Shown here: in pieces, positions 1-64,000 of the stretch
How the letters are laid out: every line of letters begins with the position of its first letter
How positions within the stretch are numbered: the stretch's first letter is position 1
Source of the DNA: Catajapyx aquilonaris
Lineage: Eukaryota
Assembly (NCBI GenBank): GCA_000934665.2
Contig: KZ538020.1
Span: 62,001-126,000, forward strand
Direction of reading: 5' to 3'
DNA length: 64,000 nt
The notes under the pieces: model-generated
Database searches by the model: none
Seen by the model: only the letters and a program-made list of their open reading frames with translations
What the model was told of the DNA's origin: nothing
Translations under genes and position numbers: made by a program

Positions 1-291
1 CCTGAGACCTTTCACTGCTATATTATGTGGCGACCCTACCGGACTACGCTGAACTTTATAGGTACAAAAAGGAAGTGCTACATTGGGTGACCCAACATGG
101 TCGCCGGCGGCCATGTTGGGCCCGTATGTAGCAGCTGCTCTTCTACCTTAGTTCAGCGTGGTCCGGTAGGGTCGCCACATAATACAGCAGTGAAAAGCTG
201 TCTCATGACGCTCTCAAGTGAGCACCTCATGCAAAACGCCCCGGCAGGCGATAAGAGGGAGTGTCCAGACCTTAGTTTTCTAAGACCACGG
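1..291. mobile_element. Palindromic (foldback) MITE, family C; centre and right arm, left end outside the window
   Basis: 3-55 (TGAGAC..TATTATGTGGCGACCCTACCGGACTACGCTGAACT) pairs with ~150-205. 200-291 is the reverse complement of ~41695-41773. Its terminal module GTGTCCAGACCTTAGTTTTCTAAGACCACGG recurs at ~41902-41932. Confidence 0.75.
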
Positions 292-464
292 TGCGAGCCG
301 TGCGAGTGAGAAATGGTAGCCCTTGAATGACGTCACTGGCTGGGGGGCAATTGCCCCCCCCCCCCCAGCTGGTGACGTCACTCAAGGCCTACCTCTTCTT
401 ACTCGCACGGCTGCCGCCTCAGAAAATGTCGCAAACAGTATGACGCGATTAATGTCCAACACTG
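292..464. mobile_element. Right part of a Tc1-like MITE, family B (CAGTGTTGG termini)
   Basis: Internal hairpin (TGACGTCAC..GTGACGTCA) and terminus CGATTAATGTCCAACACTG followed by TA. Homologous to the full copy at 57422-57798. Confidence 0.7.
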
Positions 465-1745
465 TACATAACCATACAGGCTACCTGAAGAGAAGCGCCT
501 CTTAAGACACACCTAATGATGCATGTCATGTCCGAATATCGCGTGTTCGTAACATAAGAAATGTCTGCACTAGCTGGATTCGTTTTCAAAAAGCCATACT
601 AAGGACTAGCAGTGAGAAATAAAAAACTGCCCTTATCTTGTACGCGCAGAAAATAAATAGAGATATGACAAAAGAACGAGACTGCATCACGCAATGTTTG
701 TAATACCGTTTCATTTGACAATATTTCATGCTGACCTGAGGTTTATATCGTCTTCTCAGATACGTACAGACCTATCCAAATCGGTTCACCACCAGAGCAA
801 AAAGAAGCAGTGTTTCCAGACCCCTAAGGCCACTCATTTCTCCAGCCAACCCCCTCGGTCCCTGTCATCTCGTGACTCAACGACAGCACCCCCCGAACTT
901 TTATTTTCGCCAATTTTTCCACCTGCATCCATTTAATTGTGTGGGGCAGATAATCAGGATTTATGGCTATCGATAACCGAGGGTCCGTGACGGCGTCTTC
1001 CGGTTCAAAAAAGTCATTAGGACTGCCGTTCCCCTCAGACACACTTCGCCTTCATAAAGTTATAATTTCAACTGATAACAAATAAGACTTATAATCAGCA
1101 CGAGAACTTTTTATTGGTAATAAAATTGGAGGTTGAAATATGTAACAGACGAATGGGGGAAGGGAGATGAGAGAGGGTGAAGACTATAGTTGGAAGAAAA
1201 AGAGGAGTCTTTTGTGAGGGAGGGAGTCATCACCTAGATGCGGCTGTCTATCTTGTGCTAGGGATTTGCTCGGGCGACTCAACCTAACGACCTTTTTCTG
1301 CAAATGAGGCTTTGCGCATAATTAAGGAAATCAAAGAAAATGCGACGCGATTCTTTCTACGCCGCCGGCTGACAATGGCTCGCATAAACCGTGATCGAAT
1401 CTGCAGCTAATGCCCATTGCCCCGCGGTAGATTGATTCGGCCACGCCCAGTACCTAAAGATAACAATGTTCATCTCACCTTTGGGCACTCCCAGTCACTA
1501 ATCGAATGGTGTTGCTGCAATAAAGACATCAAGTGGATACTTTACAACCCTTGCCACAAGCGTGCCCAGGAATCCATCTGATAGGGATGCATTTAAAATT
1601 GGAACAAAAATGACCATAAAATTGTTTGTAATTACAATTTCAAGATTTTGAGAAGCATGTCCTATCAGGATATAGGTGTGAAGCACTAACTAGCAAAACA
1701 AAATTATATAAAAATTATTAATACAGTAGATCAGTCATTCCTATA

Positions 1746-1927
1746 GGCATAACTGGACGATGTCGTGCAAGTGGCCGAAACTAATTGAGACCGGTAGAAC
1801 ATACACCCAAACTATAGTACTAAATCTGCATAATTCTGCCACAAATGACAGAAAAGAACACTGAATTAATTTCACAGGTATCACCTTCAAAGCAATTGTT
1901 CTCATGTGGGTTGACTCATTATTGCAT
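1746..1927. mobile_element. Degenerate copy of the MITE at 30719-30966, containing a short family A end fragment
   Basis: 1822-1927 aligns to ~30841-30941 (AAAAGAACACTGAATTAATTTCAC..CATGTGGGTTGACTCATTATTGCAT). 1769-1797 (AAGTGGCCGAAACTAATTGAGACCGGTAG) matches the right end of the family A copy at 46259-46287. Confidence 0.65.
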
Positions 1928-4068
1928 GTACTAGCGCCGCAACCACATGGTGGCCGAGTTATGAACTTCGCTGTCCACAACATTTTCCAATATCCTCCCT
2001 TCGAAAGCGGTTTGTGAAACATGTGCAAACTCCTTGTAATTACCTTGTGCTTGAGGACAAAAAATTGCATTCGACTTCCCCCCCCAATCCCCTTCTCTTC
2101 ACCCCTCCGTGACTTTCCAAGTTTATAGCCCGCCTTTATTGGATAGCCATTTATTGGATGAATATTAATTCTCGCTTTATCAGATAGGCTTATTAGCCCG
2201 TCGCAGCATCCTCGTCTCCTTGGGTACACAGAGCAGCATCTCCCCACCCTCCAACACTGTCCTCCCCCCCTCCTCTTCCCTTGGCAATGACGGAATGAGA
2301 TTTTTAATTATTTCAAGCAGAGGAATCGGCGCCTTCAGCCTCGGGGACAAAAAAAAGAGAGACTTTCGCCGCACATCTCTCCAATCTTCTTCCCCAGCCG
2401 GCCTACAGGGTGTCACACAACGACCTATTTTCTCCCCCTCCTCTCTGGTAATGTCCCGTCATCCATTCGCCAGCAGGCACGCTGTTAGTTGTCCGGCAGT
2501 AAGGGAGACAGAGTTGAGAATAATGCAGACAGAACGCAGCGGTCGGTCCGGTGATTGCTCGTGATAAACAACGCGTTTTGGTAAACAAATGGCAGGAATC
2601 GATCTCCTTTGATGGCGGCCAAGTATTTGCAGGCAGCAACATCCGGCGGCAACGTCTCTGGCGCCCTGTGTACAGCAATTACCCACAGCAGCCATCCCAA
2701 TTATCATTTCAGGCAGCGGGCGCCACAGACAGGAGGGGAAAGGCAACACAAGCCTCTGCTGCCAAAGTCTCCCAACATGCGCCAGGGCGATATTAGACTG
2801 GAATTCAATCACACATTAACCACAAATTTGTAAAGTAATTTCCCCTCCAAGTCTCAGAGATGTGCTCTCTCCCGCCTTACTCAGCATCCCAACACCCTCC
2901 CAGTTCCTCTCATTCAATCAACCCACTTCAGGGCTGTCCAACATTTTTTTAAACCCCTTGACTTTTACCATTCACCGCCTTGCACTTACTGCAACTGCTG
3001 ATGAGTTCAAGATGGGGTTAGAAATTGTCATTTAGAAAAATATTTGTTTAGAAAACCAATTAATTAATATACAGTATTATTGTGTCTGTAATACGTATTT
3101 AAGATATGTGGATATGTTATAATGTCCTGATAATTATATGATTTACAAAATAGCCATACAGGAATCCGCAACCATCAAGCACTCGTCAAGATGGTTGCAT
3201 ATCACCAGGATATGTCTGACTATTTTTTTGGCAAACACTATGCTCTCAAATATTAAGTAAACCAATTTGTAAAACAGAATTTGAGTGATTTTTGAACAAA
3301 TGACTGAAATATCACCGTTATTTGAGTGAATTTAAAGTTTTGAATGAACAATAAAGTTCGAAGTGATGAATCACTCAAAAAGTTCAGTTCATATAAACAT
3401 ACACACAAACTTTCTTCTTCTACATATATGTAGACATTGGAGAGCCCTAGCTCTTCTAACCCTTCTTGTGCTTGCGGCTCAAAAGAGGGGGGAAAGGGGG
3501 AAAATCTCACTTTCTTTCTCTCTCTGTTTCATCCCCTCCTTCCCTCTCCTCCCTCTTCCTCATTCCCTCCTCTCATCCCATCCCGTCCGCCTGCTGCCGA
3601 TCTTTCATTTCCATCGTTCCGCATGAAAACCCCCGCCATCCGCGACGACAATCCCATGTATTAATTCGCCCGGCTAACACCGAGGTTATTGATGAAAAAT
3701 TGTCTCATTTCCTCGAAATTAACGACTCCCTTAAAACACATAGAAGCGCCAGGGGGGAAAAGTGGGTAAGGAATGAAACCCAAGGATCCTTTTTTTTGGG
3801 AGGGGGGGAAGGAGTGGGGGGTAACTTTTAAGACCTTCTCGACACTCCAGCAAGTACTGAGTCCAACTTGAGTCTGTATGGTGAATCTCAAGCGCGTCTT
3901 CTTGGGTGTGAAAACTTTTCGTCTGAGGTTTACAATGTTTTTGCGTCATATTCAGTGAATTTTTTTGAAGTTATGTATAAATTCATCCTTAATATTAAAA
4001 AGTCACTTTTCATCCTTGCAAGATGCAACCCAAATTTCAATTTTGCAATACATTGGAGACAATATGAC

Positions 4069-4140
4069 CCCCTCGCGGAACCCCTCGCGGAACCCATCGC
4101 GGAACCCATCGCGGAACCCCTCGCGGACCACCCCATGGAC
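4069..4140. repeat. 12-bp minisatellite (CCC[C/A]TCGCGGAA) x5 plus one degenerate unit
   Basis: Head-to-tail tandem units read directly from the sequence. Confidence 0.9.
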
Positions 4141-5086
4141 CACCTCTACATGATGTTTTCACATGAATTTTGTCCCATCGTGCACATTGCACAACCCTAA
4201 AGGTCGACAGGTATAGTTTCTCCGATTTGAGTAGGATTTGTCTCCGGTGGTGAAGGTTGAGAAGAAACGTGTAGATGGTGGTTGAGGTTCCGAGTCGGAA
4301 AGCGATACGCCAGATAGAGGACGGGTTAATTCCAGGCGTCGAGACCAAAGACCCTCGTAAAAACGAGACTAATATTCACTCGTCTTCCCTCAGAGACACT
4401 TCAAGCCAACCCTTTTCCCAAATTCCGACTGATAAGCTAATACAGGCTTGTGGGAATTTACGAGAGGAGCTGGATGTGGATGGGGGGGNGGGGGAATGGA
4501 AGGGGGAAAAAAAGAATAAAAAGTAGGAGAGGACCCGGAGAAGAGAAGGTGTTCCGGGCCCCACACTTTCCTTTGCGCTGCTGAACCCTCAAATTAATTA
4601 TTAAATCCATCACGGTAAAGCCTCGTGTTCCATACACCTCCATTCGCGAGTAATCTTCTACATATTCGGCTAATTTGCATGCATGTTTAAGGGGGGGCCA
4701 TTTAGTTTAGCTCGGGCTTCGGTTCTTCCTGATGCACGCGCCACTCGTTATATGCACCAAACAACTCCCATCATCATTATCATCATCATCATCACTTGGA
4801 TATGATCGATAAGTGCCGATTCGTGGTACAGGTGTCGCACTCGGATCATACCTTTTTTTTCCTAGAAATACAGAGTTCTCGTGAGCCAACCTCAGCTAAT
4901 GGCTATCAGAGTTCGGCTATTACCTTGTCGCAATTTGGAAAATGGCCCAATTAATCAAAGGCGGCGTCATGCGACTATTCATTTCCATCCAGGAAAAAGA
5001 GGGGGAAACGAGATGGAATAATATGGGCCAGGGGAAAAAAGGCGTGGCATCACCCACACACATCTGTAACACACATTACAGCCTAC

Positions 5087-5197
5087 CTCATCGGCAGTCT
5101 TTTTGAATTGGCGGCAAAGTTCCAGCAGTTCCTTCCTGGAGACAACGCTTTCATCTTGACGCTGGCTCACTTCTGATGTCTGCAGGTCCAGCTCTTC
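5087..5197 (-). CDS. cut/CUX1: Internal coding exon of a cut/CUX1-CASP gene (N-terminal coiled-coil exon, equivalent to vertebrate CUX1 exon 2)
   Basis: 111 bp, phase 0/0, acceptor CTTTATTTACAG| and donor GAG|GTAGGC. The peptide EELDLQTSEVSQRQDESVVSRKELLELCRQFKKTADE aligns without gaps to recalled human CUX1/CASP [37 protein letters not shown] (18/37 identical, including RQDES, SRK and FKK). The similarity starts and stops at the splice sites. Confidence 0.88.
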
Positions 5198-5351
5198 CTG
5201 TAAATAAAGATTGGAAATGCTGATTGTCCATTTTTTGGTTGCATGTGTCGTCATCGCACCTTTGGGAGCATAAATCAACTCGGGGGTGGGAAGTTTACGG
5301 CCACAGTGTGCCGGATATATTTTACCTTCACATAATATGCTCAGAACTTAT

Positions 5352-5475
5352 GTACTATCAGGTTCAATGAGTTTATCCTGGTCTTGAAGCAACCCTTCAC
5401 ACACTTCCTCACAGTGGGGCCTGTGCGAAGGGTTGCTTCAAGACCAGGATAAAGTGGCCGGAATTATAACCTGAG
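5352..5475. mobile_element. Palindromic MITE family A, copy 1 (CTATCAGGTT end variant, left arm partly deleted)
   Basis: Core TTTATCCTGGTCTTGAAGCAACCCTTC..GAAGGGTTGCTTCAAGACCAGGATAAA is shared with five other copies. Confidence 0.85.
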
Positions 5476-6690
5476 ACAATGCATGTTTTGAGAAGACACC
5501 GACAGCAAGTTGCATAGTGAGCAAGAAGCAGGCGCCATTTTGGAGCCACACCTGGCCCAGCGGGACATCAGGTGCATGACGCCATATCCAACCTGCCAAT
5601 CACTTTTTTTTCCCTCCCCTACCTTCCACCTTGCATGCTATCAACTGACCGATTCTATAGCATGTTCCATAAGAAACCAGCCATATCTCTCTGGCATGCC
5701 CTCCTGGTTTTATCCTGCCACGTGACAGCTCCATCTGTGCTTGGCTGGCCCAGAATGCAATCTGGACCAGTCTTCCGTTGACAATATCCCCTCATAGTCG
5801 GATGGGGATATATAGGCCTATATTGTATAGTTAGAGAGCTGAAAGCTATAGGCCCGGCAGCCCTGCAGGGGCGGGCCACGATAGGTCATGGTTGTCGTGT
5901 TTCCAGTGATGGGGACGCGGTCCCTTCGCTCCAGAGGGCATCAGAGTGCGCGCCGCCCGGAACAGGCCTGCTGCTTGCTCTCATCCTGCATCAACGATTT
6001 TTTCGCTCAGTTTTTTCATCCCCCCCNAAGGCTCCACGACGTTTTTTTTGACAACCAAACAATGCAACGTCTCTGCATTTCCCATTACCGGTTCTATCGC
6101 ACCGATCATAACTCCTTCATCTTTACTTACCTCTCCTGTGGGTGCGATTGGTCACGCCCCCTACCCAATTCTGGGTCCTTTTTATTTCCATCGCCCATCT
6201 CCTTACTTTTGTTTCTGCTCCCAGAACGATCATCTTTTCGTTTCTTTATCTTTTCAGAGAGAGGAGGGGTGCAGTGCAGAATTTGATTTCCATAAGCTCG
6301 GTGCATAAGAGGATTCTCCAAGGCTATCCGGTTGATACAATGGGACAAGTATGCATAATAAGGGGACGATCCATTTCAAAATATGGGCCCGATTTTTGTG
6401 GCTCTTTGTTTTTTACGTCTAGGGAGCCTTGTGGATAGTGGTTTTTGAAACGTTTTCTTCAAAGGGAAATGGTGCTGAAATGTAGTCAATTATGACCACC
6501 CACTTGGTTTACAAATGGCGTTTAAACAAGGACGATTCCAGAGGTTAATTGAGTTAAGTCGCTTTTTACAGAGCAGAAGTGACAACGCCTGGCACATGCT
6601 GTCATCAAAATTATGCGTTGTTGGCACTCTATAAATAGCAGCCTACTCAAATTACTCCCGGATTGTTTTATTTTAAAACACCACGTGTGT

Positions 6691-6735
6691 ATGGCTAGTG
6701 TTGGAATCGAACCCACTGCCTCCACAGTATGGCAA
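6691..6735 (-). mobile_element. tRNA-like 3' half (decayed tRNA-SINE or tRNA pseudogene fragment)
   Basis: Minus strand reads GTGGGTTCGATTCCAACACTAGCCA (Pol III B box / T-arm). No complete cloverleaf. Confidence 0.35.
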
Positions 6736-8169
6736 TGTGGCAGTTCGTTAATCTATAGAGGTGATAAAAGCACACAACGACAGAACCGTTGGAAGGTTTC
6801 AGTAAAAAAAAAGTCCCAAGATTTGTGAGCAGAATAAGCAAAGGACACATGGGAAAAGTGCATATAAATTATGCCTCACAGTCTACATACAGCAAAAAAA
6901 GAACACATGTCGGCATTTGCCAGACTTCTTGTCATCCTGCAAAATCCCCCCCCCCTCCCCCTACTCTTATAGCTTTCCATCCCGTCCACCATCGTCTATC
7001 CCGGAGATCTAAATTCAAGCCAGGAAGAGAATGCAAAAACAAAAACCGCGCCCGCTGTGTTGCAGCCCAGCCCCGGACCCTATTTTTCATGTGATCCGAT
7101 TACGGTAACGAAGTGTCCCTGATGAGTTCCGAATGATGTATCTATTCCAAATGTCATGATAGGAGTAGGCAGGCAGTTAATTCAGTGTCATCCCAAGTCG
7201 AGGCGGAAAGACAGGGTGATGTAAAGTCCCATTTCTAATGATAGCTTTCCATTACGTTGCCTCCCTCCCTGCTGCTGTATATATGCATGATACGAAAGGA
7301 TAAAATATCCTGGGCAGGGAGGAGAAGGAGGAGGAGGAGGGAGAAGGGGGTGGATGGATGTCTTTTAAGGCAAAGTTTTGGGAAGGAACCACAAGAGACA
7401 TGCAGTCAGGAATGGTGAAGAGATGGAATTTTCCTGTGCGTTTCCCTCGGAATATTATATCGCGTTCCCCATGAAAAGTAAGAAACCCACAAAAGTTGCA
7501 ACCGGGTGTCCAAAAAGTTGCCCTATCCACACGGTAGAGTAGCCACATCGTAAACTTTCACATGACTGCTCCTCTCGCATACTTGCACAATTTTGCAACC
7601 GATATCATTCACCCACCCAAATTTCCGGCACACCCTGTGTACTCCTTGCATTATGAATAGCATTCCTCGCCAGTAGCAAGTCCGTCCGTCCATCAGTCCA
7701 TGCACGATGCGTCCATCCAAGCCGACGCAGCCAGCCAGCCAGCAAGCCAACCGACCCAGCAAGCAGAGCCAGCAGCACTTTTGAGCAGCAGCCGCATCAT
7801 CCCCTCTCTGCTCTCACACATTCTCTCTCTCTATCTACCTCCCTATATCTCCTGTGGGAGCCCCGAATCATTTTTGGTTTGTGGAGCGCCCACCCGAGAC
7901 TCGCCTTCTCGTGTAATTACTGCATGGTCTCAGCTGGACAACCGCACTTGCCTATCAATCAATCGCAAAATGCGCCCTTCCGCTGGTACTGCCCCCTCCT
8001 GCTGGCACAACATGCTTCAAAGCCTGCTCTTCATTACACCTTTCTAAAACGAGGGGTGTTTTCTGGGCGTAATCAGCGCACTTGTTCGGCTAGAAAAATG
8101 TTTGATCGCTAGGCACCGGAATTTTTTTTCCCCGGCGGAAAAGGGGGTGCAAAAATCTGAATCTGTTCA

Positions 8170-8330
8170 TTTTACAAGCTCAGCTGGAAGAATATATGCC
8201 GACGATATGGTGTTACTCGCAGCACTAGTACCAATAGCATCAGTTGGACACACTGTTATAGTCAGTCGCAATCGTCCAAGTGGGCGAGGAGGGAAACCGG
8301 CATTGCACTCGTCTAAGTCGGACACTGTTC
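8170..8330 (+). mobile_element. Decayed non-LTR retrotransposon reverse-transcriptase fragment
   Basis: IYADDMVLLA motif at ~8192-8221, followed in shifted frames by QLDTL, SKWARRETGI and SKS. This is the expected motif order downstream of YADD. Confidence 0.55.
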
Positions 8331-8373
8331 CCAGAATGACAAGGTGAAAGGACGGAGGAAGTGGCAACAGTGT

Positions 8374-8526
8374 GACCTGAGGGGGACCTGAGGAGAGACC
8401 TGAGGGGAGACCTGAGGGGAGACCTGAGGGGAACCTGAGGGGAATCTGAGGGGAACCTGAGGGGAAACCTGAGGGGAGACCTGAGGGGAGACCTGAGGGG
8501 AGACCTGAGGGGGACCAGAGGGGACC
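8374..8526. repeat. 11-12-bp minisatellite (GACCTGAGGGGA), about 13 units
   Basis: Head-to-tail tandem units read directly from the sequence. Confidence 0.9.
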
Positions 8527-8591
8527 AGCAGAGGGGATAACCAACAACGGAGCGGGCAATGTAAACCCGACAACAGCTTCAAACTTAAGAG

Positions 8592-8663
8592 GGCCGGTTT
8601 TCTCGGGGTTTCTTCCCGCCCAACCCCAGGGTCGGGCGGGAAGAAACCCCGAGAAAACCGGCC
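8592..8663. repeat. GC-rich hairpin, 30-bp perfect arms with a 12-nt loop (possible mini-MITE)
   Basis: GGCCGGTTTTCTCGGGGTTTCTTCCCGCCC and its exact reverse complement; flanked nearby by TTAA and TTGA. Confidence 0.85.
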
Positions 8664-8749
8664 ATCTTGACTTCCCAGCCTGACTCATCCACCCTCCCTA
8701 TACCCACTTGGGAAAGGTCCTTAAGAAAGTGAACAGACAATATTACAAG

Positions 8750-9150
8750 CCTACATAATATTTGGCAACCAGAGACATAGTTGAAGCTTCCGGCGAGCCA
8801 ATCTTGGAAATGAAGCCTAGCTGTGCAGGAAACGCATGTGCGCCTCACTCACTCACTCAGATGCGTATCCATCCTCTACTTCTGAATCCGGTCCAAAAGG
8901 TGATCGAAACCAGAGATGCAAGGTGGCGGTGGGAATGGACTGTAAGACATACGGAAGAACTGATGGTCCCGATAGTTAGACGGATTGCAGAGATTGACAG
9001 CCGGAAGAAAAATTTTCTAGATATTTCACGACCTGTAGCACACCTCGCCCTGACCTAATCTCACAGTAAAGCTCGGCTGCAAGAATATGATGAAAGTAGG
9101 CTATCAAGATATTCGGGCAGCTAAAAAATAGACGTCGGCGGGCGTCGACG
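8750..9150 (-). pseudogene. Possible highly decayed PIF/Harbinger transposase N-terminal relic
   Basis: Frame-broken minus-strand peptides FHHILAAEL, FFRMS..FDHLLDRIQK*RMDT and KIG..STMS resemble the Harbinger pattern FRMS..FD.LL..I.K.DT..RIG.ST.S. Contains stops and frameshifts. Confidence 0.3.
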
Positions 9151-12100
9151 ACGGCCTTCATAACTGGCCGACACCTATTTTGGGTCTGATGGTGGGACAT
9201 CAAAATCGGGCAAGGAGGAGGAATTGCCGCTTTGAAGCACAGGTATAGCGGTCGCTATCGTCTGGGTCAGCCTCAGAATTAGTTTTGTTTTGTAGCGTAC
9301 TTGGCACCGAATTACTCTGTCGACAGGGCACCTTATCGGGCATTTTCAGCACCCTATCGTTTTATTCCAATTATTTCCACGAGTATTTCACATAGCCTCA
9401 TACTGCACAATATGATCATGTCATTATGCTCAACAACATATTTACCCATTAAATAGGTAGTTAGCGATGCAGAAGGAGCCTCAATTTAATTAACAAATAT
9501 TATAGGCGTACATATAAACAGTTTTACAAACTACCGCTGGAACCTTTCCATTATGGCTGTGCGAGATAGAAAGAAGAGCAAGTAATATCTGCCTCATCAT
9601 TCAGTAATTTGTAAGCGCAATTTTATTGATCGTGGCACTTCACACTTATTAGCGAAACCATACCATACTTGGCATAGCAATGAAAGGTCAGCAAAGACAA
9701 ACTTCATTAGCTTGCAAGCACACACCACCTAACTAATGGCATCGTGACACAAAGAGTGCTCCTATATTCAACACCCACAAAAAGCCCGCCTGATAAGTCA
9801 GTGTTGTCTAAGGTAAACGGCCACTTACAACCTGTAGGAAATGGGACATGGGACAGATCATACATGCCACATTTTCGAATCCCCCGCAATTATTCATTGT
9901 GCCGACTTCTACGAAAAAATAGTTCTAGCCCCAGAAAAGTTGAAGTCCTTCACACCCTCCGCTAGACAAAGAGTTCCACCCATGGGAATTCAGACTTATA
10001 GACGAGGGGGGATTGCAACCCGCTTGTATATTTCAATGCCAGTGACAAAGACCTGACGTCAAGGAACACTGCACAGGCTAATATAAGGACGAAGGTGGAT
10101 GGGGCTTCTGGGGACCCCCCCGAAAATGGAGTCGTCGCAACAGACATTGTCGATAGTCCGTTGTTTTCCAAACCCCACCGTGATCTTAGGATCGGCGTAA
10201 CTCATAGTGGCGGGAGGGGAATGAATGAGTGGGGGGGGTGGGAGGGGGGTGCGATGGCGATATCTCTCATCATTACAGATGTGTTAGTGCAGATTAGCAG
10301 CGGGCCGCGTAGATTTATATTGTTGCGGTGCCAAATGGTTGCATGTCAAGCATAATGAGAGGCGAAACGAGTGCAAAGTCTTGTCTGTCAGGAGGAGCCA
10401 TTTCGTTCAATGGAAAAAAATAGCCGGTCTCTGGCTGGGCCTAATATGCTGGGCTGAGTCCGTCCGCTCGGGTCGAGCCAGGGGTGAGGGAAAAGTAGTG
10501 CCGCTATTGCCCGTGCTAGTTAGTCAGGTTGGTTACAAGCGACAAAATGCCTGGTTCTTGCAGCCTCGACACGTGTCGCGCGATTTGTTCGGGACCAGCA
10601 GGCTCAAGTGTGGCTGCCGCCTCCGCAGTGTGTATGTGTGCGTTACTCCTCATTAGGAGGAGAAGTGAGTGCGTTTAACTAGCTCCATCCCATTCCCCCA
10701 CTTTATCACTCAAGACTTTACAATGAAAGGCGCACTGTACAGTTTCCATTGCGATGATGAATCAGATGTTTCATCCTAATTGAACAAACTCAGAACACAC
10801 ATAATAGTAATCCGTACACAGTGTGTTCCCGAATTACCACCGAAAAATTGTAAGTCGGAACATGAAATTTGGGACTATGTCACTGACCGGCAGAGGCAAC
10901 GAATGTGGTGGCCGGCGATTGCACAAACGCAGTTTCCCGAAAGGGCAAAATGAATGGACTATGACACTAGTTTGTAGATTCGCACTTCCCAACAACGATA
11001 GGCCCGCTTGAATGCTAGGACATTAGTTTCGGAGCCGCCCAAAGATAACTGAGAACTGAAGGCTTCTGCTCTGCGATGATGATGCTGATGAGGATGAACT
11101 CGCTCCAAGCGGGGGTGGAACATACAGGGGGGGGGGGGNNNNNNGGAGGCTGAAAAATAAAAATAAAAAATGTGCCCAGGCACCAAGGATAGAGCCACCA
11201 TTTATTATTTCGGTTAACCTTTTTTTTTTGCGGGCTGGGATGCGATGTCGCTCCCTTTGCCTGGTTGCATCGTTTCGGTGGACTACCACATAAAACAATG
11301 CTGAACCGAATGAAAACCGTGTGATTTCCGCACCCGCTCACACGTGGCATATAATACCGGTTTCAACTTACGCCTGGTGTCGGAGGCTCTTTGCAAAGGA
11401 ATAGGGCGGATGCAGTTTCCTTACTTCATTCCCAAGACCAAACTCGTGCACAATTCGATTCGCGCTGCATGATTTATGCCCCTCATAACCCCTCTAATTC
11501 CATTCCCTGTGCTGTGCCAAGGTGTGAGGTCCATTCTTATTCCTTGCCTTCACCCCTTTCTCGCCCTTATCTTCTCGCCCCCTTATCTATCCCCGGTCCT
11601 TTGATGAGTTCAGTTCCCGGAGGATACAGTCCTCAGACCAGCACACCACAGTGCCTCAACTCTCTATCTCGGTACACCCCAAGACGGCGAATAAGAGCTG
11701 AAGATAGGATGGGATATGGGTAGACGCACAACCAAATGAATTCGCACTCGGCGCCTTGTCCTATAGAGAGAACAGGCACCGACTTCAAGAGGTACGTAGA
11801 AAGACCCGCAAAAATGCGCATTGGCCATGCAAATCCGAGGAGGCCCTTGGTCTGCCTGATGCTGCCTCCCCTCTCGAATATACAAGCCTCCTCACTGGCA
11901 GCAGACAGAGCTGCAGCAATGGCCGCCAATGGCGCTTCACCCTTCAGTGCCAAAATAATAATCCATGGCTTCGCATTTGCATCAATAATTCAAAGAAGTG
12001 AATACATGCTAATGCGCCAGCTTTGATGACGGCCGATAAATCAGATCATTACGCGGGGCTCCATTAGAGCTCGAAGCTCAAATCATTTCTAAATGACTCA

Positions 12101-15100
12101 GTTCAAACGCCCTTCTCTGCTGGGCCCTGTGCGAGGCCTCCCATTATGAAGAGAGGGGGGAGGGGGGAGGGACAGAGTGGGGGGGAGGTAGTGGGAGGCA
12201 GAAATAGTATTGGCTTTCTCCTCTCTCAATAGCCCAGAGATGATGCTTCTGCCTCACAGCTATAGGAATTTTGAAACGTTATCGCCATCCGACAAATGCT
12301 CTCTGTTCTGCAAAGGGGGAGTAAAAAACAAAATCTAGTCAGACACGCTAAAAAAAAGTGGCAGCTTGGGAGTTGCAACTGGATCTCCAAATGAGAATTC
12401 AGACTCCTTTTTTATATCGTATTAGTTTCCTAGCACCGACGTCATTACCAGAGAGAGGCCTGCTGGCAAAGTGTTGCACTTCTTCCGCGACAACTTGACA
12501 GTCTTGCAATTCAAAGACAGTCGAGGAATTCGCCGCCTGTAATTGCTCCATTTTATTGCAGATCTCACAGCAACACAAGCACCAATCTGATCCCTGCCAG
12601 TATCCATCCGTGCCCAACAGCAGAACGCCATCGGGTGCTTTTCCTTTCTGCACGAATCGTCTCCGGTGGCTCGTTTCCTTCCGATGCAGCCTCATCCTGA
12701 AGTCGACGCAACCCCCATTGCATTCATATAATTTTGCCCATACTTTCTCCATAAGGTTCCTGGAGGATCTTGAACGTGGTTCCAAAGTCTAAAGTCTGAC
12801 CTTCTTTAGCATGCCCCGCATTTGCTGTGCCCCAAATAAAGATTTACGATCAGATAAGGTCCAAAGTAAGTAGTTAGTACGATCACAAAAAAATGCCCTT
12901 CTCGTTCGCGGTGAGGAAATATGGGCGTAGAAAGCTAGTATTCAATAGGAGGCGGCGAGGTACGTTACCAGCAAGAGTCGCGATAATTACGCCTTAAAAT
13001 AAAAGTGTTTTCCCAGCGAGCAATGTTTCTGGCCGACCTGCGCCATTTCTGGACGCATAAAAAGAGCGTAAGGAATAGGCTTCGAGTTGGACTGTAAAAC
13101 GAAACGATCCTTTTGCTTGGCACCTGCTAGGGGCCTAGTGGACTGCCAAGATCGCCCCTACGGAGTCGTAAGGAGCACGTGAGCATAACACCCAAGTCAG
13201 CCTCTTTTCCCACCACCTAATGGCCACTAAGCTGGGAATGCCGCACGTACCGCATTAGGCATAACGGCAGCCATCTTACCCCTCCATTCCCCGACACCCT
13301 TTCGCCTCTACAATTACTCTGATTAACGTAGACGACCGCCCGAATCTAACTACTTTTCCGCACGAAAATCGCGCCATTGGATTTTTCCCCCCCTCCATTC
13401 CGGATAAAGGTGAAAAAGTCATCTAGCCGTGCCTACATCGCACCACTGCTGGGATGGCCTTTATACCAACAGTTGTCTCACAGCACCTGGTGCATCAATT
13501 TGCATGGTCATATTCTTAGGTTGAGGCTAACCACGACACTACTTGATTTTCTGATAATTCGTAACGATGCCCAGCAATGCAAGAGTTTGGCAATTCCAGA
13601 GTGAGTGACGGCATCCCCCCTAGGCAAAGTGGATGCAGAGTGGACCGGGCAAATCCCTCCTTAATCCACCTCCCCCGCAAAGAGACGGAAGGCATTTCCG
13701 ACTGGCGTGTCTTAGGAAAAGACGACCGGCTCGCCTCCCTAGTGATGGCAACTGAATCCCTGATTCGGAAGCGTAAAAAGAGCGGCCTGCAGGAAGGTGT
13801 AAAACATTGTAATGCGCGATGCGACGCGGCCCATTCCTCCTATATATTCGCCAGGCAGAAAAGGAATGGAAGCCACTTGGACTTAACTCCCTTCCTCAGC
13901 ATGCAAGGAACATGGGGAATAGAATAATATCCGCGAGTATCGCTGCGGCCCAGCGGGCATCCCGCCACCAATGGCTTCTGGATGAGCACAAGAGCTGCTG
14001 TATGCCGTCGGAGAGCATCAATCCCCCCCACCCCTCCTACCACCCGCCCTACCTCTCAATGCCTCTTCTGCATGCCGTATGCAAACTCCACATTTGGCAG
14101 TCTGTATCAGTCCGTGGGCGGGAACGGGCTTTGCTCTAGCTTCTGCTTTGCCAAAGCCTCTCTCTTCCACTATTGCCAACTTCCATCAGTTCTTTGTCCA
14201 GGGATTTGCGGCCTTCGACACCTTCCACGACACTTGCCGCATCGGAATCCTCAGCAAGTTTGCTGAGGTCAGGCTCATCTATTGTGACCGCTGACTACAC
14301 CTAACTGCGATAAGTGCCAAAAAATTAAACCATCTACGACGAGTTCCCGTACCAAGTAATGTCATCCTATTTGCAAAAAATTACAGCGTTAAATAGATAT
14401 CATTTGAAAATATAGGCGTTAATATTAGACAAGCCATTCCTGGGCACGGGCAGATAGCAGCAGCGCATCAAAGTCCCAGAAGCCATTGTGCCCGCTGCTC
14501 TCTCCAGAGAACACACCAAGCCAATGTGTGTAAATGGGCAGGCCCAAGTTGTGAATGTAATCACAAACTTTTGCAATATTCGAGTAGTTTGGCAATTAGG
14601 CCTTACACTCGGACCTTACTTGCCTAACCGCGTTTCCCTTGTTGCTTCCGCCCCATTTCTCAGCCGATTCGAGTAGACAAAGTCACTTCCCACCTGCGCA
14701 TTTCCACGTTCGCCGCCGCCGCCGCTTCATTTTTTTCTGTTCCACCACTAATCTGTTTTGTTGTCTCTGAGCAAACTTTTAAATTATTACGGCCAGCCCC
14801 TCATAAATCCAACCATCTTATCAGAAAAACGTTAATGACATTTCTGGAGCCACAAATTCCCGACAGAGGGCAACACTGCACTAGTGACATCTACCGGAAC
14901 TGATGTAATTACACGTATTATTTTCTTAAAATCACGCTAAGAATGTTATTTAGAGCAAAACAGTCCCCTGCCCTACTAAAAAGAAGAAAAAAGTGCACGT
15001 AACGGAGAAGTTGGTAGTGAGTTGGTCCTTCAAGCCCCATCCATATCCTCCCCCCGCCCATCTTCCCCTCCTCCTCCGCTCTCCCGTTTCATCTCCCAGA

Positions 15101-15849
15101 AAGACAATTTAGATATTCTTTTGTGAAAGGAGGAGGAGGAGGAAGGGGGGGGGGGGGTTGGATATATATTTTATGCATAAGCAGGCCCCGCGTCCCCTGT
15201 CGCAATCGCGAGGCAACTCCGATCCGGGCCCCTATAGCCAAATCACTCAAAATCAAGCCCGCTTCCACCGAGGCCCTTCCTCGCCAAATGTAAAACTTTA
15301 TAACCGTGGGCTATTGGTTTTAACCATTAAAAATATACAGCCATGCATATCAATTTGGGCCGGCAGCACACAGGGAGGCTATAAAAATCAAGCCGTCCAT
15401 ACGAATTGGACCGTATAAATGCGTGAAGACAAAGCAAATATGGCAATATCTATGTTTCCGGAGAGAAGGAGGGGTGGGTATAGGGTGGGTTTTGGCTGGG
15501 GCCATAAGGCAGATGGGGCGGTGGGGGGCGGCGGAGAGGGGCGGGGGGCTGTAGGCGGGAATTCTGGCGGTGCAGCCGCAACAAGAACGCCACAGGGGAC
15601 CTTCTTTCTCTCTCTGTATATGTATGCATCTCCGAGGCGTCTCCGATGCGCTGCCACATAAAGAAAGGGCCCGATGTCTCCCACTCTCTTTGCAAATGTT
15701 GCGGCTCTTTTCATTGGACCTGGGCTGTAGGCTCTACACCTGCCTTGTCAACTTCTGAGCTCGTCTGTTGTCATTACGGGGTGTTGCAGAATTATAAAGT
15801 GGCACGTGCTCACGTGGAAAGTCTGAGAACACTGATCACGTGATTTGAC

Positions 15850-16391
15850 CAAGGGGTTAACCACTCGACTGTAAAGTGTACACTGGAGTACCAAAGAGTG
15901 AAGTACCTAAGGACTACCAAGGAGTACCAAAGAGTAAAGTACCCCTAAGGCAGTGGTTTCCAACCTGGGGGTCGCGCGCCTTGGTTCAACTTTTATTTTT
16001 GAAATTTTTGTGTAAATTGAACCATTTTTGCGGCCGTACAGAGTGTATGTTTTCTGGAAATGGGTCAGTTGTAGAAGGGGCCGGGGGGGGGGGGGCTCAC
16101 ATTTATGGAAACATGTTTAGGGGGTCGCAGTTGGTAAAAGGTTGGAAACCACTGCCCTAAGGAGTACCAAGGAGTACCAAAGAGTAAAGTACCCCCTATA
16201 AGGAGTACCAAGGAGTACCAGAGTAAAGTACCCCTAAGGAGTACCAAGGAGTACCAAAGAGTAAAGTACCCCTAAGGAGTACCAAGGAGTAAAGTACCCC
16301 TAAGGAGTACCAAGGAGTAAAGTACCCAAAAGGAGTACTTGAGAGTACCACTTTAGGAGTACACCGGAGTACCTAAGTGATTAACCCCTTG
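15850..16391. mobile_element. Non-autonomous DNA transposon with 8-bp TSD and an internal minisatellite
   Basis: TIR CAAGGGGTTAA[C/T]CACT at both ends and TSD GATTTGAC (15842-15849 and 16392-16399). The interior consists of GGAGTACCAA / AGAGTAAAGTACCCCTAA units. An 8-bp TSD suggests the hAT or P superfamily. Confidence 0.85.
15951..16154. mobile_element. hAT (Charlie-type) MITE nested in the element above
   Basis: Perfect 16-bp TIR CAGTGGTTTCCAACCT, 8-bp TSD CCCTAAGG with central TA (15943-15950 and 16155-16162), and subterminal GGGGTCGC motifs. Confidence 0.92.
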
Positions 16392-17864
16392 GATTTGACC
16401 CTCACATGTGAAACTTGCAATGGCTGTACACCAGTCCAAAGCTTCCAAAAAACAAATGAACTCTATGAACCTGTCACTTAGATCCTGCTAGATACACTTC
16501 CCTCCACACACATATTGTCTGGAAGCCCCATTTTGTCATGGCGTTTCAGCTTTTCCTCCCGAACAAATCCATGAATTACGACACCCCCTTAATTACAGGC
16601 GCGTCCTGGATATAGCCAATGGCATAAATCGCCGATCCGGTTCCTGCGACACATCCGCATTAGGAGCGTTGACAAGCCGTCTATTTCTGTGCGGTAGCAG
16701 GACAAGGAGGTGGCTGTTGTGCGTGCGTCATTGAAACTGGAAGACGTACAGGAGCAGATAGGTGGGTGCAGTCAACTCGCTCGGTCCCGCATCATTTGAG
16801 TGGATAAACGGCCCGCCGATCGCTACCAGCCTCTCTCCCCTTTTGTTTCACCCACTCTATTTCCACTACATTAACTCTCCTGTGAGCCCCCCGTTGACTT
16901 GGGGCAGGAAAAGGACGCTTTGACATCCGCCACTAAGTCATCCCAGCCCCCGACGTGTCTCCGCTGCACGTGTGCCAAAGCATGCCGCCTCTTGTCACCG
17001 GTCCTGTGCACCTTGTTGTCTCGCTCTTGACGGCCAAAAATTCTTCCCATTGCTTCATCCCCATGGTTGGAACACTTTAGATCGCGAAAATCGTCCTCAT
17101 CCAGGAACAGTGAGTGACGCTTGGAGTTCGGAAGCAGGCTGCGAACGGGATTGAAGGGGACAGATTGGCCCTAAGAGGCGGACAATGTGTCGCGTTGGCT
17201 GTCCCATCAGTCAATCCCACCGGATTGATCTCGGTCCCCCTTTCCCTCTCTCTTTCTCTCTTCCCTGGGAGAAAAAAAGAAGAAGAGGAAGGGCTCGAGG
17301 CCAAGATAGTTGCCCCTGGCTGAGAAGCGCCGCTAGCTATCTCCAGCCCATCGGCGCCGTCCTACTACAGCAAACAGCAATAAAACACGGGCAGGCGGCG
17401 TGTAATGCGCCTTCGATGTCCCTATAAATATCCGCCTTTTTGATTGGGTGCCGGCGATCGAGGAGGTGACGGCGTTGGCGCCAACTCGGGAATCCGCATC
17501 TGCACAACGGGATTGGGACCATCCCTCTCCAACTTTTTGCTCAATCATGGAATCATTCAGAAAAAAAATATTGGCCCCAAAAATTGCAGACCGTCTGAAC
17601 AAAAGGGCAGAAAAATTGGCATAAATCTCGGATATCCGGGAAGAAATGGCTTCACTCGACCTATAATGTAAGCATTGGAAGGCTAGCAGGCTGTGTTAAT
17701 TCCAGCTAGCCTCAAGCAAAGGCTGGTACAAACATAAGTTACAGTATATACAACTGTGTAGCCTTTCCCGACGCTCTACCTGCGAGCATACCTATCTAGC
17801 CACAATACATGAGTTCAGCCTAATTTTTCAGTCTAAAAATTAAAGTACAGGAATGTTAGCACTC

Positions 17865-17956
17865 TATTTCTTTGAGCGTATATGCTACATGACGATATCA
17901 GGTGTTCATGAACACCTGATATCGTCATTTATGTAGTATAGACGCTCAAAGAAATA
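17865..17956. repeat. Palindrome with a spacer-less perfect 40-bp core
   Basis: ATGACGATATCAGGTGTTCA|TGAACACCTGATATCGTCAT (17889-17928), with outer arms TATTTCTTTGAGCGT..ACGCTCAAAGAAATA. Confidence 0.9.
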
Positions 17957-18641
17957 ACTTGTATCATTTAATTCTTAAGATATTTATATGCATATCAGCT
18001 GCTCCTATAATTATGCAGTCCAACATACGTGTCCTTTTGCCACGACGCTCCACAATTGGCCAGTTTTCCCCTTGCAAACGCGATCCGCATCTAAGAGTTG
18101 GCCTGAGGCCATGCCACCTCACTCCTGGTGGCTGGCTCCAATGAATCCCTCTCCTGCCAAACCCCTTCCAGAACACTTTGGCCACGTCTTGCGAATATCC
18201 TCCGGCGCATCACTCATTCTCCGCACCTAACTACCATGCACCAAGCCAGTAGTGTAAACATTCCTTATGGAATCCGTGCCCAGGTTGGCAAGACGCTAAC
18301 CTAGGCACTTGGAGAGAGACGATGTTATTTGCCTCTAGCAAGGCGCCTTCTGCACCGAATTAATCAGGTATTATTGAACAACAAGCAGTCGGCTTGACTG
18401 CAGAAACACTTTGGCTGCGAGCCCTTAAAACAGCAGGCTCATTTGCTGGTCTGGAGTCCTCGCAAAGTCGTTTTTCTTCTGGTGAGAGCGTAATTGCGTT
18501 AACATGCCGCTCGTACACAATCGGGTTACTACAAGGGGTGACCTCTGACTTGTCGTTTTGTACGTGATTATTGCATCAAACACGAGAAAGATTGTGCGAA
18601 TAAAATAATGTCAACAACTCTACAAAGAATTAGCGAATCTA

Positions 18642-19204
18642 CACTGTAAATCATATATACCGATTCGTGTACCAATATTAATGGACCGATTTGGAGGGGG
18701 TACGAGTATATTTTGTGATCAACAACCGTCTACAGTACTGACTTGTAGACAGTCTACCTTTCAAATGTACTGACGATGTACCATTTTCAGGTCAGTACAT
18801 CTGATGTACTATGGGGCTCAAATTGTTTTTGGCCACTTTATCCTGGTCTTGAAGCAACCCTTCACACAGACACACTTGCTCACCGTGGGGCCTGTGCGAA
18901 GGGTTGCTTCAAGACCAGGATAAAGTGGCCAAAACAATTTGAGCCCCATAGTACCATTCAGGTCAGTATATCTGAACGATGGGCTGTCTACAAGTCAGTA
19001 CTGTAGCCGTACCGGTATTTGTTGATTACAAAATACTCGTACCACTTCCAAAACGGTAATTGATATCCAAGAGGGTACATCGTGATGTACCAATTCATGT
19101 ACCTACTTGGACGTCAAAAACCATTGATCGTAGACGGTACTTGTTGATCAGAAAATACCACCTCCAAGTCGTTACATGAATCGTTATATGTATTTTTTTT
19201 TGTA
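18642..19204. mobile_element. Degenerate foldback DNA element with a CACTGTAAA terminus, hosting a family A MITE
   Basis: Starts TA|CACTGTAAA. Left arm (GGTACGAGTA..GATCAACAA..CTACAGTACTGACTTGTAGACAG) pairs with ~18984-19057. A related fragment lies at 39611-39715. Confidence 0.65.
18809..18951. mobile_element. Palindromic MITE family A, copy 2 (intact)
   Basis: GTA|CTATGGGGCTCAAATTG..CAATTTGAGCCCCATAG|TAC; near-perfect foldback with TA flanks. Confidence 0.92.
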
Positions 19205-22200
19205 GGAAAATGCTCCATCTGATGGTAGCAATTCATTTTCCCACATATTCAAACATGAGGTATTGAATTTTCGCGGCAAAAAACGCGCAATTAGCTGAAG
19301 CACGACGAGAGTGGATTATTGAGGCTGACCAAGCAGCGTGGGTCAGCAGGAAGCCAAATGCCAGGAAACCCCTTTGACAAAGTACAAATCCCCGCAAAAT
19401 CCACCGACGCCATATAAAAGGGCGCGTGCTTATGAAAATCCTTTTGGAAGAGAGGAGGGGGGCCATCAGATAAGAAGGAAAGAAGAGTGCCGGCGACATG
19501 ATCGGAGGGAGGGAACCATCAGGCGGGCTCTAGTGCGGTCCGCTGACGCATACATGATCGTAAGTTCATAAACCGTGCCGATACGGCCCCAAAAGGATCC
19601 TTACAAAATGATATACTGCACCGGTGGTCTTTTTCAATTTGTCGAGTTGTTGTCAAACGCGGTTATTGATCTATACAATCGCCTATAGATAAATACTTGT
19701 AATTTCCTAAATGGACTGTGGTTACCACGGAAACAAAGCTTATTCCCTAGAAGGAAACGGCAGGTCCCTGGAGAAACCCACGTCTTTGTATTTACATTTA
19801 TTGGTTTGGGATTGATGAAAGCCGGGCTGTGGCCTCCGGGGAGTCGCCTCACTCGCTCTCATCATCGTCATCATCATCACGCCTGCACGTGACTCAATTC
19901 TACCCCGGCCACGTTCCTCCGGATGAAGCGCTATTGCTAAAGGTTGCCAATATGATTGTATTCGCTAGAGACCGGTCGATATACGCTTCAAATTTTTCGC
20001 TCCCGGATTTTTATGTCTTCAGCAGAGTTGTCGGTTCTATTATGAAACACCCCCTGAAAAAATGTTAACAATCTTTGTCAGCTGAGTAGCTGACCAGCAA
20101 ACTTTTGTAAAGTTTGGATGTTTGGAACCCAGTGAGGCGGAAGATGCCCCAAACGATCCGAACCCGAGTTATGTAATGAATCGCAAGAGGGAGGCTGAGG
20201 TGAGGGGAGGTAAGGGAGGGAGTGAGGCGAAGGTGGGGGGGAGTGGGCCTTGTTGAGCTTTGGTTTGCACACGTCATGCTTACACTGGCCTTTCTCCCTC
20301 CCTGCCTGCGCTGCAAAGAGGATTAGGCTCCCTCGCCCAGACTAAGTCCTCCGTCAACAATCAATTTTGAAACAAAAGTCGATCCAAAATGTTGGGATAA
20401 AGTTGATGTCTAGGGCGAACGCCCAGCTGAGGCTTTGCCCGCTTTTCCCCCTGCTGCCCACAACTACAAGATATGGACCTGCTGCAACTTTGTGCATGCG
20501 ACAGTTTGACTCGCTTTAACGATTGGTTGGTTTATCATGGATGGCTCCTTGTGTCCATGTCAGAGAAAGATGGGAGGAGGGTGCCCGCATGGTCGTATAT
20601 CTCTCTCTCTCCTTCTTGCGCCCTCGCAGGGGCAAGGGCAGGGCAGAAGGTTGGACAGCCATCCATCCATCCATTGGGCAAAGGTAAAGGGCGGGCTCTT
20701 TGGTCTTAATCCTGCAGGGTGGACAGACCTTCTTCCTTGCGTCCTCTTATTCCCTCCCCAGCATGCAGGAGCTTTGATTCCATTTGCACTCGCTACTTTG
20801 TCTCTAGCCCTAGGAGTGGGAGGTGTCCCTTCTCCCCCACCCCCCTCTTCCTCCTCCGTCCTTCTACCCCCACCCACCCCCACCCAACCAGGCAAGCAAC
20901 CATCCAGCCAGCCAACCTCCATCAGCAAGCTCCCCCTGTTTCTGTGGTGCGCCCGCATCAATATGCAAATCAGCGCGAGAGAGGGGGCCAGCGCAGGTTC
21001 CTCTATGGAGCCATTAGAGGGCCCGAGCAACTGACAGAAACGGAACTACTGGGGATACAGCAATAACGAGTCCCCGTACGAACGGCTCGGGCGCATGTAT
21101 CAAAGCCCTGATGCGGATATACAATAATAACACGTAATGCAAATACGAGTCGTGCATTAAGGGGGTTGGGAGGGGGTGGGCGGAGGAGGTGGGAAGGGTG
21201 GGGGAAGGGGGGTGACGCCCTCTCCCTGTCCCCACTATACCCCACCTCCCTCGCCTCGTTCTACCCATCCTGGCTTCATCAGTGTTTCATGACGGCTATA
21301 CGCTGTTATAAGTTACCTTTGAAGGGGAGGCTAGGCGCTAAACCACAATGGATGGCAGCGTGGCCATGAACGTAAACCTAATGCAGGGCCCTGAATAAAT
21401 AATATTAGGCTCCTCTTCCCCGACCGTTCCCCGCCAAAAATAGTGTAAATAGATAATGCTGACTTTGCCTAATGCCTCGCCATCAAACATAACAACACTC
21501 AGCCTCCGGTCCAAAGCAGAAGGAGACACAGAGAGAGAGACACACGGAAAAAAAATGGGGATGATGGGCCTGAGGGTTGTACGCTGGACAAAGGAATCCC
21601 AACCTTTCCACGGCTTCTCGTCTTCAAATTCAATCCCCACTCCATTTTCTCCAGCCTCAGACCTCGCCATTGAATTATCATATCCAATATGTGTCTTCTT
21701 TGCAGGAACTGAAAAGGAATTTTTAAACATCCCTTTCCCACAAACCCCACATTCGGGTCACCTAAAAGCACTCCATCTCTCAAGAAATGTACAAAACTAC
21801 AGGCTGCAACAAATGTCCTCTCTCGAAATAAAATAATCGAGCATGGTTAGGCACTAATGAGAATCCTTGTCGCGAAAACCGAGCAAAGCTTCGCGGTCAC
21901 CGGTTAACCAACGGCTGTGATTGAAAAAAGGCTCGACTTAATTGCTAATCCCTGGTTTTTTTTTCTCTCCCCTACTCTCCACCCCGCCTTCCCCCCCTCC
22001 AGTTGGGGACCCGGGCGTACAAAAGCACGCTCAAGATCCAATTCCAAGATAGGTGAATTTATACCGGAAGCCAGTGTGGCCCTATTGTGCGGTGATTAAA
22101 TTCGCATTAACTTGGTCCGCGAGGCCCATTTGAAGCCATCCCGACATCAGCAGCACATGCAGGGCCCCCTATACCTCTTTTGCCTAGCACTCTCTCGACA

Positions 22201-22414
22201 TAATTGCTGCCCAATATAGGGAAGTTCATCCGCGGCAATCCGGCAGTGACTCGATTTTTCTAGGGAGCGAGTAAATATTTGAACGCGGCTGGGGACAAAA
22301 TAGATACATCACTCTGGTTGGTTGCTGGGTAGGTGGTTACTGGGGCTATTAGGCCTGGGGTGCCAATTGGACACGCTCATTTGTCTGATCAAATGAAATA
22401 AGAAGAGGGAAAAA

Positions 22415-22460
22415 CGTGTGGTGACTGTGGCGGACAGCGGTCCACCACAGTCACCACACG
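22415..22460. repeat. Short hairpin
   Basis: CGTGTGGTGACTGTGG pairs with CCACAGTCACCACACG, with further imperfect inner pairing. Confidence 0.75.
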
Positions 22461-23917
22461 CGTGACATTTCGCCGCCTTACCACCCTCAAAATTTGTGTA
22501 AAAAATATTGTTTCATCTCTTCCTATTATATGTTTTGGAACACCCGGCTTCTAAGCATATTTTGCGCATCTCTGGCGTACTCTGATTCAGAGCTGCCCTG
22601 AGATCTCAGCGCATTTGTCGCCCTTTTGTTTTTCGCTCAGAGCCATTCGCACGGCATTTATCACAGGTTAATAAGTCTGCTCTGGGAATTGCTTTATGTC
22701 AAGCTCCAGCAACCTTTCGGGAGGCCTCAGACAATCAGATACCTACTAGCAAAAAAAACAGCACAAAATGTTGTGGGGATAAATGAACAATCGCAATTAG
22801 CCCCCTACACTCTGAAAGGTGCCATTATTATTAATCTGGAGGGAAACCACAGAATAAAATCCGGGACCGGCCTGAAAGGACTCTAGGCACTTGTTTTATT
22901 AATCAAGATCCGACCCGGATAGATATGTGGGACCGCTGCCCACGTGACTGAATAATAACTTCCCCCTGATGCTGGGCGTGGAAACAACCGATGGGCTCGT
23001 AAACAGAGCCAAATTTATTATTAGAAGACACAAATTGAAATGCATGACTTGTAACTAGGGATGAGCGTGCGGAGCAGCATGTTTCAGTTACCCGCCCCCC
23101 AGTCCTCCCCTATACCCCCCCTCCCAAAAAAAATTTCGGCAGCAATGTGGGTATAAGTGGGCTAATTGGCAGAGAGTGCAAAGGGCAGAAATGAAGTGTA
23201 GCAAAGCGGATGGGGAGAATTGGCACGTGACGTGGACCACCCCGCATCAAGTTATAGAGCCAGGTCCTCTGGGTCCATCCCAGCTTTTATAAATAGTGCC
23301 TTTGTGGCAGCGGATTACAAAAATCGCGGCTTGGATCGGCGTAATGAGCTATTAGGGGGATTCTTGGCGCCGCCGACTTGTGTGCCACTAGACCGAAGTG
23401 CCGCGCTCCATCCCGCCACCAGATGACTACTCTATAGAAAACCTTTTTCTTCTTGATGCCATCTGTTTCCTTTGCAGTCCATCCCCTACTGCCAATCAGC
23501 TTGAGTCTGGGGTTGTATACAGGCACTTCAGCGCGTCTCCTGTACACCGGTTGGCCAGGGCCTTTTCCAGCTGCTTGAGATACATCTGATTCATCTGATA
23601 GCACAATGGCAGCAGAAAGCGAGGCTGTGCGAAACTTTATGCCGTCAAGATCCTTTCGCGTATAACTGTCACGGTGGAGAGTACATCTTGCACAGAATGC
23701 AAACACACTGAAAAGTAGGCTCTCATGCCATGGCTGATATATTTAGCCAGTCACTGTCATATAGGCAACATAGTGTACGGTACATAAATAATATTCACAA
23801 AACTGGAACGACAAGCACAATTCGAATGGGCTGTGTAAATAAAAATATTCAGCAAGGACCAAGCATATTTTTGCATTTAAATTTTATAGCAGCCAATAAA
23901 GGTGTTCATAATATATA

Positions 23918-24244
23918 CAGGGTGTTTCAACTTTTTTGTCCGAACAGTTATCGGAAAATTGCACGTAGCTGCTACTTTGTAAGCAGTGACTTGCAATAGG
24001 TCATTTGTCGGAGGAATGGGGAATTGGGGAAAAAGAGGGTCACACACAAGTCACACATCCCATGGCATGTGTGACCCTCTTTTTTCCACGTTTGAGCCTC
24101 AATTTTCAGCGGGCAGCACGTATGGCACTTCAACCTACGATTCGCAGGGAATATTCCCCGTTCCTTTGAAAGTCACTGCTTACAAAGTAGCAGCTACGTG
24201 CAATTTTCCGATAACTGTTCGGACAAAAAAGTTGAAACACCTTG
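23918..24244. mobile_element. Tc1/mariner-type MITE, family D
   Basis: Long TIR (CAGGGTGTTTCAACTTTTTTGTCCGAACAGTTATCGGAAAATTGCACGTAGCTGCTACTTTGTAAGCAGTGACTT) with TA on both flanks. A second, inverted copy lies at 47448-48109. Confidence 0.92.
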
Positions 24245-27141
24245 TATGTGTTATTGTCATTGATGGTATATGCTGACTTTTCTGAGTCAATGGCACACTT
24301 ATACTGTATAAAGTGAGAAGAAAATAGTAATTATATTTTTATATTACATTATATGGAATGTTGCTGACCACTGCATGATGGAAGAAGAAGTTGGCTGAAT
24401 ATTCAACTTTTGATATTAAATAATCTAATGGTAATACATCTCTGCCCTAATGAGTGGAAGAAGTGACACGCAGCCTAGTTCCGGAATTGTGATAACTAAT
24501 AGGACAAGTCAGCTGGTACATCCTGCAAAATGTGTAAATTAGATGCTATTTAGTGACGCACTACGGAGTCTGAGTGACTATTTGCATTGCAATGCTCACT
24601 ACTTAATTCCGTGGCTGATAATGCTAATTAAGGTAAACGGTTTGTCCCCAGCGCTAACATCCAGGCCTCCAGGGGTGGAGCAGGGGAGCCTGGCGAGCAT
24701 TTTTCTGCCCTCTTCCGCAATTCAATGTATAATGTACTGTATGCTCGTCTGGAGGATTACAATGGCTGCGATGAGAAGTAATCGGGCGTGGGTTGAGAGT
24801 AATGCTAGCAGAGCAAGGAGGCTTGGTCGCCATGTGGCAATTGAGAGCAGCTTGTGAAAACATAACACAGACGTCATGCTTACGTGCACAGACAATACAT
24901 GCAGGTAAACACAAATGGAATCAACATCAAACGGCTAGATAGGGCGTGACAGAATTGTGTATTTGTGTTTGCATTAAACCGAGATGTTGGCACGGCGGCT
25001 GCGTCTCATTCACGCCTGCCTTCCTTCCTCCATTTCCTTCCCCCCCTCTTCCTTCCTGCACAGGGTGTGTCAGACAGATATAACCCATCATTAGCAGCGG
25101 TTAAGTCCCTAACACAAGAAAGTCACACCAAGTTGACATCAGGCGATCAAGCAGTTTTTAGTTCCACACGCCCTTGCCAGAGGTGTGTCTGAAATAGTCG
25201 CTGTTCTAAATATTTCGTGATGTATCTGTTTTTCATTACTCATGCCTTTCATGCGATACCACAATATTTTTATGATGACATGCAACGTCACCTTTGACCC
25301 CAAAAATGGACAAAGTTTGAAATGGTTTAAAAATATACATTTGGAAGAATATTTATCCTAAACCTAAAACATGGGTACAAATTTCAGGAAGGTAAAATAT
25401 TTTGCTGGAGAAAAAATAAATTCGAAACATGAAGAGTCAGGGACCTCCCGCCAGGCAGACTAATGGTTTTGAAAAGTTTTTAAAAATACTAGGCCTGACT
25501 CGCCCATATTCAACAGGTGCATTTGTTCAGACTTTCCAAACTTAAATTGCAATATTCTTATGGTTGCTGTACAGTCATATCCGCACCAAATATACGAGAC
25601 TGGCCAGAGATACCAAGCAACTGCAGTATGTACCGTTATTAGCCTGTAACTTGCCACGCACTGAAACTATACATACACCCTACTTCAAATGCTAATTTTC
25701 TTCCCACGGAGTGGAACACAATGCAGAACTAACTGGAATGATTAAAAAGACTGTCGCTCATGCATGTGAGGGTGGTTACCCAACGAGTATTCGCCAAGAG
25801 AGACATATGAAGTGCCAAGAGATTCCTGCTATAGAGTTGTTCAATGGTCCGATTTTCAAAAACTCGCTGAGAGCGAACAACTGGCGGAAAACCACAATTC
25901 ACGCCTACACCACCTGATGGGAGAATATGGAATACAAATCATTATTTATATAACTAGACGGTTGTCATTTTCTTTTCTTACATTTCTTTCGCACATGCTC
26001 TTCATTTTTCCTATAACCTCCTGTACCATAGTGAGAACCCAGCTCTGGGTACTCCCTCCGCTCCCCTTCCTCCTCTTCATGACTAAGAGAATGCACCGGG
26101 CCGGTGCTAATTAATCGAGTTCCCCTGCATTGTCTCCGCAGCCAATTGCAGCCAGTAAACACCACCCAAGTAATGAAGAAATATCGCCCGCCAGACTTCC
26201 GGCCGCAGCTCAACTACGATTACCAGCTTATCAAGCGGCCTAATGTCCTCACTCTGCCTCACAACCTCTCACTCAATCCCCCCCTCCCTCCCCCACCCAC
26301 CTCATCTCCCCACTCAAACCCATTAACCAAACTTCACACATGCTGACATCAATATTAAAAGGATCACAAATACGCAGAGGTAGGAATTCTCCTATATACA
26401 GGCCGCAGAGTATGTGCTGCCAAGTACTATTTACATGTGCTCCGCTCGTCATTGGCAGTTAAGTACCATCCACATTTGAACCCGACTCCATCAGGTCAAA
26501 TGGAAAGCATATTCAGTGACAATGTTTATGCAACTTCCGGTTCACCTCATATTACAGCTTATCAATATTGCAGCGACGTACAGCAAGACGCGGCATGACC
26601 AGAGTTTCCCCACGCCACCGCTGCACATGGTAAACCCCTTTTTGGCATCAGGGATTGGAAAAAGCCAGACTTGAGCTGCCCATCACTCGGGTGTGGGTAG
26701 CAGCATCGACGGAAGGGGCCAGAAGCGGTGGTGGCTGCTGCGTTCATATCGTGGCTGTATTGAGGCTATTTGGCTTTGGGAACCTCCATGGAAATATTCC
26801 ACCCTTCCACAAAGCACATCGCCCGGAAAATCCATTCCGTATTTATTGGCAAGATGCAGTGGTTTGCCGGTGGTCGCTTCGGTTTTCCTTCCCTTTCATC
26901 CTAAAGCACCCGCACACGGATGCCAATCCTCAGATCTCCGGCTGCTGCTTCTGATCCTGTTGCTACTGATGATCCTACCCACCATCTCTTGTTAGCCTTC
27001 GTTCAAACCAGTGTGGACAAAAACAATGTGTATATCAGAAAATACCTGCGAATTTACATTAGACATTCCTGCATTCTTCATCAGCATACCGCAGGTTCTA
27101 AGCCAACCTGCCTATGTATGTCAGCATACACTGGACCTATA

Positions 27142-27364
27142 GAGGGTGTTAATCCTAAGCGTGTCACCAGAAAAGGTGGTGGTAGAGGAACTAGGAGTCA
27201 TAAACGCACCCTCACCGAGTCACTCCGCCGCGTGCCGCAAACTTGAAAGGGGCATAACTCGGTGAGGGTGCGTTTCCGACCTCTAGTTCCTTATGAAAAA
27301 ATGCTCACATCTGCGCCCTCTACCACCACCTATTCTGGTGACACGCTTAGGAGGAACACCTTGG
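27142..27364. mobile_element. Tc1/mariner-type MITE with two tiers of inverted repeats
   Basis: Outer arms TCCTAAGCGTGTCACCAGAA..GGTGGTGGTAGAGG, inner arms AAACGCACCCTCACCGAGT, and TA flanks. Confidence 0.82.
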
Positions 27365-27946
27365 TATATATACCACGGTATCAACACAGGTCAACTTTAT
27401 CCGCGTTATGTCACTTACATAACAGGATGAGCCCTCACGATTTACGCTGGAGTTTCTTTCTCCCCTGTCCTGAAAAGTTGTCAACTAAATTCCGCCTTAA
27501 CCAAGTTAAAGAAAAGAATGAGACAGCCACCAGGGGGGAAAAGAATAAGAAAAAAACAAAGCGACGGGAGACAACTCGAATGAATTTTCGCCCGAGTTGT
27601 TAGTCGATGGAAGAGTACAAACCCTCCCTCAAACCTCCCAATCCTCGATGCCGTTATCTAAACCGCCGTTGAGACTACAAAAGCTGCACTCATTTCCATA
27701 AATTATTGATCCTTAATAACGGCTGCTTCCAATACCCAGGAGGGCCGTGGATTGGACAGGCGGTTGGGCGGTAATCCGTGACGTTTGCTTGGAGAAGTTA
27801 TCGACGCCAAAGTGCCAGCTCTCGCTTGTCTGGTCTGCTTCTGCTTCTGCCATGCCTTGTTTGACTTTACGCAGATTAAGAACTGGGTTTCGATTTTACT
27901 CAGTCGCACTGCCACTTCGAATGTGAACTGGGCCATGGCAACATTC

Positions 27947-28028
27947 CCCGTCGAGCGGGTAGCCCACATGTCAGGATAAACGGAACGGATTACGTTCATC
28001 CTGACAGGTGGGCTACCCGCTCGACGGG
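27947..28028. repeat. GC-rich hairpin (~35-bp near-perfect arms)
   Basis: CCCGTCGAGCGGGTAGCCCACATGTCAGGAT pairs with ATCCTGACAGGTGGGCTACCCGCTCGACGGG. Confidence 0.85.
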
Positions 28029-28049
28029 ACAGATCTTTTTAAAATGTTG

Positions 28050-28182
28050 ATGGCTCAAGTTATTTTGGCAACTTTATCCTGGTCTTGAAGCAACCCTTTG
28101 CACAATCCCCACGGTGAGGAGGTGTGTGCGAAGGGTTGCTTCAAGACCAGGATAAAGTGGGCGAAAGAATTTGAGCCCCATG
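28050..28182. mobile_element. Palindromic MITE family A, copy 3 (loop in reverse orientation)
   Basis: Same core arms. The loop CCCCACGGTGAGGAGG is the reverse complement of the loop in the other copies. Confidence 0.88.
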
Positions 28183-30718
28183 GCAATAGGCTGGTTTTGA
28201 TAATTCCAACACACATCTCCTGCATGTTGGCAACTAAGAGGAATTCTCGAATGTGATTAGTTCCTACAGAAGGTGAGGTAGGTGGTAATAAAGGATCTGA
28301 GCAAAAAGTGTGAAGGAAAGGGGGGAGATGAAGAGAAAGCCATTGCCATTCGGGGGCGAAGGGGAAGAAGAGTGGGGCATAATGCGCAGCCATCGATCAG
28401 ATGGAGGAGAATGGATTAGTGCCGAACACTTGGAAATCCCCAACGGCCTATATCCGATCATTTCCATTTCGAACTCGGAGCGGAGCGGCACTGTTGGAAA
28501 ATTCTAATTATAATTAGGGCGGCACGATGAGGGGGAAATTGCCGACTGCTTTTAGAGAAGATCTGTAGGGGGATGGAGAGAGAGTGGGATGATTCACGCA
28601 AGGTAGGAAGAAAGCAATGCAGCAGACAGTTGGGTAGTGCCATAAGACGCGGATTTGGGCGCCAGAGGCTTAAAGGTCCCCGCCAGCTTCGCCTGCTCGA
28701 CACCCACATTACCAAATCTCACCGTCTCCCAGGGCACCTAATGAGCCCCGGAATATGTGCGCCGCCCTACCAAATTATTTTTGCCCCCCAAAATCTCCCC
28801 TTCCCCTTTTGCCAAATCCTCCTCCACAGAACCCGCCACTTGGCCATTGCAAATAAGCTCTCTCACTCACTCCCAGTCCTGGTGCCACGACTTTCCATCC
28901 GCTCTCGTCCCCTTCTTCTTTCTCAACTTTGGCCCTCCCCGACAGCCAACAGGACACTAATCTTCTTGGTCCTGCCACGGTGCGAATTATGCGGCCTCCT
29001 GCTCCGAATCGACGTCAAATGACAACACACTGGCTGGACCAAAGTGCCACGACGGGTTGTCCACTTAGTAACAATTAATTCGACTAAGCTATAAATTAGG
29101 AATGTTCTCAAAAATAATTTATCTTAATATACTGCAAAGCTCCAGTGTGCTAGTCGCATTTGACATGCAGGGGCATGTCGGGCAGCCTCGTGCTCATTTT
29201 AGTTTGCAGAAAGTAATATATTTCTCGCCTGAATCACAAACCCCAGCGTCCATAGCTATAACATCGTGATTGTCTTGCGCCCGGTCGTAATGCAGAAATG
29301 TATTCCCCCTCCTCCCTCGGTCCGTATTCCTGTCCCCTCCATTCCCACACCAAAAAAGTGTTTGCATGGATGGGTCCGAGGTGATGGGCACCTTGGGCAG
29401 CTCCAGTGCCCGCGGGGAACGGCGCAGTTAACTTGTGGCCGCTCGCGGTTCCGATAAACTAGGGCTGAATAACGTGCACATTTGCGAATCGGACAGTTTT
29501 CCGCGCGCCTAAAAGTTATCCGCCTGCATAGCCCACACTACAAGCTAATAATGTAATAAGCAAGGGCTCCCAGCGCATTCTGACAGGAATTCGAAAATGT
29601 TATTTTTGCGGCGCTTGGAAGGCGACCAAGGAAAGAGGTGAGGCTGGGTATATGCAGGGAACGGCATGAAAAAAGAGAGAGAAATAGCTTTAATGAATTT
29701 CCACAAAATTCCCTAGTTCCATTTTTGGAAGCGACGGGTATCGGAGCGGAACAAAGCCGAGGCGACTCGGACTGCGCAGCATCATTCGCGACCCTGCCAT
29801 ATCTGCATTTTCTTTTCTTCCATTTTTGCGCTCTTACCGCCAGCCACCATCCAGGGGAATTACATGCTGTTGCTGTAATAGGCTCCTAACCCACGCCACA
29901 TTTTCCACTCGCAGATTTTTCCCTCAAAAAAAAAAATTGTAGGAAAAATTTCTACCTGCGCTGGATGCCGCTTGGACAAGGGCTGGCTGGGACGCTGCGG
30001 CAAAAGCAGGCTCTCAATAAATAACGGTCTGCCCGCCCCGGTCTCAGATCCGTATGCTGCGTCCTCCAAGGACCCGAGCCAAAAGGCCACGCGTCCCGTC
30101 AAACTCCAAAGGCGATTGTAAACCATCCTACCCCACATTATGCAATGCGGCCCCGGCTGTCTATGAGTAATTCATGGACGCCATCATTTCCGCCTCCCGG
30201 CCCCATGAATTCCCGGGCCTAGCTTATTTGCTGCCGCAAGACACCCAACCCTTATATGTGCAGGTTGGGATTCACGTCCACAAAGCCAGAGACCACAAAC
30301 ATTCCGACAACTTATTGCATGCATGCTAAGCGAAATCAGGGGAGTTTTTAGAAAAGCTGAGAGATATGCCATGTTTCGGGGGTGACAACCTGCACCCCAC
30401 GTCTCTGACTGTGACCATTTTTGAACGAAATGCAATTATGTAGGATCTCTTTACTCTCCCCCCCCCCCCCATCAATACTATATTCCTCAAAATATACACA
30501 TTGTGAAAACACCCACGTTGGGCGTCATTGTCAGGGCCCACCACTCTAACCCCACAATGGTCGTGGTCGTGGTCCAACAATACATTTGCGACCAACCTGC
30601 AGCCAGGTCGTTTCACGACTCACTCACAAAAGAGCACTCCATCCTAGGTCCACACCCAGCAGACGCCATTGCCCTCTGCTGAGGGGCAGTCACACCATCC
30701 TTAAAACTATTGTCTGTA

Positions 30719-30966
30719 CTGGGTGCTCGACAATAATTGAACGGTGTTATGTAATAATGAGTCAACCCACAAAAATGTCAAAATTGAATCAACACCTATA
30801 CCTAAAGGATCCTACTTCACATAGTTAAAATCACGCTGGTAAATCTGCATATTTCCGCCATAAATGACCGAAAAGAACACTGAATTAATTTCACCGGCAT
30901 GACCTTCTCATGTTCTCATGTGGGTTGACTCATTATTGCATAACACCGTCCAATTATGGCATACCG
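30719..30966. mobile_element. Tc1/mariner-type MITE
   Basis: Arms ATAATTGAACGGTGTTATGTAATAATGAGTCAACCCAC / GTGGGTTGACTCATTATTGCATAACACCGTCCAATTAT with TA flanks. A partial copy lies at 1746-1927. Confidence 0.8.
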
Positions 30967-33900
30967 TACTGACTGAATTGGTCAATATTGTTACTGAAAC
31001 ACTTCTCGCCTTAAAACCTCAGAGCATTATATCCTAATGCAGTAAGAATCAATTCAATACGCGCACTATTGCCGGAACAAACTACGTCGAATAAAGTCCT
31101 TCTAGTGTTCCCCCGCTGATTTTCGGCAGGGTTCTAAAACCGGCTCCATTTGGAAAGCCGGAAGTAAATGGTAGAACGAGTTTTCAAAGCAGGAAAAGTG
31201 AAAAGTCCAGGAAAAAACTGCCAGAATTACCTTTTCATACTTTTTACTAGTCGTAAAGCAAAAGAGGCAGCCAAAGTTCATTATGAAAGTCATATCCCGT
31301 CAATTATTGACCCTATTCCACAACTGTTAACCATTCGCAGGAGACCAGCCAGCAATGAAAAGAAATTGTCCTGCAGAGATTATTAGGATATCTCACTTCA
31401 ATCATCTCCAAATTATACTTTCGCAAGCTATAACCTGCGAGCGAACGCGCCTTCGCTCTCACAAGTAATGATTTATAAACCACATTAGCGGGCCAAATCT
31501 TTTTCGGATTTCTTGCCGGGATCCTCCTGTAACCAAATGCGACACGGATCGCTTACCAGGAATTAGGGAAGTGGCGGAGATCTTAATTGCTTGGGTCAAT
31601 GCTTCCTCCCTTTCTCCCCCCACCTCCTTATTCCCTCTTTCTCCCCCACTTCTCACAGGGATGGGGAAAAAGTAAGAAGAAGAGGGAGAGCTCTCTTTAA
31701 AAAAAAATACTTCTCAGTCAGGAAGTTTCAATGGAGGGCATCTGTAAGATTTCTCATCATCCGGCAGCAGTAGCGCCATCTAGATTGCTCCCAATTCGAC
31801 ATTTTAGAAATTAACTTCTGTAACTAAATACTGGCATTAAAAGTTCAATTACTATGACAACAAGTTCAATCAAAAGTGGCTCAAGGTAAAGTCTACAGAA
31901 AAAATTGGGGTATGATATTCGCCTATAATGTAGAGCCTAAAGAATGTGGTCGTCTCATGTATTGTTTGGAGTGCGTCGGCAAGATTCGGCAACGACGCTC
32001 TGCCTCCAGCGGCGACTCTGCTCTTCCGGCCCCATCCTCGTTTAAATACAAAATCCATAAAGCAACTCCCATTCCACCCTATTGACTAACAATATGCAAA
32101 TCCGCCATCGATCCATATTTAAAGAAGTAAAGTGCAGGAAATCACCAGCCACCTTGGCAATGCCCTATTTTCATGCAAATCGGCAGCCTCGGGACTAGGG
32201 TGGGCGCCGAGACGCCAGGACGCTGGTCCTCAAGGGTCGGAGGTCAACCCCTTCGTAAGTCCACGGGAGACTCGCAAGGAGGGAGAGTTATGATGGGCAA
32301 CGCCAAACTTAGTGATCGCCAATATGCGGCTGTAATGACAAGCGAGGCCCATTATGAGTGTAGCCCATCGGTGAAGGGATGTTTCTGATGAGCTATAGGC
32401 GATATCGAACATCGATATCATCTGCACTGGTGCATCTTCCCCTCTCTCTCCATCGAGGGGAGGGGGTATAGTTAGGGGGTGGGAGGGGGGAGACAATGGG
32501 ACGGATAATAGCGAAAGGGAGGGCAAGAGAAAAGTCTGTTCCCAAGCACACTTCCCGTAAACCACGCGATAAAATGCTCTTCCACGCCCTCCTTACAATC
32601 CTATGAATCTACTCATCTCTTAGTCTTATTCAATGTCTTCTGCACTCATTACCACTAACGATGCAGATAATTTTTTATTCCTAAATTATCAGGCGGTTGT
32701 GTGCTCATGCCGCGTGTAATATACACGAATCGATACATATGACGTCATCAGTCACGAATGCGCTAATGTGCAGTGTTTTAATTGCAAGTCTACATATTCA
32801 TCAATCCATCCTGACCCCTGCCCTCGTTTAATGTGTGAGAATCAAAGACCTCTTGATTGGAATGGGGGGGATTGCCGAAGAAATCAAGCTAATGGCACTT
32901 GTTACAATTACTCGACTTTTTGTTTTATGGAGTTGATCATTATACTTTTACTATAGTTTTGCTTCGCATTCATCTTTGTTATATCAGAATTCATGTGGTA
33001 CACGAAAAATGTGAGCACTGATTATACCAGCGGTTCTTCAAGTGGTTCTGCTACTAACTAATATTGTATTAGCATAGTTTCGTATATTATTATTATTATT
33101 ATCGAAAAGTAAAAAAAGGCATGTGTGAAAACTCGGAATCAACTTTTTGAAATAAAACTCAAGCCCAGCAAAATACCAAGCATGAGTTGGTGCAATATTG
33201 CCTAAAGTTGCGTGTGTTTTCCACACATAATATAGTGTAAAGGCGAGAATTCCAGCTGACTTTCACTTCTAAAATAATAGCATCAATGTAAAAATAATGT
33301 TATTTACTTGTAGCGCAAATGTGCAATTTGCAGGGTACATCCTAACTAAATATTCATGATGAGGTCATTATTATGGCACAATATGCATACTTTAAGCCAC
33401 GAATGTGCTGTTACAAAATAAAAACAAGCATCATACAATGGTATAGTAGTTTTCCCATATACATGTCAGATTACCGAACCAGAAAACCGTCCTGCTGCAT
33501 GATATCATCAATTACATCACACCTTAGTGCAGCTAAGGCACACATTACCGCCCTCTAAATATGCCTATTGTACCTGACAAAGAGTGTGTTGCACCGTATA
33601 TTCAGAGTAAAGAAAGCATCTTCCTAGGACGCTCCATTACACGGACACAGTGTGTATGTGTGCCGTGTGTGTGTGTATGGTGAAGCATAATCCAGCGGCA
33701 GAGGATCTCTTTTCGATTATGAATGAATGTCTTGGGCAAACAGCGCGTGTTAGCAGGAGATTGCAGGGAAAGAGGCTCTTCCCCCCAAAAACCCTTCCCT
33801 TCCTTGGGCCATCAAGTGCCTCTGCCCACACACTAACTGCTGTTTGCTCTGCCCAGCAGCAGGACAAGGGATGCAGTGCAGACATGCTGCTGACCAGTGT

Positions 33901-34487
33901 CCCCTCCCCCTTCTACAACCCATCCTCCCCCCTCACTTATTTACCAAACTGCGCTGCCCTTTAAGCGCCCCCCGGAGACGAGGTCCTCCCCACCCTCCCT
34001 ACCACCATCACCTCAACTCTCCGCTTTCCCCCTTCAAAATGTTGACAACTTCAGTATATGACAAGCTCCTTAAAAAAAATCCGCGCTTCCCACAACAACA
34101 AGTCCATAGGAAGTCTGAAAGTGAGGAAGCCTAAGTGTATCAGGAATGAATCGTTAGGGCAAGGAAATGAAATTATTCCATTACTCTTCCCCAATACTTC
34201 TGCAGCGCTAAGGCAGTCAATATTCTAATTAAGGCCGGAACACGTATTTTAAGGCTTGGGCGTATCGTTTCTCAATCGCGGAAAGGGAATGAATGGATGT
34301 CACCGCAGCAGTCGCTTGTTTGCCAGACGAAAAGGAATAGCAAACAGTGGGACGTGGTGCACGAAATAAGACAAGGAATCAGAAAGGATCAGTGTCTAGT
34401 GGCCATAATCGCTTGAAAATTAATTATGGCGCACCTGTGGATAACCATAGTGCACGATAGTTCCTATTATCACAGGTAGGCTAACTA

Positions 34488-34770
34488 CACTCTTAACCAT
34501 TTACCTTCTCTAGAGAGGGTAAGAAAGTGGCCATTTTTTACCTTACATTGTAGGGTAAATCTTGGGTAAATTGATTCTAAGGTAAATTTTGCATGTATTA
34601 CCTTAGAAAATAGAGGGTAAAAATAGGCCCTTTTTTACTCTCTATTTTCTAAGGTAATACATGCAAAATTGACCTTAGAATCAATTTACCCAAGAATATT
34701 TACCCTACAATGTAAGGTAAAAAATGGCAACTTTCTTATCCACTCTGGAGAAGGTAAATGGTTAAGAGTG
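34488..34770. mobile_element. 283-bp near-perfect foldback MITE with CACTCTTAA termini
   Basis: TA|CACTCTTAACCATTTACCTTCTC..GAGAAGGTAAATGGTTAAGAGTG|TA. The arms pair almost to the centre and carry repeated TTACC/GGTAA motifs. Confidence 0.92.
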
Positions 34771-36752
34771 TAATGATGTCAAATTGCTATTTCTTAAAAC
34801 ACTTCCTAAAATCAGACCCTGGTTAGTTACCCTGGCAGTCCGCCTGTGTGAGCAGGTACCCCACTTGAAAACGAACGCACCCAACTATGCCCCCCCACCC
34901 AACCTAACCATCCAGCTCCAAGGCCATAAGACCCTCCCCAGGCGTTTCTGGCGAAGCATTACAGCAACATATATCAGCGAATGGCGATTGTAGTAGCAGA
35001 AAATTACAGGCAATAACGCGGGCCCGATACGACCGAAACTGAAATCACAAGATGAGTTGTCGTTCCGTTTCCCAGGTCCGTGCGGCGGCAGTTTATAGTG
35101 CAGTTTATGCGATAGTAAAGTTGGCAATCGAATGAAATAGGAGCCAACATTTTATCACGGGACATCCTATAAGCGAGGAGGGGAATTACCCGCAGATTAC
35201 AACGTGGATGCGATCGTATAGACTTCAATACATTTTTTAGCAATTTATGTGCGCAAGGCGGCTTGTCCCGGCCTAATCTGCCGGCTATGCTTGGGCGGAT
35301 GGAGCCCTTTTTTATAGGTCCCCCTCCCAGGGTAAAGTGGGAGAGAGTAGGGGGGAATAGTACTATATACCTGCGGTAGGGATTTGGGGGGCGCAGATGG
35401 AAGCGACGCCGCCTATTGATAGGCCTTCATCTCTTTCCAGCTCTTGCTCGTTTCAGCCTCACCTTCAGCTCTACCCCCGTGCCAATCATGTTGAAAACGC
35501 CATTACTTGCCTTATTGCCAGCCCTCAACTAATCTTATTTTCTGATACACCACTGACAGTGGCTATTGGCTACACACCACATATCATGAATGTAGACATA
35601 ATTCTAATTATACACCAACTGATTACGGTTGCCCATAAATAAGCATGGGTAAGTCAAAAAAAAGGACTGTTTAGAGAAACAGGAGGGGGGAAAAGCAACG
35701 AGAGGCTGTCGTTAACCTTGTCAATCTGCGGCGCCCGAGGTTTTCAAGCCCCAGCCCGCCTTTTCCCGGCTTTTCCTCCGCTTCCCGGAGTAGACACTCC
35801 AGCCATCTAGCGAGCCAGTTGCTCATCGCACACCACGGCATTTCCCCCCTTCTTGACTTCCCTCCATCTACACTTTGCTCAAGTGGACATTACGCACATT
35901 TCATTTCTCCAAAAAATACATCCAAAAAAATACATCAAAAGTGAGCGGCGCAGCGCCTGGAAAGCGGCAATATGCAGAACAAGAGAGGCTGATGGGTTGC
36001 CTAGTAGCCAGGATAAGTCTGACTGTTGCCGATGTCCCTAGGTATTCTCTGCCTCCTTTTCTCCCTTTGACTTGTCCCTACCCACCCACCCACTCTCGGG
36101 TTTCCCCCGCAGACCAATCCTTCACGCGAATCCCACGGCTTTACCTCTCCCCCGTCAACCTGCCCAATCCCTCCCCCCCTTCCTACTCCCTCCTCCCTTT
36201 GCTCCGGGCGATATTGAAACAAAACAAGCTGTTGAAAAATACCCGAGGAGCAGTTGTGCATTTGGATCGATGTGGAGCCCAGGGATCCGACGCCGCCGAC
36301 GCCATGCCAGTGACGGCGACGGCCACGGCGACGATGACGGCTGTCCCCCCNNNNNNNNCCCTACCACCCTTCCCCCCCTAATCCCTGACATCCCTTTTCC
36401 CCACGCAACAACCCATGCGCACTAACACAACTTGCACGCACTGTCTTATTCACCCGGGGCCACTGCGTTTCCATACACGCTGGCTCGGCAGGCGCCTTTT
36501 TATTTTAACACTCATAAAAGCCTATCATCACTTCATAATAGGACGTGTTCGCTCACTAAAACGGCTCCGGCCCTTCCCCGCGTTTTATTCGCCGGCTGGT
36601 GAAACCAATAGGTGAGGGTGATCAGATCGTAATGGGGGTTTCAAACCGGGCCTAATAAAATGGGGCCGGGTAATAGTCCCGCCGATCAGTTTGTCATTTG
36701 TTGCTTTTTAAGTAGATCAAGTTGAGTCTATTGAAACTGTAGCGTGGGATAA

Positions 36753-36813
36753 ACCTATACTACACACCTATACTACACCTATACTGCACCTATACCACAC
36801 ACCTATACTACAC
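36753..36813. repeat. Minisatellite (ACCTATACTAC[AC]) x5
   Basis: Tandem 11-13-bp units read directly from the sequence. Confidence 0.85.
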
Positions 36814-39610
36814 ATGAGCATAACTAACAAAATGAACGTGTGCAACCTGTCAACAATGTTAAATTTTTAATTAACAGCTACAAAAATATATATCTGTAAA
36901 CCTGGCTCCCCAGTTAATTACTGATTGGCATAATTTATTGATATGGACTAATGGACGAGAGGGATACAAAAATACATCATTGTTATGTCGTGCAAAATTA
37001 CACCAAATAATTAAAGTAATCATGACAAACCGTGGGGCTCCTAGTCAGTTTGGACACAACAATTGCGCGCTATCTAGATGGACAAACACTGCGGCAGCAA
37101 TTTCGCATTCAAGACTGTCACAATTTTGACGGTACACTTGTCCTTCCCAGCTTGTGATCGATACATCGCTGTATCTGTTGAACGACGAAACAACATCCAT
37201 GAGATGGAGGTTTGCTCGCATTTTCAAATCCGATTCCCAAATCAAAGTCACTCCTGAGAACATCTCTCAACGGGTGTCTCCATGAGCCAGATTACTCGAA
37301 AAAAAAGGAAATCCCCCAGACACTTTCAGTCGGAGCAAATTTGGCAGACAAGTTGCAGATAATGAGGCGAATAAAAGTTTGCTTATTTGAAGAGGGCCAA
37401 GGGGCTAGTGGCCCAACCTCAGATTTATTCAAAGATGGCGACCCATGAATTAAGGAAGGTACCCCCCTTTTGTTTGTTCTTCAACCACCGCCGGCCACTC
37501 CGACGTTGCCAGACCAAATCTTCCCCCCTCCCCCCAAAAATATCAATAAGAAAATACTGGTCCGTGTTTTATGACCATGTTTTTTTTTGTAGTAGTAGTA
37601 GGTGGCCAGTTTCCAGCAGGTTATTTACATTCCTCTGGGTGTCCGCGGGGCACATTTTGCCGCAATTCCAACTGTCCTGCGCCATAATCCAATACCGGTT
37701 TGTCAATAAACAAAATTCTCCCCTTGCTGCATTAATAACTGCCCCCTTTTAGCCGCGGGACGCAGCCAATTGCGAGGCCGCAGGCTCACTGCCAACCAGC
37801 AGCTCACCAGTCCACAAGTGGATCACAGGGTGCCTTTTTTTATTCCCATGTTTCAACCCGGTGACCAAAGAACGACCAACATATACCAAGAAAAATAATT
37901 AGCAGCGACTACGACTTTAAAAACGTATGTTGTTACACCCCCAGTAGACCGAAATGAAAGTGAAATAACATTGTCACGAAGAGGCATCAAGCAGCACTTG
38001 TCAGATCGTAATTTAGGGGTGCGAAACCTATAATTTCGTGGGTAAGGCAAACTTTGTTCCGCGTTCACCTGTAAAATCGCAGTACAAGGAGCCATCGGCA
38101 CAAAACCAGGGATGATTGCTGGGAACAGGAGAGGATGAGTGCGACACGTGCGGACCTGCTTCCTCCCCCTCCCCCCCCTATTCACTTCCCACCCTTCTAT
38201 CCGCCTCCCCCCACCTTCAGACTTGGCAACGTGGCTGGAGGCCTCGGCACTCACTCGCCCCTATTAATTCCCTTCGTTTCTTGTGGATGTGCTAGCAACC
38301 ATTAAAACGGGATCGATTTGCTCGGCACAAAGTATATGCAGGCGGCGCTGCCAACCCAACACCCAACCTTACATACACTTAACAATACAACACCTAGAAT
38401 TCAAATTGAGCGCGCTTTCACACTGCCATCTACTGGAGGCATATTTGACCGCATTTTTCAAAAAAATTCGGTCCACCTGGTACAGACTGTTATTCCTGAG
38501 TCCGGGCACTGGAATCACAAGCGTGACGTTTGGAAGCTGAAGGGGCTAGGAGAAGAGTGGTGTGCAGCCAGTCATTCTATCGATCTGGGATTGGGGTGTC
38601 CAGGGAGGCAAGCAGGCGGTTGGCCTGCCTGCATGCAAATCAAAGGCAAAAGATACAAGCTTATCTTGGGGATGGCGGACCAGCCGTCGACTCTGTCCCC
38701 CTCTTCTCCCCCAACCCTTTCCCCCCACGTTGGACGCCATTCTTAAACACTCTTCAGTCTCTGGTGAAACTGCAGGTTTACAACACGTTATGCGTTTGAC
38801 GACCACAGTTGTAAGACCCTAGCTTGACCAATCCTGAGTGGTTGTAATATTGTGTATCTCTAACGTACACTAGCAGCTTTATTTCTTGAAAAAGTAATTT
38901 CACTCATAGCAGCTATAGCTAACATGTAACTTCAAGGAAGATTTGTAAATAAACATGAGGATCTTCTACCTCTCCTCCAAGTTGGTCCCCTTTCTTTGCA
39001 AAGAATCTCCCGATTTTATTCAGACCAACTCCCTTCCACTCCACCGGCCCGAAAAGGACATCCCCGATCCCACCGCCCACACAATTACATGACTGCATAT
39101 GTAAATAAAGTCGACTCAAGTGAGGCTGGGACCAGGGAGCACACTTCTCCAGCCACACAAGTGTTATCGAAGGGGAATCGGCGGTTGTTGGTTTGGCGTG
39201 GGTCTCCGATATTTGCCCCCCTCCCCCCTCCCCAAAAGCCCCTGCAACTTGTGCTCGGCTCTAATAGAAACGTCTCAACCAAAAGGGGGGAAAAAAGTTC
39301 ACTTTGATTGATTGAAAAGAGGCGTACTGACCACCAATTGGTGTTGCACAAGAGGCCAGTTCTACTGCTGGTTGAAAAGGCACGGCGTATTTGGGTGGCG
39401 GCGAACGACAGAGGGCTATGGGTGTGTTGACTCAGTGCCGCAAGTTCCAAGCACGTCCAGCGTTAATAACAACAGGATCAAACAGCCAAATGGTAATATA
39501 GAATCGCCGGCTAATTTTTACTGTGTGTACTTCATTGGGACCAGGTTATAGCCTCCCCCAGCAATAATCGGTGCCGTTCTATTGGTATCGCATGTATAAG
39601 CATGATGCAC

Positions 39611-39715
39611 TGTACCGATTTCGGAGGTGGTACTTTGGGATCAACAAATACCGTCTATGATACTGGACAATGTACCGACTTGGATTTCTACAGAACTGGC
39701 TTGCAGACGGTACTA
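39611..39715. mobile_element. Fragment of the foldback family at 18642-19204
   Basis: CCGATTTCGGAGGTGGTAC..GATCAACAAATACCGTCTA matches ~18686-18732 and the reverse complement of its right arm. Confidence 0.5.
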
Positions 39716-39809
39716 TATACTCACCCCAACACATCTGTACACTGGGTTGCATCTGCCAGGATGAACGAAGAATCTCAGACGCACGGCAATCTTTTTTATC
39801 GCGATTGTA

Positions 39810-39940
39810 CTATGGGGCTCACTTTATCCTGGTCTTGAAGCAGCCCTTCACACACCTGCTCACCGTGGGCCTGTGCGAAGGATTGCTTCAAGCGGCTTCA
39901 AGACTAGGATACAGTGGCCAAAACAATTTGAGCCCCATAG
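39810..39940. mobile_element. Palindromic MITE family A, copy 4
   Basis: GTA|CTATGGGGCTC..GAGCCCCATAG with a small left-arm deletion. Confidence 0.88.
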
Positions 39941-41475
39941 TCGCTACATGTCAGTGTGGTTGAAGAGGGAAATGCCTTATCACAGAAATATTTGCAACTA
40001 ATTGCGACTAATTTACGTAATCGCTTTTATTGCTATCAGGTACGAGATGAGCACTGTGCATTGTTCCTTGCATCTTGAGTGTCAGCATGCATGCACAAAC
40101 GCGGCAATAAAGGACACACTTATTTACAGTCCCGGACGGATGTTGAATTAATTATTATGAACAGTAGGGACCCCTTCATTCCTGTAATGTGTCCCCGACT
40201 TTTGTTCTACGGGGGCAGTTATTTCCCATCGCAAAAGCCTTGCAAGTTTAAGCCCGGGAGTTAATCCCTTTTTCCTACCAAGCGTCGCTATATTTCGGTC
40301 CCGTTTTGAGTGCTCCTGTTATGACAAATATTACCTGACTAATTTGCATAACATATAACATACAGGCCCTCCGTTTTTCATTTCGGGAGAGCAGCAAAGG
40401 TTTTACCTCAAAATAGTGCCTGCAGGACACATTTTTATGGAAATTTCGAAAGCGGGTGAAAAATGAACTGAAACTGCATCACATTTTTTTCCTCCCACGA
40501 ACCAGAAGCATGGAGCAGAGTGTCCGGAAACCTTTATACTAACAGTGCCGCACAGAGGACCCCCCCCCCCTCTCCCTCTCGACTACGCAGTATTATTCTG
40601 CCGCAATTATTGCCGAGTCAATTAGTAAATGTAAAAGCGTTGTGACCCCAGCATTTAAATGAACGACAGTCTCACTCGCACATATTAACATTGAGAATCA
40701 TCAGGGCCGTGGAAAACTTGCTATTTTTGTAATGCCTCATCAATATTAACTAGGGCACCCTTTGCAGATGTCACTGATCAGTTTTTGTCCCAAAAAAAAG
40801 CAGGATCCCAAAGATAAGCCAGCTAATAAAAGCAGCAACTGTTGAAAAACTGGCGAAAATCTTTTTTCAAGGGCTCCACTTATATGCAGTCGGAGCAAAA
40901 GTTTGGTCGTCTGAATCCGACCCCAACTTGTGAGAAGCAGAGGGTGTGGTGCAAAAAAAAGAGGTCCTCTCCCTCTCCTTGGACCATGTCACATTAAATC
41001 TCCCATCGATGTCTGAACCAAGTCCCGCTACTTATCATAAGATTCCTCCAATGCCATGGATTTTCTTCACGAGAGGAAGAGGGATTCCCCTCTATTGCCA
41101 AACTTTTGGGCCCCCCAAAGCCAACCAAGGCCACTCTGACGCCCTCTGCTTCGTGTATGTCATTAACGCCCTGGATATGGAGACGGATCTCTGCCACCGG
41201 ATAAGATTTTCATAAATCATTCCTTCGCTCTCTTCCTTCCCACTTACTTTTTTTTTCTTCTTTCCCCCCCATCTTTCTGAAGGTATTTGACGCAATCTTT
41301 CTGGCCCAAATCGAGCTCCGTTTATCCCTCTTTCCTGCCCTCTTACGACACTTCGCAGCTGACATATGATGCGGAAATAAATGGTTGAATGACCATCGCT
41401 GGCCATATCATCCAGAAAACCCTCTCATAAAATCATTGCTCCTTATGTCTTAATAATAGAATATTCCTAATCCTC

Positions 41476-41625
41476 TAAACCAAAGAACGGTCTGACGTCA
41501 CACCAGCTGTATTTTCTGAGCATGCGCAGAACTTGCAGAGCGATTCAGAGATGTGATTGGAGGGAAGAGCCGGGTGGAGGCGAGACTGAACGTGACATCA
41601 TATCGTTCTTTGGTTTACCGGACTG
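41476..41625. mobile_element. MITE with eroded left end
   Basis: TAAACCAAAGAACGGTCTGACGTCAC pairs with GTGACATCATATCGTTCTTTGGTTTA. The right end reads CCGGACTG|TA. Confidence 0.65.
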
Positions 41626-41640
41626 TATATAATAATTATA

Positions 41641-42479
41641 CAGGGCGGTCACGAATTCGCCGGTAGAGGCATGTCATGGGTCCGAACAGCCCCCGGACAC
41701 TTCCCCTACAATTTTCTCTTATCGCCTGCCGGGGCGTTTTGCATGCGGTGCTCACCTGAGAGCGCCATGAGACCCTTTACGGAGCTATTATGTAGCGGCC
41801 CTACCGGACTACGATGAACTTTATAGGTACAAAAGGAAAGCGCTACATTGGGGGACCCAACATGGTCGCCGGGGGCCATGTTGGGCCCACATGTAGTGGG
41901 GGTGTCCAGACCTTAGTATTCTAAAACCATGGGTCCGAAAGGCCGTCGACACTACGTCTAGGAGACATCGACGATGTGCATCCTTACAAGTGTGGATACC
42001 CCCATACATGCCTGCATTGCTCGTTGCCGGAGCCAGGCGGTTGAGCAATGGTTTAGGAGTGCGAGCGCCTGACTCCGGCAACCAGCAATGCAGGTATGTA
42101 CGGGGGTATCCATACTTATCAGGATACACATCGTCGAAGGCCTTTCGGGCCCATGCCATGCTTCTTCCCTATGCACCCCCTACCACCCACATCTTTTTGG
42201 TTAGTGGCGCTGGTCGTCCGGTGGTTAGCGCGCTCGCCTCTAGACCCAAAGTTGTGGGTTCGAACCCGGCCGAGGTCGGTGACTTTTCTCCGGGTGGCAG
42301 AAAAGTGAGAGTGCGCCTTCCTTGCAGTCGGTCCCGTGTGCTTGTGACATTGCGCGAGTGCACGTTAAAGATCGCCCAGAGTGGCCAAATTTCCAGGAGG
42401 AGGACCACCCCTGGCGTCGGTGTTTAGCCTTAGCAGCAGGAAGAGACCCCACTGATAAGGCGAATTCGTGACCACCCTG
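41641..42479. mobile_element. Composite Tc1/mariner-type element containing nested foldbacks and a SINE
   Basis: TIR CAGGG[C/T]GGTCACGAATTCGCC (20/21) with TA flanks. It contains the family C segment (~41695-41932), a long hairpin (41928-42155) and SINE-1 (42204-42452). Confidence 0.85.
42204..42452 (+). mobile_element. tRNA-derived SINE, family 1
   Basis: A-box-like GGTCGTCCGGTGGTTAGC, B box GGTTCGAACCC (42257-42267), and body GTCGGTCCCGTGTGCTT..GTGCACGTTAAAGATC. A second copy lies at 45955-46216. Confidence 0.88.
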
Positions 42480-43633
42480 TATAGGAAGCTCACGGCATGA
42501 GTTATTTCTGGTATAACTACACTGAACATTTTCCTTAAAATGACATTTTGATGCCTGGAGACACAACTCAAAGACAAGAATTCGCCATATCATCACTAGT
42601 GCATATTGTCTCCTGCCATCCAGACCTTTCATCCATACAGCAGCAATCCATCTACCAACCGACCTAGCTATCCATCCGTCCATCCATCCATCTATCCACC
42701 CAGTGAGCCAGTCATCCAGCCATATATCTACCTATCTATCCGTCCAAATTTCCGCCCCGAGAGCCAGGCAGCCAAGTCCCCCTCCGGAATAAAAATAAAT
42801 GATCCAAAACAAATCACCCGGCCCAATGACACGTCCATATTGGAAAAACGCTACCAGCTGTTGGGCTGAATCTATAAATCCGATACTCTGCCATAAAATC
42901 CAATTTCTCCCAGCCGATGGTATTTTTATGCGGCGTCGAGAGAGAAGCAAAAAGGGGGGGATGGCGGGGGAGGAAGAGAGGGTAGGAGGATGGGGGGAAA
43001 AGCGAGGGGGGTTCCAAACAGCAGTAGGGCGCAAGGGATTCCCACGCTCTTCCACAAGCTTACTAAGGACTACTTGTTGGAGTCCCCGTATAAGCAGACT
43101 CCGACACTATTTGATTCCCACGCCTTTAAGGAACTCCAACACTTTTTTTTCTTTCTCTGCCTCGCTCCCTTTCCTAGGGATTTATCCTAATAGACAGTCG
43201 CTGGTTGTTTATGCCGATATTAATCTGCTGCTCTAGGTGTTGTTGTTACCGTTGTTTTAAAAAAATTTGGGAGGCGAGAATTGATTATCGATGGCATACA
43301 GAGTGGCATAAAAAGTGTGGAAAAATATGGTCATAGAAACTGTTGTGCTAAGCGCCATTCAATTTGTATTTTTAGCTGCTACTAATATCACACAACAAAA
43401 GCTTATATATGCCGGTTGTATAATATATTTGCAAACGTTATAATCAGGAAAGATAATGGATAAAAACTAACTGATGGTGAACACCTGAACCAAGTGCTAA
43501 AAATAATATTTAAATCCTACAAATCTTGACTGATGAAATCACACATACAGTAGTATGCTGTCGTTTGAACCAACAACGTTGCTATACTTCCCTATAGTAC
43601 CCTTGCGATTGTTACTCCTTAGTATAATAATTT

Positions 43634-43995
43634 GGAGAGGGGTAGATGGCCGAGATGGTAACGTCTCGGCTTGCTGAGTGAAAGGCCCCAGGTTCGATCC
43701 CCGCCCGGGGAACTTTCCTTTCACCTGCGTCAGGAGGGTCTCTCACCTGCACCAAGGAGGTGTCTGGCAACCTAACCTCCTGGGGAACAGCACATGACCC
43801 TTTTACCGACATTGCACTTGCACCAATGTTCCCTCCCCAAAAATCCCTATATCCTTACCTCATGTCCTTTCATCCTTGCACCGGAGTTAGAAGAAAAAAA
43901 ATCAGAAACTGGAAGGAAAAATGATGGTATTCCACCCCCCTATAAGGGCCTATGACCCTATCACGGGGTAACGTAAAAAAAAGTACAATAATTTT
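43634..43995 (+). mobile_element. tRNA-derived SINE, family 2
   Basis: A box TGGCCGAGATGG, B box GGTTCGATCCC and an A-rich tail. Homologous to 56262-56597 and 52873-53163. The 3' boundary is approximate. Confidence 0.88.
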
Positions 43996-45870
43996 GTAAA
44001 CAACATTGCCAGATTGAAATCATATGTAATGTTTAAGCAATGTTACACAAAACCTGTTCCATCGTTTTCAAATGCAGATGTGCAATTATTTACAGTTTTA
44101 TATATTTTCCTATGCAACACTACTGAAGTTGCATGCAAACGAGGCATTTCTCCAGCCTCCTATCTTAATCGGAATTGACCAACCTGTACAATAATAGGAT
44201 CTCTTCTAATGAATCAACTAGCACAGATAGTAGCTCCCTCCCTGAACCTAGCTAACGTGTGCCAATAGAGGCAAAACTGGTGCAGTTCCCCCATGCCGAT
44301 TTGGAGAAACGAATCTTGCCGAATCTCCTGAGGAGATATGAGCTATAGGCCTAGAAGGAACCCGCCCAGCCCAGCCCAACACAACCCAAGCCCCAAAGCC
44401 TCCTCCGCTAACCGTAGCAGGTAAACCCCTTGCACTTGAAGCAATTAGAAGGCCTGGACCGCAAGCAAATACCTCCCGGAAACCCCGAGTTTCCTCTCTA
44501 TTTGTCCAAACACCAGGTTGTTAGGCAGGGGCCCTTGTCAGCTATGCCCCAGTCGGAAACACGCGCTGCCTTCAGGGTCAAACTCACTCACCATCTGCAT
44601 TGGGGTGAGACCAATCCAGATCTACAATTCGGACCTAAGTATATGCCATATTCCAATCAGTTCGCAACAAAATAAAGTGCAAAAGTCCACCACTATCCAC
44701 CTCATAAGCAGCAATCACCGGACAAAAAGCGATTTTGCCATATTGGAGCTTGTCGATCCAAAACCCATAATCGGTTTGAAAAATCCGTCCGTATTTGCAC
44801 AGTTTGTTTATCCGGCGTGTATTTCCATTGCGCGTCACGTGGTTGAAAGCACGATTGCCAGCAATTATTGCCTCCGCTCCGCCATCAGCAGTCATGTACC
44901 AACACGGGTCGAATCCAACCCGAATCTTGTTTCGGTTGGATGCGAACTCAATCTGTGGAGCCGTGTAAAGGGTCCCGGATTTCTGCCCTAACTCGGCGCT
45001 CACCGGATTTTCCACATTTCTCAACAGGAAATCAAGCGAATAATTAGCTCAAATATTAGTCTATCTTTCATATCGCTGGAGAATAAAAAGGGAAATAATT
45101 GGATAAATACAGTTTGGGGAATCGGATTCGTTTACGGAAGAAAGTCCCGCTCGAATTAGCTTGCAAAGGCGCCGAGGAGGATTCAGAGAGACGCTGCTGC
45201 TTCCGCCGAGCTTCTCCGGGTGTGTGCTCTGCGCATTACCTCTCTACAGACCACCTTCTGTTGACCCAAGCATATCTTCTCAAACCGCATCTCCTCTCCC
45301 ATTTTCTTCCAGCGATATTCAGCACTGCACTGCTCTACGAACTGCTATCCATTTTTATAATAAAAATACATACACCAATCACATTTTTGTCATTATTAAA
45401 TTTTTGGCATGTAATCAATCGGTGACATTTCAGCAAAAGAATGTCCTAAGGGTTGCATTTTAATTAGGTGCAAGGTGGAAGGAGAGAAATGAGTGTCTTG
45501 CTGCAGGGTTTCAGCTTGACAGTGTATAGCTATGCAAAGAGGTGCCCGCGGGCCTGGCTGTGCGGTACATATATACACCCCCCCCCCCCCCTCTTCCTTC
45601 CTCCTCCTCCTTCCTTCTTGCTCCCCCTTTCATCTCGGATGGCAGGTAGGCGTTTGAGCAAACCGAAGCTAAATAAGGACGAGGGCAGTAGTAGTAGACT
45701 GGAGCTTATTTGTGAGAGCGCATGCATGCAAGCTGGATTGAAGAGTGACGCTGGAGAGTTATATGCTGGATAAGTGAGACGCAAGTGAGCGAGCCAAGAG
45801 AGCATTTGGACACGTCCTTCTATCTCTTATCGCTAGTCTGTTTATGCTCAAAATCACCTTTGTGTATGTA

Positions 45871-46287
45871 CTATCGGTCTCAGTTTCGACCACTTTATCC
45901 TGGTCTTGAAGCAACCCTTCACACACATGCACACCTCCTCACCGTGGGGCCTGTTCCGCGGGGCTTATTTCTGCTGCAAAGGCTCAACACCAGGGGGGGG
46001 TCCTCCTCCTGGAAATTTGGCCACTCTGGGGATCTTTAACGTGCACTCGCGCAAGGTCACAAGCACACAGGACCGACGGCTTTACTTCCCCTCCGAAGGA
46101 AGTCGCACTCTCACGTTTCTACCACCCGGAGAAAAGTCACCGACCTCGGCCGGGTTCGAACACACAACTTTGGGACCAGAGGCGAGCGCGCTAATCACTA
46201 GTCCACCGGTGCCGACCACCGTGGGGCCTGTGCGAAGGGTTGCTTCAAGACCAGGATAAAGTGCCCGAAACTAATTCAGACCGATAG
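45871..46287. mobile_element. Palindromic MITE family A, copy 5 (CTATCGGTCT end variant), interrupted by SINE-1
   Basis: GTA|CTATCGGTCT..AGACCGATAG|TAC, with core arms on both sides of the SINE. Confidence 0.9.
45955..46216 (-). mobile_element. tRNA-derived SINE, family 1, with a 15-bp TSD
   Basis: TSD CACCGTGGGGCCTGT at 45940-45954 and 46217-46231. Minus-strand head GGTGGACTAGTGATTAGC..GTTCGAACCC. Confidence 0.92.
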
Positions 46288-47480
46288 TACGTTTAAAAAG
46301 GAACTATCTGCCAAACTAGTAAGTCGCATGAATGCATGCTACTTTCATCCTTACTAGTTTTGCAGATTCATCCTTATGGGACGGCACCTATATTTATCCA
46401 AGTCACCAGTCATATTTTCGTCAGAAGCCAAGCACCGTCCACTCCCCATCATGCAGAAGTGCATCATCGGTTCTCCGAAAAGGGACCCCAGTTCTCAACT
46501 TCCCTCTACCCCATTCCTCCCTTCCCTTCCAACATTTCCACTTCATAGATTCGAAAGCAGTTGGAGAAAGCTCGCCACGTACGTGGCTCAGTCTCCTCTA
46601 AGTGGCAGAAACATCTTGCTGTTAGCTCTCAGCGTATCGGAATATTGACTCCTGCGGAACCAGCTCCTATCCATTACTCCCGCGCCCCGAATGCAACTCC
46701 AATAGAGCAATGCGATCCTCTCTCTCTCTCTCCCTCTCTCCCTCTCTCCCTTTACCCTCCCCAATCCTACCCACCCATTTCCTTCGCTCTATATGCGCCT
46801 CACAAAATTACCGGCTCTAAAACTTTCAGAATCGATCTCCAAATCTGCGGAATAATCGGTCCCGCTTCACCCTGCTAAATGCTTGTAGCATCCCTTTTTG
46901 GAGAGAATTCGCGCTGAGGGAATTTCTGCATATCCCAACGACCCCAAGGTCTTGGGTCAACCGCAAAAGAACGACCGATCTTTTTTTAAAGAGGAGCTGT
47001 CAGTGTGAAATATTGTTACGTGACACTGTCCTGTGTCCTGTCACTATTGGGGGTGCCGGTGTATTTTCATTGATCAGCCAAATTACATGATGTGGCGGAG
47101 GATCAAATTTGCCAACGTGCTGTACTAACCGCAACGCGGGACTTTTGAGGCGCACTCAGTAATGCCCCGACCTGATGAGGCGCTAACGTGCAAAATGTTT
47201 AAAACAGAGGGTTACGATGATGGCATTTTATTCAATTAGCCTATCGCGTTCTGTTGTTTGCGCTGTGACATTGTAAAACTCCGCAATTGTTTGGTAATTA
47301 GAGTAGAAGTTGAAAATTAGGCCTAAAATCTGATTTTGGCTTTGTGAAGCGTCACTGGTATGGAGCTGTAGCTGTATAACCGCGCTTTAAAAATAACACT
47401 GAAACACTGTCAGGCGTAACTTTAAAATACATCCCATCTTGTATATGCAGGGTGTCTCAACTTTTTTGTCCGAACAGTTA

Positions 47481-47810
47481 GGGGTCGTGCAAATACCACG
47501 TGACCGATTTTAGGCCACTTTTTGACCCCCCAGCGACCGACCGTGGTATCCATTAGAACCCCCCCCCCCCCCCCCCCNNNNNNNNNNNNNNNNNNNNNNN
47601 NNNNNNNNNNNNNNNNNNNNNNNNNNNNNNNNNNNNNNNNNNNNNNNNNNNNNNNNNNNNNNNNNNNNNNNNNNNNNNNNNNNNNNNNNNNNNNNNNNNN
47701 NNNNNNNNNNNNNNNNNNNNNNNNNNNNNNNNNNNNNNNNNNNNNNNNNNNNGACCCCCCCCCCCCCCTTCCCCCCAAAACGGTCGCGTCGGTGGTATTT
47801 GCACGACCCC
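47481..47810. mobile_element. PIF/Harbinger (Tourist-like) MITE
   Basis: Perfect 19-bp TIR GGGGTCGTGCAAATACCAC and 3-bp TSD TTA (47478-47480 and 47811-47813). It spans an assembly gap, so its true length is uncertain. Confidence 0.9.
47578..47752. other. Assembly gap (175 N) between poly-C tracts
   Basis: Run of N. Confidence 0.99.
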
Positions 47811-48995
47811 TTATCGGAAAATTGCGCGTAGCTGCTACTTTGTAAGCAGTGACTTGCAAACGGTGATTTTCCGGAGGAACGGGAAATATTCCCTGCGAAT
47901 CGTAGGTTGAAGTGGCATACGTGCTGCCCGCTGAAAATTGAGGGTCAAGCCTGTAAAAAAGAGGGTCACACGTGCCATGGGATGTGTGACCCTCTATTTT
48001 CCCATTCCCCATTCCCCCGACAAATCACCGGTTGCAAGTCACTGCTTACAAAGTAGCAGCTACGTGCAATTTTCCGATAACTGTTCGGACAAAAAGTTGA
48101 AACACCCTGCTGTATATTATTGACTAATAAATAATTGGTTATCCCATAATAGGCTGGTGATATTTTGTAGGATCTTCCTGACTTGCAATTGCTGAGCTGC
48201 TGATAATTTTTTTATTGTGCGAGGAAATGGGAAAAACCCACATGAATACGGATTATTTCCAAGTTTCCAAGTTCGTGGGTCGTAAGTCTGCATAGGGCAT
48301 AAAAGTCATATTCTGCTGTTATATGTACTTTTAAACATTTACAAACACACTACAATATTCCATCCCAAAAAAAACCCAAAAAACTTCCTATCTGAAACTA
48401 TCAGGCGTCAAAAAAAAGGCGGGAAAGTCGTGCGCGCAAAGTGGGAATTTGTAGAGGACCACTTGTTGAAGGCATGAGGCAAGCAGGCAAGAAAAGCTAG
48501 GCTTGTCGAAAGAGTGTCCGAGAGAGGGGGTCTGGGTAGGATGGGAGGGAGGGAGGGAGGGAGGGAGAGAAGAGATGGAGCGAGTCCCTTGGCAAAGGAA
48601 TGGTGGGGAGAAGAGCCTTATCGGAAGTGTGCGGATGGGCCATTGGGGCCATCAGGGGGATTGCCCAGGTCGACCTGCTACATTCAAATTTGCCACGGGA
48701 AACCACTTGGATAGGAGGGGACGGAAGGTCCACCAGAAACGGCGAATCTATACAAACAAGTGACCCGGTCGCCTACAAACTCGCCTTGATCTGATGGCTC
48801 TCTGCTAAAGGACGGAGTTGACTGGTAAGTCCTCAACAACAAAAAAATGCTCCAGCTGACCTGAACAGTTTCTAGTAAGAAATTTACATTTTAAATATAT
48901 TTCTTAGTCAAATGTGGCTTCACTTATATTACAAATATTTCTAATTCTGCTGCGAAATAAATGAAATAAATTGATAATTTATTGTCTACCATACC

Positions 48996-48996
<1 letters not shown>

Positions 48997-49083
<87 letters not shown>
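48997..49083. repeat. (AGT)29 microsatellite
   Basis: Perfect trinucleotide run. Confidence 0.97.
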
Positions 49084-49131
49084 CTTTTACCAATACTTTA
49101 CACAATTAGGTCATCTAAGCCCCTTTGCCTT

Positions 49132-49190
49132 TGGTGCTTAAACAGTAGGGCGAATACCCGTATGGTATTCGCCCTACTGTTTAAGCACCA
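49132..49190. repeat. Perfect hairpin, 27-bp arms with a 5-nt loop
   Basis: TGGTGCTTAAACAGTAGGGCGAATACC-CGTAT-GGTATTCGCCCTACTGTTTAAGCACCA, extended by TTTGCCT/AGGCAAA. Confidence 0.9.
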
Positions 49191-49871
49191 CAGGCAAAAT
49201 CTATTCCTATATAATGCGAGTATATGCCTCTTTCCCTGTCAGGTAATTCAAGAGAAAGGGCCAGAATTCTTTCCCGTAACGAAAACAGGAGCAAAAATAT
49301 GTCAGAAAGAACAGAGGCGGAAGAATAATAGGTATACAGGGAAGCATCTATGAACTTATTTCGGTCCAGAGACCGCGGATAAGAAATCTCAGCATCGCAA
49401 ATTGCGCTTAATCCCACCGGACATTAAAAGTGAGACTCGGGGTTATTGAATTCGCCTTACTATTTGCAACAGACGGAGGCAAAGCTCCCATTTCCGTCGT
49501 GTCAACTGAGCTAGGACGAGAGACGGCAGAGAGAAAATCCAACCAAATTCATCCTTTCCCCTTCCTGCTTTACCTTTCCTTCTCTTTGCCTTTTCCTGCA
49601 TCTCGCCCGCTGCTGTCATAATCTCCTCTTACTTCTGCGATTCCTCCAAGGACTCCACGATCTACGCAGTCATTCAAATGTTGTTTCAGCCTGACTTTTG
49701 CTCTTTTCTATGATTAAACCAGATCTTGTGCTCAGGTGCGTCCACACAGAAGGCACAAAGTGCATCAAAATGTGAATATTCTACTGAAATACCACAGATT
49801 GTGAAGTCTTTGCTCTTGCAGTAAACTTGGAAGTAATGAGAAACCAACAGAATTTACTATGATGTAATACG

Positions 49872-50078
49872 TTATTTTTTCCAATTTATTTTCTTGAAAA
49901 TGTTGGACCTATATTCACCTCTGCGGAAACAAAGAAGATTTGTCTTATTTAGATTTATCTCGAAATATTTTTGACGAATATTTAAATTACATTGCAGATA
50001 AAGTTGATTATCTGACAAAAGGACTAGGTCATCAGCATATGCTAGTATGGTTATGTTAAATTTTTTATTACAACCCAA
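49872..50078 (-). mobile_element. LINE reverse-transcriptase fragment
   Basis: ILAYADDLVLLSDNQLYLQCNLN..YFEINLNKTNLLCFRRG: the catalytic YADD plus the downstream LQ..LN and IN..KT motifs of non-LTR RTs. Confidence 0.88.
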
Positions 50079-52187
50079 AAACTGCGATATTTATACGCCA
50101 TTTTTGCCAGGCACATCCTCGTGGAAATATTACATCAAAACGGCCTTACTTGAGCAATAAGCGAATACACAGCAACGGACGCATAAGTCAATACACCAAC
50201 ACAACTGTCGACTGGGAGGCTGGGCTTGGACAACTGAATGATATTGACTGAACAAGGGAAATTCATGTCTGGCCGGAATTTCGACGAATTTGAGCTTTCC
50301 TGGGATTATTCAATGCCATCTGACAAGATTTGTAATTTACAGTCCTCCCGTGGACGAGAAAGATAAATGGCGTTGTGAATAATGGGCAGGAAGCGATCAA
50401 ATTAAGCAACGGAAGTTGCACTGTGTATTCAATTTGAAAGGAGGCGTCGGGTGGCGTAGTTGCAATATATTCCTTCCTCACTGACGCAGCGGAAAATAAA
50501 ATTCGACAGAATATTACTGTTATGATTTAGTGAGATGCTACAAAAAAAAAATCTGGGGAGTATGTGACGAAAGTGCGAAATCTGGAAGCTGTGACGTCAG
50601 GACGATTCCAAGTGAGTGAGAGGGCAGCATGTACACTACACAACTAAGCAATCCCCACCCCCCACCCCTTCCATTCCTAACCTTCCCACCCCCACCACCC
50701 CTCGACAGCACTTCTCCCTTCCCGACAAGTTGCCGTCCAATCAATACAATGCGGACTCTCCACCCGCTCCTATTGATTCCCGATACAGGAATCAACAAAT
50801 CAAACGTACATGCCGAGCCTTCGATAGCCATCGATCATTTTTTTCCCCCCCCCTCAAATCAATAAATCGATGCCTCGTCACCTCACCCTAAACCTAGGCC
50901 CGTGTTGCTTCGTACCCAGTGCGGTTGCCCTGACACGGGTCTATCATCCTTTGGAAAAAAAAAAAAAAAAGTTTGTGAATCAGTACAGTCGCCCCTTGCC
51001 TAGAAAAATTAATCGAACTAAATTTTTTTGTGTGTAATCAGTTCAATGGATAATATTATTGTGTGTACTTGCAATGACATGGCTGTACTAATTATGACAA
51101 TTTTTAAATGGGGGCAAACTAGTACATACAACAATTTTCTAATAACCATGCAGTTTAATGTGAAAAAATGACTATTTATTATTTTTGATTTGCAAGTATA
51201 CACAAAATGCAATAACTCTAAGAGAGCCATAAATTACATGGTCTGCAATATGTGCTGAATGTAAAATGGATTAATATTGTCATTCCTGAGTTTATACGTT
51301 TATAAGCAGACTCAAGCAGTATTATTCTGCCATGACCTTATGGGAAAAATAATTGTGCAAGGAATACAGAAACAGCAAATAAAATTCACGGGCATAAACA
51401 GCTATAACCTCAATCTAGCTCAAGCAGTGTGTATATATACAATGATTGAAGTCGAGTGTTTATACTGTACCTGCATATAATGTTACAAAAGCTGACACCC
51501 ACGGGACCAAATTTTCCAACAATAACCACCATAGTTAAATTGCACATTTTACACTCTTTTTTGCCCATGCCAACACGGACCATCCAGCTTTTGTCCTAAA
51601 TTTTCATCAAACCCCTCCCAAATCCGATTAATACCCGACGAGCATCTGACTCAAGACAATATTAATGCATAAAATAGGAACCGAGTCATTACTCGTAGGC
51701 GTACTAAGCGAGTTGCATCGAGCCAGAAATACGAAGATAGATAGGTACATTTAGATGAGTAATAAGAGCAGGGCGACAGGCAAAGCATAGCTAGGTTAGC
51801 CCATGGGACATCGGTCCTTGGATGCTGCACGTCCATCTCGCGTTTTCCATTGGGGGGGTGGAGGGGGAGATTGGGAATGAGGTTTTTTGGAGGGGGGATG
51901 GGGGCAAATGAATGCAGTGTCCCCCTCGCCTTGAACCGGGCCCGATCAAGCTAGCTGATCAATATGTTTGCCTCCACATCCCTTCCATCGAGCACAAAGG
52001 GAGGTGGTGGTGGTGGGTGATGGAGGGGGTTGGAGGGGGAAAACTGGGGATGGGGGATGAGAGGGAGAAATATCACATATATCCGTCGAGTTTTGACCGT
52101 TGCCTTGCTGCCACGTTTGGCAAACACTGGTTATAATCCATAAAGTGTGGGAAGAAACTGATGATATGATTGACAATAATGACTTAC

Positions 52188-52245
52188 AAGTTGACGATAT
52201 CATCCCAACCAGCACTCACCTGCAAAGAAAGAAAAATATAATTAT
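52188..52245 (-). promoter_or_regulatory. Candidate recursive splice (ratchet) site with a 32-nt cryptic RS-exon
   Basis: Minus strand reads ATAATTATATTTTTCTTTCTTTGCAG|GTGAGT (junction 52220/52219), with a second donor CTT|GTAAGT at 52188/52187. It is on the same strand as the cut/CUX exon. Confidence 0.55.
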
Positions 52246-52872
52246 TTACAACCAAACGATCTTCCGCAGTAAACCCAACGGATAAAAATCTCGATCGAAA
52301 AGGAACGAGAAAAAATAATGTATGGGCCGGTAGTTATTAAAACGAGAGTATAAATTCCACATGAGTGCGGGCCCCACAAAAACCTCCATCCCGAATTTGC
52401 AGGCCGCACAACAAACCGAGGTGTTAAACCTCTTTAAACACGCAGCGCAAATATCGGATTTCAATACGCGCCCGTTTTAAGTATACTGGGGTCCGATACA
52501 CTAAAATTATAGTTCCCATTGCGCCGTGGAGATTGGGAGCCGCCGAGTTTTTAGTGAGAGTGACATTATACAGCATCATAAATATCGCATAATGGCGCAA
52601 GGAAGATCCATATGAGCTTTGGGTTAATTTATTCTGTCATATCTCCACCGCAATGACGCCACGGTTGAATATACGACCGTTTGACCGCAATTGAAAGGTA
52701 TAGCCATCCAGCTCGTCCCGAACCAGATTTATTTGGGGGAGGGGGGGGGGGGAGAGGGACCCCCGCCACAGGTGACGAGCCCCATATCAGATTGTGGTCT
52801 CTTTCACTGCCCATCCTGGGCTAGGGCACAACGGAATACAGATTTACAAAATTATAAATTTATAAAAAATTA

Positions 52873-53163
52873 TATTTATTTATTTATTGTACCTCGTGAT
52901 GGCCCTTACGTGTAATGTAGGGAGGTGGTACACCACCATTTTCCCTCACTTTTCGAAGTTAACTTCACTCCGGTGCAGGGAATCAAGGATATTGGGAAAG
53001 GATTGGGATTTTCGGGGAGGGGACACGATTGCAATGTCTCAAGTTTGGGCCATGTGTAGTCCCGCGGGAAGTTAGGTCGCCAGACACCTTCAAGGTGCAG
53101 GTCAGAGACCCTCCCGACGCAGGTGAAAGGGAACTCCCAGGCGGGGATCGACCACATCTCCCC
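52873..53163 (-). mobile_element. tRNA-derived SINE, family 2, with an internally deleted head
   Basis: Body matches 56262-56597, with an (AAAT)n tail and probable TSD TTATAAAAA(A)TTA at 52860-52872 and 53164-53175. Confidence 0.88.
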
Positions 53164-53273
53164 TTATAAAAATTAATAATATTTCACATATCGCCAATAT
53201 TCATCAGACTTGAAGACGCATCTTCAAGTCTGATGTATATTGGCTATAGGTGAAATATTATTAATTTTTATAA
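53164..53273. repeat. AT-rich foldback (~53-bp near-perfect arms)
   Basis: TTATAAAAATTAATAATATTTCAC..CATCAGACTTGAAGA pairs with TCTTCAAGTCTGATG..GTGAAATATTATTAATTTTTATAA. Confidence 0.88.
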
Positions 53274-53286
53274 ATTTTTTCGAGTT

Positions 53287-53336
53287 TTACCAGTTTTTTG
53301 GGCGTGTCACATGTGACACGCCCAAAAAACTGGTAA
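53287..53336. repeat. Perfect spacer-less 50-bp palindrome
   Basis: TTACCAGTTTTTTGGGCGTGTCACA|TGTGACACGCCCAAAAAACTGGTAA. Confidence 0.95.
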
Positions 53337-56098
53337 GAAGCGCGGAAAAGTGGCAACGCAGAGCTGTTTAGTTGGGCAGAACAAGTGCAAAAGAGAAGGA
53401 GAAATGAAGGAGGCATCGATCAAATCGATCCGTCACTTGAGTCTCCGCTTTTGTCCTTCAAGTGGCGTCCTACTGCCAAGGGTGGGGACGAGACAGAGGT
53501 GGAGGGATGTCGGAAAGCCTTATTTGACCTCAAACAACCACACATGACATACAGTACTACGGGTCAACACCCTAGCCATATGACCTAAAGTTAGTGTATT
53601 CCTCTCTGCGAAATAATTTTTTCCCCCCTACTCTCAGAGTGTATATGCTGGGAGTATGTGACACGGGCTGTCAACTGAGCATATCGAGCAACCCCCCCCC
53701 CCTCCCCCCTCACTTCTCTTCCATTTAGTGGGCATATGCGGGCAGCCTTGTCGCGCTGGAAGCAAAGTTGCTCGACTCGGCGCCAACCGCGACCTTTCCA
53801 TTGAGCAGCGGGGGCACGCGCAACACCCGGATTCAAAGGATCACAATTTTAACATTCCAATCCAGGGTCTAACCTTACATTTTAATCGGGACACACCAAC
53901 AGAGCATAACATGTGGCTAGGGTTCGCTTTTTCGCCGAGCTGGGTGGAGTTTAAAAAAAAAAAAAAAAGTCCATTTAGGGCGAAAAACACGGGACTCCCA
54001 CTGCCTTGATGGGGCTGAGGTACAAAAGAGCGAGCGCGACACGGCTTGTTCTTGCTCCGTTCGCACATGTCTCCCATTCATGGCCTGCTCGTGTTCCCTG
54101 CCGGATACATGCCCCGCTCACTCACTCATTGGCAAGAAAATTAGGGACTTATATATAACCCTATGATCATAGGGATGGCAGCTGTTCAAGCCAGGAAAAA
54201 CTCTTTAATGACAATAATTCTGTAAGGGAAATTCATATCGGCCACCATTTTCCAAGAAAGAAAATATATGCCATAAAATTATTCTTCCCCATCTCAGTTC
54301 GGTTCCATAATGCTAGCCCACAGGTAAACGCCTATTTTTTTGTTGTTGTTGCTGTGCAGGCAACTAATTACCGAAATTGCTGAGCATCAGCCTCTTCCTG
54401 AATGAAACACGTGCCTCCAGGTGTTCTTTAGATAAGCCAAGCACTCATCCTACCGATGCACTCCATACGGGGCGGTGCGATTTTGCTTGTTCATTTTCTG
54501 GCCATTTACACGGCTCAGATGACCACTCCGAGGCACGTTTTGGTCATTGGACTGAGTACCTTGATGAAACATTTCTCGTACATTAGTAGAGGGGGTCAAT
54601 TTTTAGCTGGAATTTTTCATATTTCTTAATGGCCATTTCATAATTCTGATAATGTTTGTCCACACATCTCTTCTTCATTCCTTGGGAGGAGTTGCAAGAG
54701 CCATCTGGAGGGCGGTGACAGAAACACACAGCCCCAGACAGAACATCAGAGAAAATGATCTTCTGCCATGTTCTGCAGTAATTAATACCAGTGCCGCAGT
54801 CCCCCTTGGAAAACGGAGGGGTCCGAAAATCAATATTTCAAGCTGCTGAAAGTTCCACCCCTTTCCCTCCCCCTTTTCCCCCTCCCACCGACCCATCACC
54901 CACCCACCCACCCCCCACTAGTCCTATTCCTCCTCCTCTGCCAGTCCATCCAAGGCAGAAGGCAGGCTCACCCCTTTCCAATCAATTTAATTAAATGCAT
55001 TGATCTTATCGATCGGTCATTAATCACTCCAGGTATACCCTCCCCCCCCTCTACTTTTACATCTATGTGCACCAATAAAAGGTCTAAGCCTTTCAAACAA
55101 CCCCCCACCCTCACCCTCAAAGGATGTCCAGACTTTACTCCGCAACACCAATCAATTCGCATTCTCGCAACCTTGTCTTGTCTGGCAGCTGGCGAAATTC
55201 GCGCCGGGATTGCGATTTATAGGCCTTAGTTCATTTGAGGCACTAGCACTACAATAGTTTAGGCGTAGGAATGGGAATAGGTCAACTTGGAAAAGAAAAA
55301 CTATTTTTGTTCAAATTTTTTTGGGGACCACGATGAATGGGTCCCTGAACTGCCAAATTTAGCACTAGAGGCTATTGGGTGTAGTAGAAGTCCATTTACA
55401 AATGTCACTCCTATTTTCGAGAAGAATCGAACGTAGACCACGTGATCCCCTCTTAAAACATTTATGAAGGTCACCTCACTTTCCTAATCAACTCATAAGT
55501 AGGTGTGAATAAAACAACGCTTTCCCAACTTGCGCCGAGTGGTCGCCAAAGTCGTTGACACCCCGTCCTCCCCACTCCCCATATAATCCCCCCCCCCTAC
55601 CCTCCCCACAATTACAAGTCGGACGATGGCATGTGTCGCTTTCTCGTGACCATCCGCGACCTCTTCCTTCCCTTTTTGACATAACTCCGCGTGAGAGGGG
55701 ACAGCCCCGTAAGGACACCCGAGTGACCACCCCCTTCGAGAGGGGAAGTCCTCCTCCCTTCAAACATAGCAAATGTTTAGCGATTTCCACCATCCCCCCT
55801 TTTGGCCAGTATTGAACGATTCGAGAGTGGCGAATAAGGGGGTGGCAGTGGGTGGGAGTGGGAGAGAAGGGAGAGGAAAGTGTCACGCGTGGCCATCCCT
55901 GTCTCTCCCTCCCCCTCCCCTCGGATAATTTATCGATTGTAAGCTCCTGGTTTGATCAATTAAGCCACTCGAGCTCGGGCACTTGGGCCACACACACACA
56001 CACAAACTCTCCCCCTTAGCCCCTCCCTCCCCATTACATCTCCGACTCTTCCCCTACCCTCCTGAGCATGTGTATGTGAAAGAAAGGACAGGAAGTTG

Positions 56099-56234
56099 TT
56101 ATGGGGCTCAAATTCTTTTGGCCACTTTATCCTGGTCTTGTAGCAACCCTTCACACACTTCCTCACCGTGGGGCCTGTGCGAAGGGTTGCTTCAAGACCA
56201 GGATAAAGTGGCCAAAAGAATTTTAGCCCCATAG
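56099..56234. mobile_element. Palindromic MITE family A, copy 6
   Basis: TATGGGGCTCAAATTCTTTTGGCCAC..GTGGCCAAAAGAATTTTAGCCCCATAG|TA. Confidence 0.9.
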
Positions 56235-56261
56235 TACAATGCTAATATTAACACTAATATT

Positions 56262-56597
56262 GGGGAGGTGTGGTGGGCGAAATGGTAGCGTCTCGGCTTG
56301 CTGAGTGAAAGGCCCCAGGTTCGATCCTCGCCTGGGAGTTCCCTTTCACATGCGTCAGGAGGGTCTCTAACCTGCATCTTGGAGGTGTCTGGCAAGCTAA
56401 CCTCCTGGGGAACAGCACATGACCCCTTTTTTCAGACAATGGACTTGCACCCATGTTCCCTCCTCAAAAAATCCCTATCCTTACCCAATCTCCTTGATTC
56501 CCTTCACAGGAGTGAAGTTAACTTAGAAAAGTGATGGAAAATGGTGGTGTACCACCCTCTATAGAACCTGTACGGGGTACAAAAATTTTGTAAAAAA
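56262..56597 (+). mobile_element. tRNA-derived SINE, family 2
   Basis: A-box-like TGGGCGAAATGG and B box GGTTCGATCCT. Possible TSD ATTAAC[A/G]CTAA at 56247 and 56598. Confidence 0.88.
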
Positions 56598-57421
56598 ATT
56601 AACGCTAACAGGGTCAAACATTCTGTTGATTTCATAACACTGACGCTTTAACACATCCCTTTTTAAAGATACTGTATATCGGTTAATCCCATTACAGCAT
56701 GTAAGCCACAAATCCATAATGCTCAGTTTTAACCGTTGGCATCCTATGGGGGTCGAAAAAATTTAGTTTATATTGACAGTGCATATTAAATATGCCGATC
56801 ATTAATTATCTAGGGCTACCAACATCAACTGCCTATTAAATCCATGCCCAATATCAAAGAAGCCTCCCCCAACCTCATAAATACTATAGATACAGCCAGA
56901 GAGCGCCGCTGGTCAGGTGTGCCCAGAAGTGTGCAAATGTGGGAGGGGGGAATTTCCAAAAGGTAAACTCTGCATCCTGGGAGTGACTCTCCCGAGGCTC
57001 TTCCCTCTCTGGCAGCCTGCAGGAGAGGAGGGGAGGAGAAAGGAGAAGGGAATGTCAACGCATCTTGCTTCTCGAGTGACTGTGCCCAAGGGTCTGCCCT
57101 CCCCTCATCTCCTCAGCGCCCTCTTGAGCTGCTGACCGGCCACTGGTCGCCGTTACACAATGCAACCTCCCGCCCTCTTCTGGACAAGTGGCCTCTCTGC
57201 ACAATCTGAGACAAAAATCCACCTGCTGGTCACACAAGCCGACGGCCAAAGCGCTACTTACTTACCTAACCAGAGGCCACTTTCCCTATCCCGTTACCTC
57301 AACCCCACTTTTCCCCTCGTATATACCTGCACACTCGACAAAAAACTGCGCATACCTGTCTAAAAAGAGGAGTCGAGGGAGATACTCCTAATATTTATGT
57401 ATATGGCAAACTAACGCAGTA

Positions 57422-57798
57422 CAGTGTTGGCCATTAATCGCATCGTACTGCTAGCGACATTTTTGGATGCGGCAGACGTACAAATCGAAGTGATTGAGTG
57501 CGAACCGTGTGAATCAGAAGAGATAGGCCTTGGGTGACGTCACCTTCTCCATTGCCCTCCAGCCGGTGCCGTCACCCAAGGCCCACCTCTTCTGATTCGC
57601 ACGGCTCGCACTCAATCACTTCGATTTGCACGTCTGCCGCATCGAAAAATGTCGCTAGCAGTACATGATCATCATCATCACCACCATCACGACATTTCCC
57701 TATAACGGGTAGTCAGCGATGATGTCGTACTGCTTGCGGTTCTCCAGAGATGATCGGGAGAACCGCAAGCAGTACGACACGATTAATGTCCAAAACTG
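57422..57798. mobile_element. Tc1-like MITE, family B, with two internal hairpins
   Basis: TA|CAGTGTTGGCCATTAATCG..CGATTAATGTCCAAAACTG|TA. Large hairpin at ~57446-57664 and a perfect 23-bp-arm hairpin at 57723-57779. Confidence 0.88.
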
Positions 57799-59023
57799 TA
57801 CAAGAATCAAAATAGTATACTCTCATAACAGGTCAAATGATCAGGCCAGCTAGCGCGGCTTTCAAAAGACTTTTAAAAAAGGTTAATTCGCACGGTTCCG
57901 TACCTCGTTGTGTGCTTTATTTGTGTCCTTTCAGTACAAAGGGTTTAGTTATCATTTGAATTCCGCGCTTCACAAATTCATCGCATAAATAAGCCTCAGA
58001 AATGACCGTTCTTTTCAAGCTTCCAGCCCAAATTATAAATGGACCAGGGAGCAGCGAGAGGGAGATGGTAAACACCAATGGCAACATCAGCAAACATGGT
58101 AAATATGTATATGACAGCAGCATGGCATTTGCGTGGGGGATGAGAGTAAGGACAAATAGCTGAGAGGCACTGGGCAATCCATCCGGAAGAGAATGCTCTC
58201 TCTCACACACACATATACACACCCCACACACAACCAGTATACCACCACCGTCCTTCCCCCAACCCCCTCCAAAAGCGAAGGTGAATCCTTTTACGAGCCT
58301 CCTAGGAACCATCTAGCTCTCTCCTTGCGCCTCCACTCCTCACTTCCGCCATTAAATCTCCACCTTTGTCGTCCTCTATCCCCACATATTGCACATCTCC
58401 CCCAACTCCTCCCTCCTACTTCCTTCAAACTCGATACCCAACTGATTCCCAGGCTTTGCAATAACCGCCTCAAACTCAAATTTATGGCCCTGCCCCACTT
58501 GAAGGACCCTGTATCTATCCATACACTTCCTGAAAAACTACAAAAGGCTGAACTTCCAAGGTACTTCCAGTACTAAAGAGCAACCGTCATTTCAACACTA
58601 ACCACTAACGGGAGAAAAAAATGTTAACAACCTTATTAATAGCTGTTACTTTACACCTTCCTTAGGCTAGGTAGCCATAATTCCCTAGTATTTTCCCCTT
58701 CATCCACTAGCAGCCATAGTCTCCTTGCGCTGTTAGGTAAATGCCGCAACCACATGAGCTTAATTACATTTTCCATCCGCACCGAATTTTTCGTAGCGAA
58801 AGTAATAAAAATGCGAGCTCTATATACAACAAAGCGAGGTGACCATCGCCCCAAGCGCAAAGGTTCCCGCATACTAAAAAATTACTGTTTTCCAAAACGT
58901 TGAGCAAAATGCTCTTTCGACTCTGCAGACACCACACTTCAGCCGATTTGCATAATTCTGTTGTTTCTATCTCCTCTCCCCACCAGGCACTCATTTTTAT
59001 CGTACCTGTATATACTAGAACGC

Positions 59024-59082
<59 letters not shown>
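59024..59082. repeat. (TAT)n microsatellite, about 19 units
   Basis: Perfect trinucleotide run. Confidence 0.97.
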
Positions 59083-59084
<2 letters not shown>

Positions 59085-62000
59085 AATATAGGTTCATCCT
59101 ACCATCCACCAGAGGCGCTGCCGCCGCCATTGCGCAGGCGCAGAATGGGGGCAATCAGAATCATTCAACGAAGGGTTATGTTACAGGGAGTACGTGCATG
59201 TATCATTATCTACCAAATTTTTCTCGCTTGTGTACAGTATATACAAATATGGAAGAGATCTTCCGTTACAAAAAGGGTGCTGCAGACACGCTAAAATCAA
59301 ATTACGAACCGCTGTCAATCTCGCCAAATATCCGGCCATTAAGAGCGGGAAAAAGGATTGCGTGGCTGCGGTTACGTGGTCGCTTCCTCTTGCAGCCACC
59401 TCGCCTACTATACTTTTTTTTTTGTAGGTCCTTTTCTCTTATTCGTAGCGGATGGAACATTCGGTCAATTGTGAGGGCTTGAGTCTGTGAATGTGCCAGC
59501 TGTAGCGGCCTAAAAAAAACTGGATTGAAAAATTGGACTTTGCAGACTAGTAGTATAGTAGTACTCGTCGTAGTAAAATTGTTACATACAAAATATATCA
59601 TTCAAACGTCGATAGGATGGCTTCTCGTCTGAACAGCCTTTGCTTTGATTATTTCCACCTTTTTTATAGCCAGCCGCACGTTTATCACGGCTCAAACAAG
59701 ACGGTAACAGTAGTTTGATATTTACGAAGAGGGGTTTTGATTTGCTTGAAAGCTGATCGTAAATTGCTACTTTCAGGCCGAGAACACTCGCTCCCCAAAC
59801 ATAAAACTCAATACTTTACAAATCCAATCTTTCTGGAGACTTGTTCAGATAGCACTAAGCTGTCATTTAGGCCTATTTACGAAGGTCGACGCTGACTGAA
59901 TCAATATTTCAGTATCCTATCCCCCGATTCAGAGATGTGTTTTTTTTAAGGGGAGGAAGAGGCGCGATTGATGCCTAGGGCGGATAAGGCTTATCAGTCA
60001 GAAAAATATTGTCCATTTGTTATCGTTACCCGTTGCTTTTATGCAGTTGTTCTCCCGAGAACTGTCTTTGGAGGGAAAATGCTCATGCAATTCCTCTCCT
60101 CCTCCTTCCCTATCGCTACGTCTACATCTAACATTCATCACTCAGTTCGGGAACAATAAATAAGAAAGGGCTACTGCTCCGCCGAATGTATTCCGGGCGA
60201 TTGCTTGTGTGCTGTCTAAACTGCGTCGTTATTTATCTGATCAATAATTTCTTCGATACGGCCATGAATTTTGGCCCGATTCTTGTCGCATATTTTCTAC
60301 GTCGTCGGCTGGGAATTGGAGTGTCGCATCTGCGTCGTTGGCTATAAAAGGCTGACTGCTACAGTAATAATCGTTGCTCCCTATATGAAAAAAAAATCAA
60401 TCACAATTTAACCAACTGGTCAACTCAGAAGCTATGTTACGCCCTGATAAAATATTATGTGGCGACTTATTTATTTATTGGCTCCATAAATATTTTAGCA
60501 TATCAATATCTCTCCTAAAGAATGGATAGTTGGGGTCGAAGTTGGCACTGGTTTGCGCCTGGGTTTTATGCCACGCGGCGAAGCAAGGAGCCAAAAAGGT
60601 TGTCGACATTTCAGGATGAACGGAAGGTCATTTCAAATAAATTTATTTCAGGAATAATAATGGCGGTGTCTCAGAAGATAGTTTCCAAATATTTGACAAG
60701 TTCGAACAACTATCGAGAGAGTTCGCAACAGGAGAACCCGACATGCACCTGAATAAAAGCAACGACCCTTTCAACAACAGTCAGTGCCCGAAACAAATCC
60801 CTGGGAAAGAATCGTTCTTTTTCCACAGCATCCGCAGCAACAGCTCACCCCCCCCCCCCCAACTCGTCCGCATGTGGGTGGATGGGTGGGATAGAGGGGG
60901 AGTATAGTATAGGGTGGGAAGGGGGGGGGGGGTCACACAGGACATTTTAGGAATGTAATTAAAAACCCTGAACACAGGCGGGGACATTTACATGACACGT
61001 GTATGGAGAAACACTGTATAAAATATAGGCCCCGCTAATACGCCCGATGAGTCTGCATCGTAGAACGCGACCTATAATAGGCCGACTACAGCGGCCCGGT
61101 ACACTGTACGTGCTCATAAATTTCATCCCTGATAATGGTTTTCCATGTCCACATGATTAGTTCGCTCATAGAGACGTGAGCTATCCCAGCGCAGCCGCTA
61201 ACAAACACACGTATGCACTATATTTGGCGTCGGGACAGGCGACGAGAGTCTAGGCCCAAAGGACCGCCTCCGGATTAGGCTCTTCCGGATTCGGAATTAG
61301 CAAGGAGCAGACCCCCCTCGAGGCCTATAAACCAATCACCCTGCAAAAAGCCCCGAAGAGATAGACGCGCGGCGGATGCGTGTGTGTCACCTGCATTCTC
61401 CCGCCTAATGCCCACTGCCTGCTGCTGCTCTTCCCCCTTCCACATCCTCCTCCCACTCCCCTCTTTGCCTCCTATCAAATGGATCCCTTGGAGGTGCCAG
61501 AGGCGCAGCCCCATTTGACCACCAAGCCCTTTTATGCACTCGTTAGCTCAGCCAAGCCTAAATCACATTACCTTCAATACACTCACACATGCTCTGCACT
61601 GGATGCTTCCAAGACTATACTGCCTGGCCCTTTTCCCATACTACTCGTTTCTACGACACGCTGCCTCCTGATGCACCAGTCGGATGTCAATTGACTCCAT
61701 TCACACTTTGCATTTATTATTCAGGTGAAGAACCTTTGGCAATATCTCAGACAGCCTGCAATACAAACAATCAAAATTCCAAGTCACCTGATTGATTTCT
61801 AATGCACATCGAACAGCTGGAGGGATGACATGAAAACGTATGTCTTCAAAATAATTCATCTAATAGTATGGAGTCATAATTTTTTGATCGAATGGTGATC
61901 GAAATAGATTTCCTTATGAATTAGGCACAGTTCCTTTCTGTTTCCTCGATCAGAGCTCGTAAAATTATCCTTGTGGATCATTTTTTGGTAAATCACATAT

Positions 62001-62379
62001 TCCTTGTAGAATTCATTCATAACATACTTAATAAATAATTAAATAAATAAACCTGTATTAAATTGACTGGTAAAAAGAACCAGTTTATTAGATGTTACTT
62101 TAGTAAATCGATGGTTGACTCAGGTAAGGTGAGATAGGCCTATCATGGAGAAGTTTGGACATCCTACATGAGGTATTCCCTAATTTTTCAGCCATCACAG
62201 TATGTAATGTTTTATTAACGACTAATTTAATCTAAGCTGAGGAATAACATCATACTTTTGTAATTTTTTAAACACTTGCCTTAGATACAGTAATAGGTAT
62301 TGTCAATCTTACTTTCATCTTATTAACAGAATTAGGCATCTGCTTAAGTTTTTTCAGGCAAGTGCTTCTCAGAAAAATA

Positions 62380-62560
62380 TCACATTCAAAAGGTCAAAAA
62401 TCTTATGATCCCCGCCATTAAAAAGTAACTCCGTGAGGCAGAGTATAGCTAATGTCTAGATATTCTGGGCCATCAATACCTTCATAATTCAGTTCTGAAA
62501 TTCACTATACGGTGCTAAGGTAATATGTATGAATCCTCGTATTATTTTGCAAGATCAATG
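62380..62560 (-). mobile_element. Possible decayed LINE APE-endonuclease N-terminus
   Basis: Frame-broken QN-IRG followed by AILCLTE, matching the order of the NIRG and CLTE motifs. The surrounding sequence is AT-rich and degenerate. Confidence 0.35.
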
Positions 62561-63599
62561 AATATGTAATTATTCATAGCAATGTCAGTTACAGAGATAA
62601 TGAGACCTAAAAGAACAATCAGCCAGAGAAGTAGTGTGCAGCGAATGTGTTGTTGAATACTGTAAACCACATCCTCCGCTTAACGCATAAGTTTTCATTC
62701 TCGAAACAAGTATTTCAAATTACTTTCCCATTCCTCTTGTTATGCTTCAAGTATCCAACTTTGAACTGGGCCGCAAGTGTTTTCCTTCTATTCTGTGACA
62801 ACATTCCCCATCGTTAACTCATTTAAAAATCAGCGTCACCCTTCCCAGCAAATGGTCAAGAGAGGCTGCATAGTACGCTCGTACTTTGTGAGTGAGTGAT
62901 ACGATAGGGTTTGTTGGTAGACCCCCCCCAACCTTCTTTGGGTTGGCTGCTGAAAGGGGCCGGGGCTCCATTAAACTCCGTTTCCAATCTCTCCGCGAAC
63001 GTGTATATAGACACTATATGCCCGCAGGCTTCTCCTCTTGCTCGCCGGATAGAAGGGTGGGGAAGGGTGGGTGGGGAGGCCGAGAGAGAGGGTGGGGAGG
63101 GTTGGGAGGCAGGGGGGTGAGGGGAGAAAAAAAGGAAGCCGTCAATAATTCATTACGCTACTGAACATTACCAAAGGGCCAATAGCGATAGGGGCCCGAA
63201 TGGCAAGTTTACCCTACAATATCAGCCCGGCCCCAGATCAAACATCCCATAGAAGACCAATTGAAAAGGCATTCAGAGGTGGTGATGAAATATTAATATT
63301 CCATCAGTGCCCGCAATCCCACTAAATCTACAGCCTATATGGCAGTTATACTGTATGTATTATAGTCTCTTGTATGTATTATGGATCTGAGGTCCCGGCC
63401 CAGCCAGGCCCAAACTGCCTAGCGAAAACCCATCTCCGCTTCATCAATAAAACTTTGCCCTGGATTTCATCTTTCTAACGTCTACCCCGTGTTGGCCCCC
63501 GCCCGGATTTACAAGGGCCCGGAAACGTCTCATTTTTACCCCCCGGAATGGATTCATAAAATTGAAATTCCCTAAGAACTTGGCTATATTACAAGATCA

Positions 63600-64000
63600 G
63601 TCCAGGGTTCCTTTCACCTGGGAATGGCTATAAGGTCTGTACGGATTCTTGCCGTGTCCGGATGAAATAACACCACGGTCGTTTTTCACCTCCTGCATGA
63701 GTTATACCGGTTGTGAATTTTTTGTCGCATGTAGGCAGCAACCTGCGTGCTAACCGACGGATAAAACGTGGAAACATGATGCGAATCTTCGAATCAATTT
63801 TAAGCAGCATAATACTCCATACCCAAACATAGGAGACAAACACTCGATTAAACTGTAAGTCATACTACTGTAGTTGAAATAAGGGTCTCAAAGGTGCTCA
63901 AAGATCCTTCAAGATGCAGGCAAACTAAATAAAAATATGCCAAAGAACACAGGATTCACGAGAATCGAAACGACTTAGCAAAAAGCTTCCCCATCCGGAT
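63600..64000 (-). mobile_element. Decayed non-LTR retrotransposon fragment (R2/NeSL-like RT thumb region)
   Basis: Minus-strand peptides APLRP and LLKIDSKIR..IRRL..LP..ITHA.G resemble the PLKP.Q, L..ID..IR..VRRWL.LP and HA..GGLG pattern. Confidence 0.45.

What the first reader, a model, noticed from the sequence alone, without database searches (positions are those of the whole stretch)
52182..52245. Candidate recursive-splicing ratchet point with a cryptic 32-nt RS-exon in the long cut/CUX intron
Seen: on the gene's minus strand a strong acceptor (TTTTTCTTTCTTTGCAG) directly abuts a consensus donor (GTGAGT), and a second GTAAGT donor lies 32 nt downstream. The site is in non-repeat sequence ~47 kb upstream of the coding exon and was the best AG|GTRAGT fusion in my by-eye scan. 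Established: this architecture (zero-nucleotide exon plus short cryptic RS-exon) defines recursive splicing in long introns of Drosophila developmental genes and some vertebrate genes. Inference: this intron is removed stepwise, and use of the second donor would add a frameshifting 32-nt exon, a possible isoform or decay switch.
Basis: partly seen in the sequence, partly recalled or inferred. Interest (0 to 1): 0.8.

Follow-up and report, generated by a model that had tools for sequence, protein, structure and literature searches.

The report
Candidate recursive splice site, CUX intron
Deep inside a very long intron of an animal's cut/CUX gene there is a back-to-back acceptor and donor splice signal that looks just like the stepwise ("recursive") splicing sites known from the fruit-fly cut gene, but no RNA or cross-species data could be obtained to show that it is used.

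Summary
On the minus strand TTTTTCTTTCTTTGCAG (52236-52220) abuts GTGAGT (52219-52214), and GTAAGT (52187-52182) follows 32 nt later. It is the only such fusion on either strand. A composite splice score of 12.6 bits, against next best 8.1 and 5.1, was reached in 4 of 1000 and 8 of 1000 simulated strands.

The exon at 5197-5087 is a CUX/CASP N-terminal exon (Pfam CUX1_N, 29.3 bits, cut-off 27). No exon 1 was found in the window, so the site probably lies in an intron of at least 58.8 kb. Including the 32 nt shifts the frame and gives a stop in exon 2.

Fly cut is already known to be recursively spliced, with a validated cryptic exon.

No RNA run was listed, no genome is held and no orthologous intron was reachable, so use of the site is untested.

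My odds:
- recursive splice site: about 0.5
- chance motif: 0.25
- ordinary alternative or first exon: 0.2

If real, it is a new member of a known kind. Interest is low to moderate.

The parts
52220..52236 (-). Acceptor half of the candidate ratchet point: a 13-nt uninterrupted pyrimidine run followed by GCAG, with TT at -5/-6.
   Evidence: Read. Acceptor score is 7.9 bits, within the top 20 of 3878 AG dinucleotides on the minus strand. The real exon-2 acceptor scores 5.9. There is no AG in the 39 nt upstream (sequence printed).
52214..52219 (-). Ratchet-point donor GTGAGT, directly abutting the acceptor AG.
   Evidence: Read. The intronic donor score is 4.7 bits, within the top 21 of 3593 GT on the minus strand.
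52188..52219 (-). 32-nt candidate cryptic RS-exon, which starts with the ratchet-point donor.
   Evidence: The length is not a multiple of three. Joined to exon 2 in phase 0 it gives a stop after 20 codons, inside exon 2.
52182..52187 (-). Second donor GTAAGT, preceded by CTT, which would close the cryptic exon.
   Evidence: Read. The intronic donor score is 5.4 bits, within the top 9 of 3593 GT. GTRAGT occurs 21 times on this strand (0.33 per kb), so the chance of one in a given 86-nt span is about 0.03.
52241..52248 (-). Candidate branch-point region. TAAT has its second A at -23 (52242), and TAAAT has As at -26 to -28.
   Evidence: Sequence, counted by hand. It falls inside the -36 to -21 range reported for fly recursive lariats. 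This is inference only.
52221..52720 (.). The 500 nt immediately upstream of the acceptor, which is the least CpG-depleted stretch of the window.
   Evidence: CpG observed/expected is 1.43 (33 CpG) against a window median of 0.73. A fraction of 0.0003 of 500-nt windows reach this value. TG and CA are depleted, at 0.86 and 0.91 against 1.09 and 1.08 for the window. Its meaning is open: constraint, an unmethylated regulatory element or promoter, or young sequence.
5087..5197 (-). Coding exon of the CUX/CASP gene: 111 nt, 37 codons, with acceptor ...TTTATTTACAG| and donor |GTAGGC.
   Evidence: One search gives the boundaries. Pfam CUX1_N scores E 9.2e-7 and 29.3 bits on the exon alone. phmmer found 28 proteins at E<=0.001, best 64% identity. 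Those link to named CASP and cut-like proteins.

Best explanation
The site is a recursive splice site (ratchet point) in the first coding intron, at least 58.8 kb long, of a CUX/CASP gene transcribed on the minus strand.

Proposed mechanism, all steps inferred from the sequence and from the fly and vertebrate model:
1. The 32-nt stretch 52219-52188 is first recognised as a tiny exon, through the strong acceptor at 52220 and the GTAAGT donor at 52187.
2. Exon 1, which lies upstream and outside the window, is spliced to 52219. This removes the first intron segment of at least 11.8 kb.
3. That joint recreates a donor: the end of exon 1 followed by GTGAGT.
4. The recreated donor is then spliced to exon 2 at 5197. 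This removes the remaining 47.0 kb together with the cryptic exon, so the mRNA carries no trace of the site.
5. If the downstream GTAAGT donor is used instead, the 32 nt stay in the mRNA, shift the frame and give a stop codon in exon 2. Such a transcript would probably be degraded.

Shown here: the motif, its rarity, the frame consequence and the gene identity. Inferred: that the site is transcribed as part of this intron, and that it is used.
For: - **Motif.** It is present exactly as described and is the only such fusion on either strand.
- **Rarity.** The composite score of 12.6 bits compares with next best 8.1 and 5.1. It was reached in 4 of 1000 and 8 of 1000 simulated strands. The strict-rule expectation is 0.007-0.015 per strand.
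- **Strength of all three signals.** The acceptor is in the top 20 of 3878 AG. The ratchet donor is in the top 21 and the second donor in the top 9 of 3593 GT. The acceptor is stronger than that of the real exon 2, at 7.9 against 5.9 bits. This fits the more prominent pyrimidine tract of fly ratchet points.
- **Fly-type acceptor details.** TT sits at -5/-6, as in 196 of 197 fly ratchet points. A/T-rich branch candidates lie at -23 to -28, within the fly range. The 39 nt upstream are AG-free.
- **Cryptic exon.** It is short and out of frame, as described for fly cryptic RS-exons ('~50 nt', 'generally out of frame'). The stop falls inside exon 2.
- **Context.** The exon at 5197-5087 is a CUX1_N exon. 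No exon 1 or exon 3 is detectable in the window. The minus strand shows G>C in 15 of 16 4-kb bins, and G>C and T>A in every longer segment tested on both sides of the site. From recalled knowledge of mammalian genes, this skew fits one minus-strand transcription unit.
- **Segment length.** The remaining 47-kb segment is within the fly range of 2.6-63.6 kb.
- **Precedent in the fly orthologue.** Pai et al. list three recursive sites in a 36-kb intron of FBgn0004198, which is cut. Joseph et al. showed that a ct ratchet-point reporter switches to full cryptic-exon inclusion when its donor is mutated. Recursive sites occur in most fly introns over 40 kb.
- **CpG.** The 500 nt just upstream are the least CpG-decayed stretch of the window, which hints at constraint or hypomethylation.
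Against: - There is no RNA evidence of any kind and no test of conservation.
- Exon 1 was not found, so membership of the site in this intron is inferred.
- The organism is unknown. Among named proteins the exon peptide is nearest to crustacean ones (61% and 58%), but this rests on only 36 residues. How common recursive splicing is outside flies and vertebrates is not known to me.
- Only 6% of fly introns longer than the smallest recursive one were recursive in Duff et al.. Fixed recursive sites are few in mouse, human and lungfish (search listing and abstracts).
- Only one strong site exists in at least 58.8 kb. No second candidate scores above 5.1 bits on this strand.
- On intronic positions alone the ratchet donor (4.7 bits) is not stronger than the cryptic-exon donor (5.4 bits). 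The model usually has the ratchet donor stronger. The exonic half of the regenerated donor is unknown.
- A 32-nt exon is shorter than the '~50 nt' quoted for flies.
- The second-donor and CpG observations are post hoc.
- The score weights are recalled, not fitted to this organism.
Confidence: 0.5

Rival explanations
1. The motif is a chance juxtaposition of splice-like signals in intronic DNA. It is not used, or is used only as splicing noise.
For: - The loose pattern test is unremarkable: expectation 0.20, with 19 of 100 shuffles giving a match.
- At about 0.004-0.008 per 64-kb strand, a large genome would hold hundreds of such sites by chance (my extrapolation).
- There is no RNA or conservation support.
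- The flanks show no similarity to the metagenome contigs that carry the same core motif.
Against: - The observed match has 0 mismatches.
- Its composite score exceeds the window-wide maximum of 992-996 of 1000 simulated strands.
- A near-perfect second donor lies at +32, with a chance of about 0.03.
- It lies on the sense strand of a very long intron of a gene whose fly orthologue is recursively spliced.
- It abuts the top CpG-retaining block of the window.
Confidence: 0.25
2. It is an ordinary splice element rather than a ratchet point. Three forms are possible:
- a 32-nt poison cassette exon that is simply skipped or included;
- the donor of an unannotated alternative first exon transcribed from the CpG-retaining block at 52221-52720;
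- an exon of another minus-strand transcript, such as a non-coding RNA.
For: - The 500 nt directly upstream have the highest CpG observed/expected of the window (1.43 against a median of 0.73). An unmethylated promoter or regulatory element could look like this.
- Two strong donors lie within 40 nt downstream of that block.
- The 32-nt exon has both splice sites of a cassette exon.
Against: - A first-exon donor needs no acceptor. Only 20 of 3878 AG on this strand score as high as this acceptor, so its position right at the donor would be a coincidence.
- No reading frame runs from an ATG in the block into the junction (read).
- An exon that begins with a consensus donor is by definition a recursive exon in the published sense, so the cassette form largely merges with the main explanation.
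- There is no promoter evidence beyond CpG content.
- Rfam found nothing between 52000 and 52750.
Confidence: 0.2
3. The site lies outside the CUX transcription unit. On this reading the coding region starts at the ATG at 5254, in frame with the exon, or at an undetected exon 1 between 5.2 and 52 kb. The 52-kb site would then be intergenic, or in an untranslated leader.
For: - The 19 codons upstream of 5197 are open and start with ATG.
- They carry a W that MAFFT aligns with the invariant W of the CUX N-terminus.
- They raise the Pfam CUX1_N score from 29.3 to 34.2 bits.
Against: - A profile built from 29 exon-1 peptides scores those 19 residues at -2.1 bits. They are not among its 15 best hits in the window.
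- The nearly invariant F of the N-terminal W-K-x-F-D-L motif, and the D/N-L that follow it, are missing.
- The Q before the exon comes from the CAG of a good acceptor, just as in read-through fragments of other species.
- A repeated element sits 120 nt upstream of the ATG.
- The strand skew is unchanged across the whole window.
Confidence: 0.05

Closest known systems
Drosophila intronic ratchet points with cryptic RS-exons (Hatton 1998; Burnette 2005; Duff 2015; Joseph 2018 and 2021; Pai 2018), including those of the cut (ct) gene itself
   Same: - Acceptor and donor are juxtaposed around AG|GT, with a long pyrimidine tract and TT at -5/-6.
- A/T-rich branch candidates lie at -23 to -28.
- A short, out-of-frame cryptic exon is closed by a second donor.
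- The site sits in a very long intron of a developmental transcription-factor gene.
- The fly orthologue cut has three listed recursive sites in a 36-kb intron and a validated cryptic-exon reporter.
   Different: - Use of the site is untested here.
- The organism is unknown and is not shown to be an insect.
- The cryptic exon is 32 nt, against the '~50 nt' quoted for flies.
- Only one site occurs in at least 58.8 kb, whereas the 36-kb fly ct intron has three.
- The ratchet donor has G at +3, and on intronic positions it is not stronger than the second donor.
- Homology of this intron to the fly ct intron is not established.
Vertebrate recursive splicing through RS-exons (Sibley 2015; Blazquez 2018)
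   Same: - The site is read by exon definition as an RS-exon.
- The regenerated donor competes with a downstream donor.
- Inclusion brings a premature stop.
- Such sites prefer long first introns.
   Different: Only nine fully suppressed intronic sites were definitively noted in mammals, in much longer introns by my recollection. I found no report for vertebrate CUX1 beyond a speculative remark. Sibley 2015 itself could not be read.
Poison (NMD-inducing) cassette exons
   Same: A short frame-shifting exon whose inclusion gives an early stop.
   Different: A poison exon does not need a consensus donor at its own first base. Here the exon starts with GTGAGT directly after the acceptor AG, which is the mark of a ratchet point.

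Membership tests
Recursive splice site (ratchet point with cryptic RS-exon) | [quoted passage not shown] | tested here: met
   One search shows the sequence. It is the only such site on either strand. The 12.6-bit score was reached in 4 of 1000 and 8 of 1000 simulated strands.
Recursive splice site (ratchet point with cryptic RS-exon) | Prominent pyrimidine tract with TT at -5/-6 (196 of 197 fly ratchet points) | tested here: met
   There are 13 consecutive pyrimidines, then GCAG, with T at -5 and -6. The acceptor is in the top 20 of 3878 AG.
Recursive splice site (ratchet point with cryptic RS-exon) | Lies on the sense strand of a long intron (fly range 11-133 kb) | tested here: inconclusive
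   The downstream exon is identified. No exon 1 is in the window, which implies an intron of at least 58.8 kb. The strand skew is uniform. The upstream exon and the transcription start have not been seen.
Recursive splice site (ratchet point with cryptic RS-exon) | A downstream donor delimits a short cryptic exon that is usually out of frame | tested here: met
   GTAAGT lies at +32. The 32 nt shift the frame and give a stop after 20 codons.
Recursive splice site (ratchet point with cryptic RS-exon) | The regenerated ratchet donor is generally stronger than the RS-exon donor | tested here: inconclusive
   On intronic positions the scores are 4.7 against 5.4 bits. The RS-exon donor has a poor exonic side (CTT). 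The ratchet donor would take its exonic side from exon 1, which ends in a Gln codon in relatives but has not been seen here.
Recursive splice site (ratchet point with cryptic RS-exon) | Exon-to-ratchet-point junction reads, saw-tooth intron coverage, recursive lariats | not testable with these tools
   No RNA run was listed for 47800-57799, so read laying could not be used.
Recursive splice site (ratchet point with cryptic RS-exon) | Evolutionary conservation of the acceptor|donor core | not testable with these tools
   No genome is held. The metagenome pattern scan gave 5 loci without flank similarity to the window. Their records are not held.
CUX/CASP gene (Pfam PF25398 CUX1_N) | Match to the family profile above the curated cut-off | tested here: met
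   The exon alone scores 29.3 bits, E 9.2e-7, against a cut-off of 27. Its relatives link to named CASP and cut-like proteins carrying CUT and homeobox domains. The CUT and homeobox exons themselves are not in the window.

The most novel reading that the evidence does not exclude
Recursive removal of the long first intron is an old trait of cut/CUX genes, shared between Drosophila and this other, unidentified animal lineage. The CpG-retaining 500 nt just upstream of the ratchet point would be an unmethylated internal promoter or regulatory element. Transcripts starting there would be forced to include the 32-nt frame-shifting exon and be degraded. This is a quality-control 'binary switch' of the kind proposed for vertebrate RS-exons, here in an invertebrate-type gene.
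Probability: 0.08. Interest if true: 0.55.

Novelty: new member of a known kind. Interest (0 to 1): 0.3.

Why it matters
If the site is used, it would extend recursive splicing of cut/CUX from Drosophila to another animal. In Drosophila the gene has three mapped recursive sites and a validated cryptic exon.

It would also add a data point on how widely animals outside flies and vertebrates split very long introns. My searches found almost nothing on this: one locust paper.

It would further mark a single position whose mutation could inactivate the gene by forcing in a frame-shifting exon, as shown for kuz and Ubx in flies.

As it stands it is a good motif-level prediction of a known mechanism, not a discovery.

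Tried and rejected
- **RNA evidence.** No RNA holder was listed for window 47800-57799.
- **Whole genome.** None is held.
- **Earlier notes.** There were none by place, words or sequence.
- **Orthologous intron.** One pattern scan of metagenome contigs with the core motif plus a second donor gave 5 loci.
  - L001, L004 and L005 are identical over the 853 nt held, and L003 is 89% identical to L001. L002 is unrelated.
  - None shows similarity to the window beyond the searched motif.
  - Their records could not be searched further.
  - This gives no evidence on conservation either way.
- **Exon 1 in the window.** The following all found nothing credible: a motif regex, tblastn with 28 relatives at E<=50, and a profile of 29 N-terminal peptides over 3078 six-frame segments, best 7.9 bits for a partial match. 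One of the 29 peptides, P0017, is probably a read-through fragment included by mistake. A weak hit at 19252-19220 was read and rejected: it has no start codon and no donor.
- **Exon 3.** It is not in the window.
- **Fused exon 1+2 reading, with the ATG at 5254.** Considered, and rejected.
- **Other genes or mobile-element proteins.** 40 of the 48 ORFs of at least 120 aa were scanned against Pfam. The 8 left out include those that run across N. Only the CUX exon ORF matched.
- **RNA families.** There were none at gathering scores in the whole window. Only far sub-threshold hairpin matches appeared, at 53162-53350.
- **Protein searches.** A 41-residue reading found nothing by word search. The phmmer search succeeded.
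- **Papers not held.** Joseph 2018, Burnette 2005 and Sibley 2015 could not be read. What I say of them comes from other papers' text or from recall.
Full report
**1. The observation**

Read on the minus strand, the window has the acceptor TTTTTCTTTCTTTGCAG at 52236-52220. It is directly followed by GTGAGT at 52219-52214. A second donor, GTAAGT, lies at 52187-52182. The stretch between the two donors, 52219-52188, is 32 nt.

The coding exon it referred to runs 5197-5087 on the minus strand. It is 111 nt, with acceptor ...TTTATTTACAG| and donor |GTAGGC. The ratchet donor is therefore 47,022 nt upstream of that acceptor.

**2. Is it more than chance?**

- A loose test is unremarkable. The pattern 8Y-NCAG-GTRAGT with up to one mismatch gave one match on both strands, against an expectation of 0.20. 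In 19 of 100 shuffles there was at least one match. The match itself has no mismatch.
- Among 190 (plus) and 245 (minus) AGGT positions, it is the only one with a full GTRAGT donor, a pyrimidine at -3 and at least 12 of 17 pyrimidines upstream.
- Under the stricter rule (at least 14 of 17 pyrimidines, then YAG|GTRAGT), simulated strands averaged 0.007-0.010 sites in 300 simulations at each of three Markov orders. None of the 300 at any order also had a GTRAGT 15-100 nt downstream. That threshold equals what the site has, so it is tuned to the site.
- I therefore also scored every AG|GT with a fixed composite log-odds matrix and compared maxima. The weights are my recalled, rough consensus. The site scores 12.6 bits, and the next best are 8.1 (plus strand) and 5.1 (minus strand). 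The maximum of a simulated 64-kb strand reached 12.6 in 4 of 1000 (order 1) and 8 of 1000 (order 3) runs.
- Taken separately, the acceptor is in the top 20 of 3878 AG. The first donor is in the top 21 and the second donor in the top 9 of 3593 GT on this strand. The acceptor (7.9 bits) is stronger than that of the real exon 2 (5.9 bits).
- The site has T at -5 and -6. The 39 nt upstream contain no AG. A/T-rich branch candidates (TAAT, TAAAT) lie at -23 to -28.

So the motif is a real outlier for this window. A large genome would still hold many such sites by chance; that is my extrapolation from the per-window rate.

**3. Context**

- **Gene identity.** The exon at 5197-5087 alone matches Pfam CUX1_N (E 9.2e-7, 29.3 bits, cut-off 27). 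A phmmer search of 1.84 billion representatives gave 28 proteins at E<=0.001, best 64% identity, most of them short genomic read-through fragments. One of them, P0022 from Daphnia magna, retrieves 65 proteins at E<=0.001 of 362 candidates. Sources name them 'protein CASP-like' and 'homeobox protein cut-like', and they carry CUT and homeobox domains. The gene call is right.
- **Missing upstream exon.** In full-length relatives the matched stretch begins at residue 22-24, so about 21-23 residues are encoded upstream.
- **Exon 1 is not detectable in the window.** A motif regex, tblastn with relatives and a profile of 29 N-terminal peptides over 3078 six-frame segments (best 7.9 bits, partial) all failed to find it. 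Exon 3 is absent too.
- **Intron size.** If exon 1 lies beyond base 64000, the intron is at least 58.8 kb, and the site is at least 11.8 kb from its 5' end.
- **A caveat I tested.** The 19 codons upstream of 5197 are open, start with ATG, carry a W that aligns with the invariant W of the family, and raise the Pfam score to 34.2 bits. The exon-1 profile scores them at -2.1 bits, and the nearly invariant F of the N-terminal motif is missing. The Q comes from the CAG of a good acceptor, as in read-through fragments of other species. I take them as intron.
- **Strand skew.** The minus strand has G>C in 15 of 16 4-kb bins, and G>C and T>A in every longer segment tested on both sides of the site. 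By recalled knowledge of transcription-associated strand asymmetry, this fits a single minus-strand transcription unit, though weakly.
- **No other gene found.** 40 of the 48 ORFs of at least 120 aa gave no Pfam match other than the CUX exon. No Rfam family reached its threshold.
- **Repeat status.** The stretch 52055-52923 is unique within the window. The rest of the genome could not be checked.

**4. Consequence of the second donor**

Joined to exon 2 in phase 0, the 32 nt read VSAGWDDIVNL and then, out of frame, into a stop after 20 codons, inside exon 2. The exon-2 reading frame and the relatives support that.

**5. An unexpected neighbour**

The 500 nt immediately upstream of the acceptor (52221-52720) have the highest CpG observed/expected ratio of the window. 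The value is 1.43, with 33 CpG, against a median of 0.73. A fraction of 0.0003 of all 500-nt windows reach it, and TG and CA are correspondingly low.

The motif contains no CpG, so this is an independent, though post hoc, coincidence of roughly 1 in 100. It could mean sequence constraint, a germline-unmethylated regulatory element or promoter, or young sequence. It raises the odds that something functional is here, and it also feeds the rival of an alternative first exon.

**6. What could not be tested**

- No RNA run was listed, so there are no junction reads, coverage profile or lariats.
- No genome or related genome is available.
- A metagenome scan for the core motif plus a second donor gave five loci from two unrelated sequences. 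None is similar to the window outside the searched motif.

Conservation and use are therefore both open.

**7. Comparison with what is known**

- Fly ratchet points are juxtaposed 3'/5' splice sites with a prominent pyrimidine tract. TT at -5/-6 occurs in 196 of 197. Branch points lie at -36 to -21. The host introns are 11-133 kb and the removed segments 2.6-63.6 kb (Duff et al. preprint, whole text).
- They carry short cryptic RS-exons ('~50 nt'). [quoted passage not shown] 2021, Introduction).
- Recursive sites occur in most fly introns over 40 kb (Pai et al. 2018, abstract passage). In Duff et al., only 6% of introns longer than the smallest recursive intron were recursive.
- The fly orthologue is already a known case. 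The supplement of Pai et al. lists intron X:7503571-7539811 of FBgn0004198 with sites at 7508132, 7515893 and 7526792. The two whose S1 Table rows I saw (7515893 and 7526792) are both flagged high-confidence, and 7515893 is also in Duff et al.. FBgn0004198 is cut (passage in PMC3605059).
- Joseph et al. 2021 (section 8) tested a ct ratchet-point reporter. The cryptic exon was mostly skipped, and mutation of the ratchet donor gave full inclusion.
- For vertebrate CUX1 I found only a speculative remark.
- For arthropods other than flies, my searches gave one locust paper that predicts a site by motif and supports it with U2AF65 RNA immunoprecipitation.
- These searches do not cover subscription journals, and three key papers were not held.

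**8. Verdict**

By sequence, this is a textbook ratchet point with a cryptic, frame-shifting RS-exon. It sits on the sense strand of what is most likely a first coding intron of at least 58.8 kb in a CUX/CASP gene. It is much stronger than chance gives in a window of this size. Nothing shows that it is used.

| Reading | Odds |
|---|---|
| Recursive splice site | about 0.5 |
| Chance motif | 0.25 |
| Ordinary alternative exon, alternative first exon or foreign exon | 0.2 |
| Site outside the transcription unit | 0.05 |

If real, it is a new member of a known kind, in a gene family where the fly member is already documented. Interest is therefore low to moderate.

Noticed in passing
window 52221-52720: This is the least CpG-depleted 500 nt of the window: observed/expected 1.43, 33 CpG, against a median of 0.73. 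It lies directly upstream of the candidate acceptor. It could be a constrained element, an unmethylated regulatory region or promoter, or young sequence.
   Followed up: partly
window 5372-5459, 18805-18961, 28052-28181, 39816-39941, 45884-45954, 46217-46290, 56100-56238: A short repeat family of about 90-150 nt whose copies also match each other in reverse orientation, so it is palindromic and MITE-like. At least seven copies lie in the intron, one only about 120 nt upstream of the ATG at 5254.
   Followed up: no
window 52924-53151, 56321-56556, 43694-43887: A second dispersed repeat of about 200-230 nt, with copies 77-83% identical. On the minus strand, the copy next to the finding is followed by an A/T-rich stretch at 52800-52900, which looks like a SINE tail.
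   Followed up: no
window 34602 (-) and 34653 (+): Two nearly identical AG|GTAATA sites with the same 20-nt upstream tract lie on opposite strands, 50 nt apart. This indicates an inverted repeat.
   Followed up: no
L001, L003, L004, L005 (metagenome contigs), match at 401-453: An unknown eukaryote-like sequence carries the same architecture: a long pyrimidine tract, TTTGCAG|GTGAGT, and GTAAGT 36 nt downstream. L001, L004 and L005 are identical over the 853 nt held, and L003 is 89% identical to L001 and keeps all three signals. It may be a ratchet point in another organism, but it is not similar to the window outside the motif.
   Followed up: partly
whole window: The minus strand has G>C in 15 of 16 4-kb bins, and T>A in every longer segment tested, with no change along the window. 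This is the kind of skew expected of a single long transcription unit.
   Followed up: partly
window 53162-53350: A/T-rich inverted repeats form hairpins that match several plant and animal miRNA-precursor models far below their gathering scores, for example 36.7 bits against 211. This is probably repeat structure, not a gene.
   Followed up: no
window 47578-47752; 48970-49100; 8375-8542; 15885-16319: The first range is an assembly gap of 175 N, and four shorter N runs lie elsewhere. An ORF starting at 48970 opens with a long serine run, which probably reflects a trinucleotide repeat. The last two ranges are tandem repeat arrays.
   Followed up: no
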